From IMG/VR virus record IMGVR_UViG_3300042568_000467, positions 1 through 64,000 of that record: a DNA stretch of 64,000 bases; one strand, 5' to 3'. The translations under genes and the position numbers were made by a program. The stretch is from a virus. Below the pieces are notes generated by a model. It saw only the letters and a list, made by a program, of their open reading frames with translations, was not told where the DNA came from and did no database searches. Position 1 is the first letter of the stretch. The number at the start of each line of letters is the position of its first letter. Below are positions 1 through 64,000 of the stretch, one piece after another.

Positions 1-97
1 CAGCATAGCGTTGTTTCTCAATCTCTGCTACATCTGTATATTTAGCCTTATTTGCACAGTAATGGCAAATCTCTTTTTCGGTATTTTCGTTAGACAT
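1..97 (-). CDS. hypothetical protein with CxxC (partial, runs off left edge)
   Basis: ATG at 97, MSNENTEKEICHYCANK...; TGCTAGAAT -10 box upstream. Confidence 0.6.
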   Translation of the reverse strand, partial: MSNENTEKEICHYCANKAKYTDVAEIEKQRYA

Positions 98-142
98 TTA
101 TAAATCTACTCTTTCTCTTATATACCAATTCTAGCATATCTT

Positions 143-331
143 TTATGAAGAAGAGTCTTTAGTTCTTATCCAATGCCCGTATTTAGTAGGAGTTGGGGAG
201 CCTACATATTCCTGCCCCGTCTCCATATCGATCAGCTTCCATTTACCTGGAGCCTTAGTATGGACTATGAGATCAGTAGGAGCATCTAGCTCTTCTACCT
301 CAGTTCCGTATATGTTTAGTAATTTTCGCAA
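143..331 (-). CDS. hypothetical protein
   Basis: 62-aa ORF with TTG start, in the minus-strand gene array. Confidence 0.65.
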   Translation of the reverse strand: MRKLLNIYGTEVEELDAPTDLIVHTKAPGKWKLIDMETGQEYVGSPTPTKYGHWIRTKDSSS

Positions 332-345
332 ATGTCTTCTCTTCT

Positions 346-365
346 CGCCGCACTTTTTCGCACTA
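346..365 (-). repeat. start-associated motif copy 1 (TAGTGCGAAAAAGTGCGGCG)
   Basis: Near-identical to 1066-1087; both lie 12-14 nt upstream of a start codon. Confidence 0.5.
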
Positions 366-382
366 TATAGGTCCTATTAATC

Positions 383-547
383 TTATCTATTTCTACCAAA
401 GAATGGGGTTATATTACCCTTATAGTCATCATCATCCGACCACTTGCCTGTGCTGTAGCCTGCCTCTGACTTAGTCTCTAATTCTGGATCTTTATCAACA
501 TCTTCGCCAAAGTCTAGCCACTCTTCTAGGTTGTCTAGGAATCCCAT
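383..547 (-). CDS. small acidic hypothetical protein (54 aa)
   Basis: MGFLDNLEEWLDFGEDV...FFGRNR*, start overlaps the stop of the upstream gene; read manually. Confidence 0.6.
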   Translation of the reverse strand: MGFLDNLEEWLDFGEDVDKDPELETKSEAGYSTGKWSDDDDYKGNITPFFGRNR

Positions 548-810
548 CATACACCGACTTCCGTTTCTGAAAGTATATCCATTACTTCCCCTAATGTTTT
601 TTCTGGAGTATCGTGAAAATAGTAGGTTCCGTCATCTTTGATAGCCCATCCTCGCCAGCCGTCTTCCTCATCCCAGAATGATGAAACAATCTTCATAGAC
701 TCTGGATCATTAATAGTTCTAGTAATTGAGTTATAGAAATTAACCTCAGCAAAGATAGCTTCTCTTACTGGAGTCCACCAAAACAATCTGTTTATTAGCC
801 AATCAATCAT
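547..810 (-). CDS. hypothetical protein
   Basis: 87-aa ORF with overlapping start/stop junctions. Confidence 0.7.
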   Translation of the reverse strand: MIDWLINRLFWWTPVREAIFAEVNFYNSITRTINDPESMKIVSSFWDEEDGWRGWAIKDDGTYYFHDTPEKTLGEVMDILSETEVGV

Positions 811-938
811 ACTGCCACCTGAATTGGAATCATAACTTCACACCTTTCACAATACTCATAAGTCGATCCTGTAAATGGGCAGGTTCCTGCCTGGACCAAA
901 GCGTGTCCTTTTATTTTGCATTTAATCTTATTAATCAT
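807..938 (-). CDS. small Cys/His Zn-finger protein (DUF1660-like, 43 aa)
   Basis: MINKIKCKIKGH...CPF...CERC; the CxxxGH...CxRC pattern resembles DUF1660; ATGA overlap. Confidence 0.55.
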   Translation of the reverse strand: MINKIKCKIKGHALVQAGTCPFTGSTYEYCERCEVMIPIQVAV

Positions 939-1053
939 CTTCTTTTAACCTTTCAAGCAGTTCGGCATTCTCTTCAAATACCTGCTCTATTACACGCTTT
1001 AGACGCAATGATCTATCAAGATCATACTCTTCGTCAAATTCTGTGGAATTCAT
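931..1053 (-). CDS. small acidic hypothetical protein (40 aa)
   Basis: MNSTEFDEEYDLDRSLRLKRV...; fills the gap and overlaps the next start. Confidence 0.5.
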   Translation of the reverse strand: MNSTEFDEEYDLDRSLRLKRVIEQVFEENAELLERLKEDD

Positions 1054-1065
1054 CTCTCTACCTTC

Positions 1066-1087
1066 CGACGCACTTTTCGCTTCACTA
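1066..1087 (-). repeat. start-associated motif copy 2 (TAGTGAAGCGAAAAGTGCGTCG)
   Basis: Shares GCGAAAA(A)GTGCG.CG with 346-365. Confidence 0.5.
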
Positions 1088-1387
1088 ATTGCGTTCTAGT
1101 TTAGCCATAATATGTTTATGATTAATTAGAAGATACTTGTTAGATTGATCGTCCTCAATCTCCGTGCCTGTATGGTCTGGGAAATACACTACATCCCCAA
1201 TATCAAGCTCTGGGATAGGCATCAAGTCGCCTCTGTAGTTGACCTCTCCTGCTCCCATATCGACAATGGTTCCAATCTTGGGACCAGCATCATTAAATAC
1301 TGCAGATATAACTAAGCCAGACTGAGTAGTCTTTTCCTTATCTGTTTCTTTTGTTACTAATAGCATTCCACCAATTGGCTTAATCAT
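1085..1387 (-). CDS. groES: co-chaperonin GroES/Cpn10
   Basis: IKPIGGMLLV...KTTQSGLVI...GTIVDMGAG...GDVVYF...YLLINHKHIMA is the Cpn10 pattern; start moved to ATG 1387. Confidence 0.9.
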   Translation of the reverse strand: MIKPIGGMLLVTKETDKEKTTQSGLVISAVFNDAGPKIGTIVDMGAGEVNYRGDLMPIPELDIGDVVYFPDHTGTEIEDDQSNKYLLINHKHIMAKLERN

Positions 1388-1517
1388 CTTCATCTTCTTC
1401 CGTATCAAATAGGTCATAGTCTATATCTTTTAATTGACTAAGGCTGTTATATGCTGCAAAAGCAACTGCTGCAAGGGCTATGAGTAGCCCAACTAATGTA
1501 ATTGTTTTCTTGTTCAT
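1380..1517 (-). CDS. small membrane protein (45 aa)
   Basis: MNKKTITLVGLLIALAAVAFAAY plus acidic tail; coupled to both neighbours. Confidence 0.6.
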   Translation of the reverse strand: MNKKTITLVGLLIALAAVAFAAYNSLSQLKDIDYDLFDTEEDEDD

Positions 1518-1744
1518 AGTGGTATCTCGTTTACCTTTTCTTTAGACCAGTGTATGTATGATCTAATATACACAATAGCGTAGGCTATTGCTGAGAATAT
1601 AAATCCATATTGTTTGGTAATTAAAGCGTAGGTAATCCATAGGATCTCATTGAATAGAAGGACTAACCATCCCCATATTGTTTTCCGCCCAACAAAGTAT
1701 ATGCCAGCTACTCCAATTATTGCTAGTATCCATGACCATGCCAT
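1514..1744 (-). CDS. PnuC-like 3-TM membrane protein
   Basis: Three hydrophobic helices with RK..WGW...NEILWI and YIHW, resembling one PnuC repeat. Confidence 0.6.
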   Translation of the reverse strand: MAWSWILAIIGVAGIYFVGRKTIWGWLVLLFNEILWITYALITKQYGFIFSAIAYAIVYIRSYIHWSKEKVNEIPL

Positions 1745-1746
1745 TG

Positions 1747-1977
1747 CTATTCCTCAAATGATGTCTGTGTAGTTGGAAGAAGACTTTTGTATCTTCTTTC
1801 CCATGTTTCTGCTCTTAATTCTGCATCTCTCCATTTAGAATGTAACATCTGTTCCGAATCTTGAGATTCATTTAATTTGTTATACATATCAGAAAGCTTG
1901 TTTTCTGATTCTGGAGAAGATTTCCCAATAGTCATACCAACTAAAAAGAAACCTAAATTTAATAGAATATCCCACAT
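1747..1977 (-). CDS. hypothetical protein (N-terminal TM, coiled coil)
   Basis: 76-aa ORF with GAGG RBS and its own promoter. Confidence 0.7.
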   Translation of the reverse strand: MWDILLNLGFFLVGMTIGKSSPESENKLSDMYNKLNESQDSEQMLHSKWRDAELRAETWERRYKSLLPTTQTSFEE

Positions 1978-2001
1978 ATCCGCCTCTTTCTCTACTACCT
2001 A

Positions 2002-2031
2002 ATTATATAGGAGAGTCCAGGACTTTGTCAA
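2002..2031 (-). promoter_or_regulatory. sigma70/SigA-type promoter
   Basis: TTGACA-N18-TATAAT. Confidence 0.7.
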
Positions 2032-2089
2032 TAGCATCGTCTATTGTGTTGGTATGTTCTTTAGAACATGATCCACATTCTTTGCACAT
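2003..2089 (-). CDS. CxxC micro-protein (28 aa)
   Basis: MCKECGSCSKEH...; GGAG RBS upstream. Confidence 0.5.
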   Translation of the reverse strand: MCKECGSCSKEHTNTIDDAIDKVLDSPI

Positions 2090-2105
2090 AATTCTCCAAT
2101 AAAGA

Positions 2106-2140
2106 TCCCCACCAGCCCTAATAGTAGGGCTTAGTGGGGA
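2106..2140 (-). terminator. putative intrinsic terminator
   Basis: TCCCCACTAAGCCCTA-CTAT-TAGGGCTGGTGGGGA followed by TCTTTATT. Confidence 0.6.
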
Positions 2141-2148
2141 ATATTTAA

Positions 2149-2364
2149 TTAAACCTTCTTTGGTTTTGTTTTCTTTTGACCAAGTACGGTTTCTCTGCGA
2201 ATGCCGTGCTTGTTTCTGTCAATCTTAGTCGGTGGCTTTGGGCCAGAAAAACCAGATTTAAACTTTCCCTGTGAAGGATTTTTTCTTGTTGCTTCTTGTG
2301 AAGTTACTGCGCCAGATGGTTGATTATTTGGCGGAGTATCCATACCAGTGCCATTATTACTCAT
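2149..2364 (-). CDS. basic low-complexity hypothetical protein
   Basis: 71-aa Pro/Lys-rich ORF. Confidence 0.65.
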   Translation of the reverse strand: MSNNGTGMDTPPNNQPSGAVTSQEATRKNPSQGKFKSGFSGPKPPTKIDRNKHGIRRETVLGQKKTKPKKV

Positions 2365-2512
2365 TAATAAAGTTTTCTCTTTGTTCTGGAGTTGCAGTCA
2401 TGTTTAGTGTTAGTCCTGCTTCTCCATCCCTAGAAACATCTAATATGCCTCCTGGGATATTTGCAATACCAGTCTCGCTTCCGAGTGATTCACATCCGCA
2501 CTCTACGCACAT
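2357..2512 (-). CDS. small CxxCxC protein (51 aa)
   Basis: MCVECGCESLG...; ATG 2512 directly follows the upstream stop. Confidence 0.6.
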   Translation of the reverse strand: MCVECGCESLGSETGIANIPGGILDVSRDGEAGLTLNMTATPEQRENFINE

Positions 2513-2513
2513 G

Positions 2514-2678
2514 TTACTTACCGTTGTTTCCGAGCCCTGCGCCATCCTGAGATGAAACATCCTTAGCTGCTGGGAATGATCCAGTTGCTGGTGAATAATC
2601 TCCAGTTGCGTTGATGTCATTTGTTCCTGCTGGCTTGCGATTTGCTGTAAAGCCATCCAAGTTGATACCGTCTGTCAT
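2514..2678 (-). CDS. small Gly/Ala/Asn-rich protein (54 aa)
   Basis: MTDGINLDGFTANRKPAGTN...GNNGK*; strong AGGAGA RBS; absent from the ORF track. Confidence 0.7.
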   Translation of the reverse strand: MTDGINLDGFTANRKPAGTNDINATGDYSPATGSFPAAKDVSSQDGAGLGNNGK

Positions 2679-2734
2679 TTTATTTCTCCTATAGGTTTGT
2701 ATTTAGATGGGTCTAGAATACCATCTATTAAAGA

Positions 2735-2744
2735 TATTATAGCA
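2735..2744 (-). promoter_or_regulatory. extended -10 promoter
   Basis: TGCTATAAT followed by a TAGATGG/CCATCTA 5' hairpin and an RBS. Confidence 0.6.
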
Positions 2745-2767
2745 TTTTTTCTTAGAAGAAGCACAAT

Positions 2768-3382
2768 CTACCTAATAGAATAGAAGGATATGAGGTTTAC
2801 CCTGTGCCCAGAAGTAATTTTTGTAACCTCATGTGGCAAGGTGTCGTCTCCAATAAAGCATATAAATGTGCCCTTCTTTGGCTTCAAAGATATGTTCTCG
2901 TTTGGGAACTGTAAAAGACCGCCCTCGTAGTCATCGTTTAGGTATAGCAGGCCAGAGTGATCGTTTACTTGATCATCTAGCCAGTTGTCGTGATGAAGCT
3001 TGTTTTCAGCTCCAGAACGCATATAGCAATACATCATATGCTTGAGATAAATATCTTTTTTAAATATATTTGCCACTGCTTTTTCCTGTAAAAGAGCAGC
3101 CCCTGTTAATAAATCTTTAGCCAGGTCATTATATCCGTCATATGGAAGCATCTTATTGGTTGCAGATATCTCTTCTTTTCTATGAGAATAAGTATATGCT
3201 GGACCAGCAGACATACCCTTTCCCCAAAAATCTTTACTGGATCCAGCAGAATAATCTCCAGACCCATTCTCCCAGCTAGGACTATCCACTAGGTTTTTAG
3301 AAAAACTATCTGATAAAAAATCACACGTTTCGGGTGATAGAAAGTTTTCCATAACAAATATCTTATTTGCTAATATTTGCAT
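2768..3382 (-). CDS. 2OG-Fe(II) oxygenase (prolyl-4-hydroxylase-like)
   Basis: HHD...LYLNDDYEGG...HEV...G.R triad and 2OG-binding Arg. Confidence 0.85.
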   Translation of the reverse strand: MQILANKIFVMENFLSPETCDFLSDSFSKNLVDSPSWENGSGDYSAGSSKDFWGKGMSAGPAYTYSHRKEEISATNKMLPYDGYNDLAKDLLTGAALLQEKAVANIFKKDIYLKHMMYCYMRSGAENKLHHDNWLDDQVNDHSGLLYLNDDYEGGLLQFPNENISLKPKKGTFICFIGDDTLPHEVTKITSGHRVNLISFYSIR

Positions 3383-4001
3383 TGTCCGCTAAATACCCTT
3401 CTGGTTCATAAAAAGTAATAAAAGCATGTCTTTCTCCATCAGTAACCTTTTTTACTTCATGTGGTTTATTTAAATCTCCTTCAAAAAATATTAGGTCTCC
3501 TATTTCTGGTTTAACTAATAGGTTTTGATTAGGAAAAAATAATTCTCCCCCAACATAATTATCGTTTAAATATAAAATTGCAGATTTATCAAAAGCAAAC
3601 TCTGGGTTAATGACGGGTTCATTATTATCATTAATCATATAGTTGTCTGTGTGAGTTGGATTTGAGGAACCAGTTTTCATACAACTGAAGAACCAATTCT
3701 TAACTTGATGTTTGCCTTTAAAATAATCACTAACTAATTCATTAATTGAAAAAAGAATGAATGTTGATATGTCTATGGCTATGTTGTAGTTTCCGCTCTG
3801 GCCATATCCAAAAACAATTCCTGGGTTGCTTAATTTTGAACCAGAAAGTCCACCATAAACCTCAAAAGCATTTGTTTTATTTAACGTATTTATTGGATCA
3901 GAGCTTAAATATTTTGATAAAGTTTCCGCAGTTTCTTTAGATATATATTGTTTTATATAATATACACCTTTTGAGATTTCCTTAACTTCTTTTTTGATCA
4001 T
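3363..4001 (-). CDS. 2OG-Fe(II) oxygenase (prolyl-4-hydroxylase-like)
   Basis: HTD...LYLNDNYVGGEL...HEV...GER. Confidence 0.85.
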   Translation of the reverse strand: MIKKEVKEISKGVYYIKQYISKETAETLSKYLSSDPINTLNKTNAFEVYGGLSGSKLSNPGIVFGYGQSGNYNIAIDISTFILFSINELVSDYFKGKHQVKNWFFSCMKTGSSNPTHTDNYMINDNNEPVINPEFAFDKSAILYLNDNYVGGELFFPNQNLLVKPEIGDLIFFEGDLNKPHEVKKVTDGERHAFITFYEPEGYLADNANISK

Positions 4002-4120
4002 TTCCTGTATCTATCGTGCCAGCATTTTTCACAAACAACTACATACTTTGTTTCTGTACTTGTGATACGAGTTGCCTTATTAGAGCAACCCGCCATCTCA
4101 CATATATCTTCTAAGTTCAT
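3998..4120 (-). CDS. small Zn-finger protein (40 aa)
   Basis: MNLEDICEMAGC...CEKCW; coupled to both neighbours. Confidence 0.55.
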   Translation of the reverse strand: MNLEDICEMAGCSNKATRITSTETKYVVVCEKCWHDRYRK

Positions 4121-4308
4121 TACTTCTTTTTAGTTGTCTTTTTAACTGTCTTTTTTACAGGCTTCTTTGCTGGAGCCTTTTTCTTAGGTGCCTGCTTCTT
4201 TGCAACCTTCTTCTTAGGTGCTGACACTTGCTTTTCATTTGCTGAATCTGATGCAACAATAGTCTTTACCTGTTGCTCAAGGATCCATAGTCTTAGTTTA
4301 TTAAACAT
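4120..4308 (-). CDS. Lys/Ala-rich histone H1-like protein
   Basis: C-terminal APKKK/PAKK/VKKT repeats. Confidence 0.6.
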   Translation of the reverse strand: MFNKLRLWILEQQVKTIVASDSANEKQVSAPKKKVAKKQAPKKKAPAKKPVKKTVKKTTKKK

Positions 4309-4434
4309 TTACTGCCTTTCTATTTTTCTAACGATGTATCTAATAACTTCGTTAGGCTTCCATTCATATGGTAATTCTAAATACCTAATTTCGTCTGCTA
4401 TTTTTTCTCTTATAGCATCTTCTATGTATTCCAT
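4309..4434 (-). CDS. small hypothetical protein (41 aa), probably leaderless
   Basis: MEYIEDAIREKIADEI...; TGCTAGAAT ends 6 nt before the ATG. Confidence 0.55.
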   Translation of the reverse strand: MEYIEDAIREKIADEIRYLELPYEWKPNEVIRYIVRKIERQ

Positions 4435-4461
4435 AAGTATATTCTAGCATTTATATGTCAA

Positions 4462-4485
4462 TGGGGCAAGGTTTCCCCTGCCCCA
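4462..4485 (-). terminator. terminator-like hairpin
   Basis: TGGGGCAGGG-GAAA-CCTTGCCCCA directly after the 342-aa gene; U-tract is weak. Confidence 0.6.
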
Positions 4486-4501
4486 CGAACAATATAAAGA
4501 A

Positions 4502-5530
4502 TTACTTCTTTAGCTTGACCTTAGCACGTGGATTCTTTGCATTCCACTTCTTTGCTAGAGCATTATACTCTGCAATGTAGGTGGCCTTAGCAAGATCTGC
4601 TGCTGCCTTATCGGTTGCAAGCTTAGCTGCTGCATCTGCGATAGCTTTATCTGATGCTAGCTTGTCTGCTGCACGTCCAGCCTTTTCTGCTGCAAGTTCT
4701 GCGTTAGCGATTGCTAGTCGTGATGTAACTGATGCAAGCTCTCCTGCAAGATCACGAACTGCAACTGTTGCAACAACAGAACCTACTGGTGCTGCTAAGC
4801 CTGTTACGGCTGATGCTACTGTTGCGTATGCTGTAACAGTAACTGAACCAGAAGCAGGAAGTGTAATTGTTTGTTCCTTTGTTCCAATTGTTGCTGTTGC
4901 TGTATCTGTTACAAGTGCTGTTGCTGTTGCAATACCATTTGAAGATACTAGAGTATTAATTGTTACACCGCTCTTTGGGTTACCAAATACGTCAAATGCA
5001 GATACCTTAAGGACCTGTGATGTACCTGCTGCACCTGATGCTGGAGCAGATAGTGTAATAGAGTTTGCTGTTGCTGCTGAGTTTGAACCCTGCACATAGT
5101 AAACTGTTGTAGTTCCAGCACGAGTAATTGCTACTGTTCCTACTGCTGTAGACTTAGTGTATACAAAAAAGTCTGCTGCTGTTCCAGTTCCAGTTGCAAT
5201 TGAAAGTGTTGATGTTCCATTTGAAGCAGTTACTGGTGCTGTTGATGTTGCTAGAGCAGGAACAATTGTTGCATTAGTTGCAACTGCTGTTACTGATGTT
5301 CCAGTATCAACGCCTGTTACGGCAATCTTCAATGCATCTGCTGCATCGATACTGTTATCTGCTGGGACTGGCAATGAAACAGGAGTTGTTGCTACTGTTC
5401 CACCTGTTGCTGCAGATCCCGCTACCGTTAGGGTAACAGTTCCAGCATTAGCCTGAGCTGCTGGCGATACAAGCATTGTGCTAGTCAGGGCTGCAGCGAT
5501 GATTAGCGATACTTTCTTAAATGACTTCAT
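4502..5530 (-). CDS. secreted Ala/Thr/Val-rich surface protein (Ig-like/S-layer-like) with C-terminal coiled coil
   Basis: Signal peptide MKSFKKVSLIIAAAL...AQA; beta-rich body with DVFGNPKSGVTI; strong AAGGAG RBS. Confidence 0.7.
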   Translation of the reverse strand: MKSFKKVSLIIAAALTSTMLVSPAAQANAGTVTLTVAGSAATGGTVATTPVSLPVPADNSIDAADALKIAVTGVDTGTSVTAVATNATIVPALATSTAPVTASNGTSTLSIATGTGTAADFFVYTKSTAVGTVAITRAGTTTVYYVQGSNSAATANSITLSAPASGAAGTSQVLKVSAFDVFGNPKSGVTINTLVSSNGIATATALVTDTATATIGTKEQTITLPASGSVTVTAYATVASAVTGLAAPVGSVVATVAVRDLAGELASVTSRLAIANAELAAEKAGRAADKLASDKAIADAAAKLATDKAAADLAKATYIAEYNALAKKWNAKNPRAKVKLKK

Positions 5531-5577
5531 TTATTTTTTTCTCCTTAATTTATCCACCTCTAGATGAGCGTGGAATT

Positions 5578-5811
5578 CTATTTTGTGTACGAGTTCCGCC
5601 ATTGTGACGGAGAGTGGCTCTCTTCGATACTTTTTTTCATTTCAATGTCTTCGTACATTCGAACAATATGAATGCATGGATCCTGACCTTCATCAAAATC
5701 CCTGTCTTCTTGTTCAGACATTGGTAGTCCGTCATGTGTAGAACATACAGGTGGTCCGCACCAACCTTTTTCTATGCCGTATGTAATCCATTCATTAAAT
5801 GTTAGATCCAT
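5578..5811 (-). CDS. hypothetical protein (Cys/His)
   Basis: WCGPPVCSTHDG...PCIH. Confidence 0.7.
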   Translation of the reverse strand: MDLTFNEWITYGIEKGWCGPPVCSTHDGLPMSEQEDRDFDEGQDPCIHIVRMYEDIEMKKSIEESHSPSQWRNSYTK

Positions 5812-6104
5812 TCCGATAGCTCCTTTAAAAGAACGTGCTTAGGTTTTGCGCCAAGCACTGTGTGGACTGGGTTTCCATCCTTAAATAATACCATAGTTGG
5901 TATCGAGTGTACAGAGTATTCCTGAGTTTTTTCTGGATGTTCATCAATATTTAACTTACCAATTAGCAAGCCAGTCTCTTCAGAGATTTCATCTAATATT
6001 GGAGAAACTCTTTTACATGGACCACACCAATCAGCCCAGAAATCTATAAGGACTAAGCTGTTAGACTCAATAACTTGAGCAAAACTTTGGTCTGTTACTA
6101 TCAA
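5802..6104 (-). CDS. trxA: thioredoxin
   Basis: DFWADWCGPCK...SIPT. Confidence 0.95.
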   Translation of the reverse strand: MIVTDQSFAQVIESNSLVLIDFWADWCGPCKRVSPILDEISEETGLLIGKLNIDEHPEKTQEYSVHSIPTMVLFKDGNPVHTVLGAKPKHVLLKELSEWI

Positions 6105-6313
6105 TTTTTGTCCTTAAGGTCATCTGCTGCTTCATTAAACTTATCCATAAACATTTTAACTACAAAATATGTAGACTCTGTAGCATTCTTATTTAAATTA
6201 GAGATAGTTTCTTCTGATTGTTGGTCCTCAGGAAGAGCATTAGCCCATTTTTGAAAAAGGGCCTTTGCTACATCTTGTACGATAGACTCAAGCACTGTCA
6301 TTTGCTTATCCAT
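6101..6313 (-). CDS. hypothetical protein
   Basis: 70-aa coupled ORF. Confidence 0.65.
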   Translation of the reverse strand: MDKQMTVLESIVQDVAKALFQKWANALPEDQQSEETISNLNKNATESTYFVVKMFMDKFNEAADDLKDKN

Positions 6314-7241
6314 TGATTGCCTTACTTAGGTCAAACAGGTTGCCAAACGAGTTTGGGAACTTCTTGCCCCTGTTAATTTTAACAGAAGTCTTATGGATTA
6401 AGTCAGAAATTTGCTTAACCGTATACTGTGGATAAGTTTGCTTTAATGTAAGCCATTGTGCTGCTGCAATTTGAGCAGAGACAGAGGTTCCAGCAGCATT
6501 TCTAACAATATTTCCTGGCACTGTAACTCTTGCGTTACCGACAGAATAGAAATCTGTTAGAGATTGGTCAGAGTTACTAATTAGATCAATTCCGTTTCTA
6601 GAACCAGATCCAATAGCAAAGGATTCTGGTATGCAAGATGGCCAGTCAATTCTTGAATAGTCACGACCATTTCCTGTAGGGAAAAAGGTTGGAATATCAA
6701 CAGACAATAGGTTCTTAATTGATTGCTGTGTAGTTGGGGTAGACGGACAGTAGTTTTGTCCTGATGCTCTAGTAGAGTCTCCCATAGACATAGACACTGC
6801 CTTAATATTAAATTTATCTTTATTGGCATACACCCAGTCTAAAGCAGAATAAACTGTTTTTTCTGTTGTAATTTGTCTGTCACCATTAACATTCTGCCCG
6901 ATAATTCTAACAAAAACTATGTTCATGTTTGGATTTGCAGAAATTGCTGCAGAAGCCATTTGAGTTCCATGATCAAATCCGTTTTTTGTAATAGATGCTA
7001 AAGGCAAGAAAGCTGATCCTGGACCTTCCATAAAAGATTTTCCATTAGGACAGGTTGTCCACTCTAGTATACAAACCTCATATACAAGTTTTTCTTTAAT
7101 AGCTGGGATAGAAGTGTCTAACGCAGTATCAAGAATTGCAAGGGTCGGAGCCGATACGGTCCTGTTCTTTACGTTTGCATGCGATATTGATGGTATAGAT
7201 AGTGTAAGGGCAATTAGGCCCACTAGTATTTTTTTATTCAT
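6306..7241 (-). CDS. secreted subtilisin-like serine protease (S8)
   Basis: Signal peptide; triad motifs AILDT, HGTQMA, GTSVSA; oxyanion TGN. Confidence 0.85.
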   Translation of the reverse strand: MNKKILVGLIALTLSIPSISHANVKNRTVSAPTLAILDTALDTSIPAIKEKLVYEVCILEWTTCPNGKSFMEGPGSAFLPLASITKNGFDHGTQMASAAISANPNMNIVFVRIIGQNVNGDRQITTEKTVYSALDWVYANKDKFNIKAVSMSMGDSTRASGQNYCPSTPTTQQSIKNLLSVDIPTFFPTGNGRDYSRIDWPSCIPESFAIGSGSRNGIDLISNSDQSLTDFYSVGNARVTVPGNIVRNAAGTSVSAQIAAAQWLTLKQTYPQYTVKQISDLIHKTSVKINRGKKFPNSFGNLFDLSKAING

Positions 7242-7248
7242 AGACTAT

Positions 7249-7277
7249 ATAATACTAAATACAAGAAGGATTGTCAA
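7249..7277 (-). promoter_or_regulatory. promoter for a leaderless transcript
   Basis: TTGACA-N17-TATTAT-N7-ATG. Confidence 0.7.
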
Positions 7278-7281
7278 TAGC

Positions 7282-7452
7282 CTACTTATCTTTATTTAAT
7301 TTAGCGTTATACCACTTACCAGCGTCCATTTCTGGACCCGTGACTTTATTTTCATCTAATAAAAGTCTAACTGCTGTGTTTAAATATTCTATCTGAAATT
7401 GCATTCTTAGCATTTCCATTTCAAGCAGTCTAATTCTGTCTGATTTTCTCAC
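7282..7452 (-). CDS. hypothetical protein
   Basis: Probable GTG start overlapping the upstream TGA; short coiled coil. Confidence 0.6.
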   Translation of the reverse strand: MRKSDRIRLLEMEMLRMQFQIEYLNTAVRLLLDENKVTGPEMDAGKWYNAKLNKDK

Positions 7453-7775
7453 TCTGTTATCTCTCTGTCTAATGGAGTAGGGGCTGTCAATAAAGCTCCA
7501 CACTCAACGCACTGCATATCTAAAAAATAAGTTGCAATCTCATAATCGTCAAAGATAGCCCTTACATAAAAATGAATTGATCCACAAACACAAGCGTGAG
7601 TAGGAGTTCCACGCAAGTCTACTGGATTAGAGACAGGGTTTTCCTGCTCTTGCCTAGCCTCTTCTATATCATTTTTATCAAATACCAAAACGTCGTATCT
7701 GTTAAAAAACTCTCTTACAACCCCAATACCAATTAATCCAATTAGGGTAGCTGCTAAACGATTAACCCATTTCAT
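7449..7775 (-). CDS. membrane-anchored Zn-ribbon protein
   Basis: N-terminal TM, CVCG and CVECG; TATAAT-N6-ATG. Confidence 0.7.
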   Translation of the reverse strand: MKWVNRLAATLIGLIGIGVVREFFNRYDVLVFDKNDIEEARQEQENPVSNPVDLRGTPTHACVCGSIHFYVRAIFDDYEIATYFLDMQCVECGALLTAPTPLDREITE

Positions 7776-7789
7776 AAATCTATTATACT

Positions 7790-8356
7790 CTAGACTTCTA
7801 TAATTGTAAAGGGAGGCCTTACGCTCATATTAAACTTTGCTGCAGCTTCTAAAGCCATTCTAACACGCTTGCGTGGAGTCTTTATTAATCCAGTTGAAAA
7901 CAATGAACCAAGTGCTAGTTCCTGCCCAGCACCTTCAGCCATGTATTGAACATCTGCTTCGCCTATATGAAAGTCTGAATCCATTGTAAAAATTCTTCCA
8001 GCGCCTTGAACTGCTATTAAAAATATTCCGCCTTCATCGCCGTCTTCAGTTCCAGATCCAAAGTTTCCGTAACCGTGTTCTTTAAATGAATCTTTAATTG
8101 ACTCTACAAATTTTGTTCTTATAAATTTATCTAAGTTTCTGAATCCAGCAGTTGGTTTGTAAACTGGTGGTGTCCAGTCATATTGCAAAATTTGTCCCAT
8201 TCTAAAACTATCAACAAATCCTATTCCGAACTGACCTACTTTAAAAACTTTTGGGTCTGTGCGCTGAAAAATTAATCCAGACTTATCATCTGATGCAGCA
8301 GCATCGCCCCCCAAGAGGACTTTATTTTCATGGATTAGAGCTACTATGCAGGTCAT
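7790..8356 (-). CDS. HslV/proteasome-beta-like Ntn hydrolase
   Basis: N-terminal M-T-C-I-V, GGD, PKVF, GAG..LALGSL, ALEAA. Confidence 0.75.
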   Translation of the reverse strand: MTCIVALIHENKVLLGGDAAASDDKSGLIFQRTDPKVFKVGQFGIGFVDSFRMGQILQYDWTPPVYKPTAGFRNLDKFIRTKFVESIKDSFKEHGYGNFGSGTEDGDEGGIFLIAVQGAGRIFTMDSDFHIGEADVQYMAEGAGQELALGSLFSTGLIKTPRKRVRMALEAAAKFNMSVRPPFTIIEV

Positions 8357-8363
8357 ATAACCT

Positions 8364-8392
8364 AGTATACTATTTTAAAATTCGATGTGCAA
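8364..8392 (-). promoter_or_regulatory. promoter for a leaderless transcript
   Basis: TTGCAC-N17-TATACT-N7-ATG. Confidence 0.65.
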
Positions 8393-8397
8393 GTAGG

Positions 8398-8679
8398 TTA
8401 TTTAGAGGTATTTTTTTCAATTCTATCAATTGCATCCCTCAATGAGGTGCCATGATTATTAAATAGTTCAGCTTTAATAATTCTTATTTCTTCGTCTAAA
8501 TGTTCAAATCTAAGGTGTCCGAGTTCTAATCTTTCTACAACTCCTGGACGATCTTCAGTGCCATTCCAGTCCTGAATAAATTGAAACCAGGTCTTAAAAA
8601 GCTTAAAAAATTTATTGCCAAAGTATCCTAGGCCAGAAGCGGCGGCAGCAGAAAGCACAATCCATTCAAGAATACTCAT
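8398..8679 (-). CDS. membrane protein (DUF2746-like)
   Basis: N-terminal TM; RPGVVERL and NHGTSLRDAIDRIE recall actinophage DUF2746-type proteins. Confidence 0.55.
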   Translation of the reverse strand: MSILEWIVLSAAAASGLGYFGNKFFKLFKTWFQFIQDWNGTEDRPGVVERLELGHLRFEHLDEEIRIIKAELFNNHGTSLRDAIDRIEKNTSK

Positions 8680-8726
8680 AATAAACTAATTATACTCGAC
8701 TTAAAATTATAATTTAAAACGGTTGA

Positions 8727-8963
8727 CTAAATTAAAAGCTCCGAAGCGGTAATTTCGTTACCAACATAACGTCTTTTTACAATGTATTCTTTTACGTGAT
8801 CTGGACCAGAAGATCTTCCAGCCAATATAATTACCCAACGTGGCTCAAATTTAGAAGAAAAACATGTTTCACAAATAAGTAAATTAATTGGCAAAAGAAC
8901 TGACTTCTTTACCTCTAGCTTGTTTTTAGACTTATTACAGCTATAGCATAATATTTTTTCCAT
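8727..8963 (-). CDS. Zn-finger protein
   Basis: CYSC...CETC. Confidence 0.7.
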   Translation of the reverse strand: MEKILCYSCNKSKNKLEVKKSVLLPINLLICETCFSSKFEPRWVIILAGRSSGPDHVKEYIVKRRYVGNEITASELLI

Positions 8964-9160
8964 TATTCTGATTCCTCAATATGTTTAAAGATTATCTCAT
9001 CAATGATGCTAAACTCTTCATTTTCCATTAATTCGCTGTACTCCATGCCATCCTTATTGTAGTTAACCGTTGATGCAAACGCACCAAGTTTTTCAACAGT
9101 ACCGTGACATTGCTCTGAATGGATGTATACAACATGAACCACATCATAGTATTCTTTCAC
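8963..9160 (-). CDS. hypothetical protein
   Basis: 65-aa coupled ORF. Confidence 0.65.
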   Translation of the reverse strand: MKEYYDVVHVVYIHSEQCHGTVEKLGAFASTVNYNKDGMEYSELMENEEFSIIDEIIFKHIEESE

Positions 9161-9464
9161 TAGGCTTGCCCTCCAGCTCGCATCTTACTCCGTATGACTC
9201 AAGCAATCGCTTGACCTTTCCTACATAATCAATAACCATTTCTTTTTTGGCTCCTTCGAATTGTAAAAAATTATCTTCATACAGTCTTAACGCTAAAAAC
9301 TGTGGATACATTACTATGTCCATAAGAAGCATCGGTGGCTTCTTTACTTGATGGACTGCCTTCTTCATTTCTTCAGTATAAAAAACAGGTTTGTTTGGTT
9401 CGCCAGTCCATTCATTTACTCCGTATTTAAAATGCTCATTTATATCTTTTTTATTAATAAACAT
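9144..9464 (-). CDS. hypothetical protein
   Basis: 106-aa coupled ORF. Confidence 0.7.
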   Translation of the reverse strand: MFINKKDINEHFKYGVNEWTGEPNKPVFYTEEMKKAVHQVKKPPMLLMDIVMYPQFLALRLYEDNFLQFEGAKKEMVIDYVGKVKRLLESYGVRCELEGKPSERIL

Positions 9465-9765
9465 TTTTCTTCTTTAACCTCTTCCAGTCTTCTGCTGTTT
9501 TGTGTAAATTCTTGGATCTATCTATTGAACCTGAACTTAAATATACTCCGCCCCATACTCCATATTCATTATTATCTGTACCAGATTCATAACACATTTT
9601 CATTACTGGACAACTAAAACACATCTCGTCTATGTTTCTTGCTATATTAGCATCAGACTCGTATTTTTCATAAAATAGATTTGTGTCCATGCCTCTGCAT
9701 ATTGCAAGATGGAACCAATCTAGATCATCTTCATCTATGCCTAAATCATTTAAAATGTTTGACAT
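9454..9765 (-). CDS. whiB: WhiB-family Fe-S transcription factor
   Basis: W...AIC...LF...CFSCPV...C...YGVWGG: four Cys plus the GVWGG turn. Confidence 0.92.
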   Translation of the reverse strand: MSNILNDLGIDEDDLDWFHLAICRGMDTNLFYEKYESDANIARNIDEMCFSCPVMKMCYESGTDNNEYGVWGGVYLSSGSIDRSKNLHKTAEDWKRLKKKNVY

Positions 9766-9973
9766 GCTTTGTGGGCAACTTCCATATTCCGTTACTGTCA
9801 ACAGAAATTCTTTCTGCTGTCCCCCATGTGTTCTCTTTGAACATGCCCTTTACATTTGTAAATCCGTTAATATCTTTTTTCCAAATTACTAGATCGTAAT
9901 TGTCCCAAAATGGGGTGATATTCTTGGCCTTCTTGATAAAGACTTCGACACCTAGTTCTGTTAGATTTAACAT
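9746..9973 (-). CDS. hypothetical protein
   Basis: 75-aa ORF with AAGGA RBS. Confidence 0.7.
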   Translation of the reverse strand: MLNLTELGVEVFIKKAKNITPFWDNYDLVIWKKDINGFTNVKGMFKENTWGTAERISVDSNGIWKLPTKHVKHFK

Positions 9974-9990
9974 TATTCCTTAAACATAAA

Positions 9991-10042
9991 CCGCAGCATC
10001 CCACTGATATATATTATACAGTAAAATCTGCGGCTATGTCAA
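9991..10042 (-). promoter_or_regulatory. promoter embedded in a terminator-like hairpin
   Basis: TTGACA-N18-TATAAT; CCGCAG...CTGCGG stem with G.U pairs followed by TTTATGTTT. Confidence 0.7.
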
Positions 10043-10045
10043 TAC

Positions 10046-10828
10046 TTATTTAAGAAAAGTTCCACTGAATATGGACTTTTTAATTTTAGGCTCTTCTTTG
10101 TCTTCTACGTCATAAGCCTTTTCAACAGGCACACAATTTGGAACCATTCTGCCACCCTTTTCTTTCATACCTCTTTGAGTGTATCCAGACCAGCAGGCTT
10201 TTTCCATATTATCCCATTTATCTTCTTCTTCATTATCTGATTCATACGACTTAGAAACTTCTTCATCTGTAAGAGTGTCTGACTTTTCTACCTTTTTATG
10301 ACCACTGCACATTTTGCTAACACATCCACCATTAGCCTTACACTCCTTGCAGCCTTCACAATCACAGCCCTCTGTAGTCTCCATGTCATCTTCTTCGTCT
10401 TCTTCTTCAATTTCAATTTCTACAGCTTTTGTGATGGGATTTACCACATCATCAAACATATCTTTAATCTCTTCTACAATTTCATTTAATTCTAATGACT
10501 TTTTCATATTTTTCTCTCTTTCAACAATTTTTCTAGACCAGGAAAATCCTGCGTCTCCACCCCAAGCAAGCCACATAATTTTCCCGTTTGAAGGGTTTTC
10601 TGCATTATCCCAATCTTTTCCTTTTTTATCTACTTCATGGCGTGAGAAGAATGAATACATTCTTTTAACAGTAGACAAGCTTAATGTTTCGCCACGAGCT
10701 AGTTGTCCTGCACGAGTCCAGCCTACTGCAGTTCCTGCGCCTTTAGCTTTTCCCTGCTCTTTTAACTTTATGGCACGACGTGCTGCTGATTGCATTCCAG
10801 ATGTTGGCCTGTAGCCTTCTTTTGCCAT
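10046..10828 (-). CDS. phage protein with WGGDAG domain, Cys cluster and CW.GY...VPNCVP motif
   Basis: RMYSFFSRH...WLAWGGDAG N-domain, acidic linker, CDCEGCKEC, CWSGYTQRGMK...VPNCVP. Confidence 0.7.
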   Translation of the reverse strand: MAKEGYRPTSGMQSAARRAIKLKEQGKAKGAGTAVGWTRAGQLARGETLSLSTVKRMYSFFSRHEVDKKGKDWDNAENPSNGKIMWLAWGGDAGFSWSRKIVEREKNMKKSLELNEIVEEIKDMFDDVVNPITKAVEIEIEEEDEEDDMETTEGCDCEGCKECKANGGCVSKMCSGHKKVEKSDTLTDEEVSKSYESDNEEEDKWDNMEKACWSGYTQRGMKEKGGRMVPNCVPVEKAYDVEDKEEPKIKKSIFSGTFLK

Positions 10829-10829
10829 A

Positions 10830-10973
10830 TTATTTTTCCTTTACACTAACAACTTTAACATTTTTAACTTCATCGTCTATGCCGAATATATCATTAGCAT
10901 AATCTACAGCGTCTTCTGAAGAGAATGCCTCTACTTCTGCATCAATCTCTATTTTGACTCTGTATGTATTCAT
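10830..10973 (-). CDS. small hypothetical protein (47 aa)
   Basis: MNTYRVKIEIDAEVEAFS...; TAAATG coupling. Confidence 0.6.
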   Translation of the reverse strand: MNTYRVKIEIDAEVEAFSSEDAVDYANDIFGIDDEVKNVKVVSVKEK

Positions 10974-11549
10974 TTACTTACCGCAAGTAGGGCACTTTGC
11001 AGTGGATGTTTTTTCTGCTTTAGTCTTTGTTGTAGGTGTTTCACCCGCAGCCTTAAACTTTGGACGACCAAATCCTACGATTGAAATCATTACGCCTGCT
11101 TTGTTTTTCTTGAAAGCACGAAGTTGTTTGCAGGTCTCTCCGCCATTTCGCTGGCTTCCCTTTTTCTTTGAAGTAGTATTTCCTTCAATACACCATACAG
11201 TTCCGTCTTCATTGTCTTTTACAACAATTCCAACGTGAGAAATTCTATCGACGCCATCTGATGGGAAATCAAAATAGGCAATATCTCCTGGTTCTGGATC
11301 TGCAATATCTCCATCAATCCATTGACCAGCTTTCTTAAATGCTTGTGCACCGCTTGGTGTATAAACAGTGTTAGGAATTTTTACTCCAGCTTCGTTTGCA
11401 CACCAGTTAACAAAACTTCCGCACCATGGCTGAAAGTTTGCTTTCATAAAAGCACCGTATTTAGTTTCGTTATCTTTCGGACCCTCAATGGTTCCTACTT
11501 CTGCTGTAGCAACTTCAATAAGACGTGCTGCTGTTCCTTGATCTGCCAT
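10974..11549 (-). CDS. endolysin, CHAP-domain amidase/peptidase
   Basis: PWCGSFV, PGDI, SHVGIV, IEGNT. Confidence 0.88.
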   Translation of the reverse strand: MADQGTAARLIEVATAEVGTIEGPKDNETKYGAFMKANFQPWCGSFVNWCANEAGVKIPNTVYTPSGAQAFKKAGQWIDGDIADPEPGDIAYFDFPSDGVDRISHVGIVVKDNEDGTVWCIEGNTTSKKKGSQRNGGETCKQLRAFKKNKAGVMISIVGFGRPKFKAAGETPTTKTKAEKTSTAKCPTCGK

Positions 11550-11752
11550 TACTTCACCTTATTCCCAAATTTTACCCAGACTCTTTCGTGAAGAAAGTAG
11601 CCTAGTGCTTCCCAACCTATATACAGTAGGGCTCCAAGACTTGCGTATTCCCATTCACCAGTAAATAAATAAATTACTCCAGCAACTCCAACTAGATGAA
11701 ATGTTTCCCAGCTTGCTGTTTTTAGTAGTGTTCTTTTAGCTGAATCTGCCAT
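11549..11752 (-). CDS. DUF2061-like membrane protein
   Basis: RTLLKTASW...YFLHERVW. Confidence 0.75.
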   Translation of the reverse strand: MADSAKRTLLKTASWETFHLVGVAGVIYLFTGEWEYASLGALLYIGWEALGYFLHERVWVKFGNKVK

Positions 11753-11754
11753 GA

Positions 11755-12162
11755 TTACTTATCCCAATCTTCATCAACTGGTTGAGCTTCTGGCATTGCT
11801 CCGTCTGGCTTTGCTGCCAAACGTGCAGCAGTTGCATCAATCTCTGCTTCAAGCTTTTTATCCGCCTGTGTATTCTTTGCATCCATCTCTTTGTTTTGAA
11901 GTTGGGCTGCCATAATATCTTTAGCTCCTGAGTTTCCAATAAGGATACCAGCTAATGTTCCTGTAATAAATGTTGCAATGCTACCTAGAACATTAAAAAA
12001 CATTTTATCATTTTCTGACTGAGCACCGATAGGCTGTGTTACGAACAACAACCCATAAATAATTCCAAGTGCTGTTAGGAACAAAATGCTTCCAAGAGTT
12101 ATTCCTAGAATAAACTTTAATCGAGCATCTAAGTCTGCAGCCGTCAATCTTTCTTTAGCCAT
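11755..12162 (-). CDS. 2-TM membrane protein (holin candidate)
   Basis: Two TM helices, located near the endolysin. Confidence 0.55.
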   Translation of the reverse strand: MAKERLTAADLDARLKFILGITLGSILFLTALGIIYGLLFVTQPIGAQSENDKMFFNVLGSIATFITGTLAGILIGNSGAKDIMAAQLQNKEMDAKNTQADKKLEAEIDATAARLAAKPDGAMPEAQPVDEDWDK

Positions 12163-12370
12163 TTGTTATTTCCTGTTCTGGTGTAGTAGGTGTAACTTTT
12201 ATTACATCTTTTGTACAAGTCTGTGAGGCTTCACATTCTGGAGGATTACATTCTGAAAGTTCCCAATTTGCAGGGTCCTGACAAGGATAGCGGTATCTGT
12301 TTAAAGAATCGCATCCAGTTAATGATAGCATTAATAGCCCAGATAGGGCAATAGTGATTAATTTCCTCAT
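12155..12370 (-). CDS. small Cys-rich lipoprotein
   Basis: Lipobox LTGC, four further Cys; TATAAT-N6-ATG. Confidence 0.7.
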   Translation of the reverse strand: MRKLITIALSGLLMLSLTGCDSLNRYRYPCQDPANWELSECNPPECEASQTCTKDVIKVTPTTPEQEITNG

Positions 12371-12384
12371 ACCCCTATTATACC

Positions 12385-12567
12385 CTATTCTGAGTCTTTA
12401 TTTCTAGCAGGGCTTGTAACTACCCATAGAGCTGTTGTGGCTATAATTCCATAACCTACTATAGTTTTTGCACTGCCGTCTAAAACGACCCAAGCAATGA
12501 ACATACCAAGAAGGGTCCAAGCTTGATCAATTAGATCCTTGATTATATTTTTTAGTATTCTTACCAT
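12385..12567 (-). CDS. small 2-TM membrane protein
   Basis: Two hydrophobic segments. Confidence 0.7.
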   Translation of the reverse strand: MVRILKNIIKDLIDQAWTLLGMFIAWVVLDGSAKTIVGYGIIATTALWVVTSPARNKDSE

Positions 12568-15362
12568 TTTCTACCTCCTCGTGAACCTGGTGAATTGGCA
12601 CCTGAAGCGCCACCTCCTCCAGAACTTCCTCCGCCTCCTGTGCCACCTCCTGTGGCTCCTCCTGTGGCAACGGCTGCTGCGTTAATTGCAGCACCTGCTG
12701 CAACTACTGTAGCAACAACCATATCTGTTGCCTCTTCTCTTTCTTCATCAGACATATCTGCACCTATGCTTCCAAATGCAGCCAATGCTGCTGCTGGATT
12801 TGTAAATAATTCCTCTACTAATGCACCTGGATTTTGAAGTAACTCTACCTGTGCTGCAACTTCTGCAGTAATTACAACTGCATTTCCATTTTCATCTGTT
12901 CTAACATCTACTGGTGTTGCAGGTGGAAGATCTTTATATTCAATTCCAGATGCTTTAATATCTGCAGAACTTACTGCTTCTCCTGGCTTTAGATCTTCAA
13001 TAAGACTTTCAACTACTGCATCTTTTTGTTCTTCAGTTAATTCTTTACCTTCTTTAGCATCTTCTATTGCTTTATCAAGGGCTTCTTTCTCTGCTTCTTT
13101 TGCTTCCGCCTCCGCCTTTAATCTATCTGCTTCTGCTTGCTTTGCTTCTGCTTCTGCTTTAGCGTTTGCTTCTTCTTGTGCCTTAGCTTCGGCTTCTGCC
13201 TTTGCTTGCTCTTCAGCTTCTCTTGCAGCCTCTGCTTCTGCTTCTAATCTATCTGCTTCTGCTTTTGCATCTGCTTCCGCTTGCTCTTTAGCCTCTTGCT
13301 CTGCTTTTGCTGCAGCCTCTTCTGCTGCTACACGATCTGCCTCTGCCTTAGCTGCTGCTTCCTCAGCAGCAACTCTATCTGCTTCTGCTTTAGCCGCTGC
13401 TTCAGCGGCTGCCTTTGCTTCTGCTTCTGCTTTTGCTGCAGCTTCTGCAGCTGCTTTGGCTTCTGATTCTGCTTTAGCCGCTGCTTCAGCGGCTGCCTTT
13501 GCTTGTGCTTCTGCTTGAGCTGCTGCTGCTTCCGCTGCTGCAGCTTCTTGTGCGGCTTGTTGTGCTGCAGCCTGCGCTGCAGCTTGTGCAGCTGCTTGTG
13601 CTAATGCTTGCTGTTCTGCATAATAATTTGTAGTAACCCGAGTAGCATTTGTCATTGCAGTTACTGCTTCATTTACTTTTGTTGTTGCTGTATTAGCAAG
13701 AGAGTCTGCTGTTTGAATTGCAACCTGTAAATTTTGATTAGCAATTGCTAGATTCTCCTGCTCAGTTGTTAGGTTTTGGTTAGCAGTTGTTAGGTTCTCA
13801 TTTGCAGTTGTTAAGTTTTGCTGAAGAGTATTTAAAGTAGCTGTATCGTTTGCCAAGGTTGTCTTAGCAGCATTTAATGTTGCTATTTGGGCAGAGCTTG
13901 CTGAAGATGTAGAAAATTCTGATGCAGGTATTACTTCCCACCCAGATCCTGTATATCTCATTAAAGATACTGCAGCTCCACCACCGTTTTCGTAATACCA
14001 CATTTCAAAAGTCTTTGATATACCAGCCGTTGTTTCAACGTCAGCAGTGGATCCACCACCACCTTTATCTACCCAGTCATTAATCACAAGCTGCCCGTCA
14101 AGATATAGCTTTACGCCGTCATCTGCTGGTGCTGTTATATACTGTGTTCCTGTAGATTGTGGTGTCCATAAACCGTCCCATTTAACTTGAAAATCTTCTG
14201 TAACCGTAGTTTGTGTTGTTTTAGTTACAGATATATTATCTACAATATAATAATCTGAATCTTTTGTAATTGTAACTGTATCAATATTTGTTCCAGTTAC
14301 TGTTTCTGTTGAAGTAAATCCGTTATCCATAACATTTCCAGTGACATTATTTTCCATTACTGTTGTAGTAGCAGTCCCATCTGTATTTACTGTAATTATA
14401 TTTGTATCACCATTTTTAGCATATACACCCATTGTAACTTGAGTTACAGTTCCAGTGTTAGATGGATTTACGTCAATAACAACATTTGCTGAAGGATTAA
14501 TTATTGTTAATGCTGATCCACTAACAACATCTGTTTTCCCAGCAGAGTCTGACCAGTTACCTCCTATAGAAACACCACCAACGGGTGCTACTGAAACAAC
14601 TGTGGCTGTTCCATTTGCAAATGTTTCTGTTACTGTAGTGGTTCCACCATTTACTGTTGGCCCTCCGCTACCCCATTGCTCATTAATACCATTAGTATCT
14701 TTTCCAGTATATACAACTGTTCCTCCCTGAGCTGGAGACCCTGCTGTTCCTGGATTGCTATAAATAGTTACATTTAATCCAGGTGACGTATTTGAATCAA
14801 CTACTGCTTGTGCTGCTGCTACAGCAGATTGGTCTGAGGCAACTACTGCTGTTTGAGATTCAACTGCTGATGTTGCTGTAGTAACTGTTGCTGTAGATGA
14901 CTCAACAACTGTTGTTGCTTGGGTAACCACTGCCGTTTGTGATTCAACAGATGCCACCGCTGTTGTTGCAATCTGTAATGCTGTCTCTGCAGACTGTATT
15001 GCTGTTGTAGCTTGCTGGACCTTTACTGTAGCCTCTGCTACTGCAGTAGCAATTGGCTCTTGTGTGGTAGCAATTGTAGCTGCTTGCTCTGTTGTTGTAT
15101 TAGGAACATTTGCTTGAATTGTAGTAGTTATAGCAGTTGCTTGTGTTTCTGCTGCTGCCTGCAATGTCTCTGCTGCCGCTTCAACCTTATCTGCAACTGT
15201 CTCAACTGTAATAGGAGTGGTTGTTGTAGCGGTATCTGAAGAAGGATTAGCTGGAGTTACTTGAACTGTTGGCTCATCAGCATTTGCAATGCTGGGCCCA
15301 AAAAGGAAAAGCCAGCCAATAATAAAAAGGCTGGTTAAAAAGTACTTTAACTTTCTAGTCAA
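12561..15362 (-). CDS. large exported PA14-domain protein with Ala/Glu/Lys coiled-coil stalk
   Basis: Signal peptide (ANA-D); PA14 motifs GL...Y, F.VKWDG, ADDGVKLYLDG, YYENGG; EAAAKA repeats; hydrophobic and Gly-rich C-terminus. Confidence 0.8.
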   Translation of the reverse strand: MTRKLKYFLTSLFIIGWLFLFGPSIANADEPTVQVTPANPSSDTATTTTPITVETVADKVEAAAETLQAAAETQATAITTTIQANVPNTTTEQAATIATTQEPIATAVAEATVKVQQATTAIQSAETALQIATTAVASVESQTAVVTQATTVVESSTATVTTATSAVESQTAVVASDQSAVAAAQAVVDSNTSPGLNVTIYSNPGTAGSPAQGGTVVYTGKDTNGINEQWGSGGPTVNGGTTTVTETFANGTATVVSVAPVGGVSIGGNWSDSAGKTDVVSGSALTIINPSANVVIDVNPSNTGTVTQVTMGVYAKNGDTNIITVNTDGTATTTVMENNVTGNVMDNGFTSTETVTGTNIDTVTITKDSDYYIVDNISVTKTTQTTVTEDFQVKWDGLWTPQSTGTQYITAPADDGVKLYLDGQLVINDWVDKGGGGSTADVETTAGISKTFEMWYYENGGGAAVSLMRYTGSGWEVIPASEFSTSSASSAQIATLNAAKTTLANDTATLNTLQQNLTTANENLTTANQNLTTEQENLAIANQNLQVAIQTADSLANTATTKVNEAVTAMTNATRVTTNYYAEQQALAQAAAQAAAQAAAQQAAQEAAAAEAAAAQAEAQAKAAAEAAAKAESEAKAAAEAAAKAEAEAKAAAEAAAKAEADRVAAEEAAAKAEADRVAAEEAAAKAEQEAKEQAEADAKAEADRLEAEAEAAREAEEQAKAEAEAKAQEEANAKAEAEAKQAEADRLKAEAEAKEAEKEALDKAIEDAKEGKELTEEQKDAVVESLIEDLKPGEAVSSADIKASGIEYKDLPPATPVDVRTDENGNAVVITAEVAAQVELLQNPGALVEELFTNPAAALAAFGSIGADMSDEEREEATDMVVATVVAAGAAINAAAVATGGATGGGTGGGGSSGGGGASGANSPGSRGGRKW
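13100..13620 (-). repeat. coding tandem repeats (AAAEAAAKAEAEAK / AAAQ)
   Basis: e.g. gctttagccgctgcttcagcggctgcctttgct occurs twice, 84 nt apart. Confidence 0.8.
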
Positions 15363-15429
15363 CTAGGTATCTCCTAAGTAATGCAATATTTTTGCTTACT
15401 TAGATATTATAGCAGAATGTTAATTTAAA

Positions 15430-15615
15430 TTACTTAACATTATCTGTTTTATAAAAGCCATTACCTTTAAACTGTATACCAAAAGAACCGTAATGTCTTT
15501 GCAACCTTTTACCACATTCATTACATAGATAGTTAGGCTCAACAGAAGTTATAGATCTTTCTTTTGAGACAATCTCTTCTGGCGAACACTCGCATTTGTA
15601 TTCGTATATAGGCAT
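15430..15615 (-). CDS. FmdB-family zinc-ribbon protein
   Basis: MPIYEYKC.C...C..CG...FKGNGFYKTD. Confidence 0.85.
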   Translation of the reverse strand: MPIYEYKCECSPEEIVSKERSITSVEPNYLCNECGKRLQRHYGSFGIQFKGNGFYKTDNVK

Positions 15616-15617
15616 TT

Positions 15618-16382
15618 TTAGTTCCCCTTTAACATTTTCTTTACCATTTTATGAATTTTTTCATCTTCGTTTTCTCTATCTGAGTTAAGCAGGAAGTCTG
15701 TTATTCCAATATCTTCAAGCTTTTTAATTTTTTCAATTACTTCATCTTCCGTCCCATAAATCATAGAAAACTTAGTCATTCTATTTTCTTCGGCCTCAAA
15801 CACAGCCTCGGCTTCTTCGTGAGTATCTCTTATAATAACTGGGCAGGCAGCCATTTTTCTTCCTGTGTTTACACTGAGTCCATCCTTATAGCTTGACAGC
15901 ATGGCTAGGTGTATATCACCATATCTTTCTGAGTTATCAATTGTTTTTGAAGAAGTACCACTTACAACCAGCTCTGGCTTATTTTTAAAATATCTTAAAT
16001 TCAAAAACTTTTCTAACCACTCTGAAGTATACTCTACCCTATCTGAATAGTCTTTTAAAAACCCGCCTATTCTAACAACGTCTTCAAGGCTGGTCTCCTC
16101 TGGCTTTAGATCCCCAGCTGCGATATTTAAAATAATTCTTTTTGGATCAATTAAATGAAAAGCTTCACACATCATTGCACAATATTCTGGGCTTATGGCA
16201 TATGTCCTAATTGCAAACATATATTTTAAACTATGATCAGCGTCTATGATGTTTGCAACTCTTATCATATAGTCTGGTAGTAGTGAATGATATACTAAAA
16301 GGACAGACTCGTACCCGCAAGACTCTAACTTACTTGATAAAAATTTTAGTTCGTGCAACGAGTCGTCGCTGTGTCTTTGCAT
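15618..16382 (-). CDS. luciferase-like (LLM) flavin-dependent monooxygenase
   Basis: LESCGYESVL, MFAIR...SP, RIILNIAAG, GT.DEVIEKIKKLEDIGIT.F; true N-terminus uncertain. Confidence 0.75.
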   Translation of the reverse strand: MQRHSDDSLHELKFLSSKLESCGYESVLLVYHSLLPDYMIRVANIIDADHSLKYMFAIRTYAISPEYCAMMCEAFHLIDPKRIILNIAAGDLKPEETSLEDVVRIGGFLKDYSDRVEYTSEWLEKFLNLRYFKNKPELVVSGTSSKTIDNSERYGDIHLAMLSSYKDGLSVNTGRKMAACPVIIRDTHEEAEAVFEAEENRMTKFSMIYGTEDEVIEKIKKLEDIGITDFLLNSDRENEDEKIHKMVKKMLKGN

Positions 16383-16392
16383 CCAATGAATT

Positions 16393-17478
16393 TTAGTTTT
16401 TATAGTATCCTCTTTTTTTATTTACGTTAAAAGGGAAACCAACCATTCCAGTGTAGTCACCTATATGAATAGACCCATTGCTATTTTTAGTAACAATATC
16501 GTCTTCATAAACCGCTAATCTAAAATATTTAGGGTCGTTATACTCTTTGGATATTCTTTCGTACTCCATTTTTTTATATTCTTCTAATCCATAATGCTCT
16601 GCATTTTTTTTCCATAAATCTGACGGTTCGAATTCTTTGGCCAAGAAGGTTCTTACTAGATACCTGTCGCCCGATTCAACTCTTTCTACCCCGTGCCAAT
16701 ATGGTACTGCTGATGGGAAAACAGTTATGTCCCCAGCCTTTGGTCTATAGTGAATTACATCTCCATCATTTTCATTTAAAAATGTAAGCTCGCCACCTTC
16801 ATAGTCATCGTTTAAATACATTGTAATTGTTAAGATAAAATGATTTCCGCCACGCTCTGTATCATATTGATGAGTATCTGTATGATAAGTCATAGACATA
16901 GAATAATCATCTGGGGTTTTAGAATGATGCAATATACCAAAATTAGGTATCTGCCATGAACCATCTTTAAGATTAAAATTATTTACTTTATCAAAAGATT
17001 CGTCTGCTCCCCAATCTTTTATATAGTCTAGTAAAACTTTTTTATACGCTTTTCTTATACTATTCAAAGCAGTTCTTTGATCTATGGAGTCATTGTCATT
17101 TATTAAACTATTCTTATTATCTTCAAACCATTCTAAATCTTCTGGGGGAACTCTAGTTTCACCTATAACCTTATCACACTTGTGGCGCAGGCTGTCTCCC
17201 TCTTTTTCTAGCAAAAACCAATTTCTTTTATTACAGCATTCATCAGATTCGTCTCCAACGTTTAGCAGAGATCCGTTACTTAAACTAAATAACCAATTTT
17301 TTAATTGTGTGCTTGTTCCTATACGACCCCAATTGCCCCACTTATTTATGTAATATTTACCCTGGTTTTCTTCAGTTTCCGATTGTTTAATTGTTGAAGT
17401 AATAAATTCTGTATTATCTAAGACTCCGCTATAGACCATTACTTTTGGCATCAATTGATTTTTTTGCATATCAATCAC
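16393..17478 (-). CDS. 2OG-Fe(II) oxygenase (P4H-like, enlarged)
   Basis: YHTD...MYLNDDYEGGEL...WHGV...GDRY. Confidence 0.85.
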   Translation of the reverse strand: MIDMQKNQLMPKVMVYSGVLDNTEFITSTIKQSETEENQGKYYINKWGNWGRIGTSTQLKNWLFSLSNGSLLNVGDESDECCNKRNWFLLEKEGDSLRHKCDKVIGETRVPPEDLEWFEDNKNSLINDNDSIDQRTALNSIRKAYKKVLLDYIKDWGADESFDKVNNFNLKDGSWQIPNFGILHHSKTPDDYSMSMTYHTDTHQYDTERGGNHFILTITMYLNDDYEGGELTFLNENDGDVIHYRPKAGDITVFPSAVPYWHGVERVESGDRYLVRTFLAKEFEPSDLWKKNAEHYGLEEYKKMEYERISKEYNDPKYFRLAVYEDDIVTKNSNGSIHIGDYTGMVGFPFNVNKKRGYYKN

Positions 17479-17879
17479 TTATTCTTTTTTCTTTTTTCTG
17501 CCAGGATTGAAAAATCTTTAACTTTAGTATCTCCCATATATGACCAAGCATATCCATCTTCAATCATCTGTTCATTAAGAGACTTTGTATTTCCGTCAAC
17601 ATAGACCCACCCTAGTATTCTTCCATACTTTTCTGAGCTATCTGGTTTTTCAGTTTTTACAACTATATCCTTAGCATCCTTAAGCTTATATTTTAAGTAA
17701 TCTTTTGATTCAATTCCAAGTGTTTTTTCAAACTTATCAGTTGTTCTAGACTCTGGTGTGTCAATTCCTGCCAACCTTAGTCTTTGAGAGTATGATATGC
17801 TAAATCCCAAATCAATATCAACATCGATAGTGTCTCCATCAACTACCTTAGTTACTTGTTTAATTCTGTATTCAAACAT
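17475..17879 (-). CDS. thermonuclease (SNase-like), no signal peptide
   Basis: VVDGDTID, RLAGIDTPE, KYGRILG, LNEQMIEDGYA; start at ATG 17879 after AAGGAG. Confidence 0.9.
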   Translation of the reverse strand: MFEYRIKQVTKVVDGDTIDVDIDLGFSISYSQRLRLAGIDTPESRTTDKFEKTLGIESKDYLKYKLKDAKDIVVKTEKPDSSEKYGRILGWVYVDGNTKSLNEQMIEDGYAWSYMGDTKVKDFSILAEKRKKNK

Positions 17880-17883
17880 ATCT

Positions 17884-18015
17884 CTCCTTAATTTTAAGGA
17901 GCAGTTTTTTACAGTCATACTCAGGACTATACCAGTTGTTTATAGTCGCTGTCTCCCCCGACTATCCTGGGCGGCGATGCCCGAATCTGCGACTCCCCAG
18001 TGACGGGGTGCAGAT
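17884..18015 (-). ncRNA. putative structured RNA / cis-regulatory leader with pseudoknot
   Basis: GC-rich island after TATAAT (18020-18025); four hairpins, an H-type pseudoknot and an SD-sequestering stem. Confidence 0.65.
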
Positions 18016-18029
18016 CTCTATTATACTAT

Positions 18030-18452
18030 TTATTTGATCTTGATAGTCTTTGGCTTCTTCTCTTCTGGCAAAATGCGTACGATATCGATCTTAAGCATTC
18101 CGTCCTTTAGTTCAGCAGCCTTTACTTCCATATATTCACCAAGAGCCCACTCACGAGTAAATTTACGGGCAGCAATTCCACGATGGATAAACTTCGAATC
18201 GTTATCCTCTGTGTTTAATTCTCCCTTTACAGTAAGCTTGCCGTCTGCTGTTGATACGTCAATATCTGTTTTAGCAAATCCAGCGACTGCTAGTTCGACA
18301 ACAAAGTTGTCTTCGTCTACCTTGATTACGTTATATGGTGGATAGTTAGTCGCACTCGATACCGTTTGAGCGTGGCTCCATGTATCTAAAGCTCTATCAA
18401 ATCCAATAAAAAAAGGATCCTTAAAAAGATCCCATGTATATGTTGTTACCAT
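18030..18452 (-). CDS. small heat-shock protein Hsp20 (IbpA-like)
   Basis: NYPPYNVI, ELAVAGF, HRGIAARKF, A.LKDGML.I, PEEKKPKTIKI. Confidence 0.95.
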   Translation of the reverse strand: MVTTYTWDLFKDPFFIGFDRALDTWSHAQTVSSATNYPPYNVIKVDEDNFVVELAVAGFAKTDIDVSTADGKLTVKGELNTEDNDSKFIHRGIAARKFTREWALGEYMEVKAAELKDGMLKIDIVRILPEEKKPKTIKIK

Positions 18453-18522
18453 TTTATTCCTCCTTCAAGCGAATAAGTTAATTTATAGGACCCCATTAGG
18501 GCATCCTATAATAATTATATCA
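18453..18522 (-). promoter_or_regulatory. hsp20 promoter and ROSE-like RNA thermometer
   Basis: TGATATAAT; 5' hairpin; UUAUUC-G-CUU-GAAG-GAG-GAAUAA pairs over the SD with a bulged G. Confidence 0.65.
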
Positions 18523-18528
18523 TAATCT

Positions 18529-18861
18529 TTAATCGTTTGGAATGTTTTTAAAATCTGCAGGGTCTATCTCTACAAGACCCTTTTCTTTAGCTATCCTGTG
18601 GCCTTCTTCGCTTAGACGTATTGTTGCCTCTAGATTTTCGTCGTATTGAACATCTACTAATCCAGCCTCGTACAGCTCAATTAAAGACTTATCAACATAG
18701 TCAATATGAGATTGCCACAGCTCTGGGGCAAGCTCTTTAGCCAGTTCTTGATCTATTGAATAAATCATTTCACCGCTTTCGTCCATGCCTTCAAGATTAA
18801 CAACTCCTATTTCTAGATAATAGGCTAACATTTCATCATCATCATTGTCTTCAAGATTCAT
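18529..18861 (-). CDS. acidic hypothetical protein
   Basis: 110-aa ORF. Confidence 0.7.
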   Translation of the reverse strand: MNLEDNDDDEMLAYYLEIGVVNLEGMDESGEMIYSIDQELAKELAPELWQSHIDYVDKSLIELYEAGLVDVQYDENLEATIRLSEEGHRIAKEKGLVEIDPADFKNIPND

Positions 18862-19108
18862 TTGAAATTACATTTTCGCTTTCGTTAATTGTTGTTTCTA
18901 CTAATTGCTGGACGTATTCAGAAAAATGTTTTCTAATGCTTCCTGATGGCCTAGAACCAAAAGACTTCCATATTCTCTTATACTCTACTACATTAGAAAA
19001 TGTTGTAGGGCATAGTGGTACGCCATTATATTCCTTTAGAACTGTAGGCAACGGTACGTGCTTGCCACAACATTTACATTCTTTAGCTCTTTCTTGATAT
19101 ATACTCAT
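18851..19108 (-). CDS. hypothetical Cys-containing protein
   Basis: CKCCG...LCP. Confidence 0.7.
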   Translation of the reverse strand: MSIYQERAKECKCCGKHVPLPTVLKEYNGVPLCPTTFSNVVEYKRIWKSFGSRPSGSIRKHFSEYVQQLVETTINESENVISNES

Positions 19109-20895
19109 ACTATTTCCATTCCGTCTAACATATCTGATAAGTTCTTAGGCATTCTTGGTGGCCTTATCATATTCATTACTATTTCATCTTCTTCTTTTTC
19201 TCTATCCCACTTTAAAGAGCTGTAGGTATGTATGTCTATCTCTTCATTGTTTTGTGGCCTGCTTCTGCTGATTGCGTTATATACAGAACCGCACACAGCA
19301 TCTGCTAAGTCTTTAGATCCTTTTCTTGGGTGATCAACCCTATCTCTCATAATTTTTAACTGAAGCAACTCATCAACAAGCAACTTAATTGCTGGCCCAT
19401 TTAGTCTGTCCTCAGCTACGACCATTGCCATATCGTCGTAATGTTTTTTTGCAACAGATAAATTTTCTGTATTAATACCATACTGTTTTAACTGTTGCAT
19501 CATGTCGTGTGAGTTCCATCTGTCAAACGTACAGACACGAATCTTAAATCCTTTTGTCCTAAGTGATAATATATAATCTTTAACCTCAGTAAAGTCTACA
19601 GACTTATCTGGAGTAGGCGTCCAATATCTGACTGCATCAACTTCTACAATTGGAGCTGGTTGAGAATATGTATCAGTTACTTTTACATTTACCCATTTTT
19701 GTACGTGTGCCATTGCAACAGCACAATGGTCATGCTTTTGGGCCAAGTCAACGTGCAAGAAATACTCTTTATCTGGATCTGGCGCAAACCAATTTTCAAA
19801 TCTTCCAAATTCGTCTACGGCTAAAGCTTTGTTGCTGAATGCGTTTTCAATTTTTTCTCTAGACTTAAAGAATGCATCTATAGCTTCTGAAGGCATGCAT
19901 GCAAATCTACCTAGTGCATCTGGTGCATTTTTATAAAAGGCTACCTTAAAATCATCAATACTTCTTGTTGGATTAATTTCCCAGGTTGGTCTTTTAAGGG
20001 CATACATTCTTGGATATTTATAGGACAAGATGTGATCTTCTTCCCACTCAATATCAAATTCATTACCATCTGTTCCGTCTGGCAAAGAGTCGTCGAGTTT
20101 AAAGTGGTGAGATCTAACTACCACTTCTTTTTCTGCAACAACGTCCTCATATCTCTGCTGAATATAGTCATTCTTATATCTTGGAAATGAAAGCAGAATA
20201 ACCTTTCCGTAGTCTGGAAAACGTGAATCGACTGATGCACGATACATCTCGTATATTGCACTACCAGTTTTAGCCTGCTCGTGTCCAGTTGTATTTTCTG
20301 TAGCAAAGCCTGAAATTTCATCAAGGATGATTACGATAACGTTATATCCTTCCCAGGCCTCACGCTCTGAGTGACCTGAGTGTACTGTTATATTCTTATT
20401 AAACTTTATCTCAGAAGCCTTTTCAGTATACTTTCCAGTAAACCATGGAGACTTATCTATTCGTGTTCTAAATCCCTTAAAGAAAACGTTGTTTGCCTGC
20501 TGTGCGTTAATAGCAATGTTAATGATATCAATAGAGTCTCCAGGAGGCTTTCCATAATACTGAGCTGGATCTTTAAGACACAATAGTAAATATACTATAT
20601 AGGCTACTGATATGGTTGAGCAGTAGTCTTTTCCAGAGCCTTTGCCAAGTTGAGCAACAACCTCATTGGCTGTTTGCTTAAACATTCTTTTGCCTTCGTC
20701 TTCTCCGAATAATTTAATGAGTGTAGACTCTTTATAAACCTGTGAAGACTTTTCAATTAATGTATATTGATATTCAGATAGAGGTGGTAAACCTAAGTAA
20801 TCTGGATTTGTTACAAATGTGCGTAGGTCCACTGGACGTTCATCAAATTCTTCGCCATCTAGAATATCAATTAAATCATTAAAATTAAGATCCAC
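19105..20895 (-). CDS. terL: terminase large subunit
   Basis: Walker A GKGSGKD, Walker B IILDE, nuclease motifs HVDLA, FDRW, KDLADA. Confidence 0.92.
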   Translation of the reverse strand: MDLNFNDLIDILDGEEFDERPVDLRTFVTNPDYLGLPPLSEYQYTLIEKSSQVYKESTLIKLFGEDEGKRMFKQTANEVVAQLGKGSGKDYCSTISVAYIVYLLLCLKDPAQYYGKPPGDSIDIINIAINAQQANNVFFKGFRTRIDKSPWFTGKYTEKASEIKFNKNITVHSGHSEREAWEGYNVIVIILDEISGFATENTTGHEQAKTGSAIYEMYRASVDSRFPDYGKVILLSFPRYKNDYIQQRYEDVVAEKEVVVRSHHFKLDDSLPDGTDGNEFDIEWEEDHILSYKYPRMYALKRPTWEINPTRSIDDFKVAFYKNAPDALGRFACMPSEAIDAFFKSREKIENAFSNKALAVDEFGRFENWFAPDPDKEYFLHVDLAQKHDHCAVAMAHVQKWVNVKVTDTYSQPAPIVEVDAVRYWTPTPDKSVDFTEVKDYILSLRTKGFKIRVCTFDRWNSHDMMQQLKQYGINTENLSVAKKHYDDMAMVVAEDRLNGPAIKLLVDELLQLKIMRDRVDHPRKGSKDLADAVCGSVYNAISRSRPQNNEEIDIHTYSSLKWDREKEEDEIVMNMIRPPRMPKNLSDMLDGMEIV

Positions 20896-21424
20896 TAGAT
20901 TCCTCAACTATCTCTATTGGCTCAACAATACCAGTGATCTGAGATAATCTTTTTGCCACATCCATTTTACACTTAGGGCAAGAGGCAGTTACTTCTTTTA
21001 ATATTTTTACAAGTATGTCTTGCTTACGTTCTGTTTCTGCAATTTGATTTGCTAATTCGGCATTATCTAGTAACCCGACTTCTTGAAGCATGCCTATTCT
21101 TTTACCTTCAATATCTGCAATAAGCTTTAATGCACCAGATTTAACACTTAATTGTCCCGCCTGATCTGCATCTTCTACAGTTTTCCACGCTTCTTTAATT
21201 AGCATGGCATAGTGTTGGTCTGCTCCTGAGATGGCCTCTTTAGCCCTTTCACGGGCCGCTGTGTCGTTGTGAACAACGCTCTTCCACTCATCTATCAACT
21301 CGACCACTTCGGCTCTCTTAAAGCCTGTTACGGTGGCAATTTGGGTAGGGTTATTTCCCTTAAGTAGTTCTGAGACCACTACGTTCATTCGATCAAAGTG
21401 ATCAGCTAATTCAATTTCAGACAT
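20885..21424 (-). CDS. putative terminase small subunit (HTH)
   Basis: N-terminal HTH, helical body, directly upstream of terL. Confidence 0.6.
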   Translation of the reverse strand: MSEIELADHFDRMNVVVSELLKGNNPTQIATVTGFKRAEVVELIDEWKSVVHNDTAARERAKEAISGADQHYAMLIKEAWKTVEDADQAGQLSVKSGALKLIADIEGKRIGMLQEVGLLDNAELANQIAETERKQDILVKILKEVTASCPKCKMDVAKRLSQITGIVEPIEIVEESSGS

Positions 21425-21429
21425 ATATT

Positions 21430-21460
21430 AGAGTATACTCTTAGTCGACTAAAAAATCAA
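21430..21460 (-). promoter_or_regulatory. leaderless promoter with two palindromes
   Basis: TTGATT-N17-TATACT-N7-ATG; TTAGTCGACTAA and AGAGTATACTCT. Confidence 0.6.
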
Positions 21461-21780
21461 CTGGATCTAGCTATTTTATAGAGAACTAGATATCCAATTA
21501 AATCATCGATATCATTATCTCCCGCAAACCCTTGGTTATTTTTTACTCTATTTAGCTTATCATCTATACGGACTTTTAATTGTTCTGTTGAATCCGCCGT
21601 TGAAAATATTCTAGCTGGCTCAAGTGCCGAGTTGCCGTATGAGATATTTTTTTCAATTAGCATATGTGCAATATCGTGGCAGGTTGTCCAAATAGCATTG
21701 CCAGCTGGGGCACCAACTGATTTTAAATATAGGTCTGAGCAATCAAACCTACTTACATCTTCAAATACTGGTTTTAACAT
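21457..21780 (-). CDS. DUF1599 / nucleotide-modification-associated domain 1 protein
   Basis: KNISYGNS...RIDDKLNR...DDLIGY. Confidence 0.7.
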   Translation of the reverse strand: MLKPVFEDVSRFDCSDLYLKSVGAPAGNAIWTTCHDIAHMLIEKNISYGNSALEPARIFSTADSTEQLKVRIDDKLNRVKNNQGFAGDNDIDDLIGYLVLYKIARSS

Positions 21781-21791
21781 TTAGCCGCCTT

Positions 21792-22409
21792 TTATTCGTG
21801 AATATGTTCTGGACGAACATAATCTGGATTCTTGCGTACCCAAACTTGCCATCCCTTTTCGATAACAGTTAGGTGCTCTGAGTACATGCTTACAAACATA
21901 TCGATTGCTGGTCCTGGATTATACTGAGATCCTCGTGGATGTGTCCATGCATAATCATCAATAGCCATAATTCCACCTGGCTTTAACAACTCCCATGAAA
22001 GCAAAGCATCCATCATAAATGCTTGTGGCATGTGGTCCCCATCAATATAAATAAAGTCATACTGCTTAGAGCGATTCTTCATAAGCCATTCATCGCTATA
22101 TGCTTTTTGTTTAATAAGCTGATCTTTAAATGGCTCAAGTTGCTGATCAAAAGCAGCTTCTACATCCGAGAAATCAAATGCTTCATGCACAATATTTCCA
22201 TTCCAAGGGTCTACACACGTAAGCTTTGATGTTTTATCTGTAAGAATATTTTCGATAGTCCATGCCGCACTATTGCCGCAAAATGAACCAATCTCTAAAA
22301 ACTTAAGATTAGGCTTGCCCCTAAATTCATTTAAAAGTCTATCAAAGTCATCTTGTGTTTTATTACCTAGAAACCAATTTGGTAACTTTTCTGCTAGCTC
22401 TCTGCTCAT
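21792..22409 (-). CDS. class I SAM-dependent methyltransferase (Methyltransf_24-like)
   Basis: LEIGSFCGNS, CVDPW, YDFIYIDGDH, LKPGGIMAIDDY. Confidence 0.88.
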   Translation of the reverse strand: MSRELAEKLPNWFLGNKTQDDFDRLLNEFRGKPNLKFLEIGSFCGNSAAWTIENILTDKTSKLTCVDPWNGNIVHEAFDFSDVEAAFDQQLEPFKDQLIKQKAYSDEWLMKNRSKQYDFIYIDGDHMPQAFMMDALLSWELLKPGGIMAIDDYAWTHPRGSQYNPGPAIDMFVSMYSEHLTVIEKGWQVWVRKNPDYVRPEHIHE

Positions 22410-23107
22410 TTATTTCTCTTTTCTGGCACTGGGTGGCCTGTTTCTTTTTCTTGAAAGGTTGATACTACATTATACAATTTACATCCCTTTTCTGCAATAG
22501 GACTCAGGGTATACGACTTAAATACCTCTGGTTGCCTATAAATATACCAGTCTATTGGCATTGTTAATCCATGAATTAAACACAAATTAAGAATTTTTTC
22601 TGCAGACTTTCTATTTAATATATAGCAAAGCATCGACCAGTCTTGATATGCTGGAACTATTTCGGAATGACCGTGAATATCCTGAAACCTAGTAAATTGA
22701 TTTTCATGCACAAAATAACTAAACACTTCCCAGTCTTTGGGAATAATGCTCATATAATATTCTAGAAGCTCGACAAACCTTTCTTGATTTGGAACATAGA
22801 TATCATCTTCCATTAACATAAGATATTCTTTATCTGTGTTTAAAAAATTTTTAATTGCCAATAAGTTGCTTGCCCATATGCCTAGCTCTCCCCACTTAAA
22901 CTCACGTTGAGTTTTAATCAAATTATGCTTTTCATTAAAATCAAAGTACTGGTCTTCGTTACTAATTAGAACTGTATCTGTTTCAAGTCTGTCCATTTTA
23001 GTTAACAAAAAATCATCAAGGCTTTTAAATAGGTCAGATCTTTGTTCGTGAGATTCCCCATATCCTGGGATATGAAAAACTTTATAGCAAAATTTATTGA
23101 GAGTCAT
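22406..23107 (-). CDS. glycosyltransferase family 25-like
   Basis: GELGIWASN, MLMEDDI, YILNRKSA, PIDW. Confidence 0.8.
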   Translation of the reverse strand: MTLNKFCYKVFHIPGYGESHEQRSDLFKSLDDFLLTKMDRLETDTVLISNEDQYFDFNEKHNLIKTQREFKWGELGIWASNLLAIKNFLNTDKEYLMLMEDDIYVPNQERFVELLEYYMSIIPKDWEVFSYFVHENQFTRFQDIHGHSEIVPAYQDWSMLCYILNRKSAEKILNLCLIHGLTMPIDWYIYRQPEVFKSYTLSPIAEKGCKLYNVVSTFQEKETGHPVPEKRNK

Positions 23108-23250
23108 CTTTTTTTAATAAGTCCAAACTGTTCTAGGTATCTCTGTATGGTCATAGCGGATACTCCGCACTCTTTTCCTATCTCAGTTACAGTTTTCTTT
23201 TGAACTACATACCTTCTATATAGCCACTCCTTGCTTTGATAAAACTTCAT
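23104..23250 (-). CDS. small HTH DNA-binding protein (48 aa)
   Basis: WLYRRY...TVTEIGKECGVSAMTIQRYL; coupled ORF absent from the track. Confidence 0.7.
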   Translation of the reverse strand: MKFYQSKEWLYRRYVVQKKTVTEIGKECGVSAMTIQRYLEQFGLIKKR

Positions 23251-23813
23251 CTTTCAGTAAGCACCTTATTAGCATAATGAGCGATGCCGAATGCATCTGC
23301 TACGTCAAAATCTGTTATGGATAGGCCGTACTTATTATTAAAATAATCCACGGTTCTTTGCTTACGCATATTTCTTAATTGAGTTTTATACCAAGAGTCT
23401 GCGTATCCTGGACTCTTTAATCTTATTGCAGACTTCTCATCTTTCGTTGGATTTTTGTTGCCAATGAACGCCTGCCACGAGGATGGGCTAATAGTAATAA
23501 CCTTAGAGCCAGTAGACATAAGCTCAGCAATAACAACTCCATATACATAAGACAATTTTATCACAGCATCAGGTGATCTGACAAGTATTGCACCCTCTAC
23601 CGCAATATAATCTGATTTTAATTCTTCTAGCATAGCGTGTGTTTTAACCTTTGCGTCATATATCTTTTCATATATATCGGCCCCTACAAATTCTATTTTA
23701 CCCCATTTTAATGGCTTATCATTTTCCATTAGGCAGAAGGCAACAGAGTTTGTTGATGCATCTATCCCTAAAACTTTATTTGCTCTGGTCTTTACAAGGT
23801 CAGCTAATTTCAT
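23247..23813 (-). CDS. ruvC: RuvC-like Holliday junction resolvase
   Basis: VLGIDAS, IAVE, DVADAFGIA. Confidence 0.8.
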   Translation of the reverse strand: MKLADLVKTRANKVLGIDASTNSVAFCLMENDKPLKWGKIEFVGADIYEKIYDAKVKTHAMLEELKSDYIAVEGAILVRSPDAVIKLSYVYGVVIAELMSTGSKVITISPSSWQAFIGNKNPTKDEKSAIRLKSPGYADSWYKTQLRNMRKQRTVDYFNNKYGLSITDFDVADAFGIAHYANKVLTER

Positions 23814-24084
23814 CTAGCATTCCCTTAATCTTATTTTTTGATGTTATATCTATTTTTTTCTGGCAAGCTGCACATAACGAAGTGTCATTATACCTACTTA
23901 GCTGTGCTTTACATTTTTTACATCCACGTGCAGCACCATTTCTAATAGCTTTTTTTTCATAATACTTTTCCATAATTCTTTTATTAGTTGCAATTCTGCA
24001 GCACTCATCGGAACAATATTTTTGATTATGGGTTTTAGGCTCAAACTCTTTACCGTTTAAGCAGTCTTTGTTTGCACAAATCAC
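23800..24084 (-). CDS. Zn-finger protein
   Basis: Multiple Cys pairs including KYCS..C. Confidence 0.7.
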   Translation of the reverse strand: MICANKDCLNGKEFEPKTHNQKYCSDECCRIATNKRIMEKYYEKKAIRNGAARGCKKCKAQLSRYNDTSLCAACQKKIDITSKNKIKGMLDEIS

Positions 24085-24866
24085 AGCTTTGGAACCTTAT
24101 ACGATTCTATTTGAACTGTTCCAGTTAGCCCTGCATAACATTCCTTTTTAATAGGGCAATATGTGCATGGCATCTTAGACTTTGAGGCGCCAGCTGGACG
24201 CATAGGAAGATCTCCTTCTTTAAAGTTATCCCAGACTTCGCACATCCAGGTAAAAGCTTCCTCAATAATTGCCTTATTTTTTTCGTTCATAGATACTGGA
24301 ATAACAATAAGCTCCTGTGTATTCTTATTTTCATAAAGAAAGAAGCCTTCTTTAGCATTTTTTAATTTCATATACGTAAGCAATTGAAGAAGGTGATTTG
24401 TTGTAGGTTTCATTTCTGCCTGTCTTTGATCCCACACTTCTTGCTTTGCTGTTTTAATTTCTCCAATTACAGTTTCTGCGTCATACTCCATAATTAAATC
24501 TATAAAGCCACGGATGGGAGGGTATTCATTTACAATTTCTTCTTCTTCGGCTTTCCATTCTGGCATAGTACTAATTAGTTTTTGTAATCTTTCGTGAGCC
24601 TGAGTTCCTTGAGCCATATTAGCAACGGCTACTGCATCATTATCATCAATAAACATAGCACCACTAAAAGCCATATACCAGTATCTTGGGCATGTTCCGT
24701 GACCGTATCCAAGTGTGCTTGGACTAAAAGACTTTTTAGTCATTTCGCCATCAGCACGTTTGGTATTACGATATGACTCATCTAAAAGCTGAGCAAATTT
24801 TTCTGGATCGAAGTGCTTGCCAGCATGCTTCTTAAACTTAAGGTTCTTTACTATATCTCTACCCAT
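24081..24866 (-). CDS. Cas4/RecB-like PD-(D/E)xK exonuclease
   Basis: CPR, GT..H, GFID, EIKT, QL..Y, C-terminal CTYCP...C. Confidence 0.85.
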   Translation of the reverse strand: MGRDIVKNLKFKKHAGKHFDPEKFAQLLDESYRNTKRADGEMTKKSFSPSTLGYGHGTCPRYWYMAFSGAMFIDDNDAVAVANMAQGTQAHERLQKLISTMPEWKAEEEEIVNEYPPIRGFIDLIMEYDAETVIGEIKTAKQEVWDQRQAEMKPTTNHLLQLLTYMKLKNAKEGFFLYENKNTQELIVIPVSMNEKNKAIIEEAFTWMCEVWDNFKEGDLPMRPAGASKSKMPCTYCPIKKECYAGLTGTVQIESYKVPKL

Positions 24867-25204
24867 TATGAATTGTACCTAACGACATACTTAAGTGCAT
24901 CTACAAGTTTGTCTATGGACTCCTTTGCTGAATAATAAATATTCTTTTTGTTGTTGTTTGTAGTTCCAGCTTTATCTTTAGCAATTGTTGAATAGTAAGA
25001 CGCCATCATAGAAAACTTAGTAGACATTGCTTGAAGCTCGATAATTAAATACGGTGCCTTTGCAGAAGGAACATCTGGATTCATTAATAGTTTTACTACA
25101 ATAGAAAGTGCCCTATCTAGTTGGTCATCGCCCATATACTCATGTAGGTCATTGAACTCCGTAATAGAACTAATTAACTCTAAAGTATTCTTATCTTCTA
25201 CCAT
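24866..25204 (-). CDS. hypothetical protein
   Basis: 112-aa helical ORF in the recombination cluster. Confidence 0.7.
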   Translation of the reverse strand: MVEDKNTLELISSITEFNDLHEYMGDDQLDRALSIVVKLLMNPDVPSAKAPYLIIELQAMSTKFSMMASYYSTIAKDKAGTTNNNKKNIYYSAKESIDKLVDALKYVVRYNS

Positions 25205-25295
25205 TTTTCATCCTCTTATCTATCTTGTCTATAAATAAACCTAAGCCATAGCCAATAACAAAGCCCAGCATTAACCCTAGCAAAAACATTGTCAT
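25191..25295 (-). CDS. small single-TM protein (34 aa)
   Basis: MTMFLLGLMLGFVIGYGLGLFID... Confidence 0.5.
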   Translation of the reverse strand: MTMFLLGLMLGFVIGYGLGLFIDKIDKRMKNGRR

Positions 25296-25403
25296 TACTT
25301 AGTCTTCTTATGATTTACTATATAAGGACCAACTACTGATCGCACTGTCCCATCTTTACGAATCTTTATAATCATACCATTTCTAATAATAGTATCGTTA
25401 AAT

Positions 25404-25718
25404 CTACGCTTGTTTGCCATTGTTGTCCTCCCAAAACTGAATTAGTTCTTCTAACACAGCCCACTCAATAATTCCAAGACGAACCTTGGAATCTGTTCCT
25501 ATAATAATCTTTAGCGCTGGATGCATATCCCTACTAACTTTAAATGTGTCAGTGCATATTTTAGACCACACTGGCTTATTTAAAGTAAAAGAAGATGAGG
25601 CCTCTTTATAATCCACCAAGAACTGATTCCATTTGGCATCACCCTTTTGGTAATCTCCACGACCACTATTCTTTTGTGCTTTAGCACCATCTCTTTTTAC
25701 TTCAGATCTTTCTGACAT
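25404..25718 (-). CDS. Hjc-like PD-(D/E)xK endonuclease/resolvase
   Basis: SE...NSG...KGD...LVDYK. Confidence 0.6.
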   Translation of the reverse strand: MSERSEVKRDGAKAQKNSGRGDYQKGDAKWNQFLVDYKEASSSFTLNKPVWSKICTDTFKVSRDMHPALKIIIGTDSKVRLGIIEWAVLEELIQFWEDNNGKQA

Positions 25719-25903
25719 TAGTTAACCCTAAATGAATTCTTATGACCATCTGGACATTCCCAGCTCATAGTCAAAGACATAGCATCCCAAAAATATTCTT
25801 CTGCATCTTTGTCGCATTTAGCACAGGGTTTCTTGCCTCCAAAGCGCTCTAGCTCTGGGCTGTGAATTTTTTCTGAAGAAATAAATTCATTAAGATTTGG
25901 CAC
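25718..25903 (-). CDS. small Zn-ribbon protein
   Basis: CAKC...CPDGH. Confidence 0.65.
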   Translation of the reverse strand: MPNLNEFISSEKIHSPELERFGGKKPCAKCDKDAEEYFWDAMSLTMSWECPDGHKNSFRVN

Positions 25904-26894
25904 TAATGTCCTCCTGTAGTTTTGTAACTACTTCTGGATTATCACGAAGATACTGAACTGCTTTTGCACGTCCCTGAAATCTTTCTCCGTTAACAGTATA
26001 CCAAGCGCCACCCTTTTCAACTACCCCACACATTTCTGCAACATCTAATGTCTCTCCAACTCCATCTATACCCAGAGTTTCCCCTTGGTAATAAAAGTCG
26101 TATTGTCCTGATAAATTAGGGGGGCCGACTTTGTTGTAATCAATAATCCAGTTAACTGGCCTGCCGACTCTTTGTTCGATAATCTTGTCGCCAACTTTAA
26201 TACCAGCTTTAATAGCATTAGCCTCAGCCTCAGACGACCATAGCTTAATGACAGTGGAAGAAAAGAACTTGACTGCCATGCCACCTGTGGGGATGTGACT
26301 AGCATGCATAGATCCAAATTGATTTCGTTGTTGTGAGATGAGAACAAGTAGTGTGTTTTTGTTTGCATAATTTAACATCTTGACTGCGTGAGTCATATCC
26401 TTTGCTTCAGCGCCAATCTGCTTAGTGTCTTGCAGATCTTTCATTTCATTGCCATCTTTTTCAAAATAAATTGCGGGAAGAAGAGCTGAAATAGAATCTA
26501 CTACAATCATATCAACTCCTGCATCCATAAGTTTCGTTGCAACATCTACCATATCGTTAACAGTTTTTGCTGGTGAATAGATTAGTTTTTCAGAATCTAC
26601 ACCTAACATCTCTGCCCATGCTGGATCATATGAGTGCTCAGCATCTATCCAAGCGCATGTCTTTCCTTCTTTTTGAGCTAACGCAATCATTTGTAGACAG
26701 AAAGAAGATTTTCCAGCAGACTTATTCCCCCAAACAAGAATCTGTCGTCCGTATGCAAGTCCGCCTTTTAATGCTAGGTTAAGACCAATACTTGGTGTAA
26801 TCTGCTTATCTACATTTACATCTACTGCTGACTGAACTCTTGCTCTTGTTTTTGGATCTAGCTTTGCCAATATATCATCTAATTCAATTTTCAT
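25890..26894 (-). CDS. recA: RecA/UvsX-like recombinase
   Basis: GNKSAGKS, WIDAEH, IVVDS, TGGMAVKFFSS, KGGAWY. Confidence 0.92.
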   Translation of the reverse strand: MKIELDDILAKLDPKTRARVQSAVDVNVDKQITPSIGLNLALKGGLAYGRQILVWGNKSAGKSSFCLQMIALAQKEGKTCAWIDAEHSYDPAWAEMLGVDSEKLIYSPAKTVNDMVDVATKLMDAGVDMIVVDSISALLPAIYFEKDGNEMKDLQDTKQIGAEAKDMTHAVKMLNYANKNTLLVLISQQRNQFGSMHASHIPTGGMAVKFFSSTVIKLWSSEAEANAIKAGIKVGDKIIEQRVGRPVNWIIDYNKVGPPNLSGQYDFYYQGETLGIDGVGETLDVAEMCGVVEKGGAWYTVNGERFQGRAKAVQYLRDNPEVVTKLQEDISAKS

Positions 26895-26947
26895 TATTTC
26901 TCTCTCTTTTACATTAGTATATCATTTAAAATAGGTTTCGTAAAGCT

Positions 26948-27649
26948 TTAAACTACTTTTAAATTAATTTTTTTAACCTGATGCTCCCCTATTTTGTTTC
27001 CAAGGTGGTCTGTTGCATTTCTGTAAAAATCTGACCAGACTCCGTTTTTTTGTCTAACTGAAACCACATCTCGATATTCATTAGAGCTAAATAAATTTGA
27101 ATACATACTAGAATCTAGGTTGCTAATCTTTACTTCTGAATGATCTAAACTAGACAAGTCTATTGGAAGTATTGCTGCAATTGGGGTTCCAGCTTTAATA
27201 GTAATTTTTTTATTAAAAGAATTAACTCTTATTCCTGGCTGAAATTCATCTTTTATAAAAGATGTACTTAAAATTACAGATACAAAGTCGCAACCATTTA
27301 TAAAAACATTTGGTGGTTGATAGACAAGTAGGCTAAAATTTTCACTAGTTCTAAGCGCTAATCCAGTTTTAAATGCCAACACACCATTTTGTCTATCTGT
27401 AGAAACATATTCCTGACCAGAAATTATTTCCATTTTCCCATATGATATATTGTCAAAGTCGTTATGTAGTATAAATGAAATATCTTTTTTAAAAGATATA
27501 CCCCAGCCAAGCTGATTTGCAAGGCTCATCGGAAAACAATGATAAGCTTGTCTACCTGGCGTTTCTTCCATCCAATCTCTATTAACTGGTAACGGAGATA
27601 TGGTAGCCGAATCGTTATGCAAGGCGTAGGCATCTATACTTATTGTCAT
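26948..27649 (-). CDS. DUF6065-like protein
   Basis: RDWM...AYHCFPMSLANQLGW...GTPIAAILP. Confidence 0.7.
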   Translation of the reverse strand: MTISIDAYALHNDSATISPLPVNRDWMEETPGRQAYHCFPMSLANQLGWGISFKKDISFILHNDFDNISYGKMEIISGQEYVSTDRQNGVLAFKTGLALRTSENFSLLVYQPPNVFINGCDFVSVILSTSFIKDEFQPGIRVNSFNKKITIKAGTPIAAILPIDLSSLDHSEVKISNLDSSMYSNLFSSNEYRDVVSVRQKNGVWSDFYRNATDHLGNKIGEHQVKKINLKVV

Positions 27650-27665
27650 TCTAGTTATACTTTAC

Positions 27666-28013
27666 CTAGAATAAGTTTCCATGAAGTCTTGGACGCTCTT
27701 TATTTATATTTATTTTAGCCTCTAAAATTTCATCTAAACTATGTGTAACCTGCTCTTCATTTCTCATTGCAGCATAAACATCTAGCAGGCGAATAATAAC
27801 ATCTGCCATTTCCTCTACAATATGTTCGCTTCCCTTAGACTTTCTAATTGCTTCTAATACTTCAGTAACTTCTGAATGTACAAGGGCAAGCTTGTTTCCA
27901 ATCTTGTCATTAGAATAATCTCCATCCCAAAACCCCTTTTCTATTGCTGTTTCATGAAGCATTGCTGCTAATGCATCAAGGCCATACTCTGTTAAAACAC
28001 TATTGCTGTTCAA
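27666..28013 (-). CDS. MazG-like nucleotide pyrophosphohydrolase
   Basis: LVHSEVTEVLEA...EEMADVIIR...KININKER. Confidence 0.85.
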   Translation of the reverse strand: MNSNSVLTEYGLDALAAMLHETAIEKGFWDGDYSNDKIGNKLALVHSEVTEVLEAIRKSKGSEHIVEEMADVIIRLLDVYAAMRNEEQVTHSLDEILEAKININKERPRLHGNLF

Positions 28014-28203
28014 CTTTATCCCTTAAACTAAAAGTAAATGATGGGCCATCCTCATCATAATCAATAACCAACTCTTTATCAGTTTGTGCTGCATCTAGAA
28101 ACTTTAAAGTAGGCACTGTAATTTTGCCATGCTCCTCTAGTATCGCTACAAGGATCTGATTGATACTGATGGACTGTATGAGACCATCTACACCCTCTGT
28201 CAC
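28000..28203 (-). CDS. hypothetical protein
   Basis: 67-aa coupled ORF. Confidence 0.65.
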   Translation of the reverse strand: MTEGVDGLIQSISINQILVAILEEHGKITVPTLKFLDAAQTDKELVIDYDEDGPSFTFSLRDKVEQQ

Positions 28204-31200
28204 TTTATCTCCTTAATCATTAATGTCCCATCGTCTAACTTTGACAAAACAACCTGACACTTCATTCCCTCACGCATTTTTGCTAAGGCAATCTTATACA
28301 TACTAGAAAATACAATAGCTCTAGTTAAATTTTTATCTTTATCTGACATCACAATGTGCGCCATTGTTTTACCAGCTTTTGTTTTATATGGCGTAAAGTC
28401 TACCACAATGTATTCGTTATCAGCAAGATCATATTCTTTTCTGTATAAGAAATCTACAAATGAATCTTTAGATTCTGGATTAATATCCTGAACCTTTACA
28501 TAACGTGCAATTCTATTGTCTCCAACCAAAATAAAATACATTTGATTTGTTTCAATTGGTGTCTGCTCATTATGGAACAAACCGATTGATCCTGTTTCAT
28601 CAACAAGTTCGATTCTAGCCCATCCAGTTCCACGTTTAATTGATTTAGCCATTCCAAACATTACAAAGGAGCCTAGGTCATCAAACTCAGAAATTGGTCT
28701 AGCCTGTGTTTTAATTCTAGGTGGTAGGTCTAAGCTAAATGTTGGAATTCCTAAATACTCATAGTAATTATTTTTTTCGTTTCCAGATCTAGGGTTATCC
28801 TCAAATGCGGCAGCACCAATTGCATTTAGAGCAGAGACTGCACGGCTATTGATTCCACTTCCCTTCTTAGAAGCCTTTTCAATAAACTCTGAGTAAGAAG
28901 CAAAAGGTCTTTGATCAATAATCTTATTCGCAATACTATCTGAAATAAATTTAACCTCACCTAGTCCGAATCTAATTGAATCACCTTTTAACGAAAAGAA
29001 AACATCAGATTCATTAATATGAGGAAGCTTAATGCTAAGCTTCAATCTTTTTGCCTCAATTAAATATTCTGTTCTGGCATCTTTGTCGCTTTCGTTTTTA
29101 AGAATCGAGAACATGAATTCCAGCGGGTAATAAGTTTTGAGCCAAGCAGTAAAATAAGAAAGCATAGAGTAAGCAACAGCGTGGGAACGATTGAACGAAT
29201 ACCCAGCATGAGCTTCAAATGTGTGCCAGAGAGTCTCTGCTTGTTTTTTAGAAATATGTTTTGAAGCACCCTCAATAAATCTATCTTTAAACTGATCAAA
29301 TTCTTTTGCATCCTTTTTCTTTCCAATAATTTTACGAACTTTGTCAGCTTCGGACCAAGTCATACCGCCTAGGTGTACACATGCCTGCATAACCTGTTCT
29401 TGATAAATAATAACTCCGTAAGTATTTTCGGTAAAAGGTTTCATAATAGGGTGAATAAATTGCACTGCTTCATCTCCATGCTTACGCTTAATGTAAGAAG
29501 CACCTACAGTATTCATTGCTCCTGGACGAACTAATGCGTTAGATGCAGCAAGGTCTTCAAATTTATCAACACCCATCTTTATGAGTAAGTTAGTGTATGG
29601 GGTTGCTTCAGCTTGGAATACACCTTTTGTATACCCTTCGCTAAGTGTTTTATAAACTGCTTTATCGTCTAGCGGAAGTTCTGAAAGATTAATTGCTTTA
29701 CCAGTTCTATCTTTAATAGACTGAAGAGTATCTGAAATAACAGATAAAGTTTTTAATCCGAGTGCATCTAGTTTGATTAGGCCAATGTCTGCTACTGTAT
29801 CCATATCGTAGGCTACTACTGGGATTCGCCCAGAAACTTTATCTTGTGCGTCTTCACGAGACTCAACTGGAGCATACTTACGAATATCATCTTTAGCAAC
29901 TACAACTCCAGCAGCATGCACACCAACAGATCTAATCTTTCCACGCAATCTTTCGGCAAGCCATAGGACTTCTGGATACTTCATTCTAAATTCTTTTGTA
30001 TTAGGGGAGTCCATGAAGTCTTCAAATGTATCGATAGACTTCATTGCACGGTTAACGTCTGAAAGCGGGACCATAAATACACGAGCAGCATCTCTAATAA
30101 CACCCTTATCCTTAAAATAAGTGTATGTAGAAATAGATGCAACGTGCTTAAACTTCTTCTTAAGATATTCCTTTACTTCTTTACGACGGCGGTCTTCAAA
30201 GTCTGTATCGATATCTGGAAAGTCATTACGCTCTGGATTAATAAATCGGAAGAATAGCAGGTCATATTTAATTGGATCAACATCTGTAATGCCTAGGGAA
30301 TAGCAGACGAGAGAGCCAGCGGCAGAGCCACGGCCAGGACCAACCATAATATTATTTGTCTTTGCCCAGTTAATCATATCTGCCACAACCAAGAAATATG
30401 AGGCAAAACTCTTAGACTTAATAATGTCTAGTTCCTCATTGAGCCTGTCAATGTAGACCGCATCCTTGTCCAGGTTTAGCCTTTTAAGGCCTTCAGAGGC
30501 CATCTGAGCCAGCTTATCGTCCGCATCTGTCTTAGGGACAGGGAGAAGGTCTAATCCGCTGTTAAAATCGTATTCTCCAATTTTGTCAGCAATCTCCATA
30601 GTATTATCAAAAATGTCTGTTCGATTAATCCCTGATTTCTTGAAGTCTGATTCAATTTCTTCTCTGGTCTGAATAAATAAATTATAGTCTACAAATGATA
30701 TTTTTCTATCTGGATAAAGATAGTTAAATCTATCTAACATATCCTTCATTTGGCGAGACATATCAAAGTCTGCTTCTTTATCTGATTTAGGGGATGTAGA
30801 TAGAATAAGCATAGCCTCTTCTAATATACGATCTTCTTCTTTAGCAAAGTGGGCATCTCCTGTCGCCACCGCTTTAATTTTAAGTTCGTCTGCTAAAGAC
30901 AATAGGCCTTCATTTATTTCTTTCGGATTGTGAGATTGAACCTCAATATAAAAATCATCGCCGAAATTTTTCTTAAAATCTTTGAGAATAAGTTTAGCTT
31001 CAGAAAACTCATTCTTCTCGATGCACTTAGAAATGAGGCCATTAAGACATCCAGACAATACAATAATACCTTCCGAATATTCATTGAGTATCTCCCTATC
31101 AATACGTGGCTTATGATAAAAGCCTTCGTTCCATGCAAGCTCTTGCAGAATATTAATATTCTCAAGACCCTTTTTATTCTTAGCCAATAAAATAATATGA

Positions 31201-31466
31201 TTGTAAGCCTGAATAGACTTATCTGTTTTGGAGGAACGGTCAAATCTATCTGTAGGAGATATATACGCTTCTACTCCAAGAATTGGCTTTATGCCCAACT
31301 CTTTTGCAGCAATCTGCATTTCACGATGTGATGACAAGGTTCCATGATCTGTAATTGCAATTGTTGTTTGCCCTGCATCTATGGCAGCCTGACATAGTTC
31401 TTTGGGTGAATTGAGTCCATCCATTAATGAGTAGTATGAATGAACATGTAGATGTGTAAAACTCAT
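28200..31466 (-). CDS. dnaE: DNA polymerase III alpha subunit (C family)
   Basis: PHP HLHVHS..S..DG, TDHG, GRGSAAGS, PDIDTDF, HAAGVV, YSFNRSHA; no intein. Confidence 0.97.
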   Translation of the reverse strand: MSFTHLHVHSYYSLMDGLNSPKELCQAAIDAGQTTIAITDHGTLSSHREMQIAAKELGIKPILGVEAYISPTDRFDRSSKTDKSIQAYNHIILLAKNKKGLENINILQELAWNEGFYHKPRIDREILNEYSEGIIVLSGCLNGLISKCIEKNEFSEAKLILKDFKKNFGDDFYIEVQSHNPKEINEGLLSLADELKIKAVATGDAHFAKEEDRILEEAMLILSTSPKSDKEADFDMSRQMKDMLDRFNYLYPDRKISFVDYNLFIQTREEIESDFKKSGINRTDIFDNTMEIADKIGEYDFNSGLDLLPVPKTDADDKLAQMASEGLKRLNLDKDAVYIDRLNEELDIIKSKSFASYFLVVADMINWAKTNNIMVGPGRGSAAGSLVCYSLGITDVDPIKYDLLFFRFINPERNDFPDIDTDFEDRRRKEVKEYLKKKFKHVASISTYTYFKDKGVIRDAARVFMVPLSDVNRAMKSIDTFEDFMDSPNTKEFRMKYPEVLWLAERLRGKIRSVGVHAAGVVVAKDDIRKYAPVESREDAQDKVSGRIPVVAYDMDTVADIGLIKLDALGLKTLSVISDTLQSIKDRTGKAINLSELPLDDKAVYKTLSEGYTKGVFQAEATPYTNLLIKMGVDKFEDLAASNALVRPGAMNTVGASYIKRKHGDEAVQFIHPIMKPFTENTYGVIIYQEQVMQACVHLGGMTWSEADKVRKIIGKKKDAKEFDQFKDRFIEGASKHISKKQAETLWHTFEAHAGYSFNRSHAVAYSMLSYFTAWLKTYYPLEFMFSILKNESDKDARTEYLIEAKRLKLSIKLPHINESDVFFSLKGDSIRFGLGEVKFISDSIANKIIDQRPFASYSEFIEKASKKGSGINSRAVSALNAIGAAAFEDNPRSGNEKNNYYEYLGIPTFSLDLPPRIKTQARPISEFDDLGSFVMFGMAKSIKRGTGWARIELVDETGSIGLFHNEQTPIETNQMYFILVGDNRIARYVKVQDINPESKDSFVDFLYRKEYDLADNEYIVVDFTPYKTKAGKTMAHIVMSDKDKNLTRAIVFSSMYKIALAKMREGMKCQVVLSKLDDGTLMIKEIK

Positions 31467-31672
31467 TAGTATCCGCCCAAGCATTCATTTCTTGTATGAT
31501 AAAGTCTAATCTTAGTCATAGTCTTTCTATTTGGAGCATATAGTTCTTCTCCGCAGCAAGCCGCCTTTAAATACCACTCTCTTGCAAAAAAATCATACAC
31601 CATGCCACTAGCATTTTTATATTTGTTTGCCACAAAAGTAGCAAATGGGTCTGGGATTTCGTATGAGATCAT
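31466..31672 (-). CDS. hypothetical protein (leaderless, first gene of the dnaE operon)
   Basis: 68-aa ORF; TAGAAT-N6-ATG. Confidence 0.7.
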   Translation of the reverse strand: MISYEIPDPFATFVANKYKNASGMVYDFFAREWYLKAACCGEELYAPNRKTMTKIRLYHTRNECLGGY

Positions 31673-31678
31673 GTTGTT

Positions 31679-31722
31679 ATTCTAACAAATAATGCAGGGC
31701 CAGTCAATAGACCAGCCCTGCA
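31679..31722 (-). terminator. terminator hairpin overlapping the -35 of the next promoter
   Basis: TGCAGGGCTGGTC-TATT-GACTGGCCCTGCA then TTATTT; TTGACT-N17-TAGAAT. Confidence 0.75.
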
Positions 31723-31732
31723 ACTATTTATT

Positions 31733-32404
31733 TTACCAGTCTACGCTACTAGATGAAGCTGATGGCTCTTCGTTATTGCCACCTTCGCCCATATAAAAAG
31801 CTTCTTGCTCTGCATATGTTACGTGACGAACTGCTGTTTTTTCTAGGTCATACAACTCTAGGGCAGAGAAATCAAATGGTGCTTCGTCCTTTGCCAGCGG
31901 AATAATTGTATAACTTGTATCTGTTTTTGAACCATTACGCTTAATTCGCCACATAAGGTTGGTGATGCTTCCCATCTCACCAGCGTATTCAATTAGGGTA
32001 GGTGTAATTGTCTTACCGCTTGTACCTTGTGAAAGAATTGCTACATATGGCTCTTCTTTGCCATCGTCTACTAGGACATTAATGTATAGGCGTGTTCTGG
32101 CTTTCCAGCCAGCCTTTGGATCCTTGCGATGTTGTTCGTTTGCCCAGTCACGTCCTTCTGACTCCATTGTATCTAGAGCCTTGCGACGATAATCCTTTGG
32201 GTTAGTGTGCTCTAATGCGATAAATCCGCAACCAAGCTTGTCATTATATGTTGGTGAATCTGGATCAAGTTCCTGGAGGAATCTAATCTTTACGCTTTCG
32301 CCGTCTTCAATCTTTAGCCAACGACCTTTGTTTTCATCCCCACCGCTGTAGGTAGGCTTATCTAGTGCCTTGTTGAGGTCTTTTAGACCCTTTACTATAC
32401 TCAT
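31733..32404 (-). CDS. single-stranded DNA-binding protein (gp32-like)
   Basis: GESVKIRFL, IKRNG.K.DT.Y, acidic tail ending in DW; lies between primase and polymerase; strong RBS. Confidence 0.7.
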   Translation of the reverse strand: MSIVKGLKDLNKALDKPTYSGGDENKGRWLKIEDGESVKIRFLQELDPDSPTYNDKLGCGFIALEHTNPKDYRRKALDTMESEGRDWANEQHRKDPKAGWKARTRLYINVLVDDGKEEPYVAILSQGTSGKTITPTLIEYAGEMGSITNLMWRIKRNGSKTDTSYTIIPLAKDEAPFDFSALELYDLEKTAVRHVTYAEQEAFYMGEGGNNEEPSASSSSVDW

Positions 32405-32455
32405 ATATTTCTCCTTTATAGTTGATGGTATATATCCATCTGTATTTTTATTATA

Positions 32456-33454
32456 TCACGAGTTCCAAGATCTGTATTCAATGTCGGATACAGAATTTTT
32501 AATGCAGGTCTTTATTTCCTCATCGGTCATGTCGCCAGCATCTTTTGCATCATGAGGATATATCTTACCATATTCAAACGAAGCCCACAAGAGGTCTTTG
32601 AATTTTAATTTATTAACTATACTTCTGCCTAATTCTCTGCCAGCCTGATCTGCATCAGTCATAATAGTTATTTTATTGAAATGTCTATTTAATAAATTTT
32701 GTTGTTCGGTAGACAAAAATCCACCTAGGGTTGCAACGACATTTGGGAATCCAGCTTGATGAACACGAATTGCATCAAAGCTAGACTCTACAACTATGAC
32801 ATGGGCCCCTACTTTTTTGGCACGGTGAATGTTAAAAAGCGTTTTGCTCTTTGGAAGATTTGTGCTATTCTTAAAAGATTTTCCTTCAACAGATCTTCCA
32901 ACAATGCCAATTGGCATTCCGTCTGGGCTATGAACTGGAACAGTTACCATATCCATGTTTTCAGAATATCCTAAAGAAAAATCTGTTACTGCCTGTATTT
33001 CAATACCACGAGACTTAAAGTATATCTTTGCTTTATCGCTGTTAATTAATCCATTATGTAATTTATCTAAAGTATCTTGAGAGAACTCTTCAAAGACAGG
33101 CTTTTCATTCATTGCTTCTGACAATAAGTCGTCAAAATTTTCTAACGACTCAGTTTCTTTTGTCGCAATAAACCTCATTGCCTCAAAGTCATTTTTGTGC
33201 ATGACACGCTTTACTAATTCCTGTAGAGTTCCAGCTTCACCGCATGAAGGATTAAAGCATATGAATGCACCCTTTTCACGACTTACGCTAAAGCTTGACG
33301 TGTGTCTATTAGAATGAAATGGGCAGTAGCATAGAAAGTCATTACCAGTCTCACCAACAATTTCAAGTCCTATTGATTTTAGGATTGACTTGATATGGTT
33401 TGGCGTGTAGTGCGTGGTATCGACTTCCCTTGTGTTATACCCTCTAATTGCCAT
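32456..33454 (-). CDS. dnaG: DNA primase
   Basis: CPFH...C...C zinc finger, VVESSFD, TOPRIM DADQAG, KDAGD. Confidence 0.92.
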   Translation of the reverse strand: MAIRGYNTREVDTTHYTPNHIKSILKSIGLEIVGETGNDFLCYCPFHSNRHTSSFSVSREKGAFICFNPSCGEAGTLQELVKRVMHKNDFEAMRFIATKETESLENFDDLLSEAMNEKPVFEEFSQDTLDKLHNGLINSDKAKIYFKSRGIEIQAVTDFSLGYSENMDMVTVPVHSPDGMPIGIVGRSVEGKSFKNSTNLPKSKTLFNIHRAKKVGAHVIVVESSFDAIRVHQAGFPNVVATLGGFLSTEQQNLLNRHFNKITIMTDADQAGRELGRSIVNKLKFKDLLWASFEYGKIYPHDAKDAGDMTDEEIKTCIKNSVSDIEYRSWNS

Positions 33455-33681
33455 GCCTTCTTCTTTCCCACATAAACACCATGAATGCTCATTAAGAACT
33501 TCCATGTCTCGCCAGTAAATTCTACCGAAAATGCTGGGTCTATGTCAAGTACTCTGACATATCCCTTACCCCTCATATCTTGAATTAACAAGTTTTCATA
33601 TTGAGGTCTCAAGCTAATGAGTTGTGAGTTGTCATGAAACTCAACATCTATTTGAAATCTTTTAATTTTTCGATGGGTCAT
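33379..33681 (-). CDS. hypothetical protein
   Basis: ORF between helicase and primase, overlapping both. Confidence 0.65.
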   Translation of the reverse strand: MTHRKIKRFQIDVEFHDNSQLISLRPQYENLLIQDMRGKGYVRVLDIDPAFSVEFTGETWKFLMSIHGVYVGKKKAWQLEGITQGKSIPRTTRQTISSQS

Positions 33682-34906
33682 TCGCAAAAGGATTTTCATA
33701 AATCTCTTTGATGATACCCCTGTTGATATCCCAATCTAAGAATACATTAAAGTCTTGACCATGACGGTTCTTTCGGCTGACAACTTCAATCATATTAGTA
33801 TCTGTATATTTATGGATAGCAATAGCCATATCAGCATCATACTCAATAGCCTTTGACCATGCTACCTGAGACAGCATAGGCGGGGCATCTTGATCTGTAA
33901 TGTCATCCATAGTTGCTGCAGTGATATCAATAACTGGAATGTTGTTTGTCATAGCAAGCATCTTAAACTCACGAGACACATTCATGTTGCGCTCTGTTGC
34001 ACCAGTACTTCTCTTGTTATCTGAGAATAGCTGGTGATAATCTAAAATAACTAGATCTGGTTTATGTTGGTCAATTTTAGCCTGAACAGTATTTGCATTT
34101 ACTTCCCCCATACCTTCATTAGATACAAGAATAAAACCGTTCTTGTTTTCAAATCTTTTCTGACCCCAAGATCTAAATGTATCAACATTCACATCACCCC
34201 TTGCAAAATCTGATGCACGGAATAATCCAGAACCCATCATTGTGTAAATACGATCACGCATATTTTCTGGAGACATTTCAAGAGATACAATCATAGGCTT
34301 GAATCCTTGCTCCCAAGCCTTGCAAGCAAGATATGATGTGAACCATGTCTTACCACGCCCTGGCCAACCAATAGCAACAATGAGGTGTCCTGGAGCCATT
34401 CCAGTAGGGTATGCCTTATCAATTGCATCAAAGCCTGTTAAAATTCCTGGAGCCCCGCCCATAATTGTTGAACGTTCTTTAACCGCCAAGAAATGCTTTT
34501 CTGCCAAATCAATATCTGTAACATCTACGTCACGAACATGATTTGTAAATTTAGACAATTGTGAAAGCTTAGCCTGTAAATCTCCAAGTACTCTGGATGC
34601 AGCATCTTCTTTTAGAGCAGACCCGCTTTGAAGAATAATATTCTTTAATCTACTAGTTAGGTATTCATTCTTTAACTTATCTAAATAGTATCCAGTCTCA
34701 GCTTTTGTTTCAACTGGCTCGAAGTCTTTGAATCGCTCCATGAGGATTCCAGCTTCTGGTACTGCTTTAAACTTATAGTAATATGCTTTTAGCGAATCCC
34801 AGATATCCTTATGTGATGTAAAAATCTCATCTACATTATCTGCCAGTAGTGTGCTTATATCTTTATTCTTACATACTGCTGATAGCAACTCTGCTTCTGT
34901 ATTCAT
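33662..34906 (-). CDS. dnaB: replicative DNA helicase
   Basis: GWPGRGKT, SLEM, ILDY, IEYDAD, KNRHG. Confidence 0.93.
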   Translation of the reverse strand: MNTEAELLSAVCKNKDISTLLADNVDEIFTSHKDIWDSLKAYYYKFKAVPEAGILMERFKDFEPVETKAETGYYLDKLKNEYLTSRLKNIILQSGSALKEDAASRVLGDLQAKLSQLSKFTNHVRDVDVTDIDLAEKHFLAVKERSTIMGGAPGILTGFDAIDKAYPTGMAPGHLIVAIGWPGRGKTWFTSYLACKAWEQGFKPMIVSLEMSPENMRDRIYTMMGSGLFRASDFARGDVNVDTFRSWGQKRFENKNGFILVSNEGMGEVNANTVQAKIDQHKPDLVILDYHQLFSDNKRSTGATERNMNVSREFKMLAMTNNIPVIDITAATMDDITDQDAPPMLSQVAWSKAIEYDADMAIAIHKYTDTNMIEVVSRKNRHGQDFNVFLDWDINRGIIKEIYENPFANDPSKN

Positions 34907-35223
34907 TCGCTTCCGCCCTCTACTAATTCTTTCGTTGCCTGTAATAGCAATCGACGATGCTTTTCATCCTTCTCACGCTCTGACTTTAAGTAATCAATCT
35001 TATCAAAGTTGTAGAAAAAGAAACTAAGTGGGTGCCCAGACTTGTTAGTTTTAAAATAGTATACCAAAAGATCTCTGGCTCTATCAAATCCTACGCTATC
35101 TATTACATCCTGCATAGCCCACTTCTCACGAAACTTATTTAGCCGTGGTTTTCTGCCATACTTTTCTAAGTAAAGAGACTCGTATAAACCAATCAACACA
35201 TATGGTTGTTTCTCATTTGGCAC
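34903..35223 (-). CDS. hypothetical protein (possible helicase loader/initiator)
   Basis: 106-aa ORF directly upstream of dnaB; function inferred from position only. Confidence 0.6.
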   Translation of the reverse strand: MPNEKQPYVLIGLYESLYLEKYGRKPRLNKFREKWAMQDVIDSVGFDRARDLLVYYFKTNKSGHPLSFFFYNFDKIDYLKSEREKDEKHRRLLLQATKELVEGGSE

Positions 35224-35419
35224 GTTTTAGCTCTTCTTCTACTTCACGAGTCTTTTCGATAAGCTTGTTTTCGACAAAAGCATAGACTCTTTCTGTAGCA
35301 GTATCTACGTTCTCTCCACTACGAACATTATCTTCTATGCCTATACCAATTTTAATGCTCTCGTAGTTTCCTAGATTGCGTGTGAACGATAGGTCCACCT
35401 TTACTCTTGTCTCTGACAT
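35213..35419 (-). CDS. hypothetical protein
   Basis: TRNLGNYES motif. Confidence 0.7.
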   Translation of the reverse strand: MSETRVKVDLSFTRNLGNYESIKIGIGIEDNVRSGENVDTATERVYAFVENKLIEKTREVEEELKRAK

Positions 35420-35901
35420 TACTCCGCCTTCCATACAGGTACAAATTTTCCGTCTTCTGTCTTAGTATACAATATTAAATTGTGTTTGAGAATAGCCTGC
35501 AATTCTGATCTTGAAGGTAAATCTCTAATATGTCCAGCATCAATAATAAATTGATGTATGTCCAGAATGTCTGATTCACTTAACATATATTTAGACCAGG
35601 TGCTTTCTGGATTACTAATTGGATATACTTTTTGGGGCTGTTTAATTTTACCCTGCAAAATATACTCCTCTATAGTTACCCTGTGCCTGCCTAAAATTTT
35701 GCCTGCCTCTACTACTGTATACGCCCTCTCCATACTTTTATCTACCTGAGCATAAGAATACATAACTCTTTTTTTATCTACATAGGACCAAGCAACGACT
35801 TCGTCTTTAGCTCTTGATAGCCTTAGTACTTTATGTACTTTACCATTTAAGAAGAAATAGACGAATTTTTTGCGTAATCTCTGTCGGTTTTCTCTAGCCA
35901 T
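35419..35901 (-). CDS. HTH DNA-binding protein
   Basis: YTVVEAGKILGRHRVTIEEYILQGKI (excisionase/MerR-type HTH). Confidence 0.65.
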   Translation of the reverse strand: MARENRQRLRKKFVYFFLNGKVHKVLRLSRAKDEVVAWSYVDKKRVMYSYAQVDKSMERAYTVVEAGKILGRHRVTIEEYILQGKIKQPQKVYPISNPESTWSKYMLSESDILDIHQFIIDAGHIRDLPSRSELQAILKHNLILYTKTEDGKFVPVWKAE

Positions 35902-36035
35902 TTACCAAATGCACTTGTTTCTTTGTTAATCATCCATCGCTTACCGCAAAGAATGCAGAATAGTTCTGTGTGTAGTTTTTGAGAAAATACTCTATCTACA
36001 AATACTCTACCGCTACATTTCTGACATTTCATCAT
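35847..36035 (-). CDS. Zn-ribbon protein
   Basis: MMKCQKCSGR...CILCG. Confidence 0.7.
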   Translation of the reverse strand: MMKCQKCSGRVFVDRVFSQKLHTELFCILCGKRWMINKETSAFGKWLEKTDRDYAKNSSISS

Positions 36036-36832
36036 AGCGAGAATGTCTTTCCGTCCACAACGCAAGAGTAGTCTGGAGCAATATGGATCATTTGAATATG
36101 AGGGTAGTCGTTGACAATGTGTGCAATAGCAAAGCCCTTCTGCCAATCATGGTGTTGAGTATACTTCATTCCTGGACCCTTTTCGTCACACATATGGCCA
36201 ATCTCATATCCACGAAGAGTTTCTCCTTCACCATTGTTTCTTAGTTCATATGTTACCATATGTGAAGCAATTCTATGTGAGTGACCTCTAATTAAAGACA
36301 CCTGAAGATCTTCCATATCCTTGCGAACGGAACCAGTTGCTGCAATAGAGATGCCGTGGTGTACGTGCACGTCTCCAAAGCGACGCTTAGGCAATGAGTC
36401 ATAATAAATATAATCGTAGCCTAGGGAGTCCAATGACCAAAGTGATTCTGGGGTCACATCCTTTGCATAATCTGGAAGCTTCTTGTCTATGTAATCAAAG
36501 ATACGTATGTCGTGGTTTCCCAATGCTGAAAACAGTTGTGCATCTGGAAGCATCTCACGAGTCTTTGCATAAAAATCTCTTGCACCCTTTGCCTCATGAC
36601 GCATCATTGGAACAATTAAATCACGACTGTCATCCTTATGAAGCTGAAGAAACTCTGCAGATCTTCCTTCTGTATATTTACTGTAGCAAGCTTGATCGTC
36701 AGTATCCCCAAGATAATCTACTACATCTGGCTTAAACCATTTCATAACTTTAAACCATAGAGCAATCATCTTATCATCTTGATAAGGGAATTGCTGATCG
36801 GATGACAACATCCATTTTAAATCGTTTGTCAT
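36032..36832 (-). CDS. calcineurin-like metallophosphoesterase
   Basis: SD.Q, LGD..D, LGNHD, HHG, GHSH. Confidence 0.88.
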   Translation of the reverse strand: MTNDLKWMLSSDQQFPYQDDKMIALWFKVMKWFKPDVVDYLGDTDDQACYSKYTEGRSAEFLQLHKDDSRDLIVPMMRHEAKGARDFYAKTREMLPDAQLFSALGNHDIRIFDYIDKKLPDYAKDVTPESLWSLDSLGYDYIYYDSLPKRRFGDVHVHHGISIAATGSVRKDMEDLQVSLIRGHSHRIASHMVTYELRNNGEGETLRGYEIGHMCDEKGPGMKYTQHHDWQKGFAIAHIVNDYPHIQMIHIAPDYSCVVDGKTFSL

Positions 36833-36847
36833 TTAACTTCCCTGCGT

Positions 36848-36872
36848 AAAAAAGGGTCACGGAGTCGTGACC
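36848..36872 (-). terminator. intrinsic terminator in the leader of the replication operon
   Basis: GGTCACG-ACTC-CGTGACC-CTTTTTT. Confidence 0.7.
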
Positions 36873-36886
36873 TTGATATTATCTAA

Positions 36887-36914
36887 ATTGTAGCATATTA
36901 AATCAGCCTGTCAA
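36887..36914 (-). promoter_or_regulatory. promoter of the replication operon
   Basis: TTGACA-N16-TACAAT with TGn extension. Confidence 0.7.
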
Positions 36915-36918
36915 TAGG

Positions 36919-37341
36919 CTAGTGGCAAATTACCATCCAATAAAATCCTATTGTAAATGATGCCTTTGCTGATGAGTTTAAGTAAGCATTTCCAGAAACT
37001 CCAGTCGGACCCAATGTCTTGCTGTCTATTGCAAAGCTAAATACGCTTGGGATGTCTGCAGTTCTTACTGGAGTTATTATAACTGATTTTGGATTTGATT
37101 GTAAAGTAGTTTTAAAATTGATTGTAAAAGGAGTTGCTTTTCCTGGAACCAATGTGACTCCTGTGTGAAGCCCGCCTAATATTTGGCTTGCCGAAACTGT
37201 TTTATTTTCTAGATTTCCAGGTGAATTTCCAGTAGAAGTAGAACCCACTTTTGGAATACTTGCTCTTATTTCTACTAGACGTCTTTCTAGATCTTGTAAT
37301 GCAGCTGCGTCTAAAGGTGTGCCGTCATCAAATGCTGCCAT
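36919..37341 (-). CDS. putative minor tail/fibre-associated protein
   Basis: FDDGTPLDAAAL N-terminus; beta-rich C-terminus ending FYWMVI. Confidence 0.55.
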   Translation of the reverse strand: MAAFDDGTPLDAAALQDLERRLVEIRASIPKVGSTSTGNSPGNLENKTVSASQILGGLHTGVTLVPGKATPFTINFKTTLQSNPKSVIITPVRTADIPSVFSFAIDSKTLGPTGVSGNAYLNSSAKASFTIGFYWMVICH

Positions 37342-37748
37342 TAAAGTTTTTCTCCTAAATCGTGTGCTGAAATTTCTTTTTCGGAAACCTCAATCATTTT
37401 TGATCTATCTAGACCGTATCTAGTAAAAGAATCTGGGTCTATAATGTGTCTTAGTTTATTCTGTGATACTAGATACATTTTACCATCTGCGACATTCTTG
37501 ATCAAGGTGCCGTCTCTAAACCCTAGTTTTCCAACTAGTTTAATCCCTGATAATGCCGATTCAGTTGCTAATACCGTAGTAAAGCACCAAGACTGTGCGG
37601 CTCTATCCGAAATTAATCTATATCTTTTGCCATCTTTAATCCAGTATGTATCTTTATCTGTTTTAACAGCGATACCTGAGGGGAAATTAGTCGGCTGTGA
37701 TATTGCTAAGATGCTCTGAATAGGCTTCTGCCGCCTCAAATTTATCAT
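37341..37748 (-). CDS. hypothetical protein with internal duplication
   Basis: Two similar halves (SGIAVK...YWIKDGKRYRL / DGTLIK...YLVSQNKLRHI). Confidence 0.65.
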   Translation of the reverse strand: MINLRRQKPIQSILAISQPTNFPSGIAVKTDKDTYWIKDGKRYRLISDRAAQSWCFTTVLATESALSGIKLVGKLGFRDGTLIKNVADGKMYLVSQNKLRHIIDPDSFTRYGLDRSKMIEVSEKEISAHDLGEKL

Positions 37749-37893
37749 CTTCTACTTTCTTTGCATTTTGTACCTGCTCCAATAGCTGTGTATAATCTGC
37801 ACGTAAAATAGCAATCTGAGTTTCATAACTTGAAACTATCTCACCAATTCTTTGCTGTAGCGCTGTTATAACAAGTTCTGCTTTTTCTGCCAC
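37687..37893 (-). CDS. small coiled-coil protein
   Basis: 68-aa ORF. Confidence 0.65.
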   Translation of the reverse strand: MAEKAELVITALQQRIGEIVSSYETQIAILRADYTQLLEQVQNAKKVEDDKFEAAEAYSEHLSNITAD

Positions 37894-37900
37894 GGTTATC

Positions 37901-38128
37901 CTATTCGGTAATTACAGTCAAAGAATCCTTTTCTTCAACTAGTGCTGCTCTTTTTGTATTCAATAGAGTAATTCTAGAATTTATGTTAGAAACTTGCGAA
38001 GCATCTGCATTTGGCACTGCTTGCAATTCTAGTAAGTCAAGCTGGAGTCCATATATGCTATAGTCTACAGACTTTATGTGCTGTGCTACTAGTCCTAGCT
38101 TCTCTTCATTTGTTAGTTCGATTGTCAT
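37901..38128 (-). CDS. small coiled-coil protein (paralog of 38151-38363)
   Basis: AAGGAGG RBS; aligns by eye with its neighbour. Confidence 0.7.
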   Translation of the reverse strand: MTIELTNEEKLGLVAQHIKSVDYSIYGLQLDLLELQAVPNADASQVSNINSRITLLNTKRAALVEEKDSLTVITE

Positions 38129-38150
38129 TTTTTCCTCCTTTCATATTATA

Positions 38151-38363
38151 TCATTCCGAGACTTCAATGTCTAGGAGTTGATTGATGGCATTTAAAGCCA
38201 TTAAATTATCATTTTTTTCAGACAGTACATTTTGAATGTGTTCATTATTTGGATTAGATTTGGCAGACTCTGCTGCCAGCTCTATATCTAAATTATAAAT
38301 AACTCCCTCAAGTATACTTATCTTACTATTGATAATTTGTATTTTATCTTCCTTGCTTATCAT
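38151..38363 (-). CDS. small coiled-coil protein (paralog of 37901-38128)
   Basis: AAGGAG RBS. Confidence 0.7.
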   Translation of the reverse strand: MISKEDKIQIINSKISILEGVIYNLDIELAAESAKSNPNNEHIQNVLSEKNDNLMALNAINQLLDIEVSE

Positions 38364-38372
38364 ATTTTCTCC

Positions 38373-41300
38373 TTATAATGCAGCCGTAAATGTAGGGCTG
38401 TTTACGGTGTTTCCTAGTCCATCAGTATATACCATTGCAACTCTTAGCCATCTTGGGGATGTTACTGGGCTAACAGCAACGCTGTAATTTCTTGCTCCAA
38501 TTGAAAGTGGTGATTCTGCAACTGTTGAAAATCCAGAGGTAGAGCTTGTTGAGCTTATTTGAACTCTAAATCCAGTAGCAGTTCCTCCAGTAACAGTTCC
38601 AGGCCCAGTCCAAGACCATCTCTTTCTTCCAGATGTAGGCAAATTGTTACCATCAAATTTAAATCCAGTAGGAGCAGTAGCAGAGTTTGCAACAGCAGTC
38701 CATCTTGCGTATAAGGTAGATTCTGCTGTTAAGTTAAATGTGCTGCCTGCTGCGTAGTTAGTTCCAGTTCCTGCAGCATTTGTATTCCAGCCTGCAAAGT
38801 TACAGTTTGTTCTTGAAAATCCATTTGACTTAACGGTAACGTTTCCGTTTCCAGTTGTTGGAGTCATGGTTCCAGTTCCGCCATTTGCGTTGTAGTTAAG
38901 GTTAAAGCTAGCAACCGTAGAAGAAATTCCACTAGCTGTTGTTGAAGCCGTATTGTATCCGCTAACAGCTTTATTGACAGTAATTGTAGAAGGTGCGTTA
39001 GATCCTAATCCAGAGGCAGTAACTGCACCAGTTGTAGAATTAACCGATCCAGACCCAGCAGTTGCAGACACATATGAATAAGTAGCGCCAGTTTGTGCTC
39101 CAGAGTTTACAGAAGCTGTCCATCCTCCAGCAGCTGACGTTGCTGTACCATATGAAAACGCTACTGCATCAGCATTTGCAGAAGTAATTTGACCACTATA
39201 AAAATAATAAGTTGTTCCATTTGTTCCGACAACTGTATCCCTTACTGCAAACACGTAAGGGGTTCCAGCGGGATCAGCAGGAACTATTGCATATGGATTA
39301 GCTGTTCTAAATGATGATAGCGTGTTACCTCCTGGGGCCACCAAGTTTGATGTGACTGTAGAGTAAAGCAATACTGATGTTATAGATTGAGCATTAGTAT
39401 ATGTACCAGTTGTCCAAGTAATGCTATCAAGATACTTAACAATAGATGTTGAAAATGTATTAGTAGCTCTAACTGTTGGAGCGCTGTTTTGTGATACTTC
39501 AGTTGAGGTCATATTAAATGGGACTCCAGCACTCCAAGCACTTGCTGTAGCTGAAGCTCCTGCAGATGTGTCACCCAATGATACAACTGATCTAATATAC
39601 ATATAGGTTGTTGTTGTACCACCTGGACCAGTAAAATCTGTTAATGGACTAGAAGAACCAGTTGCATCTGGTGTGACCTGTCCTGTTGGTGCATTTGCTG
39701 ATGATATCCAATACATCTGATAATTTGGTCCAGATCCTCCAGAGAATGTAGCAGTAACTGCTCCACCTTGTGGGCCTGGAGTTACAGAAACTGATGTGGG
39801 AGGAAATAAAGCTAAATTAGTTATACCAGAAGTTCTAACATAAGGAGTCCATGTTGTACCGTTTGCGGAAGCAGATACATAAAAGTAGTAGTTGCCACCA
39901 AATGCTGGAGTGTTTCCATTTTTATCTGGGTCTCCAGGTCCCCATGCCCAAGAACCAGAAGATGCTGTTATAGTGCTTCCATTCACAGTTTTTTCTTCAT
40001 CAAAAACTGTAGCTGGGCTTGTTGGCGCTGTAGCGCTACTGCTCCAATAAATTCTATAATATGCTGCGTTTGTTGCGCCAGACCAAGATGCAGTAAGTGT
40101 TGTTGAGCTACCATTATTTGATGCGGTCACTGAAGTAGGTGCGGTTGCAACTGCTGGTATTGTAACTTGAACTCTAGTTGTGCTGTATGAGCTTACATCA
40201 GATCCAGATGTATTTGCCGTAGAAGTCTTTGCAGATCTAACCCAGAAATAATATGTTGATCCAGGCGTTGGTGTAAAACCAGGTGTGTATGTTATAGTAG
40301 TAGTATTTTGCGTTTCACTGCCAGGATCATAGCCAGTGCCGTCGGAAGGATACGTTGTGTTATCAACTCTATACCAAGATTGAAACCACGGGCCAGATCC
40401 ACCAGTATAAGATAAAACAAAAGATGTGCCATTCCATACAACTCCAGTTGGAGTTGGTGCAGATAATGGTGGAGAAACAGTGATTACTCTATTCCTAGTA
40501 CTTCTTGCAGGATCTCCTTGAGGTTCCCATAGCAGAGTTGCAGTATATGTTCCAACTGTATTATAAGTTTTTGTTATACCAGAAAAACCTGGATTGCTAG
40601 TTCCAGTTGAAAAATAATTCCATCCGCTATCTGTATTATCACCAAAATCTATCTTGTATCTTTTTGGATATGATGCATATGTAGTTGTTGGATAGCCTAC
40701 TGTTGATCCAGAAAAAGTAATTGAATTTCCTGTGCTAGGAGTTGTAGATGTAACATTTAGAGTCATTGCAGAAGATGGGGCAATATCAATCATTCCTGGA
40801 AGATCTATGCCAAATGGGTAAGCCCCTATGCTTGGAATATTACCAGTAAAATAGCTTGCAGATGCGTTAGATGAAGTAGATGAAGCTCTTGCACTTAATC
40901 TAAATTCTAATGTCCATCTTGCTACGCCAGTATTGTAAGTTGGACCAGCTATTCCAAATAGACCAGCATCTATCCATTCCCTCCAGACAACAGTTGCTCC
41001 ACCGCTGCCATTTGGTGTAATTGAATATGGTGTTAAATCTACAGGAAATCCTCCGCTATCAGTTGATGTGCTTTGTTGAGCTAAAGTATCCCATCTATGA
41101 TATCTATTTTCTGTTGTTATGTCATTGCGATAAAATCTAGGCTCTAAAAGATAGTGTGTAGTGGGGCTAACATCGATTACGTTTGCCGTCCACACCATAA
41201 CTCCATCAGCAATTACTCTTTGGCTAGATTGATTGTCAAGGATACTGTTGCCATTTATATCGGTAACTGTAACAGATGTAATTGTTGCAACACTTCCAGT

Positions 41301-42215
41301 AGACTTAAAAGAACTAACTGGAGAGTTGCCTGGATGATCTGTGTATGAATTCACAAGAACTATCTCTGCAATTATATAGTTACCAGCTGCAATTCCACCT
41401 GATTCAGTATAAAAGTCAGTGCCAGTAATTGTAGTTCCAGTTCCATTGTATTCGCTATACTGTGATCCGCTTCTTGTATCGTCAATTAGTTGAGGAAAAG
41501 CAAAGGAGTCCAAGTATGTTGTTTTTAAATCTGTTCCACCAGGGGACTTTGATGTATTGCGCCACCATTTAACATATGACCTTGACAGATCCGCTGCTTT
41601 AAACCAAGAATCATTTATCACAAAATCTAAGGTAAGCTGGGCGCTTCCAGAACTATAATTTTCTGAAAGAGTAGAAGAGGTTACGGTTGGCTGCTGTCTA
41701 ATAATTTTAATTGGTGGAGAATACAATGTTGTTCCTGGAGGATAGGGAGAGTCTGTATTAGAAGCAACAAGCTCATAGAATAACCACCATCCGTCAGCCA
41801 TAAATCTTTTGAATCCAATGTCTGTTTCGCTGTTGTTTGTTAGATTATAAATATCTGTTGTCTCTAGTTGATATCTATCTGTATTTCCAGTATTATCCTC
41901 AGAAATTTTCATTCTTCTTGAATTTACGGTAATTGGCTGTGTTCCATTTATGGTTCCATCGTTTCCATATAAGACTGTATTAATAAATTGCGGACTTGTT
42001 GCCCTAGTGCCATTGTATCCACCAGTTCTTATGTCGATAGGATCTGTTAAGCTAGGTGATGGAGCATCTCCTGGCCAAACTTGAATCCAGCCAGTTGTTA
42101 ATTTTGCAAACACCTTGGTTGCAGTTTTCCATCCACCGCTACCAGTACTGGTTTTAGCATATATTTTTTTAATTGCTGACCATGTGGAGGTTCCAGTTTT
42201 TACTCTAATTGGCAT
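38373..42215 (-). CDS. tail fibre/adhesin with PKD, FN3-like and InlB B-repeat-like modules
   Basis: IDFGD...Y...GTYT (PKD), FN3-like W...Y..Y...R.A repeats, YNANGGTG...F.GWNT...LYARW. Confidence 0.75.
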   Translation of the reverse strand: MPIRVKTGTSTWSAIKKIYAKTSTGSGGWKTATKVFAKLTTGWIQVWPGDAPSPSLTDPIDIRTGGYNGTRATSPQFINTVLYGNDGTINGTQPITVNSRRMKISEDNTGNTDRYQLETTDIYNLTNNSETDIGFKRFMADGWWLFYELVASNTDSPYPPGTTLYSPPIKIIRQQPTVTSSTLSENYSSGSAQLTLDFVINDSWFKAADLSRSYVKWWRNTSKSPGGTDLKTTYLDSFAFPQLIDDTRSGSQYSEYNGTGTTITGTDFYTESGGIAAGNYIIAEIVLVNSYTDHPGNSPVSSFKSTGSVATITSVTVTDINGNSILDNQSSQRVIADGVMVWTANVIDVSPTTHYLLEPRFYRNDITTENRYHRWDTLAQQSTSTDSGGFPVDLTPYSITPNGSGGATVVWREWIDAGLFGIAGPTYNTGVARWTLEFRLSARASSTSSNASASYFTGNIPSIGAYPFGIDLPGMIDIAPSSAMTLNVTSTTPSTGNSITFSGSTVGYPTTTYASYPKRYKIDFGDNTDSGWNYFSTGTSNPGFSGITKTYNTVGTYTATLLWEPQGDPARSTRNRVITVSPPLSAPTPTGVVWNGTSFVLSYTGGSGPWFQSWYRVDNTTYPSDGTGYDPGSETQNTTTITYTPGFTPTPGSTYYFWVRSAKTSTANTSGSDVSSYSTTRVQVTIPAVATAPTSVTASNNGSSTTLTASWSGATNAAYYRIYWSSSATAPTSPATVFDEEKTVNGSTITASSGSWAWGPGDPDKNGNTPAFGGNYYFYVSASANGTTWTPYVRTSGITNLALFPPTSVSVTPGPQGGAVTATFSGGSGPNYQMYWISSANAPTGQVTPDATGSSSPLTDFTGPGGTTTTYMYIRSVVSLGDTSAGASATASAWSAGVPFNMTSTEVSQNSAPTVRATNTFSTSIVKYLDSITWTTGTYTNAQSITSVLLYSTVTSNLVAPGGNTLSSFRTANPYAIVPADPAGTPYVFAVRDTVVGTNGTTYYFYSGQITSANADAVAFSYGTATSAAGGWTASVNSGAQTGATYSYVSATAGSGSVNSTTGAVTASGLGSNAPSTITVNKAVSGYNTASTTASGISSTVASFNLNYNANGGTGTMTPTTGNGNVTVKSNGFSRTNCNFAGWNTNAAGTGTNYAAGSTFNLTAESTLYARWTAVANSATAPTGFKFDGNNLPTSGRKRWSWTGPGTVTGGTATGFRVQISSTSSTSGFSTVAESPLSIGARNYSVAVSPVTSPRWLRVAMVYTDGLGNTVNSPTFTAAL

Positions 42216-42223
42216 GACTATTC

Positions 42224-45223
42224 CTAATAAGTTATAAAGATATCGCCGACGTGCCCTGTTGTTGTAGCAGGGGCGGAAGTTGTTGATTTAATATAAATAT
42301 TTCTTACGTAAGCTCCAGCTGTTCCTCCTGGATATAACAACGGAGCGCCTTTTCTTAATCTCATTCTTGCATCTACTGTTACGTATGGTCCTGATGGAAC
42401 TGTAGATGTTCCACCAACACTGTTGGTAGAATTTCCAAGATATAGACCTTCTGTAAATTTAAGGGAAGACTTTGTATTAGAGAACATGGCAGATTGTGTT
42501 CCTCCAGCAAGAATCTCTGTGTATCCAGATGATGTAGTACTTTCTAGTCTTAACATTGAATCTGAGCTAATTTTTCCACTTGCTATTGTTACTGTTGGAG
42601 TAAAGTTTGTATTTCCTGTTACAGTGATTGCAGACCCACTTGTGCTATCAGTTGTTTCAGCTAAATCTGAATCGCTTGCTATAGTTAATCCAGATGATGA
42701 AAATGTATCAGAAACAGTAATTGTTGATGCGCCAATACTTGTACCAGTTATGCTTGAGGAAGAAATAGATATACCAGCAAATACTGTTCCATTAAAGAAT
42801 GCATCTCCGCCAGAAGTAAGTCTAAAGTTCTTTGCGGATATTCCTCCAGTATCTAAATTAATGGCTAGGCCAGAACTTGAAAAATTAGACCCATCCGCAG
42901 TTCCAGTATGCGTTCCACCCTTAATAATGCCTGAAGTTATTTTTCCCCCGCTTATGCTTGTTACATTTGTGTTAACTTGTCCTGCTGTAATAAATTGAGA
43001 AACATCTGGAATATCACCTGATGAGGCATATCCAGTAATTACTGCAGACTTCATTACTACAGTTCCATTTGCTTGAACGTAAAAATTAGCAGCCGTGCTT
43101 CTTGCTCCACCAGCCCAGAATACAATATCGCTTGCGGCGTTGCTATTTGGTGTTGCAATACCTGCGGTATAAGATGCACTTGACAATGTAATTTGTGCAT
43201 TAGATGAATCTAGAGATATTGTTCCACTGGTAGATGTTTTTTTAATTGAAGATGCATCTACATCCCATCCACCAATATTTGCACTTCTTGTAGTAAACAA
43301 ACCAGTTGTTGCAGCAATTGTTGTTATACCAGAAACTGTTGCTGAGTTAAATGTTAGTCCAGATGAATTAAGTATATACCCAGCTCCAGTTAAAGATCCG
43401 CCAGAATCTCCTGTAGGCGTTACAGTATTACCACTTATTGTTCCGCTATAAACTGATGCACCAGTTGCCATATTTATGTTTCCGCTAAATGAACCTTTTT
43501 TAGCTCTGAGATCTCCATCTATAACAAATGAAGTTCCATTCCACTCAATATAATTAGATGTGCTTCCACCTACTTTTAATGAAGCTGATTGGCTAGAGTC
43601 TACGTACCAATAATTATTTGTATTGAATACAAGACCACGTTTACCAGTATCTACACCATATCCAAATTTAAATGCTGTGCTATCTGCATCTGTAGGATTT
43701 GCTTTTGCTCTAAAGAATCCAGTTACATCAACGGTGCTTGCAACATATGGGGTACCATCAATAGTAACATTTGCTGAAGACGATACGTAAGAAGAAGATG
43801 TATTATTGTATTCGTCATATGTTGCAACAGCTATTTCGTAAGTTAGGCCTGCACCTAGTCCTGCAAGCCTGTATGAAGTTCCAGTTCCAGGAGAGTCAGC
43901 ATAAGAATAACTTGAAGACGGAGTGGTTACTGGCCTAAACCTTATTCTGTATCCACGTATACCTCCGCCAGTAACGGCTGGCCAAGATATGTCTGAGTAA
44001 CCATTAAATCCTATTGTTCCTGCAGTATCTAGACCTCCAATTGCTGTTACTGATGTTACATTTGCTGGTCCTTCTGTATCTGCAACAACTGGGCTTGTTG
44101 GTGTTACCGATACCGATGTTCCATAAGATCCGTATCCGCCAATATTATCTACAAATCTTGCACGAACCCATCTTTTATTTGTATTTGGAGTAATTGTAAT
44201 TGCTGGATTAGAGGATCCAGAAAATACTTTATTGTATCCAGTTGTTGGTGCAGTACTGCTAGAAGACTCAACTTCTTCAATTTCTATTTTATCAAACGTA
44301 GCGTCTGCTGGGGTTGTATAAGATACACTATAGCCATTGCTTATTGCTGAAGCAACAATTGTTGCAGCAGGTAAGGTATTGGCATAAGATGATAAGCTGA
44401 AAGGAACTGTAGATCCTTCATTTCCATAAATATTAACTGTGCTAACAGAACCGCTAAAAGAAGTTTGAGGTACACCAAATGCTGCTCTATTTTGAGATAA
44501 GCTTAATGTAAAAGATTGAGATGATGTTCCTGGTGTTGGTGGTACGTCAAATACTTTAGATGAGCCTCCGCCAGTTATTGTAACCTTATAATAACTAAAA
44601 TATTCTTCTGCAGGATTATGATTAAATGAAACTCTAAAATTTGTTCCAACCCAAGAACCTACTGCAGAAGTTGGTAATGTCAATGGCACAAGCTTTGGTG
44701 TTTCGAATTGAGCTTCACTAAAATTTGACTCTACGCCAGTAACAGATACGACCTTAAGTTTAACGCTATGGGCTACTGGTGGAACGGCTACGCTTACAGT
44801 TCCTGCTGATTTCAAAAAGCCTACTAGTCTGTATGGGGAACCTACTAGCGTTTCATTTTTTATATATATATTGATTCTATCAAATGCTTGTGTATATGCC
44901 TGACCATTAGCATCAAGCCCGCCCCAAGATATGTTTAGTATTCCGTTAAAATATGTAAGGTCTGTATTTAAAAATTTAGGAACATCTAGAGTTGGAATAT
45001 TAGCAGTCGTTAAAGAAAGCCCTTGAGACCAATCACTTTTTACGCCATCTTCAAAAACATATTGAAATTGAAATGCATAAGGTGAATCTATTTTTAAATT
45101 TGGCACAACAACTGTAAAATTATTTTTATCAGAGGCAGCATTAGCAGCTAAATTTTCTGTAGTAGGATTTTTAATTAAATCTTTAGGATAGTATTTTTGC
45201 CAGTTTGCTGCATCTGATGTCAT
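42224..45223 (-). CDS. tail tip/central fibre protein with FN3 domains
   Basis: FN3 motif (ISW...GYRIRFR...GL..GLTYEIAVA), Gly/Ser/Thr-rich C-terminus. Confidence 0.75.
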   Translation of the reverse strand: MTSDAANWQKYYPKDLIKNPTTENLAANAASDKNNFTVVVPNLKIDSPYAFQFQYVFEDGVKSDWSQGLSLTTANIPTLDVPKFLNTDLTYFNGILNISWGGLDANGQAYTQAFDRINIYIKNETLVGSPYRLVGFLKSAGTVSVAVPPVAHSVKLKVVSVTGVESNFSEAQFETPKLVPLTLPTSAVGSWVGTNFRVSFNHNPAEEYFSYYKVTITGGGSSKVFDVPPTPGTSSQSFTLSLSQNRAAFGVPQTSFSGSVSTVNIYGNEGSTVPFSLSSYANTLPAATIVASAISNGYSVSYTTPADATFDKIEIEEVESSSSTAPTTGYNKVFSGSSNPAITITPNTNKRWVRARFVDNIGGYGSYGTSVSVTPTSPVVADTEGPANVTSVTAIGGLDTAGTIGFNGYSDISWPAVTGGGIRGYRIRFRPVTTPSSSYSYADSPGTGTSYRLAGLGAGLTYEIAVATYDEYNNTSSSYVSSSANVTIDGTPYVASTVDVTGFFRAKANPTDADSTAFKFGYGVDTGKRGLVFNTNNYWYVDSSQSASLKVGGSTSNYIEWNGTSFVIDGDLRAKKGSFSGNINMATGASVYSGTISGNTVTPTGDSGGSLTGAGYILNSSGLTFNSATVSGITTIAATTGLFTTRSANIGGWDVDASSIKKTSTSGTISLDSSNAQITLSSASYTAGIATPNSNAASDIVFWAGGARSTAANFYVQANGTVVMKSAVITGYASSGDIPDVSQFITAGQVNTNVTSISGGKITSGIIKGGTHTGTADGSNFSSSGLAINLDTGGISAKNFRLTSGGDAFFNGTVFAGISISSSSITGTSIGASTITVSDTFSSSGLTIASDSDLAETTDSTSGSAITVTGNTNFTPTVTIASGKISSDSMLRLESTTSSGYTEILAGGTQSAMFSNTKSSLKFTEGLYLGNSTNSVGGTSTVPSGPYVTVDARMRLRKGAPLLYPGGTAGAYVRNIYIKSTTSAPATTTGHVGDIFITY

Positions 45224-46126
45224 TTAGAACTCCAACTGCAGTTTATATTCTACATCCACTGGACGGCCAGATGGTTTTTTAAGTGGAGTTGTAAGAATGT
45301 GTCTTGCAATTAAACCATATTGAGGGTCAAATGTGTCTTCATCATTTACTCTTAGCCCATCAAAATACACAACAGTATTGCCTCCAGAGCCAGCAGTAAC
45401 TTCAACCCCTATGCTAGTAATGTTTGTTAAATCTGGAGACCCAACTATATTATTAAATACATCTGACATTGAAACTGATTGAACTTTATCTTCATTAGAT
45501 CCAGACGGTATAAAGTCAGCGTAATAATATGCTGAGCTTGAACTATAAAATTTAATTCTAATTTTTGATGTGTTGTTATCTGCCTTTTTATATGCAAGAG
45601 TTAGGCTATCATTAACACTGTATCCAGATAAATCTAGGAGAGCAATTGAATTTTTATATTCTTTAGATGATGATTGATTTACATTGATCTTAATCATATT
45701 CTCACCAATCTTAGACACAAAAGTCGTACCGTCCGTTGAATTTGACTCTAGCGCTGGGCTGTCTCCGTTAGAGTCTGCCCATAAAGTATTATTGTCAAAT
45801 GAGGTTATAAACTTACTATCATAGAAATTAATAGATTTTCTAAATCCAGGATACAATCCAATTTCGCTTATTACGCCAGAGATATCTTGAGGTATTGTAG
45901 TTTTAAATATTGCGTAATAATTAAATCCTCCGACACCATCGTCTTCAATATTTATGGAAGATAAGTTTACTGGTAATTTGTATATCTCAAAACCAAGCCT
46001 TGTGTTGGTATCTGACTCAGGTAGTTGGGTTGCTGTAGCAATACCAAAAGACAACTCTTTATATGTAAAATTTGAGTTACCAGCAATAAAGTCTACTAAA
46101 AATCTTTTTCCAAATTTAGTTATCAT
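45224..46126 (-). CDS. minor tail/baseplate protein
   Basis: MITKFG...DT.LGFEI...ISEIGLY...VEYKL. Confidence 0.65.
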   Translation of the reverse strand: MITKFGKRFLVDFIAGNSNFTYKELSFGIATATQLPESDTNTRLGFEIYKLPVNLSSINIEDDGVGGFNYYAIFKTTIPQDISGVISEIGLYPGFRKSINFYDSKFITSFDNNTLWADSNGDSPALESNSTDGTTFVSKIGENMIKINVNQSSSKEYKNSIALLDLSGYSVNDSLTLAYKKADNNTSKIRIKFYSSSSAYYYADFIPSGSNEDKVQSVSMSDVFNNIVGSPDLTNITSIGVEVTAGSGGNTVVYFDGLRVNDEDTFDPQYGLIARHILTTPLKKPSGRPVDVEYKLQLEF

Positions 46127-46524
46127 TTTTTCTCCACCAAAACATTTACCGCCTTTACATCCTCACCACTTGAATTTCTAACCCTAAAAGTAATTTTTGA
46201 TGTTGGATTATTTGAGGCATCATAAACCACTTGGTTAGAAATAACCTGTATGTCCATTAGGGTTGGTGCTTTTCTGCCAAGAGACGGCTTGTCTGGGTCT
46301 TTTGGATTTTCTGGATCCTTTGGATTTGTCTCATCATCTTCATCTTCTGCATAAACAAAAGCGTCATCCTCTATTGAAATAGAGATCATGTCTCCATCTC
46401 TTCTTACTGGATAATTTCTTCCGAAGTGTGGGGCTAGGTAGAAGCTGCTTATACCATCGGCATAATCTGTTAACGGGGGGATAACTCCAACCGAGGTCGT
46501 AGATTCTTTTTTATTATTAGCCAT
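46123..46524 (-). CDS. hypothetical (tail-region) protein
   Basis: 133-aa ORF; TGGTATAAT-N6-ATG. Confidence 0.65.
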   Translation of the reverse strand: MANNKKESTTSVGVIPPLTDYADGISSFYLAPHFGRNYPVRRDGDMISISIEDDAFVYAEDEDDETNPKDPENPKDPDKPSLGRKAPTLMDIQVISNQVVYDASNNPTSKITFRVRNSSGEDVKAVNVLVEKK

Positions 46525-46543
46525 ATTTTTATTATACCATTTA

Positions 46544-47779
46544 TCAGCTATAAATAGAACGTGCTGATATGCTAGTATTTAACCCTTCTTTAAATGAGTT
46601 TGTTACCCTTGTCACTACAAATTTTTGAGTTCCGTCCAAATCATTTTTTGGATAGTTAATGGTGATAATGTCCCCAACAGATATTAATGGATTACTAAAT
46701 ATTTCCATTTCAATAACACGTTGCTGCTTTGACCATTGTGACTGTATCCATGTACCTAAATTTTTAGCATCGTCTTCCCTTTGAATCCATCCAGTTTCAA
46801 AAACTACTGGTTCTGGATTTGTTGTATCGCTTAGCGTATTAGAGGTATACTCATGCTCTCCAGAAACTGTTATAGAATTTCCAACTACTGCAAAAGAATA
46901 CAGGTTGCCGTCCGAGAGCGGAATCATCATTCCAGAATTATTTAAAACAAAAACTTCTGCTCCAAACGAGGTAAGCCTTTGTCCTAGAATAGAGGCTAGC
47001 TTGTTAATTCCAACTGTGGCAAATAGGGGGTCAGCTGGCCTATCTTGATATTTAATTTTTATTTGCTTTAGCTCTCTAGCAGTTGTTCCAAATTCCTCTA
47101 GCCACGCAGTCTGTCCAGAAGAGATATTCTTATTTTCAATAAGCTTATCCCCATACAAGAAGCTCAGAGTTTTAGGACCGTACTTACCCTCATATACGTT
47201 TTGCATGATTCCACTTTTATACTGATCTTCAGTTATTGGAGCAGCATAGATATAATCGTAGTTGACCTTGCCGCTATTTGCAAACATAGCCACGTTACTT
47301 GTCTTGCTTAATGGAGAAGAGCTATCTGTTGTAGTTATCTTATAGCTATTTACATAAGCATCAATTGTTACGGAAGAAGCCCCTACAGAAACATTTACGT
47401 CTAGCTTATATACTGTTCCAGCCAAGATTCCAGTTAATGTTTTTGAAGGAGTAGATTGGCTGTCTGCCAAAATAATCTTCTTGCCATTTACAACTTTATA
47501 AATTTTTATTTCTTTGTCTGCTGAATCAGATAAGTGTGTAGTTGTTTGTACTGAAACATAATATCCAGTATTTCCATTTGAGCTAGTAAAAAACCCTAGT
47601 CCGCCAGAGCTGGTAACATCATTAACGGTCCCTGGAAAAAACATAGCCGTTCCAAATGCGTAGTGGGAGTAAGAAGTTGATATTCCAGAGTTTTTAATTG
47701 CAACAGAATGTTGATTTGGATTTGTGCTATTATTTGTTAAAGAAAACAATGACGTTTGAATTGATCTTTGATTACTCAT
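46544..47779 (-). CDS. minor tail protein (C-terminal hub-like part plus lectin-like domain)
   Basis: C-terminal NPLISVGDIITI...FVVTRV hub-type motif. Confidence 0.6.
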   Translation of the reverse strand: MSNQRSIQTSLFSLTNNSTNPNQHSVAIKNSGISTSYSHYAFGTAMFFPGTVNDVTSSGGLGFFTSSNGNTGYYVSVQTTTHLSDSADKEIKIYKVVNGKKIILADSQSTPSKTLTGILAGTVYKLDVNVSVGASSVTIDAYVNSYKITTTDSSSPLSKTSNVAMFANSGKVNYDYIYAAPITEDQYKSGIMQNVYEGKYGPKTLSFLYGDKLIENKNISSGQTAWLEEFGTTARELKQIKIKYQDRPADPLFATVGINKLASILGQRLTSFGAEVFVLNNSGMMIPLSDGNLYSFAVVGNSITVSGEHEYTSNTLSDTTNPEPVVFETGWIQREDDAKNLGTWIQSQWSKQQRVIEMEIFSNPLISVGDIITINYPKNDLDGTQKFVVTRVTNSFKEGLNTSISARSIYS

Positions 47780-49908
47780 TATTTTATTCCTAACGTACGA
47801 TACCAGTACTCTGCTTGAGCAGCATATCTAGCAGAAGCAGCAGCATCAGATTGAGACCAGCCTTGAGAAGTTAGACTCTTTATATATGCATCAGAATCAA
47901 ACGGGGAGTCTGTTGGAACCTGAGTTGTAGAAACTGTAGCAGTTACGCTGGCGACATTTGTTTGAACTGGAGTAGATCCACTAGTCTCGCTCCATACGGT
48001 ATCGTATCCTGCCCAAGAATTTAATATGTTTTCCTGCTTATAGTGTGCAACTATTTTTGTTCCAAATGCACCTCTTGTTTTTACTCTGTATTTACCATTT
48101 GGCTGATAGTTGCTAGCACCTGGTTGGCTTAATCCAAGATACTTTAGGGCCTCTGAGCCGCTTGTAATATCTTTAGTCTGTGTTACATTAGACAGATCTT
48201 TGTACTCATATTGTATTGCATCGTACTCTATAATTTCTGAATCGATTACAAGGTACCCACTGTATTCATTTAAAATATTATTTTTAAGAGCATCGTTTGC
48301 AACAACTAAATTTAATTTTATATAGGTGCCTGTTCCAGATAAGTCGAATGGACCAACAGATGGGCCAGGAATTGAAGGTATGTCTTGTTCTAAAGAAAGT
48401 GCTCCTAGATTTCTTTCATTAGATGCCCATATAGGTTGAGAGTTTCCAGTATAGTTATTTGTAGTAACGCTTTTCCACAAAACCTTTACCTGATTAGCCG
48501 ATGGCAAATCCTGTTTTTCTAAAGATAGAATGTTTGGCAGGTTACTTCCACTAGCGCTATATCTAAACTCTAAAGGAGTTTTCCCAACTGTGCTAAACAA
48601 ATATTCTCTAGTATAAAATTGTAAGATGTTGTTTTCATCAAACACAGCTACCATTTGAGAATCTCGGCACAGTCTTTGTATCGAATCCCATACCGTTCCA
48701 CCATCATCCGTCCACCAGTATCTTGGTGAAAATATTGATGTGTCGGTAGATGTAATGTTAAAATTATAATTAGTAAATCCAATATTATCCAACAATGTTC
48801 TTACAATTGCTACTGTTGTATAGTCTTTACAAACTATGCTGGGTGCAATCATCTGTTGTAGAATTCTTGCTCCATCAAGAGCAGTCACAGAAATGTTTCC
48901 AAATTCTGATATCGACCAGCTATCTACATAGAACAAGCCTTGATTAATCTTATCGTATTTCCCAGAAGAGTCTGTTATTGCTCCATCGGTATGGTATATT
49001 TTAAAATAAGGAGATAACTCTATTCCTTTATACATATAAGTTTTTGTGGAATCAAAGGACATAGTCTTGTCAAAAGATACGACTTCTCTTGGATCCTCAT
49101 ATGATACAGCTGATAAGCTTAAAGAGTTTGCTGTTACAGATCCTACTGGAAGAATATCATCTGATCCGCTAGAAGTTTCTTTTGTAATATCAAAATCTAC
49201 TACCCTATCTGTAATATCTTTTACCCATCTAGGAGACATTTCAATAAGACCAATATATTTACCGCTAACCCCCGAAGTGGTTACTCTAAGACTTGTCATA
49301 TTAATAGGAGCTGAAATAGAAGTAGGTTCTACTTTTACCCATGATGTTCCATTATAATAAATTGTTACTGTGCCTGCATCTGAGCTGCTAGAAGATTTTA
49401 TATCTGCACTTGTGCCTGTTGCTAGTTGTGTTGATCCACTATATATAGTCCATGTAGATGGAGTAGAATGCCCCAACTCAAATCTAACAACTATTTTATT
49501 TGTTAATATTGTTTTTGGATAGGTAGCTGTTACATCTAATCCAGTGCCTTTATCTGAAACATAGTATTTGTAGGTAGACTCTGCTCCAGGGTAATATGTT
49601 CTATAGCTTAAAGCATACTCACTACTTTTGGGATTTCTATAAGTATTTAAACCAACGTCCCCAACAATAGCATACTTGATTCCCGCCTTTACTGGCCTGT
49701 TTTGTTTAATAACAGAATCTACTGGAAATAGTTTTTTAAATGGGTAGTATACATTATTAGCAGAATCTGTTCTGCTAATATCTGCACCAGATACAACAAT
49801 GTTATCTACCAAAATATTCATATTATATTCTACTGTGCACCCAGCATTTATTATAATTGTAGACTGTTGCTCTAATAGTGTTTTAAGAGAACTTGAGGCA
49901 GATATCAT
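47779..49908 (-). CDS. minor tail protein (hub/Tal-like, N-terminal part)
   Basis: Follows the Dit-like gene; GLFYVDSW, VTALDG, VWDSIQRL...FDENNILQF. Confidence 0.65.
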   Translation of the reverse strand: MISASSSLKTLLEQQSTIIINAGCTVEYNMNILVDNIVVSGADISRTDSANNVYYPFKKLFPVDSVIKQNRPVKAGIKYAIVGDVGLNTYRNPKSSEYALSYRTYYPGAESTYKYYVSDKGTGLDVTATYPKTILTNKIVVRFELGHSTPSTWTIYSGSTQLATGTSADIKSSSSSDAGTVTIYYNGTSWVKVEPTSISAPINMTSLRVTTSGVSGKYIGLIEMSPRWVKDITDRVVDFDITKETSSGSDDILPVGSVTANSLSLSAVSYEDPREVVSFDKTMSFDSTKTYMYKGIELSPYFKIYHTDGAITDSSGKYDKINQGLFYVDSWSISEFGNISVTALDGARILQQMIAPSIVCKDYTTVAIVRTLLDNIGFTNYNFNITSTDTSIFSPRYWWTDDGGTVWDSIQRLCRDSQMVAVFDENNILQFYTREYLFSTVGKTPLEFRYSASGSNLPNILSLEKQDLPSANQVKVLWKSVTTNNYTGNSQPIWASNERNLGALSLEQDIPSIPGPSVGPFDLSGTGTYIKLNLVVANDALKNNILNEYSGYLVIDSEIIEYDAIQYEYKDLSNVTQTKDITSGSEALKYLGLSQPGASNYQPNGKYRVKTRGAFGTKIVAHYKQENILNSWAGYDTVWSETSGSTPVQTNVASVTATVSTTQVPTDSPFDSDAYIKSLTSQGWSQSDAAASARYAAQAEYWYRTLGIK

Positions 49909-50381
49909 TAGACTTCATCCATTGTTAAAGAGACATTCCAATGCGGCTGTGTGCCTCTTTTAACTACGCTAAAGCTGCATTCACTAATAGCAACTGTATA
50001 TGATTCATATCCTGAAGAAGATTGATCTGACCCTGTTTTTGCCAAGTTAATTCTAATATTAAATGTTTTCTTTCCGTCGTCGCTAAGGTAGAATTCTCTT
50101 AAGTCTTCTGCCCCCCAACCGCCATCGACTGTTAAACTTCTATATGAAGGCAGCATTTCCCATGACATAGAAAAACTCCTCTTATCAGCAATATGATTTT
50201 TTCTAAGTGTTCCATTAGATGTTCTAGTCGACATCTCAATTCTTTCAATACCAATTTCTAGCGGGCTTCTATTGTGCTCTGTAACCTTATTCCAAATTTT
50301 AGTTGTGCCAGCAGGAGTAGCAAGCAAGTCCTTGGCTTCTATCCAAAGTACGGAGCCTCTAGGTAAAGATAAAGCTGGCAT
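49908..50381 (-). CDS. distal tail protein-like
   Basis: Immediately downstream of the tape measure; RTSNGTLR...W..L...VSLTMDEV. Confidence 0.6.
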   Translation of the reverse strand: MPALSLPRGSVLWIEAKDLLATPAGTTKIWNKVTEHNRSPLEIGIERIEMSTRTSNGTLRKNHIADKRSFSMSWEMLPSYRSLTVDGGWGAEDLREFYLSDDGKKTFNIRINLAKTGSDQSSSGYESYTVAISECSFSVVKRGTQPHWNVSLTMDEV

Positions 50382-53300
50382 TAGTATTTACCTCCTACAT
50401 TTACTGGTCTACCTAGTGTAGCACCAACTAATTTCATTTTTGCTTCCATAGACTTCATAACATCATCCACTGTAACATTTGTACCATTTAGCTCAATATC
50501 AATATTATATATATTATTGCTATTTGGACTGTTAGAAATATTTGGTATTCTAGTAGTCTGTTGTGATGGGATGTTAAATGCTGTATCAATATTAGGCTTT
50601 ATTACTCCTGGCATTGTAGGCATAAAGATTTCTTGCTGACGACCTAATGAGTTTATTCTATCATTAACCTCATACTTTCGTCCAGGGGTAACTGGTCCGC
50701 CAAGTGATCTACCGAGTGGTTTTGCTCTATCTCCAAATCCCCATCCCGTTTTTAAGACTTCATAAGTCTTTCCGTTAAATTTAAAAAATTCTCCCTTTTG
50801 TAACTTAAGGGCAGATATAATATATTTGTCACCACCATCATTCAGCGTTCCATCTTCATTTACGTACTGAGCAGAAATGCTATCAGTAGGAACTTGTAGA
50901 GGATTACCTTTACTTGTTCTATCACCCATAAAATTATAGGCATTAGCGCCACCAACTACTAATCCCTTGCCCCCAGTAGTACCACTGCCTTTTATATCTC
51001 CAATAAGATTTACAACTGAAGCTTGTACAGACATTTCTTTTACAGTTTTATCTAGTAGATCCTTTGCGCCTCCTGGAGTATTAGAAAATGTTTCTGGAAT
51101 TCTGTGTCTTGCTTTTGCGCCCTTTGGAATTACTTTTTCAACAGACTTTGGTCCTCCAAGATCCCTGTTAAATGATTCTACTCCAGCTAAATCTGTTTTT
51201 TGTTGGGCGCTACCTTCATAGGCATCACCCATGATAAGCTTATTAAAAGCTGCTGAAGATAATGCTTTTTCTAAGCCAGACAGCTTATCCTTAAGACCAT
51301 CAGATTGTGCCTGTAATTTAGATAAGCTTTCGCCTGCAAGCGCTGCTTTATCTGCTAGCTCTTGATTCTTCTTACCTAATTTATCAATCTTGTCTTGAAT
51401 AGGCTTGATGTCTAGCTCTGCTTTAGCAATGATTGCTTCTTCTGCTTTTTTAGTTTGAACTTGATTTGTAAGTTGCTGAATAGCAATTTGAGATCTAGCA
51501 GCAGCATCTTGATCTCCACGAGCAATAGCTTGCTGGTATTCTAATTGTAGTTTTTGTAATTCTAAATTATCATTTTCTGCTTGGCTTTGAGCACGAAGGG
51601 CTTTAATCTTAGCATCAGCAGCATCCTTAATCTTTTTAATCTGTTCATTAAGTCCCTCTATTACCTTTCGGCTATCAATTTGCTGTTTAGCAGATTGTCC
51701 CTGAGCGGCCTTTTGAAGATCTTTAATTCTCTTCTGCAGTCCTTCATACTTTGCATACTGCTCTTTAATCCCAGCAGTGTTTTTAAGAGTAGCTGTAGTA
51801 TTAGAAACAACTAGAGATTGCAATTTTAATGCGGCATTTGCAGCTTCTCCAGAAAGAGTCTGTAGGTCTAAATTAACTCCTTGTAATGCAAGCTGATACT
51901 TTGCCCATGCGGATGTAGCAGTATCTGTAGAATTTAATATTTTAGCAAGTTCAGGATTTTGTTTCTTTAATTCATCCAGAACTTCTTGATTAATTGCTAC
52001 CTGGCCCTTGCCTGTTGTAGCCATCTTCTTTAATACTTGATCCATTGAGTCGCCAAACTCTAACTTATTTTTCTTTGCATTATCTTTTATCGCATTGCCA
52101 ATTCCTTCAAAAGCAATCATAAGTGAATCTGCAGCCGCCTTAGCATCACCATCTGCCATTGCATCGTCAAAATTTCCTGCTGAAGATACTGCAGCATCTA
52201 CTGCTGTTTTTATTGATCCGAACCCCTTTGTTCCAATTGCTCCAGCAGCTAATTGTGCCTTATTGGACTGAGACATAAGGGCATAGACTTTAGCTGTTGC
52301 AGTTTCAACATTATCTCCTAGAGACATAAACTGTGCCTTTAGTCTAGAAGCAACTGCGCCAACTTCAGAGTTACCCTTTTGATTAAATAGCTCAATAAGA
52401 TCTGGCATCTTTTCTTTTGTTTCTTTACGAAGCTTTTTATATTCTGCAATTGTCATCTTAATAGGAATGTTTGCCTGGAACATGCTTTCATAAAGCATGG
52501 TATTTCTTTCTTGTAATGCTTTAGAGTCTGCTACAGCTTTCTTTATATTAGCTCCATAATCAGACATTGAATATCCAGCTTTTTTAATTGCTTCAGATGA
52601 CATTCCATATTCTAGTCTATTTATACGAAGCTCTTCTTGGTGATCCTTGTATAATTTAGTTAGTCCTTTTACTGCAAGTATCGTTCCAGTAATTGCAAGA
52701 CCAACTGGACCAAAACCTTTAGCTAAAAATCCAAGTCCTCTTAGTACTGGGCCAAATCCTTTTGATAGTCCAGTTAGACTGCCTGCCTTTTTAGTGAAAG
52801 CATCGCTTAATTTTGTTGATCCAACACTCAGGACACCCATTTTATTTTTCATTGTATCCATCAATGAATTTACTTTAGGAATCATTCTAAGCATTGGCAT
52901 AAATGTCATTGCCATACCAGCACTGCTCATTAACTGTCCAGCACCGCCACCAATCATTGAGCCTGCGGCCATTAAACCCATACCGCCAAATGATGAGGCC
53001 ATTCCGCCTCCCATAGATGGAGCTGCCTCTACTGGACGCTTGCTTCCTCTTCTTAAATACTGAACTCCCTTTACCATTCCGCCACTATTTAAATATTGAG
53101 TTCCTGGCACCATTCCGCCACTATTCATTCCAAACATTTGCTTTCTTATTTTAGAAGTTGACGGAGTCCATGATTTGTTATCCCAGTTTGCATATTTAGT
53201 TCTTAGAATTTCTCTATCAATTTTACTCAAGCTTTTGCCACCTGTGCTAAGCACATCGCCAGCTGATGATTTAATAAGTGCATCTACAATATCTGGCTCT

Positions 53301-56300
53301 AAAGCTTTTTTAAGATGTCCCTGAGCGTCTTTTACATATCCATATGGCCTTTCTTTTTCAAGATTCTGAATAAGCTTTCCATACATTAAGTTTTGTGCTT
53401 TAGGAGTAAGACCTGAACTACCAAATAGCTTCTTGCCCATACCAATAGACAATGCTGTTGCTCCCCAGTTGTCACCCATTTTGCCAAATCTTGCGCCAAG
53501 GTTTTTAAATGCAGTGCTCTTTAATACATTACCTACTGCTCCACCTCTGTTTAATTTTGTTGTAGAAAATAGTGATGATAGTATTTTTATAAATGGGTTT
53601 GACTCTTCTTTTGAATGATAAAATTTATTTGATTTTGAAGCTTCTAGATTTGAAAACTTAATTGATTTTCCACCAACTTGAATTTGATTTAAAAATCCAG
53701 TAGAGCTTCTTCTTGTTGGATGTGCAAAACTTCCTGGAGATCGTGACCACTTATCCCAAGCCCCTAAACCAATTGGATTACTTGCAAGCTCTTTTCTTAA
53801 CAATTCTTCTGACACAGAATAAACTGGATTATTTTTATCGTTAACTTTACCCATAGACATAACTTTTCTTGCATAAGAATTAAATATTAATTTTGATAGT
53901 CTTCTTTTTTCTGATTTTGAAATTACTCCTGAGTTAACCAATCCATCTAAAAATACATCAGTAGATAATCTTGATCCGCCACCTCTTGCATTTACAGAGG
54001 CAAGGAGCACCCTTGGATCTACGCCTTCGGTTTCCATATCTTTATTTATTTTTGCTGTTGATGCAGAAAATTTTCTACCAGCAACATTGCCTCCAAATAC
54101 ACCTGCATTGCCCTTTGGCTCATAGTATGGAGCATTTGCACGAGATGTTAATCTTCCTGGGAACATTTTGTCTATTAAGTTTTTTGAAACCATTGGCTTT
54201 TGTCCACCAAATTTTGTCATCTTTAAAAATGCTTGTACGATTCCGCCTATATTATATTCACCAGTATTAGACTGCTGTCCGTTATTAATTGCTTGAAGCA
54301 ATGGAAGATTTGCTGCGGTTGCCTCTTTGTTTACAACAAATTCACCTGGAGTAAGCATTGCTGGAACTGTATCTGTATTTCCAGTTCCTGGAACAATATT
54401 GCCTTGATTAAATTTTTTCGGTACTGTTGTTTCAATGTTATATCCAGCGCCAGAAGTTCTTACTCCAAGTATTCCAGATATTTTATTAATAAAATCTCTT
54501 GTTCTTCCCTTTTTGAACAATTCTCTCATATTAGATTTACCAGTAGGATCTACAACTGGCTGATTAAGAGTAGGAACCATTGTTGTGTTAATCGTTCTTC
54601 CCATAGCCCCAGCTTGAGACTGAACTGCAGAAGCAATCATTCTTTCTGTTTCTAAGTTAAGAGCAATAATTTTTGCTTTGGCTGCTTCTACGCTAAGCTT
54701 ACCTGCACGAAGCTCTGCAACAATTAAAGCTGATTCTCTAGCGGCATTGTCTGTAAGCTTTGATACAACTGGAAGAATGTCATCAAACTGCATCATAAAT
54801 TCTTTACTTACTGTGCCAGTTGCTGCAATTGTTTTCTTTAAGGTTTCAATTTCTACCTTTGATTGCATTCCTAAAGTAGCCATCATTGCATGCCATCTTG
54901 CTGCTTCTCCAGAAACTATACCAGTAGATACACCATTTACTGATGTAACTCCAGGAACATTTGGCAAAGGCTCGTTCATATAAATTTGTGGGTTTTGACC
55001 AATTTTTTGATTTACAGGAATTGATCCTGGAACCATTCCAAATATAGTCTGTTGAAGTCTTTGAGCCTCTGTCATTCCAGCTCTTGGGACCATATGAGAA
55101 CTTGCTCTTGTTCCTTGTGCTCCTGCTAATGGATGATCTGGATTTACTACTCTAGAGCCTCCCGCTGCCATCACGAGGTTCCCAGCCATTGTTGAAACTG
55201 CTGGATTAACACTCATCGCACCAGACTTTGCTTTTGCTTCTAGTATTGAAAATTCATCAATTAGATTACCAAGTGCTTGTTTTAATACTGCAGCTGCTTT
55301 TGCATCACTATAAAATGATTGTTCAACTAGTCTTCCTGCTTTTTCTGCAGCAAGCATCTCTGGTGTTAAATACTTCCATCCTTCTCCGCCTTTAAAGAAT
55401 GCCTTCATGTGGAATATACCCTTTAGAATATATCCAAAGAAGTTTGCAAGCACACCAGTTAACATAATTACTGGACCAATCACTGCTGTAAATCCGCCAG
55501 CTAATGCTAGAACTTGCTTTACTGGTCCTGGCAAGTTGTTGGCAAATTGAACTACCTTATCAATAACCTGAATAAGAACTGTATTAATCTTTAAAAACTG
55601 TTCTCCAACTTCAGCTAGAGACGCTCTCAAGCTTTCTATAGCTCTACGATATTTACCTGATGCAGACTCTGTTACAGCTGCTAATTCTCGATCAGCAACA
55701 GATGCTAAGTCTGACGTTGATGTTTTCATCAGATCTAAAACTTTTAGGGTTTGGCTTCCTTCTCTTCCTAAATTTTCAAACAAAGCATTTAGTCTTGAAA
55801 ATTGAAACTTTCCAAACAGCTGCTCTATGGCCTGTTGTTTTTGCAATGGATTAAGTCTGTCTAATGCGCCTTGCAGCTCCATAAGTGTTCCAGTTAAATT
55901 ACCAGCATTGTCATTTACTATTGAAAGTAAATCAATTCCTAAAGCTTTAAATTTTCCTTGTGCAACATCTGTTGGGTTAATCAAAGATGCAAGAGCTGAC
56001 TTTAATGCGTTTGCTCCTTCTGAAGCATTAATGCCACCTTCACGCATAGCAGTTAAATAAAGGGCAAGGTCTTGTACGCTTCCGCCTAATCCCTGAATTA
56101 CTGGACCAGCTTTTGGAATTGCTTCCACTAGGTCATTAAGAGTTGTTGATGTTTGGTTTTCAACTGCGTTAAGAAAGTTAATTGATTGTGAAAGCTCATC
56201 TGTATTTTGTTTAAATGCTGACTGAATTGCAAGTGTAGCTTTCATTGCTTCTTGTCTATCTACTTCACCAAGTACTGCGAGTCTTGTCGTTTCTTTAATA

Positions 56301-57124
56301 GACCCAAGAAGTTCATCTCCAGTTTTTCCAGTTGCTGCAATATCAGCTGCTAGCCCAATTGTTTCTTTAAAAGATACACCCATTGCTGCAGATATTTCTC
56401 TTGAAGTTTTAACTACATCATCTCTAACTCTACCTAGTTCAGCGGCTGAAGTTCCTGCAACATCCCCATAAACCTTTGTTAAACGAACTAGTTCTTGATC
56501 TGCTTCTCTAAATGCTTTTGCTGCTTGCGCTCCAAAAGCTATTAAAGGAACTGTTAATCCTACTGTTAACTGACGACCAGCCCACTGTGTATTTTTACCC
56601 CAGTTAATAAGTTGTCCAGCGCCATCCTGGATTACCTTATTCATAATTTGAAGTTCTTGTCTTGCTATGGCGGTTTTGTTCTTTATTTCATCAAGCCCTC
56701 TTGGAACGTGCACATTGAACTGCATAAGTCCTTGTGCATTTCTGCCTAGCGGTTGTAATACTGAGTTCTGTAAGGCTACTTGCTGTTTTGCTAAATCTCT
56801 TATAAGCCCACCAGATTGCTGTGCATGCTGTCTAAATGTGTTAAAGTATTGATTTAGTTTAAGTTTTCCGCCATCAAGATTTTTACCAAATTTTTCGACA
56901 TCTGATTGTAGGCTTACAAAGTGTGTGGAGTACTGTCCTGTGCTTCTAAGGGTGTCAGAAAACGATCTATTCATTACGGCAATTTGATTTGCCAACATCT
57001 TGTTTGAGTTGGCTAATTGCTCTTGTAATTTAGATAGACTAGAAGTAACCCTATGCACATCGGCGATAAGGGCTGAGAAGTCAGCGTTAGCGACTATTCG
57101 GGTACTTATTGTCTCTTCAGCCAT
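50381..57124 (-). CDS. tape measure protein
   Basis: 2247 aa; TMP core (G.NASEGANALK), DTVPAMLTPGEFVV motif; follows the tail chaperones. Confidence 0.93.
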   Translation of the reverse strand: MAEETISTRIVANADFSALIADVHRVTSSLSKLQEQLANSNKMLANQIAVMNRSFSDTLRSTGQYSTHFVSLQSDVEKFGKNLDGGKLKLNQYFNTFRQHAQQSGGLIRDLAKQQVALQNSVLQPLGRNAQGLMQFNVHVPRGLDEIKNKTAIARQELQIMNKVIQDGAGQLINWGKNTQWAGRQLTVGLTVPLIAFGAQAAKAFREADQELVRLTKVYGDVAGTSAAELGRVRDDVVKTSREISAAMGVSFKETIGLAADIAATGKTGDELLGSIKETTRLAVLGEVDRQEAMKATLAIQSAFKQNTDELSQSINFLNAVENQTSTTLNDLVEAIPKAGPVIQGLGGSVQDLALYLTAMREGGINASEGANALKSALASLINPTDVAQGKFKALGIDLLSIVNDNAGNLTGTLMELQGALDRLNPLQKQQAIEQLFGKFQFSRLNALFENLGREGSQTLKVLDLMKTSTSDLASVADRELAAVTESASGKYRRAIESLRASLAEVGEQFLKINTVLIQVIDKVVQFANNLPGPVKQVLALAGGFTAVIGPVIMLTGVLANFFGYILKGIFHMKAFFKGGEGWKYLTPEMLAAEKAGRLVEQSFYSDAKAAAVLKQALGNLIDEFSILEAKAKSGAMSVNPAVSTMAGNLVMAAGGSRVVNPDHPLAGAQGTRASSHMVPRAGMTEAQRLQQTIFGMVPGSIPVNQKIGQNPQIYMNEPLPNVPGVTSVNGVSTGIVSGEAARWHAMMATLGMQSKVEIETLKKTIAATGTVSKEFMMQFDDILPVVSKLTDNAARESALIVAELRAGKLSVEAAKAKIIALNLETERMIASAVQSQAGAMGRTINTTMVPTLNQPVVDPTGKSNMRELFKKGRTRDFINKISGILGVRTSGAGYNIETTVPKKFNQGNIVPGTGNTDTVPAMLTPGEFVVNKEATAANLPLLQAINNGQQSNTGEYNIGGIVQAFLKMTKFGGQKPMVSKNLIDKMFPGRLTSRANAPYYEPKGNAGVFGGNVAGRKFSASTAKINKDMETEGVDPRVLLASVNARGGGSRLSTDVFLDGLVNSGVISKSEKRRLSKLIFNSYARKVMSMGKVNDKNNPVYSVSEELLRKELASNPIGLGAWDKWSRSPGSFAHPTRRSSTGFLNQIQVGGKSIKFSNLEASKSNKFYHSKEESNPFIKILSSLFSTTKLNRGGAVGNVLKSTAFKNLGARFGKMGDNWGATALSIGMGKKLFGSSGLTPKAQNLMYGKLIQNLEKERPYGYVKDAQGHLKKALEPDIVDALIKSSAGDVLSTGGKSLSKIDREILRTKYANWDNKSWTPSTSKIRKQMFGMNSGGMVPGTQYLNSGGMVKGVQYLRRGSKRPVEAAPSMGGGMASSFGGMGLMAAGSMIGGGAGQLMSSAGMAMTFMPMLRMIPKVNSLMDTMKNKMGVLSVGSTKLSDAFTKKAGSLTGLSKGFGPVLRGLGFLAKGFGPVGLAITGTILAVKGLTKLYKDHQEELRINRLEYGMSSEAIKKAGYSMSDYGANIKKAVADSKALQERNTMLYESMFQANIPIKMTIAEYKKLRKETKEKMPDLIELFNQKGNSEVGAVASRLKAQFMSLGDNVETATAKVYALMSQSNKAQLAAGAIGTKGFGSIKTAVDAAVSSAGNFDDAMADGDAKAAADSLMIAFEGIGNAIKDNAKKNKLEFGDSMDQVLKKMATTGKGQVAINQEVLDELKKQNPELAKILNSTDTATSAWAKYQLALQGVNLDLQTLSGEAANAALKLQSLVVSNTTATLKNTAGIKEQYAKYEGLQKRIKDLQKAAQGQSAKQQIDSRKVIEGLNEQIKKIKDAADAKIKALRAQSQAENDNLELQKLQLEYQQAIARGDQDAAARSQIAIQQLTNQVQTKKAEEAIIAKAELDIKPIQDKIDKLGKKNQELADKAALAGESLSKLQAQSDGLKDKLSGLEKALSSAAFNKLIMGDAYEGSAQQKTDLAGVESFNRDLGGPKSVEKVIPKGAKARHRIPETFSNTPGGAKDLLDKTVKEMSVQASVVNLIGDIKGSGTTGGKGLVVGGANAYNFMGDRTSKGNPLQVPTDSISAQYVNEDGTLNDGGDKYIISALKLQKGEFFKFNGKTYEVLKTGWGFGDRAKPLGRSLGGPVTPGRKYEVNDRINSLGRQQEIFMPTMPGVIKPNIDTAFNIPSQQTTRIPNISNSPNSNNIYNIDIELNGTNVTVDDVMKSMEAKMKLVGATLGRPVNVGGKY

Positions 57125-57135
57125 TTATGTTTATA

Positions 57136-57800
57136 TTACTCCTTGGTGTATCCTAGTCCTTCTCCAATTCCGAATCCAGCCTGAGCTGCAAATCTTCCTT
57201 GTAGTGAAACGACATCATTGGGATTAGCATGTATTCCTGCTGCTCTCAATTCTATCTCTTCGAAACTAGAACCTTCTTCGTTTTCTTCTTCGTACTCACC
57301 TAAATCTACTCCCTTTAAAGATGCTAGAAACTTTCTTTCTCCGTGTTCCTTTTTCTTTAAAGCTTTAAGGGTAGCTATAAGTTCTGGCATTGATAAATTT
57401 TCTTCAAGTTCATCGTAATTTCTCCAATGTCCTAAAAGAAAAAGTTCTCCTTCTAAAGCGGCTAAGTCTAGTTCTGACCAGCCAGAACCGCTGCCGCTAG
57501 TAGGTTTGGGTCGTCAAGTTTAATTCCTCCGCAAACTTCTAGAATGCGGTTCATTGTTGGAACATCGATTGCATCTTCAAATGCTTCTCTGTCTGCTACC
57601 AAGTCTGGTAGTTGTTTTTCTAGTGCAATTGCACAAGCGTCAATTAAGATATTTAATGTTTCATCTTCTGTTTGGGAATCCCCAGTCTTTTTAATTGCAA
57701 TCATGAACTTACGAAGTTCTTTAATAGAGAGTGGTTTTAGCTTTACGGTCTGTCCGTTTTGTAGCTGTACTTCTTCTACGTCATATACTGTTGTGGCCAA
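57136..57800 (-). CDS. tail assembly chaperone G-T fusion via -1 frameshift
   Basis: Slippery C-CCA-AAC at 57504-57510; the -1 frame is open from there to TAA at 57136. Confidence 0.8.
57468..57800 (-). CDS. tail assembly chaperone (gpG-like)
   Basis: Between major tail protein and TMP; GGAGG RBS. Confidence 0.85.
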   Translation of the reverse strand: MATTVYDVEEVQLQNGQTVKLKPLSIKELRKFMIAIKKTGDSQTEDETLNILIDACAIALEKQLPDLVADREAFEDAIDVPTMNRILEVCGGIKLDDPNLLAAAVLAGQN

Positions 57801-57864
57801 TTTAATCCTCCTAGGATCTAGTCTTAATTATTATAACATATAGGCATTATCTATACAAATGGAA

Positions 57865-57886
57865 AACCCCCAGTTTCCTGGGGGTT
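57865..57886 (-). terminator. intrinsic terminator after the major tail gene
   Basis: AACCCCCAG-GAAA-CTGGGGGTT then TT. Confidence 0.8.
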
Positions 57887-57907
57887 CTCGCTAATAAATT
57901 AAATTTA

Positions 57908-58615
57908 TTATGCTACTAGTACACGGTCAATAATCTTGCCGTATTCTGAGCCAGCGTAGTTAGCATCTGGTAGAAGACGGAATGTTACTGGGAATGTAGT
58001 TGGAGTTGTACGTGCAAGAGAGAATTGTGACTGTTGTACAGACAAAACTCTACGTGCATAATATACACGCTCTGAAGCTGTTGAGCTTGCTGTTGGTGCT
58101 AGACCTACTGCAATCAATTGACGCTCTGTTGGAGCTGCTCCTAGAGAACCTGCCTCAAGACCGAGGACATCCTTCTTTGTTAGTCCAGTTCCTGTTGTTG
58201 AAAGAGTTGATGCACTCTGTCCGAATACTGCTGCGATATTCTCGAGAGTACCTTCTGACATTTCTGTTGCAATCATAACTTCCATCGCAGACTTGAACAG
58301 CTTAGCTGTATCAAGTAGCTGATCTACTGTTACTGAATCGTATGTTGGGTTATAAGTAATTTGAAGACCATTGTTAGTAAAACCAACGTTACGGTATCCA
58401 AACTTTCCTGCTTCTTGATCAACAGCATTTAGTGTTGATGTGTATGATACGCCTGATGCAAATGCTGGGACGCCTACTGTTCCTGCGCCTGATGCAACTG
58501 CTACGCCTGCTTCTGCGTTTGAGATGTAGTCTGAGTCGTTTACGTCAATTGTTGACAAGAACAACGGAGATGCACCAACGAGAATATTTTTAGCATTACC
58601 TACGGATTGTGCCAT
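57908..58615 (-). CDS. major tail protein
   Basis: NILVGA, VGFTNNG, V.VDQ, E.TLEN; strong RBS and own terminator. Confidence 0.85.
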   Translation of the reverse strand: MAQSVGNAKNILVGASPLFLSTIDVNDSDYISNAEAGVAVASGAGTVGVPAFASGVSYTSTLNAVDQEAGKFGYRNVGFTNNGLQITYNPTYDSVTVDQLLDTAKLFKSAMEVMIATEMSEGTLENIAAVFGQSASTLSTTGTGLTKKDVLGLEAGSLGAAPTERQLIAVGLAPTASSTASERVYYARRVLSVQQSQFSLARTTPTTFPVTFRLLPDANYAGSEYGKIIDRVLVA

Positions 58616-58733
58616 AGTTTTCTTACCTCCTATATTTTAATATATATATATATTTTAAAATCTTAAATTAAAGCTGGCTAGGCTTCTTTCCTCTTAGGAT
58701 AATTTTATTCCATAATAGGTAAAAAGGCAAACC

Positions 58734-59246
58734 CTAGAGGAATCTACCTACGGAATCTGTGATTCTAGAGTATTTAATCTCTAATATCACCTCTGCGGAG
58801 AAGAACCCCTGAAGCTCTTCTGAGGGGGCTGTTGGGGATATATCTGCCACCCATATGCTATGAAATTTAAATTTATTTGACAATTCAGTCCATCTGTTAA
58901 CATCTCTAGCAGACTCATCCATTCTTCTAAACTCATCAGTCATATAGTTTCTAATTTCATTTATGTCTGCCACAGACGTAGAATATAAAGTAAACATGAT
59001 CTGCTCACAGCAGATTAGCCAGTTGTCTTCATACGACATGCCAATCTTGTCGTAAACAATATGCTTCTTCCCACTTAAAAATTGATTCATTTCAGCAACT
59101 TGTTGAACTGGGATAATTGGAACAATGCTTTCATTTAAGTTGTCTGACCAATAGTCATCTTCATCAAATATATTACGGGTATATAGCTCTTTCCATAAAT
59201 ACTTGCGAAGCTCTAGCATGGCATCTAGCTTATAGTTAGCCGTCAC
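58734..59246 (-). CDS. tail terminator/completion protein (putative)
   Basis: Position upstream of the major tail gene. Confidence 0.55.
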   Translation of the reverse strand: MTANYKLDAMLELRKYLWKELYTRNIFDEDDYWSDNLNESIVPIIPVQQVAEMNQFLSGKKHIVYDKIGMSYEDNWLICCEQIMFTLYSTSVADINEIRNYMTDEFRRMDESARDVNRWTELSNKFKFHSIWVADISPTAPSEELQGFFSAEVILEIKYSRITDSVGRFL

Positions 59247-60025
59247 ATTGCACCTCCAAATGACGCAGCAAGCGCCTCGTCAGCCTGAGACCTGATAAGG
59301 TTTGGTGAAAATGAATATTGAACTTTCTTAATATTAGATGGAACTCTAAGTGCCTTAGTAAGACTTGAGCTAAATATTCTTTGAAATCCAGATTTTTTAA
59401 TTGATTCATTTACTAACCTTCCACTAAAAAATCTTGAATGCGCTAAAGTAAATTGGTTAGTAGCAGCAGATCCTCCAGGGCGCTTAACTGTTACAGATTG
59501 GCCCTTAGGCATAAAAACTGTTTCTCCATCAATTTCAAAAACTAATCGTTCTGAATTCTTAGGTCTAATAACTAATGGATTGCCAGCTTCCATTATAGAA
59601 GCTTTATTTTTAAACATATGCCTACGCTTTCCATTTGATGAAGGAACCATAGATTTTGATGGCAAGAAATCATAGTTTAATCTAAAAGACAATCCTTCTT
59701 CAGAAATTTTATTTACCTTAAAAAGTCTGCCTGTTTTGTCTCCAGACTTTTGCCATTCATAAACATGGTGTAAGCTCTTAGGCTTTGATCTAGCTAATGC
59801 ATCTATGTAGTTTCCAAAATCTTCAGAGACTTGATTAAAAATTGTATTTACAAATAAAGCTTTAAATTTAGCACTAGATGTTAACTTAGATATGACTGCT
59901 GCTTCATAGTATACAAATGCTGACACCTGAGCTACTGTGCTATCTTTTAAAGGTCCGCTTTGATTAGCATGCATCATTCTTTCAAGTCCGCTTGATGCTT
60001 GAACCAGTAATCCGCTATTGTCCAA
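59243..60025 (-). CDS. neck/tail completion protein (putative)
   Basis: Position; LHHVYEW and IRPK...L.F...V..PG motifs. Confidence 0.55.
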   Translation of the reverse strand: MDNSGLLVQASSGLERMMHANQSGPLKDSTVAQVSAFVYYEAAVISKLTSSAKFKALFVNTIFNQVSEDFGNYIDALARSKPKSLHHVYEWQKSGDKTGRLFKVNKISEEGLSFRLNYDFLPSKSMVPSSNGKRRHMFKNKASIMEAGNPLVIRPKNSERLVFEIDGETVFMPKGQSVTVKRPGGSAATNQFTLAHSRFFSGRLVNESIKKSGFQRIFSSSLTKALRVPSNIKKVQYSFSPNLIRSQADEALAASFGGAM

Positions 60026-60443
60026 TTTGCTGGTTCTCCGATCTCTTCATAGATGAGCTATATGCAATTACACGACCAAATGGGTCGGTGACTGGCGTTG
60101 TTCCCATAACTTCAAATACAGTTGGAGTTTCGTTTGGATAATTAATTTCATTCCAGATAGTGTTTCCATTAGAGTCCCTAATGTTTGTAACCTTTTCTCT
60201 AGATGTTAATTTTTCTGAAGTTCTAACTTGAATAACTTGATCGTTCAAATACTTATTTGAAAATATTTGCTTGTCACTAGAACGTGTAGTTGCAGAGTTG
60301 CTAATAACTCCTTTAGCGTGGCACGGTATTGTTTTGTAGTAATTCCATTCCCTAAGTATTGCTCCTGTATCAGGATCCTGAACCTCAAACTGTCTATATA
60401 CATCTAGGTTCATAGACAAAACAGAGTCTATAATTCCATTCAT
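60015..60443 (-). CDS. head closure/stopper protein (putative)
   Basis: Position; QDPDTGA...W N-terminus. Confidence 0.55.
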   Translation of the reverse strand: MNGIIDSVLSMNLDVYRQFEVQDPDTGAILREWNYYKTIPCHAKGVISNSATTRSSDKQIFSNKYLNDQVIQVRTSEKLTSREKVTNIRDSNGNTIWNEINYPNETPTVFEVMGTTPVTDPFGRVIAYSSSMKRSENQQIGQ

Positions 60444-61417
60444 CAGATAAGTATAACTTTAGAAACTACATAATCTGAGAGCAATTGATCTGCATAAAGA
60501 TTTCCAGTTCCTGAAGTTGATCCACTTCCGTATTCAAAATCCCAGTCAAATGTTGAAATTTTGGTAACATATTTGTTTCTCCACATGTTATCTTTGGAAA
60601 AATAATCTTTCATTAATTCCATTGCTGCAAGGTCTACTTCGTCTGGGACTGCTTGCCAGCCAAATTTTCCAAACACTGTGTATCTTACACCTCTTCTAAA
60701 AATTCCAGAGGAATCATTAATGCTTGGAGGAACCATGCCATTTGCAGTATAAACTGTATTGTCTAGCATGTTTGCTCTATTAATACGAAGAGCAAATCCA
60801 CTTTCGGTAACATCTACCTTATAGTTCCAATTGTCAATATTATTTAGATTATCTTCTAAAAGAATATCATTTGCATGTAGTCTATATAATGACTCTATCC
60901 TAGAAGGCAGCATCAGTGAGTCTGAGTCTGTTCCATAAACAGAACATACATCTGGATAATTATAAAATTTTTGACCTGTATAATTTTCTATTACTTTACG
61001 AGCATATCTTTCAGCTGAAACTATTTCTTCGTAAGATCTATAGTTTGGATCTGATGGGTCATTACCAATACGCAAATAATCATAAACTTGAGCATGATCA
61101 GCATATGGCTGAACAACAAAAAGTTTATGTTGTCTTGACTGGAAACTTCCTTGAATATTATAAGACCAGACTAATTTAAAATCTCTAGCTTTATATGTTG
61201 CATCTACTGGTAGGTTTAAGCTATATACCCCTATGTCAGTTTCTGATTTTTGAGTAGTTAAACCTGAATATAATGGAGTTAATGGATTTATGGTTGTTTC
61301 TGGATCATTGCTTACATCATAGACTGCAACTGTTGGATTAGAGTCTGCGTCTGTTGCTTCACCCCTCCAAAAAATTTTGTGTTTTACTGGGTTGGTAGAT
61401 CCTACATAAATTTCCAT
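60443..61417 (-). CDS. head-tail adaptor
   Basis: IENYTGQKF, GW..VPDEV..A...L, D.LL..Y. Confidence 0.7.
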   Translation of the reverse strand: MEIYVGSTNPVKHKIFWRGEATDADSNPTVAVYDVSNDPETTINPLTPLYSGLTTQKSETDIGVYSLNLPVDATYKARDFKLVWSYNIQGSFQSRQHKLFVVQPYADHAQVYDYLRIGNDPSDPNYRSYEEIVSAERYARKVIENYTGQKFYNYPDVCSVYGTDSDSLMLPSRIESLYRLHANDILLEDNLNNIDNWNYKVDVTESGFALRINRANMLDNTVYTANGMVPPSINDSSGIFRRGVRYTVFGKFGWQAVPDEVDLAAMELMKDYFSKDNMWRNKYVTKISTFDWDFEYGSGSTSGTGNLYADQLLSDYVVSKVILI

Positions 61418-61430
61418 GGCGTAGGTTTAG

Positions 61431-61826
61431 TTAGTTGTAATACTCCTGGACTTCTCTTGGAGTTGCTAATCTAAAACCCTCCTCCTTATCAAAAATTGCT
61501 TGCGCTGTTTCATTGTTCATTGCAATAAATGGGTGCTCTTTTGTGAACGTAAATCCCATAATATCATATCTAAAGTTATCTCTAGTCATTCTTACTAATA
61601 CTGTGTTTTCTGGCTGTTCCGCCTTTGGATCAAACTTTGGCAATACTTCTACTGACATATCTTCTTCTTCCATCTTGTCCATGGTCTTGTTATATACAGA
61701 CCAAGTAACGCCTTCTTCTGCAAGGGCTGCAATAATGTCGGCCTTGCTCTTTAGGCCATCTGTATCTACTGCAAAATCTTCTGCAATCTTCTTTATTTCA
61801 GATATCTTTAATGTCTCAAATGACAT
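61431..61826 (-). CDS. head-associated protein with HeH/Rho-N-like N-terminus
   Basis: LKISEIKKIA...KADIIAAL. Confidence 0.6.
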   Translation of the reverse strand: MSFETLKISEIKKIAEDFAVDTDGLKSKADIIAALAEEGVTWSVYNKTMDKMEEEDMSVEVLPKFDPKAEQPENTVLVRMTRDNFRYDIMGFTFTKEHPFIAMNNETAQAIFDKEEGFRLATPREVQEYYN

Positions 61827-61878
61827 GTAATTCTCCCATTTCTACTCTAAACAATTATAGCATTACTAAATTAAAATG

Positions 61879-61912
61879 AAAAGCCCCCCAAAAATTAATT
61901 TAGGGGGCTTTT
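61879..61912 (-). terminator. intrinsic terminator after the major capsid gene
   Basis: AAAAGCCCCC...GGGGGGCTTTT. Confidence 0.8.
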
Positions 61913-61933
61913 AGCAGATTTAAATCCTATTAA

Positions 61934-62983
61934 TTAGGAAGCAACCTTAACGTCTTTAACGACTACCCAAGCATCTGCCTGCTCGATTTGAACGCCAACA
62001 CGAGTATACATTGTGTACTCGATTGAGTCCTTACGTGGCTGGAAGAAGCGATATACAGTTACGTCACGCTTGATACCAATAACTACGTTATTTGGGAATG
62101 TCAAGTGGATGTCTCCGTGATCGCCAGTCTCGCCTGAATATGAACCATCTTGTGATTCCTTTAGCATAGGAACTTCAACGATTGGAATTCCGAATGCAAA
62201 TGGTGCTACATATCCTGCTGGACCACCAAGTCCTGGTGTTGTTCCACGGATAACGCCTGATGCGATATCTGATGGAATTGTTTGGTTTGTTCCAATGCTG
62301 TTAGCATATAGGAAATCTTGGATTAGGTTTGAACCTACCAAGAAGCGTAGATCACCACGACGTTGCTTGTACTTACGTGGAAGTGCCTTTAGAGCCTTGT
62401 TGAAAAGCTCACGAGATACTCCTGCGCCTGCACCAGCTACAACGTGACCGCTAGCCTTTGCCTTCTTTACAACGCCATCAAATGACTTGTATAGGTCATC
62501 GCTAGTCAAAGCTGTATTTCCGTTAAGGATTACATCTTCGATATCGTTACCTGCTTGTGTTGCCATCAAACGGGCAATGTGGTCTTCTAGATCTGGACCT
62601 TCAATGTTGTCTTCTAGAGACTCAGTTGAAAGCTCCCAATTTAGACGAAGCTTCTTAGTTGTGATAGAGATCTTTGAGAAAGTAACTGCTGCGTTTGAGC
62701 CAGTTGCATCTCCTTCAGTTGCGAGAGTCATAAGCTTCTCACCAACGGACATACGATCAATTTCTGCTGTATCGCTTCTCATTCTGACTGTACGGGCGAC
62801 CTTACCAATTACGGTTGCGTCGAACATATAATCTAGAAAGCGGGCTGATTGTTCTGCGTTTAGAAGTCCACCGTTGCCAGCTTCGCCAGCTACGTGTACT
62901 CCATTAGCGCCAGTAGTTGAGGCGAATGTCGCTGTTGCAGTTGTTCCTGCTGCGATTGCCTTTTCTAATGTTTCATTACTCAT
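61934..62983 (-). CDS. major capsid protein (HK97 fold)
   Basis: GGLLNAEQ, ELS.ESLEDNIEG, NDIED...NG, FGIPIV; follows the protease. Confidence 0.92.
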   Translation of the reverse strand: MSNETLEKAIAAGTTATATFASTTGANGVHVAGEAGNGGLLNAEQSARFLDYMFDATVIGKVARTVRMRSDTAEIDRMSVGEKLMTLATEGDATGSNAAVTFSKISITTKKLRLNWELSTESLEDNIEGPDLEDHIARLMATQAGNDIEDVILNGNTALTSDDLYKSFDGVVKKAKASGHVVAGAGAGVSRELFNKALKALPRKYKQRRGDLRFLVGSNLIQDFLYANSIGTNQTIPSDIASGVIRGTTPGLGGPAGYVAPFAFGIPIVEVPMLKESQDGSYSGETGDHGDIHLTFPNNVVIGIKRDVTVYRFFQPRKDSIEYTMYTRVGVQIEQADAWVVVKDVKVAS

Positions 62984-63000
62984 ATTATATTTCACCTACC

Positions 63001-63999
63001 TTATTTAATTAATTCTGTTACGGAACCGAGGAAAGAACCGTTCCACTTTGATTTTTTGATTGTTACTTCCTGTGACCCGCCAAGGTCAGAGGACTTCTTA
63101 ATTGCAGTCTCTGATTCTACTGCATCGACACGCTTTTGTACGCCATCAATCGTGTTCTTGATATCTTCTACAGCCTTTGAAAGTGCTGCATTTTGTTCTG
63201 CCAATTCTGAAATACGAACATCAGCGCTCTTGCTAAATGCTTCAACTGTTTCTTTAATAGTTGAAACTTGAGTAGCATTTGCTTCTGAAGCCTTATTTAG
63301 TGTTTCTGAGAAAAAGCCTTTAAGATCGCCAAGCATCTTTGCAAAATCAGGTTCATCAACCACAACTTCTGATACGTCGGCTGCTTTTTCTAGAGATTCG
63401 GCAGAAGCGTCTGCTACTGCATCTGCAGGAGCTTCTTCAACAGCTGGTGCTTCCTCTGCGGGAGCATCTACTGCTGTGTCTTCTACGATTGCTTCTGGTG
63501 CTACTGCATCTTCTGCAATTACGTTTTCTGTATTTTCTGACACTTCTTTACCTCCTTCTATGTCTGCCTGTTTTGCAATTTGTGTTTCAGGCGTCGACAA
63601 TCTTGACTTTTTGTGTAAATCAAGAATCTTATCTATTTCTTTTGCTTTGTTAACATCGTTTGACTCTACCCAACCAATTAATGTTGCAGGCTTACCTGTA
63701 ACTGGGGAATCATAAGATGACTCTTTTGATACAAACACTGAATCAGTATCTGCACAATAAAAAATATTTTCTGCTACAACTTCTGTTGCCATTCCTTTAA
63801 ATACTAGCTGACCATTCATTTTCTGAACAGACAAGATGTTGCATAGTTCATTTGCTGGAGAGTCAACTACTGACAATTCCATCAATGCATATTCTTTAAT
63901 AAATCTTACTGGCTTACCTGTAGACTTGTTAACTTCGTTTTCTGAATCTACAATCTTTCCGCCAATTGAAAATCCTGCTAATGTTCCATCTAGAATTTT
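63001..63999 (-). CDS. prohead protease fused to scaffold (partial, 5' end outside window)
   Basis: Frame open to the edge: GTLAGFSIGG...ELSVVDSPAN protease motifs, acidic linker, coiled coil. Confidence 0.88.
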   Translation of the reverse strand, partial: KILDGTLAGFSIGGKIVDSENEVNKSTGKPVRFIKEYALMELSVVDSPANELCNILSVQKMNGQLVFKGMATEVVAENIFYCADTDSVFVSKESSYDSPVTGKPATLIGWVESNDVNKAKEIDKILDLHKKSRLSTPETQIAKQADIEGGKEVSENTENVIAEDAVAPEAIVEDTAVDAPAEEAPAVEEAPADAVADASAESLEKAADVSEVVVDEPDFAKMLGDLKGFFSETLNKASEANATQVSTIKETVEAFSKSADVRISELAEQNAALSKAVEDIKNTIDGVQKRVDAVESETAIKKSSDLGGSQEVTIKKSKWNGSFLGSVTELIK

Positions 64000-64000
64000 T

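Follow-up and report, generated by a model that had tools for sequence, protein, structure and literature searches.

Coremin (xrRNA_C) and its variant xrRNA_WCC are structured elements of plant and other eukaryotic RNA viruses (PMC6546385, PMC10321173; Dilweg et al.). Coremin stalls an exonuclease and ribosomes, and both forms are built on a first hairpin (hp1) of 3–4 bp with a loop of the form YGAD or YGNNAD (PMC6546385, PMC10321173). A conserved spacer of about 10 nt, GUUAAACUAC, interacts with this loop and a downstream hairpin (hp2) is required; in xrRNA_WCC, loop and spacer form Watson–Crick pairs, creating a tiny pseudoknot.

Several other compact RNAs are relevant to the locus described here. 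Luteovirus-type −1 frameshifting pseudoknots, such as that of BWYV, span about 28 nt, and the preQ1-I aptamer carries a conserved ligand-pairing cytosine in L2. Known mRNA stabilisers include the stem-loop of the E. coli ompA 5' UTR and the SD-like elements of B. thuringiensis cryIIIA (STAB-SD) and phage SP82, and REP-type intercistronic stabiliser hairpins are found in enterobacteria. We are not aware of any earlier description, in dsDNA phages, of RNA-level gene-boundary devices like the one proposed below.

The window analysed here is the whole stretch of 64,000 nucleotides, positions 1–64,000 of IMG/VR record IMGVR_UViG_3300042568_000467, from a genome of 91 kb. Its hsp20–SNase spacer encodes a conserved, modular, sense-strand RNA, and the features of the locus are as follows:

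18030–18452, minus strand: hsp20 gene (Pfam PF00011, E 9.6e-20), upstream of the leader
18020–18028, minus strand: −10 promoter-like box TAGTATAAT (TATAAT at 18025–18020), from sequence and homologue alignment
17985–18015, minus strand: 5'-terminal hairpin P1, AUCUGC-A-CCCC-GUCACU-GGGG-AGUC-GCAGAU, with a 29-nt core that is exact in homologues
17969–17982, minus strand: hairpin P2, GGGC-AUCGCC-GCCC, a small, variable, optional module
17942–17965, minus strand: hairpin P3, AUAGUCG-GGGGAGACAG-CGACUAU, an optional insert with an invariant, SD-like loop
17899–17930, minus strand: H-type pseudoknot, S1 AUAGUC/GACUGU (17930–17925 with 17916–17911) and S2 GAGUA (17922–17918)/UGCUC (17903–17899)
17884–17901, minus strand: anti-SD hairpin CUCCUUA-AAAU-UAAGGAG, burying the SD AAGGAG (17889–17884)
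17475–17879, minus strand: SNase-family (thermonuclease) gene, 134 aa, ATG at 17879 (Pfam PF00565, E 1.2e-16)

The stop codon of hsp20 (18032–18030, minus strand) brings the 3' end of that gene against the promoter-like box; 80 of 102 P1-anchored loci likewise have hsp20 upstream. SNase is the first gene past the leader and has 588 relatives in IMG/VR; its translation contains readable DGDT, RLAGIDTPE and GR motifs, which we take to correspond to the catalytic residues of staphylococcal nuclease. An FmdB-like zinc-ribbon gene (15615–15430) lies within the same gene block as the leader. The leader region has a GC content of 0.51–0.52 against roughly 0.3–0.4 in its flanks, bearing out the GC-rich island of the original prediction, and all the helices named there are present at the minus-strand coordinates listed above. 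RNAfold recovers P1, P2, P3, P4 (S1 of the pseudoknot) and the SD hairpin, assigning the 161-nt stretch −48.3 kcal/mol; this is better than shuffled sequences (z −2.75), 2 of 200 of which folded equally well. No tRNA or tmRNA was detected in the leader region. An origin of the GC island as an attP site or tRNA fragment was rejected because the island has no tRNA similarity and the sole match among 185,579 species genomes was a phage-like contig that had been assigned to the bin of a Bacteroidia MAG.

Conservation of the leader RNA goes far beyond chance. TATAAT, the P1 columns and the pseudoknot columns are all invariant in an alignment of 90 homologues, TATAAT irrespective of which gene lies upstream. 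A consensus scan found no recognisable −35 element for the box, which from its sequence would act as a promoter. P1 begins about 5–6 nt past it, approximately at the predicted transcript start. The 29-nt P1 core (17986–18014), present in a single copy in this genome, recurs exactly in more than 118 IMG/VR contigs, even where the SNase protein is only ~71% identical (loci L066 and L089, one contig), although this invariance is partly due to ascertainment, the loci having been gathered by an exact 29-mer scan. P1 shows no covariation, since its stems never vary; the outermost pair alone changes, and inconsistently. When loci were ascertained without P1, variants were seen in the loop (GUCACU to UUCAUC), at the bulge (A to C) and in pairing (a C to U change giving a U-G pair and one pair-breaking G to A change). 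The idea that P1 mimics the decoding site of 16S rRNA (common CCCGUCA, CUGGGGAGU) was considered and rejected, as local alignment to an actual 16S sequence was no better than for shuffles (165/500). Altogether, the evidence supports the original claim that a structured RNA, specific to one strand, lies behind a conserved −10 box.

The hairpins that follow P1 are less constant. P2 stems in homologues include UUCGGG/CCCGAA, UGCGGG/CCCGCA, ACGGG/CCCGU and AUGGG/CCCAU, closing a YCGCUA-type loop; the hairpin is missing from L170 and L102, and a P2-like hairpin precedes the pseudoknot in unrelated 'type b' leaders. MAFFT alignment columns are poor across P2. P3 occurs in 22 of 102 P1-anchored leaders (17 of 81 distinct aligned rows) and also in leaders without P1 (L400, L255, L323, L393 and L418); its inner four pairs are invariant and its outer pairs vary (AU to UA in three). 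P1 and P3 both contain GGGGAG(U/A)C, an SD-like sequence located far from any start codon. The serial competition between helices that had been proposed is not a general property: complementarity between the 3' arm of P3 and the 5' arm of P4 is confined to the variant seen in the window and is not found in L097, L119 or L016. Similarly, the suggested capture of CGGGG in P3 by CCCCG in P1 is not conserved, given the limited occurrence of P3 and the fact that P1 and P3 are each found in leaders lacking the other.

Comparison of about 90 distinct homologous leaders from IMG/VR revealed a common build, consisting of the invariant −10 box, a 5'-terminal hairpin, optional P2 and P3, and the H-type pseudoknot. 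Among the 102 P1-anchored leaders, P1 is combined with P2 in 76 and with P2 and P3 in 19, stands alone in four and is joined to P3 only in three. P1, P2 or P3 is each missing from some homologous leaders, and unrelated 5' hairpins stand in for P1. Despite this diversity, predicted 5' pairing begins 0–4 nt from TATAAT+6 in 96 of 102 distinct promoter–pseudoknot leaders, which represent 41 types of 5' domain; the median onset is 0, against 4.1 in shuffles (mean z −2.0). The following gene also varies. In the unbiased P1-anchored set (n=102) it encodes SNase in ~81 loci; in 16 it specifies an FmdB-like zinc ribbon and in four an oxygenase-like protein. The proposed dedication to the nuclease is therefore not supported, other genes following in about 20% of cases. 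No consistent association with genes of one pathway is seen, the pseudoknot family being followed by tRNAs, promoters and assorted genes. The junction after hsp20 is itself variable, with different cassettes swapped at this point. In ~95% of P1-type loci, including that of the window, an SD and start codon lie 18–21 nt past the pseudoknot, with no promoter or terminator between. Sister units with the same promoter and pseudoknot and other 5' domains, which are conserved as discrete cassettes, are followed 8–10 nt later by an extended −10 promoter instead of an ORF (L339, 3860–4000, and many others).

The pseudoknot of the window, which comprises the earlier P4 and its loop pairing, belongs to a motif that is widespread at gene ends of many uncultured phages and absent from Rfam. 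Its linkers are CU (L1), a single U at the junction and AAAAAAC (L3), and positions 17930–17899 fit exactly the pattern nnnC-CU-RRRYA-W-Gnnn-NNAAAC-UYYYY with both stems paired; the consensus of the motif is nnnC-CU-GAGYA-W-Gnnn-NNAAAC-UGCUC. Searches with the structural pattern gave 312 matches among the fetched loci, and no match when the sequences were reversed or complemented as controls. Compensatory changes in both stems establish the H-type pseudoknot as real. In the leader alignment S1 covaries with 32, 14 and 12 double changes; among 100 copies selected by pattern, its pair 7–20 is formed in every one, with four pair types. S2 shows 13 pair combinations, and of 226 candidates chosen without any constraint on this stem 218 were fully paired, against none in slid registers. 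U-G pairs occupy one S2 position in 29 of 100 copies, and C-G to U-G changes were seen. The junction nucleotide is A in 42, U in 46, C in five and G in three of 96 copies.

Across the family, the pseudoknot is placed with respect to what precedes it. Of 112 distinct gene ends, 63 have S1 beginning 5–9 nt past the stop; UAA is the stop codon in 96 of 128 cases, and the distance to the next start is broad (15–43 nt). Where a tRNA lies downstream, it starts 4–8 nt past the pseudoknot in 21 of 24 cases, and a new −10 box follows in 49 of 312. Since only 70 of 312 copies (22%) are followed by a U-rich tract, the pseudoknot is not a canonical terminator. In the window the placement 5–9 nt past a stop codon is not found, a promoter and three hairpins preceding the pseudoknot; an unbiased scan places this promoter-leader context in a minority class. 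The motif is single copy in the 91-kb genome, a further structural match at 32911–32940 lying in a coding region and at control level (one match in the reversed genome). In keeping with the original prediction, which could assign no known family, Rfam searches gave no match, whether with the leader, with the isolated pseudoknot, with multi-copy loci or with the 'type b' RNA, and a literature search for the motif sequence found nothing relevant. No copies were detected in cyanophages DSL-LC02 and S-SSM4, marine virus AG-345-D19 or Streptomyces phages Gilson, BillNye, NootNoot and Jay2Jay.

Other identities for the motif were examined and rejected. Derivation from the host is opposed by a single pattern match in just 2 of 300 other Bacteroidota genomes. 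A hammerhead-like reading of CUGAG...GAAAC has an unfit helix order and no Rfam ribozyme match. Likeness to boxA (UGCUCUUUAA) is limited to some P1-type leaders, the next base being A in 70% family-wide, and a tRNA-like ACCA tail after S2 is contradicted by this A (70%) being followed by a C/U mix without CCA consensus. A leader peptide could begin at the AUG in the pseudoknot loop (17918), which is in the SNase frame; this AUG lacks an SD, and only about half of the copies carry A at the W position.

A role in RNA stability or as a boundary is more likely for this unit than that of a metabolite switch for the nuclease. We tentatively favour, at somewhat less than an even chance, a constitutive structured leader or small-RNA unit composed of a 5' hairpin and a pseudoknot cap, with SD masking as an auxiliary feature. 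The stability or boundary role is preferred because the leader is a modular mosaic of interchangeable hairpins, in which 5'-terminal structure is the common denominator, joined to a pseudoknot common at phage gene ends and anchored, across the family, to upstream stop codons with a loose distance to the next start. Furthermore, the next gene and the strength of the anti-SD hairpin vary, sister units run into another promoter instead of a gene, and Rfam holds no match. Under this reading, the unit would serve as constitutive RNA armour and boundary with no ligand sensing. Its base-paired 5' end would hinder 5'-end-dependent decay, and the pseudoknot, probably a compact triplex-type H-type fold, would form a mechanically stable cap or roadblock that is anchored family-wide to the upstream side, that is, to stop codons and small structured RNAs. 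At this locus it would set the bounds of a ~115-nt leader RNA, stabilise that RNA and insulate the downstream nuclease–oxygenase–FmdB genes, acting either as a 3' cap for the upstream RNA or as a 5'-to-3' roadblock for the downstream RNA. The CUC of the UGCUC strand could pair instead with GAG of the SD, giving a strong SD-masking hairpin in this phage that may damp or time SNase translation, probably as an add-on of some lineages and not as the conserved purpose of the element.

A more far-reaching version, which we consider unlikely, makes the pseudoknot the bacterial-virus counterpart of coremin/xrRNA-like exonuclease- and ribosome-resistant RNAs; phages related to actinophages would use it to cap both gene ends and a family of promoter-driven small RNAs. 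The exchangeable, ultraconserved 5' domains, P1 among them, would then be functional non-coding RNAs or decoys, and the window would hold the first capped small RNA to double as a translational gate for a nuclease.

A purely structural role leaves the sequence invariance of the 29 nt of P1 and of the P3 loop unexplained; such invariance suggests a specific binding partner. A protein controlling stability or translation of the operon could bind P1 and the P3 loop GGGGAGACAG, the candidates being the FmdB-like zinc-ribbon protein, another phage protein, the 30S subunit acting through the SD-like GGGGAG, or a host factor. P1 shows no covariation and is far more constant than the flanking proteins, which speaks for such an arrangement, as do the GGGGAG(U/A)C shared by P1 and P3 and the FmdB-like gene, which belongs to the same block here and immediately follows the leader in 16 of 102 loci. 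However, P1 is dispensable in homologous leaders, its invariance owes something to the exact 29-mer ascertainment, and the cultured relatives Gilson and BillNye possess the FmdB-like gene while a pseudoknot search of their genomes found none. We know of no RNA-binding activity of FmdB-like proteins, and on balance a protein-operated leader appears improbable.

Control of SNase translation by a two-state switch is somewhat less probable still. In such a switch, the RNA would alternate between the pseudoknot, which leaves the SD free, and the anti-SD hairpin, which masks it, the state being selected by a ligand, by temperature, or by co-transcriptional kinetics together with ribosome traffic. 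The two structures do overlap, as originally predicted: UGCUC contributes to both S2 and the anti-SD arm, CUC at 17901–17899 being common to them, and 47 of 64 distinct homologous leaders are predicted to form the CUC:GAG pairing. The pseudoknot also resembles the preQ1-I aptamer in topology, and the 18–21 nt spacing to the start codon is tight within the leader family. Only about one homologue in three has a strong overlap, however: the hairpin reaches −5 kcal/mol or better in 23 of 64 (range −0.5 to −8.9), is lacking in at least six, and is weak or absent in most homologues and in the zinc-ribbon-linked leaders, so a conserved two-state SD switch is not supported. Moreover, given a fixed UGCUC, chance alone would be expected to set CUC against a GGAG-type SD, and the same pseudoknot stands after stop codons and before tRNAs or promoters, where no SD is available. 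The near-equal use of A and U at the junction leaves no specificity base, the upstream helices are optional or interchangeable, and no riboswitch family is matched. A single multi-helix aptamer is likewise not supported, since P2 and P3 are optional, P1 can be replaced, and the pseudoknot is found by itself at hundreds of gene ends as well as ahead of tRNA genes. The riboswitch reading of the original prediction is only partly supported. In the window itself, the predicted energy of the anti-SD hairpin (−8.3 kcal/mol) suggests that it may be strong enough to compete with S2, and real translational control of SNase may operate here.

About equally doubtful is a stand-alone small RNA acting in trans as a regulator or decoy, with a P1–P2–P3 body, a pseudoknot-capped 3' end and a link to SNase through read-through only. 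Such an independent RNA, already raised as an alternative, gains some support from the sister units that end at another promoter with no ORF and from the conservation of 5' domains as discrete cassettes. It is opposed by the SD and start codon that closely follow the pseudoknot here and in nearly all P1-type loci, and no target complementarity was identified. A DNA-level element, either an operator or a mobile promoter cassette comparable to the T4-type promoter-stem-loop cassettes, with inverted repeats acting as DNA, is far less probable. Cassette swapping at the variable junction after hsp20 and the nested inverted repeat that P1 forms immediately downstream of the −10 box would suit it, but the pseudoknot topology and the U-G pairs work only as sense-strand RNA, and the bulges of P1 are asymmetric and conserved. 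Finally, the pairing of a pseudoknotted RNA with an adjoining nuclease gene had suggested a type III toxin–antitoxin-like system, which is effectively refuted because the tandem repeat array is absent, the element being single copy, the SNase not of ToxN/AbiEii type (the sole PADLOC match is a generic SNase domain), a ToxN-like gene lacking and non-nuclease genes following the leader in about a fifth of loci.

If the stability or boundary interpretation is right, this locus represents no new riboswitch; it is instead a test bed for an uncatalogued and very widespread phage pseudoknot. It offers a single copy with a defined promoter-like box ahead, an assayable gene directly after and a 3' strand overlapping an SD-masking hairpin, so that effects on stability, roadblock activity and translation would be separable with few compensatory mutants. 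In addition, the locus exposes a cassette system downstream of hsp20, in which ultraconserved 5' RNA domains are each joined to the same pseudoknot, carried by uncultured freshwater phages related to Streptomyces phages.

Comparison with the systems introduced above places the element close to several of them. An intrinsic terminator is not apparent in the window, where UGCUC is followed by CUUAAAAUUAAGG and the SD hairpin by AGAUAUGUUU. At the family level the pseudoknot recalls REP elements as a repeated structure just past stop codons inside operons, but it is phage-borne, is a pseudoknot and not an imperfect palindrome, and occurs here once, in a leader. The leader hairpin flush with the predicted 5' end, together with the SD-like GGGGAG in P1 and the P3 loop, is reminiscent of 5' stabilisers, whereas the invariance of P1 exceeds any generic need and the pseudoknot is an extra module. 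With preQ1-I the element shares a minimal H-type fold, an A-rich tail (AAAAAAC) and a 3' pairing strand abutting or overlapping the SD. It differs in that its one-nucleotide L2, A or U, lacks the conserved C that pairs with the ligand, and in that the motif has no link to queuosine genes and is multi-copy at gene ends and before tRNAs; the covariance model RF00522 gave no match at E≤10 on 1.2 kb or 56 nt. Luteovirus-type pseudoknots are matched in an S1 of 4–6 bp, a 2-nt L1 starting with C, a 1-nt junction and an A-rich L3 of ~6 nt suited to minor-groove triples, and the family spacing of 5–9 nt from the last decoded codon equals the classical frameshift spacer. Frameshift elements nevertheless differ, as no slippery heptamer or overlapping frame is present here and tRNAs or promoters can come next; in the window hsp20 ends ~100 nt before S1, leaving no slippery heptamer in an ORF 5–9 nt upstream.

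The likeness to coremin is partial. Bacteria lack Xrn1, and the counterpart for coremin-like stalling would be RNase J or 3' exonucleases. An hp2 is not enriched after the phage pseudoknot, a hairpin of at least 4 bp lying 0–3 nt past S2 in 46% of copies, against 41% in shuffles and 48–52% at shifted positions. Placement just after coding regions is shared, although in the window the pseudoknot lies in a 5' leader and not a 3' UTR. The S1 core of 3–4 bp corresponds to a very short first hairpin, and the loop CUGAGYA contains YGA(D), as UGAG, but differs in length, the phage loop having 8 nt (CUGAGYAW) where coremin has 4 or 6. Both spacers are A-rich with AAAC-U, the phage form being NNAAAC-UGCUC. 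As in xrRNA_WCC, loop and spacer are joined by Watson–Crick pairing, and the phage S2 extends this to 5 covarying bp, compared with 3 bp in the eukaryotic virus RNA.

A conserved, promoter-proximal, sense-strand RNA that combines interchangeable hairpin cassettes with a covariation-supported H-type pseudoknot lies between hsp20 and an SNase-family gene in the window, where the following features are arranged:

18452-18030, minus strand: hsp20 (PF00011), stop codon at 18032-18030
Between hsp20 and SNase, minus strand: spacer of 150 nt holding the leader
17930-17899, minus strand: compact H-type pseudoknot
ATG at 17879, minus strand: SNase-family gene, 134 aa (PF00565, E 1.2e-16)

The spacer forms a GC-rich island (0.51-0.52 vs 0.3-0.4) within a 91-kb IMG/VR virus that is ~85% complete. 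Because its terminase resembles that of Stanwilliamsviridae Streptomyces phages (62-63% identity), the host is probably a freshwater actinobacterium. RNAfold recovered P1, P2, P3, P4 and the Shine-Dalgarno (SD) hairpin (-48.3 kcal/mol, z -2.75), and all pairings of the original prediction are present on the minus strand where it had placed them. Searching the spacer against Rfam, as had been proposed, gave no match at E<=10, and a tRNA search of it found none.

The pseudoknot family has the consensus nnnC-CU-GAGYA-W-Gnnn-NNAAAC-UGCUC, in which stem S1 corresponds to P4, stem S2 joins the loop to the downstream strand, and L3 is the A-rich linker. In 100 copies selected on sequence pattern alone, S1 pair 7-20 was paired in every copy, with four pair types, and pair 8-19 in 98; the S1 covariation score was 0.361, compared with 0.128 for shuffles and <=0.084 for slid registers. 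S2, left unconstrained in 226 candidates selected on S1 and loops, was fully complementary in 218 and in none of the slid registers, with 13 pair combinations including GGGUA:UACCC, AAGCA:UGCUU, GGGCA:UGCCC, GGACA:UGUCC and AGACA:UGUCU. In the P1-anchored alignment of leaders, the loop-strand pairing was 99.5% paired, two rows carrying the compensatory GGGCA:UGCCC. Furthermore, across 3.35 Mb of fetched loci a strict structural pattern matched 312 distinct pseudoknots, and it matched 0 once the sequence was reversed or complemented; since U-G pairs are frequent, the fold is sense-strand-specific as RNA. The predicted H-type pseudoknot is thereby borne out, and the window copy belongs to a large phage family without an Rfam entry.

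An AUG within the pseudoknot loop (17916-17918) is in frame with SNase and opens a 147-aa ORF (17475-17918); it probably does not serve as a start codon, as it has no SD and about half of the family has A there. On the plus strand, 17884-17911 holds the SD hairpin CTCCTTAATTTTAAGGAG and then CAGTTTTTTA, which is complementary to the A-rich linker. This may be read as a terminator-like site for antisense transcription, limited to variants with the long AAAAAAC linker.

The pattern CCTGAG-N8-15-AAACTGCTC matched at least 120 further viral contigs; among the matches listed, most were without P1, hsp20 and SNase, and several had 2-4 copies in the fetched stretch. Of the 312 pseudoknots, 234 fall in no reading frame of >=100 aa, 70 are followed next by a U-rich tract and 49 by a -10 box. 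At 112 distinct gene ends, where stops are mostly UAA, S1 begins 5-9 nt past the stop codon in 63, with a sharp lower bound of 5 nt. The distance to a start codon is broad (15-43 nt); given this tight spacing on one side and breadth on the other, the family is anchored to its upstream side, not downstream. Where a tRNA gene lies downstream (24 cases), it begins 4-8 nt past the pseudoknot in 21.

The window's genome has a single copy, and the complete 115.7-kb phage behind locus L276 has six. Relatives of the window phage have extra pseudoknots immediately 5' of a tRNA gene (L067:1095, L069:315, L349:1922, L366:1110 and similar), with S2 variants UGGUA:UACCA, AGGUA:UGCCU and GGGUA:UGCCU; none of these extra copies occurs in the window's own genome. 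The pseudoknot was not found in seven cultured phages and was essentially absent from 300 Bacteroidota genomes (a single match each in two). The only genome-collection match to P1 is the Bacteroidia MAG JBBALJ01 (L200 / G001; 3.6 Mb), in which nine pseudoknot copies lie on seven contigs (C2, C3, C6, C49, C106, C213, C215). The contigs inspected appear phage-like, with short ORFs and a variant of the hsp20-SNase leader, and the copies are either binned phage contigs or a hint at a host.

The modular composition of the leader was read from 89 distinct leaders; an SNase protein query had returned 588 relatives, with 80 loci kept. The -10 box TAGTATAAT is invariant across all 89, irrespective of the upstream gene, with no detectable -35 element upstream of it, and P1 begins 5-6 nt past it, approximately at the predicted transcript start. 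The 29-nt P1 core is exact in >118 contigs and single copy in the window's genome. Its stem is invariant, so no covariation was obtainable; variants from sets without P1-based ascertainment showed an altered loop, an altered bulge or a U-G pair. P2, absent from some leaders, is a small hairpin with compensated stems (UUCGGG/CCCGAA, UGCGGG/CCCGCA, ACGGG/CCCGU, AUGGG/CCCAU), and P3 is an optional insert with an invariant loop, GGGGAGACAG. Among the 102 leaders found by the 29-mer only, 76 combine P1+P2, 19 (the window's combination) P1+P2+P3, 4 have P1 alone and 3 P1+P3. When promoter-plus-pseudoknot units were scanned for with canonical P1 excluded, the homologous leaders that emerged either had 5' hairpins of quite another kind or carried only P2+P3 (L234, L368, L379, L393, L418, L400, L323, L255). 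P1 was also considered as a 16S rRNA mimic (CCCGUCA and CUGGGGAGU, at 17985-18015, are common to universally conserved 16S segments); local alignment to real 16S was no better than shuffles, and the resemblance is taken as coincidence.

The window's type of context, in which a -10 box leads to a structured 5' domain and then the pseudoknot, extends to 41 types of 5' domain, and predicted pairing begins 0-4 nt from TATAAT+6 in 96/102 units. In several types, what comes within 8-10 nt of the pseudoknot is not an ORF but an extended -10 promoter, and after it another structured RNA. An example unit is:

L339 3860-3985 (IMG/VR 3300042888_000931): promoter-pseudoknot unit directly after an hsp20 gene

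Over L339:3860-4110, hsp20 is followed by TAGTATAAT and a different conserved RNA, 'type b' (AUUCCGUCAUGAUACAUGCAG...CUGAGUACGGA), which has a covarying hairpin and the same pseudoknot. Next come an extended -10 promoter TATGCTACAAT and an ~85-nt RNA whose closing helix is GUCCCACACAGG/CCUGUGUGGGGC; a further TATAAT then precedes a gene for an HNH endonuclease. Type b is present in dozens of contigs, and neither RNA matched Rfam. Further distinct 5' domains, close to a promoter and linked to this pseudoknot, were seen in L414, L326; L324, L364, L387, L413, L426; and L342, L348, L398, L415, L365, with examples including GCGGGGUUCAUGAAAGGCCCCGC, GGGCAGUCUUUUUUCCUUUCUCUUCUGCCC (5' of an MPKYDYK zinc-ribbon gene) and AGAAGGGCC...CCCUUCU with CCCUCCCUUUCUGGGG repeats.

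The original prediction of a riboswitch gating the nuclease is supported in part. The structured RNA, the pseudoknot and the SD overlap stand, but the modules are not all conserved and the genes vary. The hairpin CUCCUUA-AAAU-UAAGGAG, at -8.3 kcal/mol, takes its CUC from UGCUC (17903-17899), and CUC:GAG(SD) pairing was predicted in 47 of 64 distinct 3' leader segments. An anti-SD hairpin of <=-5 kcal/mol occurs in only 23/64; it is ~-0.5 to -2 in many and missing in several leaders 5' of a zinc-ribbon gene. With UGCUC fixed, it is almost automatic that a GGAG-type SD has CUC opposite it. In the window's phage the overlap, which is real, is probably consequential; by its distribution it does not appear to be the conserved core of the element. 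The serial competition between the P3 3' arm and P4 5' arm, and the CCCCG-CGGGG capture between P1 and P3, are confined to the window-type variant. Nor is the leader dedicated to the nuclease: in the 29-mer set the next gene is SNase in ~81/102 (a figure including mis-called in-frame upstream starts), codes for an FmdB-like zinc ribbon in 16 loci and is oxygenase-like in 4, and hsp20 precedes in 80/102. Judged by gene order, the leader stands at the head of a variable gene block. In the window, SNase is followed in this block by a 2OG-Fe(II) oxygenase, then a luciferase-like protein, then an FmdB-like zinc ribbon of 61 aa. There is an overlap, at 17475-17478 / 16393-17478, between the stop codon of SNase and the GTG start region of the oxygenase ORF (361 aa), which suggests translational coupling within the block.

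From this architecture we infer that the leader unit would serve as RNA armour and boundary: the flush 5' hairpin would counter 5'-end-dependent decay, and the pseudoknot would act as a stable cap or roadblock. Armour and boundary functions do not account for the invariance seen in P1 and the P3 loop, so a role as protein- or ribosome-binding sites, in keeping with the SD-like GGGGAG in both, stays a candidate. What the window locus adds is the promoter-leader context of the pseudoknot, 5' domains that are cassette-like, with the ultraconserved P1 among them, and a pseudoknot strand overlapping an SD-masking hairpin.

Among known systems, a type III TA-like RNA is dismissed, as repeats are absent, and preQ1-I membership fails both the covariance model and the ligand-pairing base. 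Luteoviral frameshift pseudoknots have a 2-nt L1 starting with C, a 1-nt junction and an A-rich L3, and the phage pseudoknot is like them in all three. Membership of coremin by definition is rejected, as the loop length differs and hp2, required in coremin, is not enriched after the phage pseudoknot. Its architecture resembles the coremin/xrRNA_WCC elements, which stall Xrn1 and ribosomes (PMC6546385, PMC10321173). Taken by its predicted parts, the element combines known kinds of RNA device, namely a compact H-type pseudoknot and a structured 5' leader.
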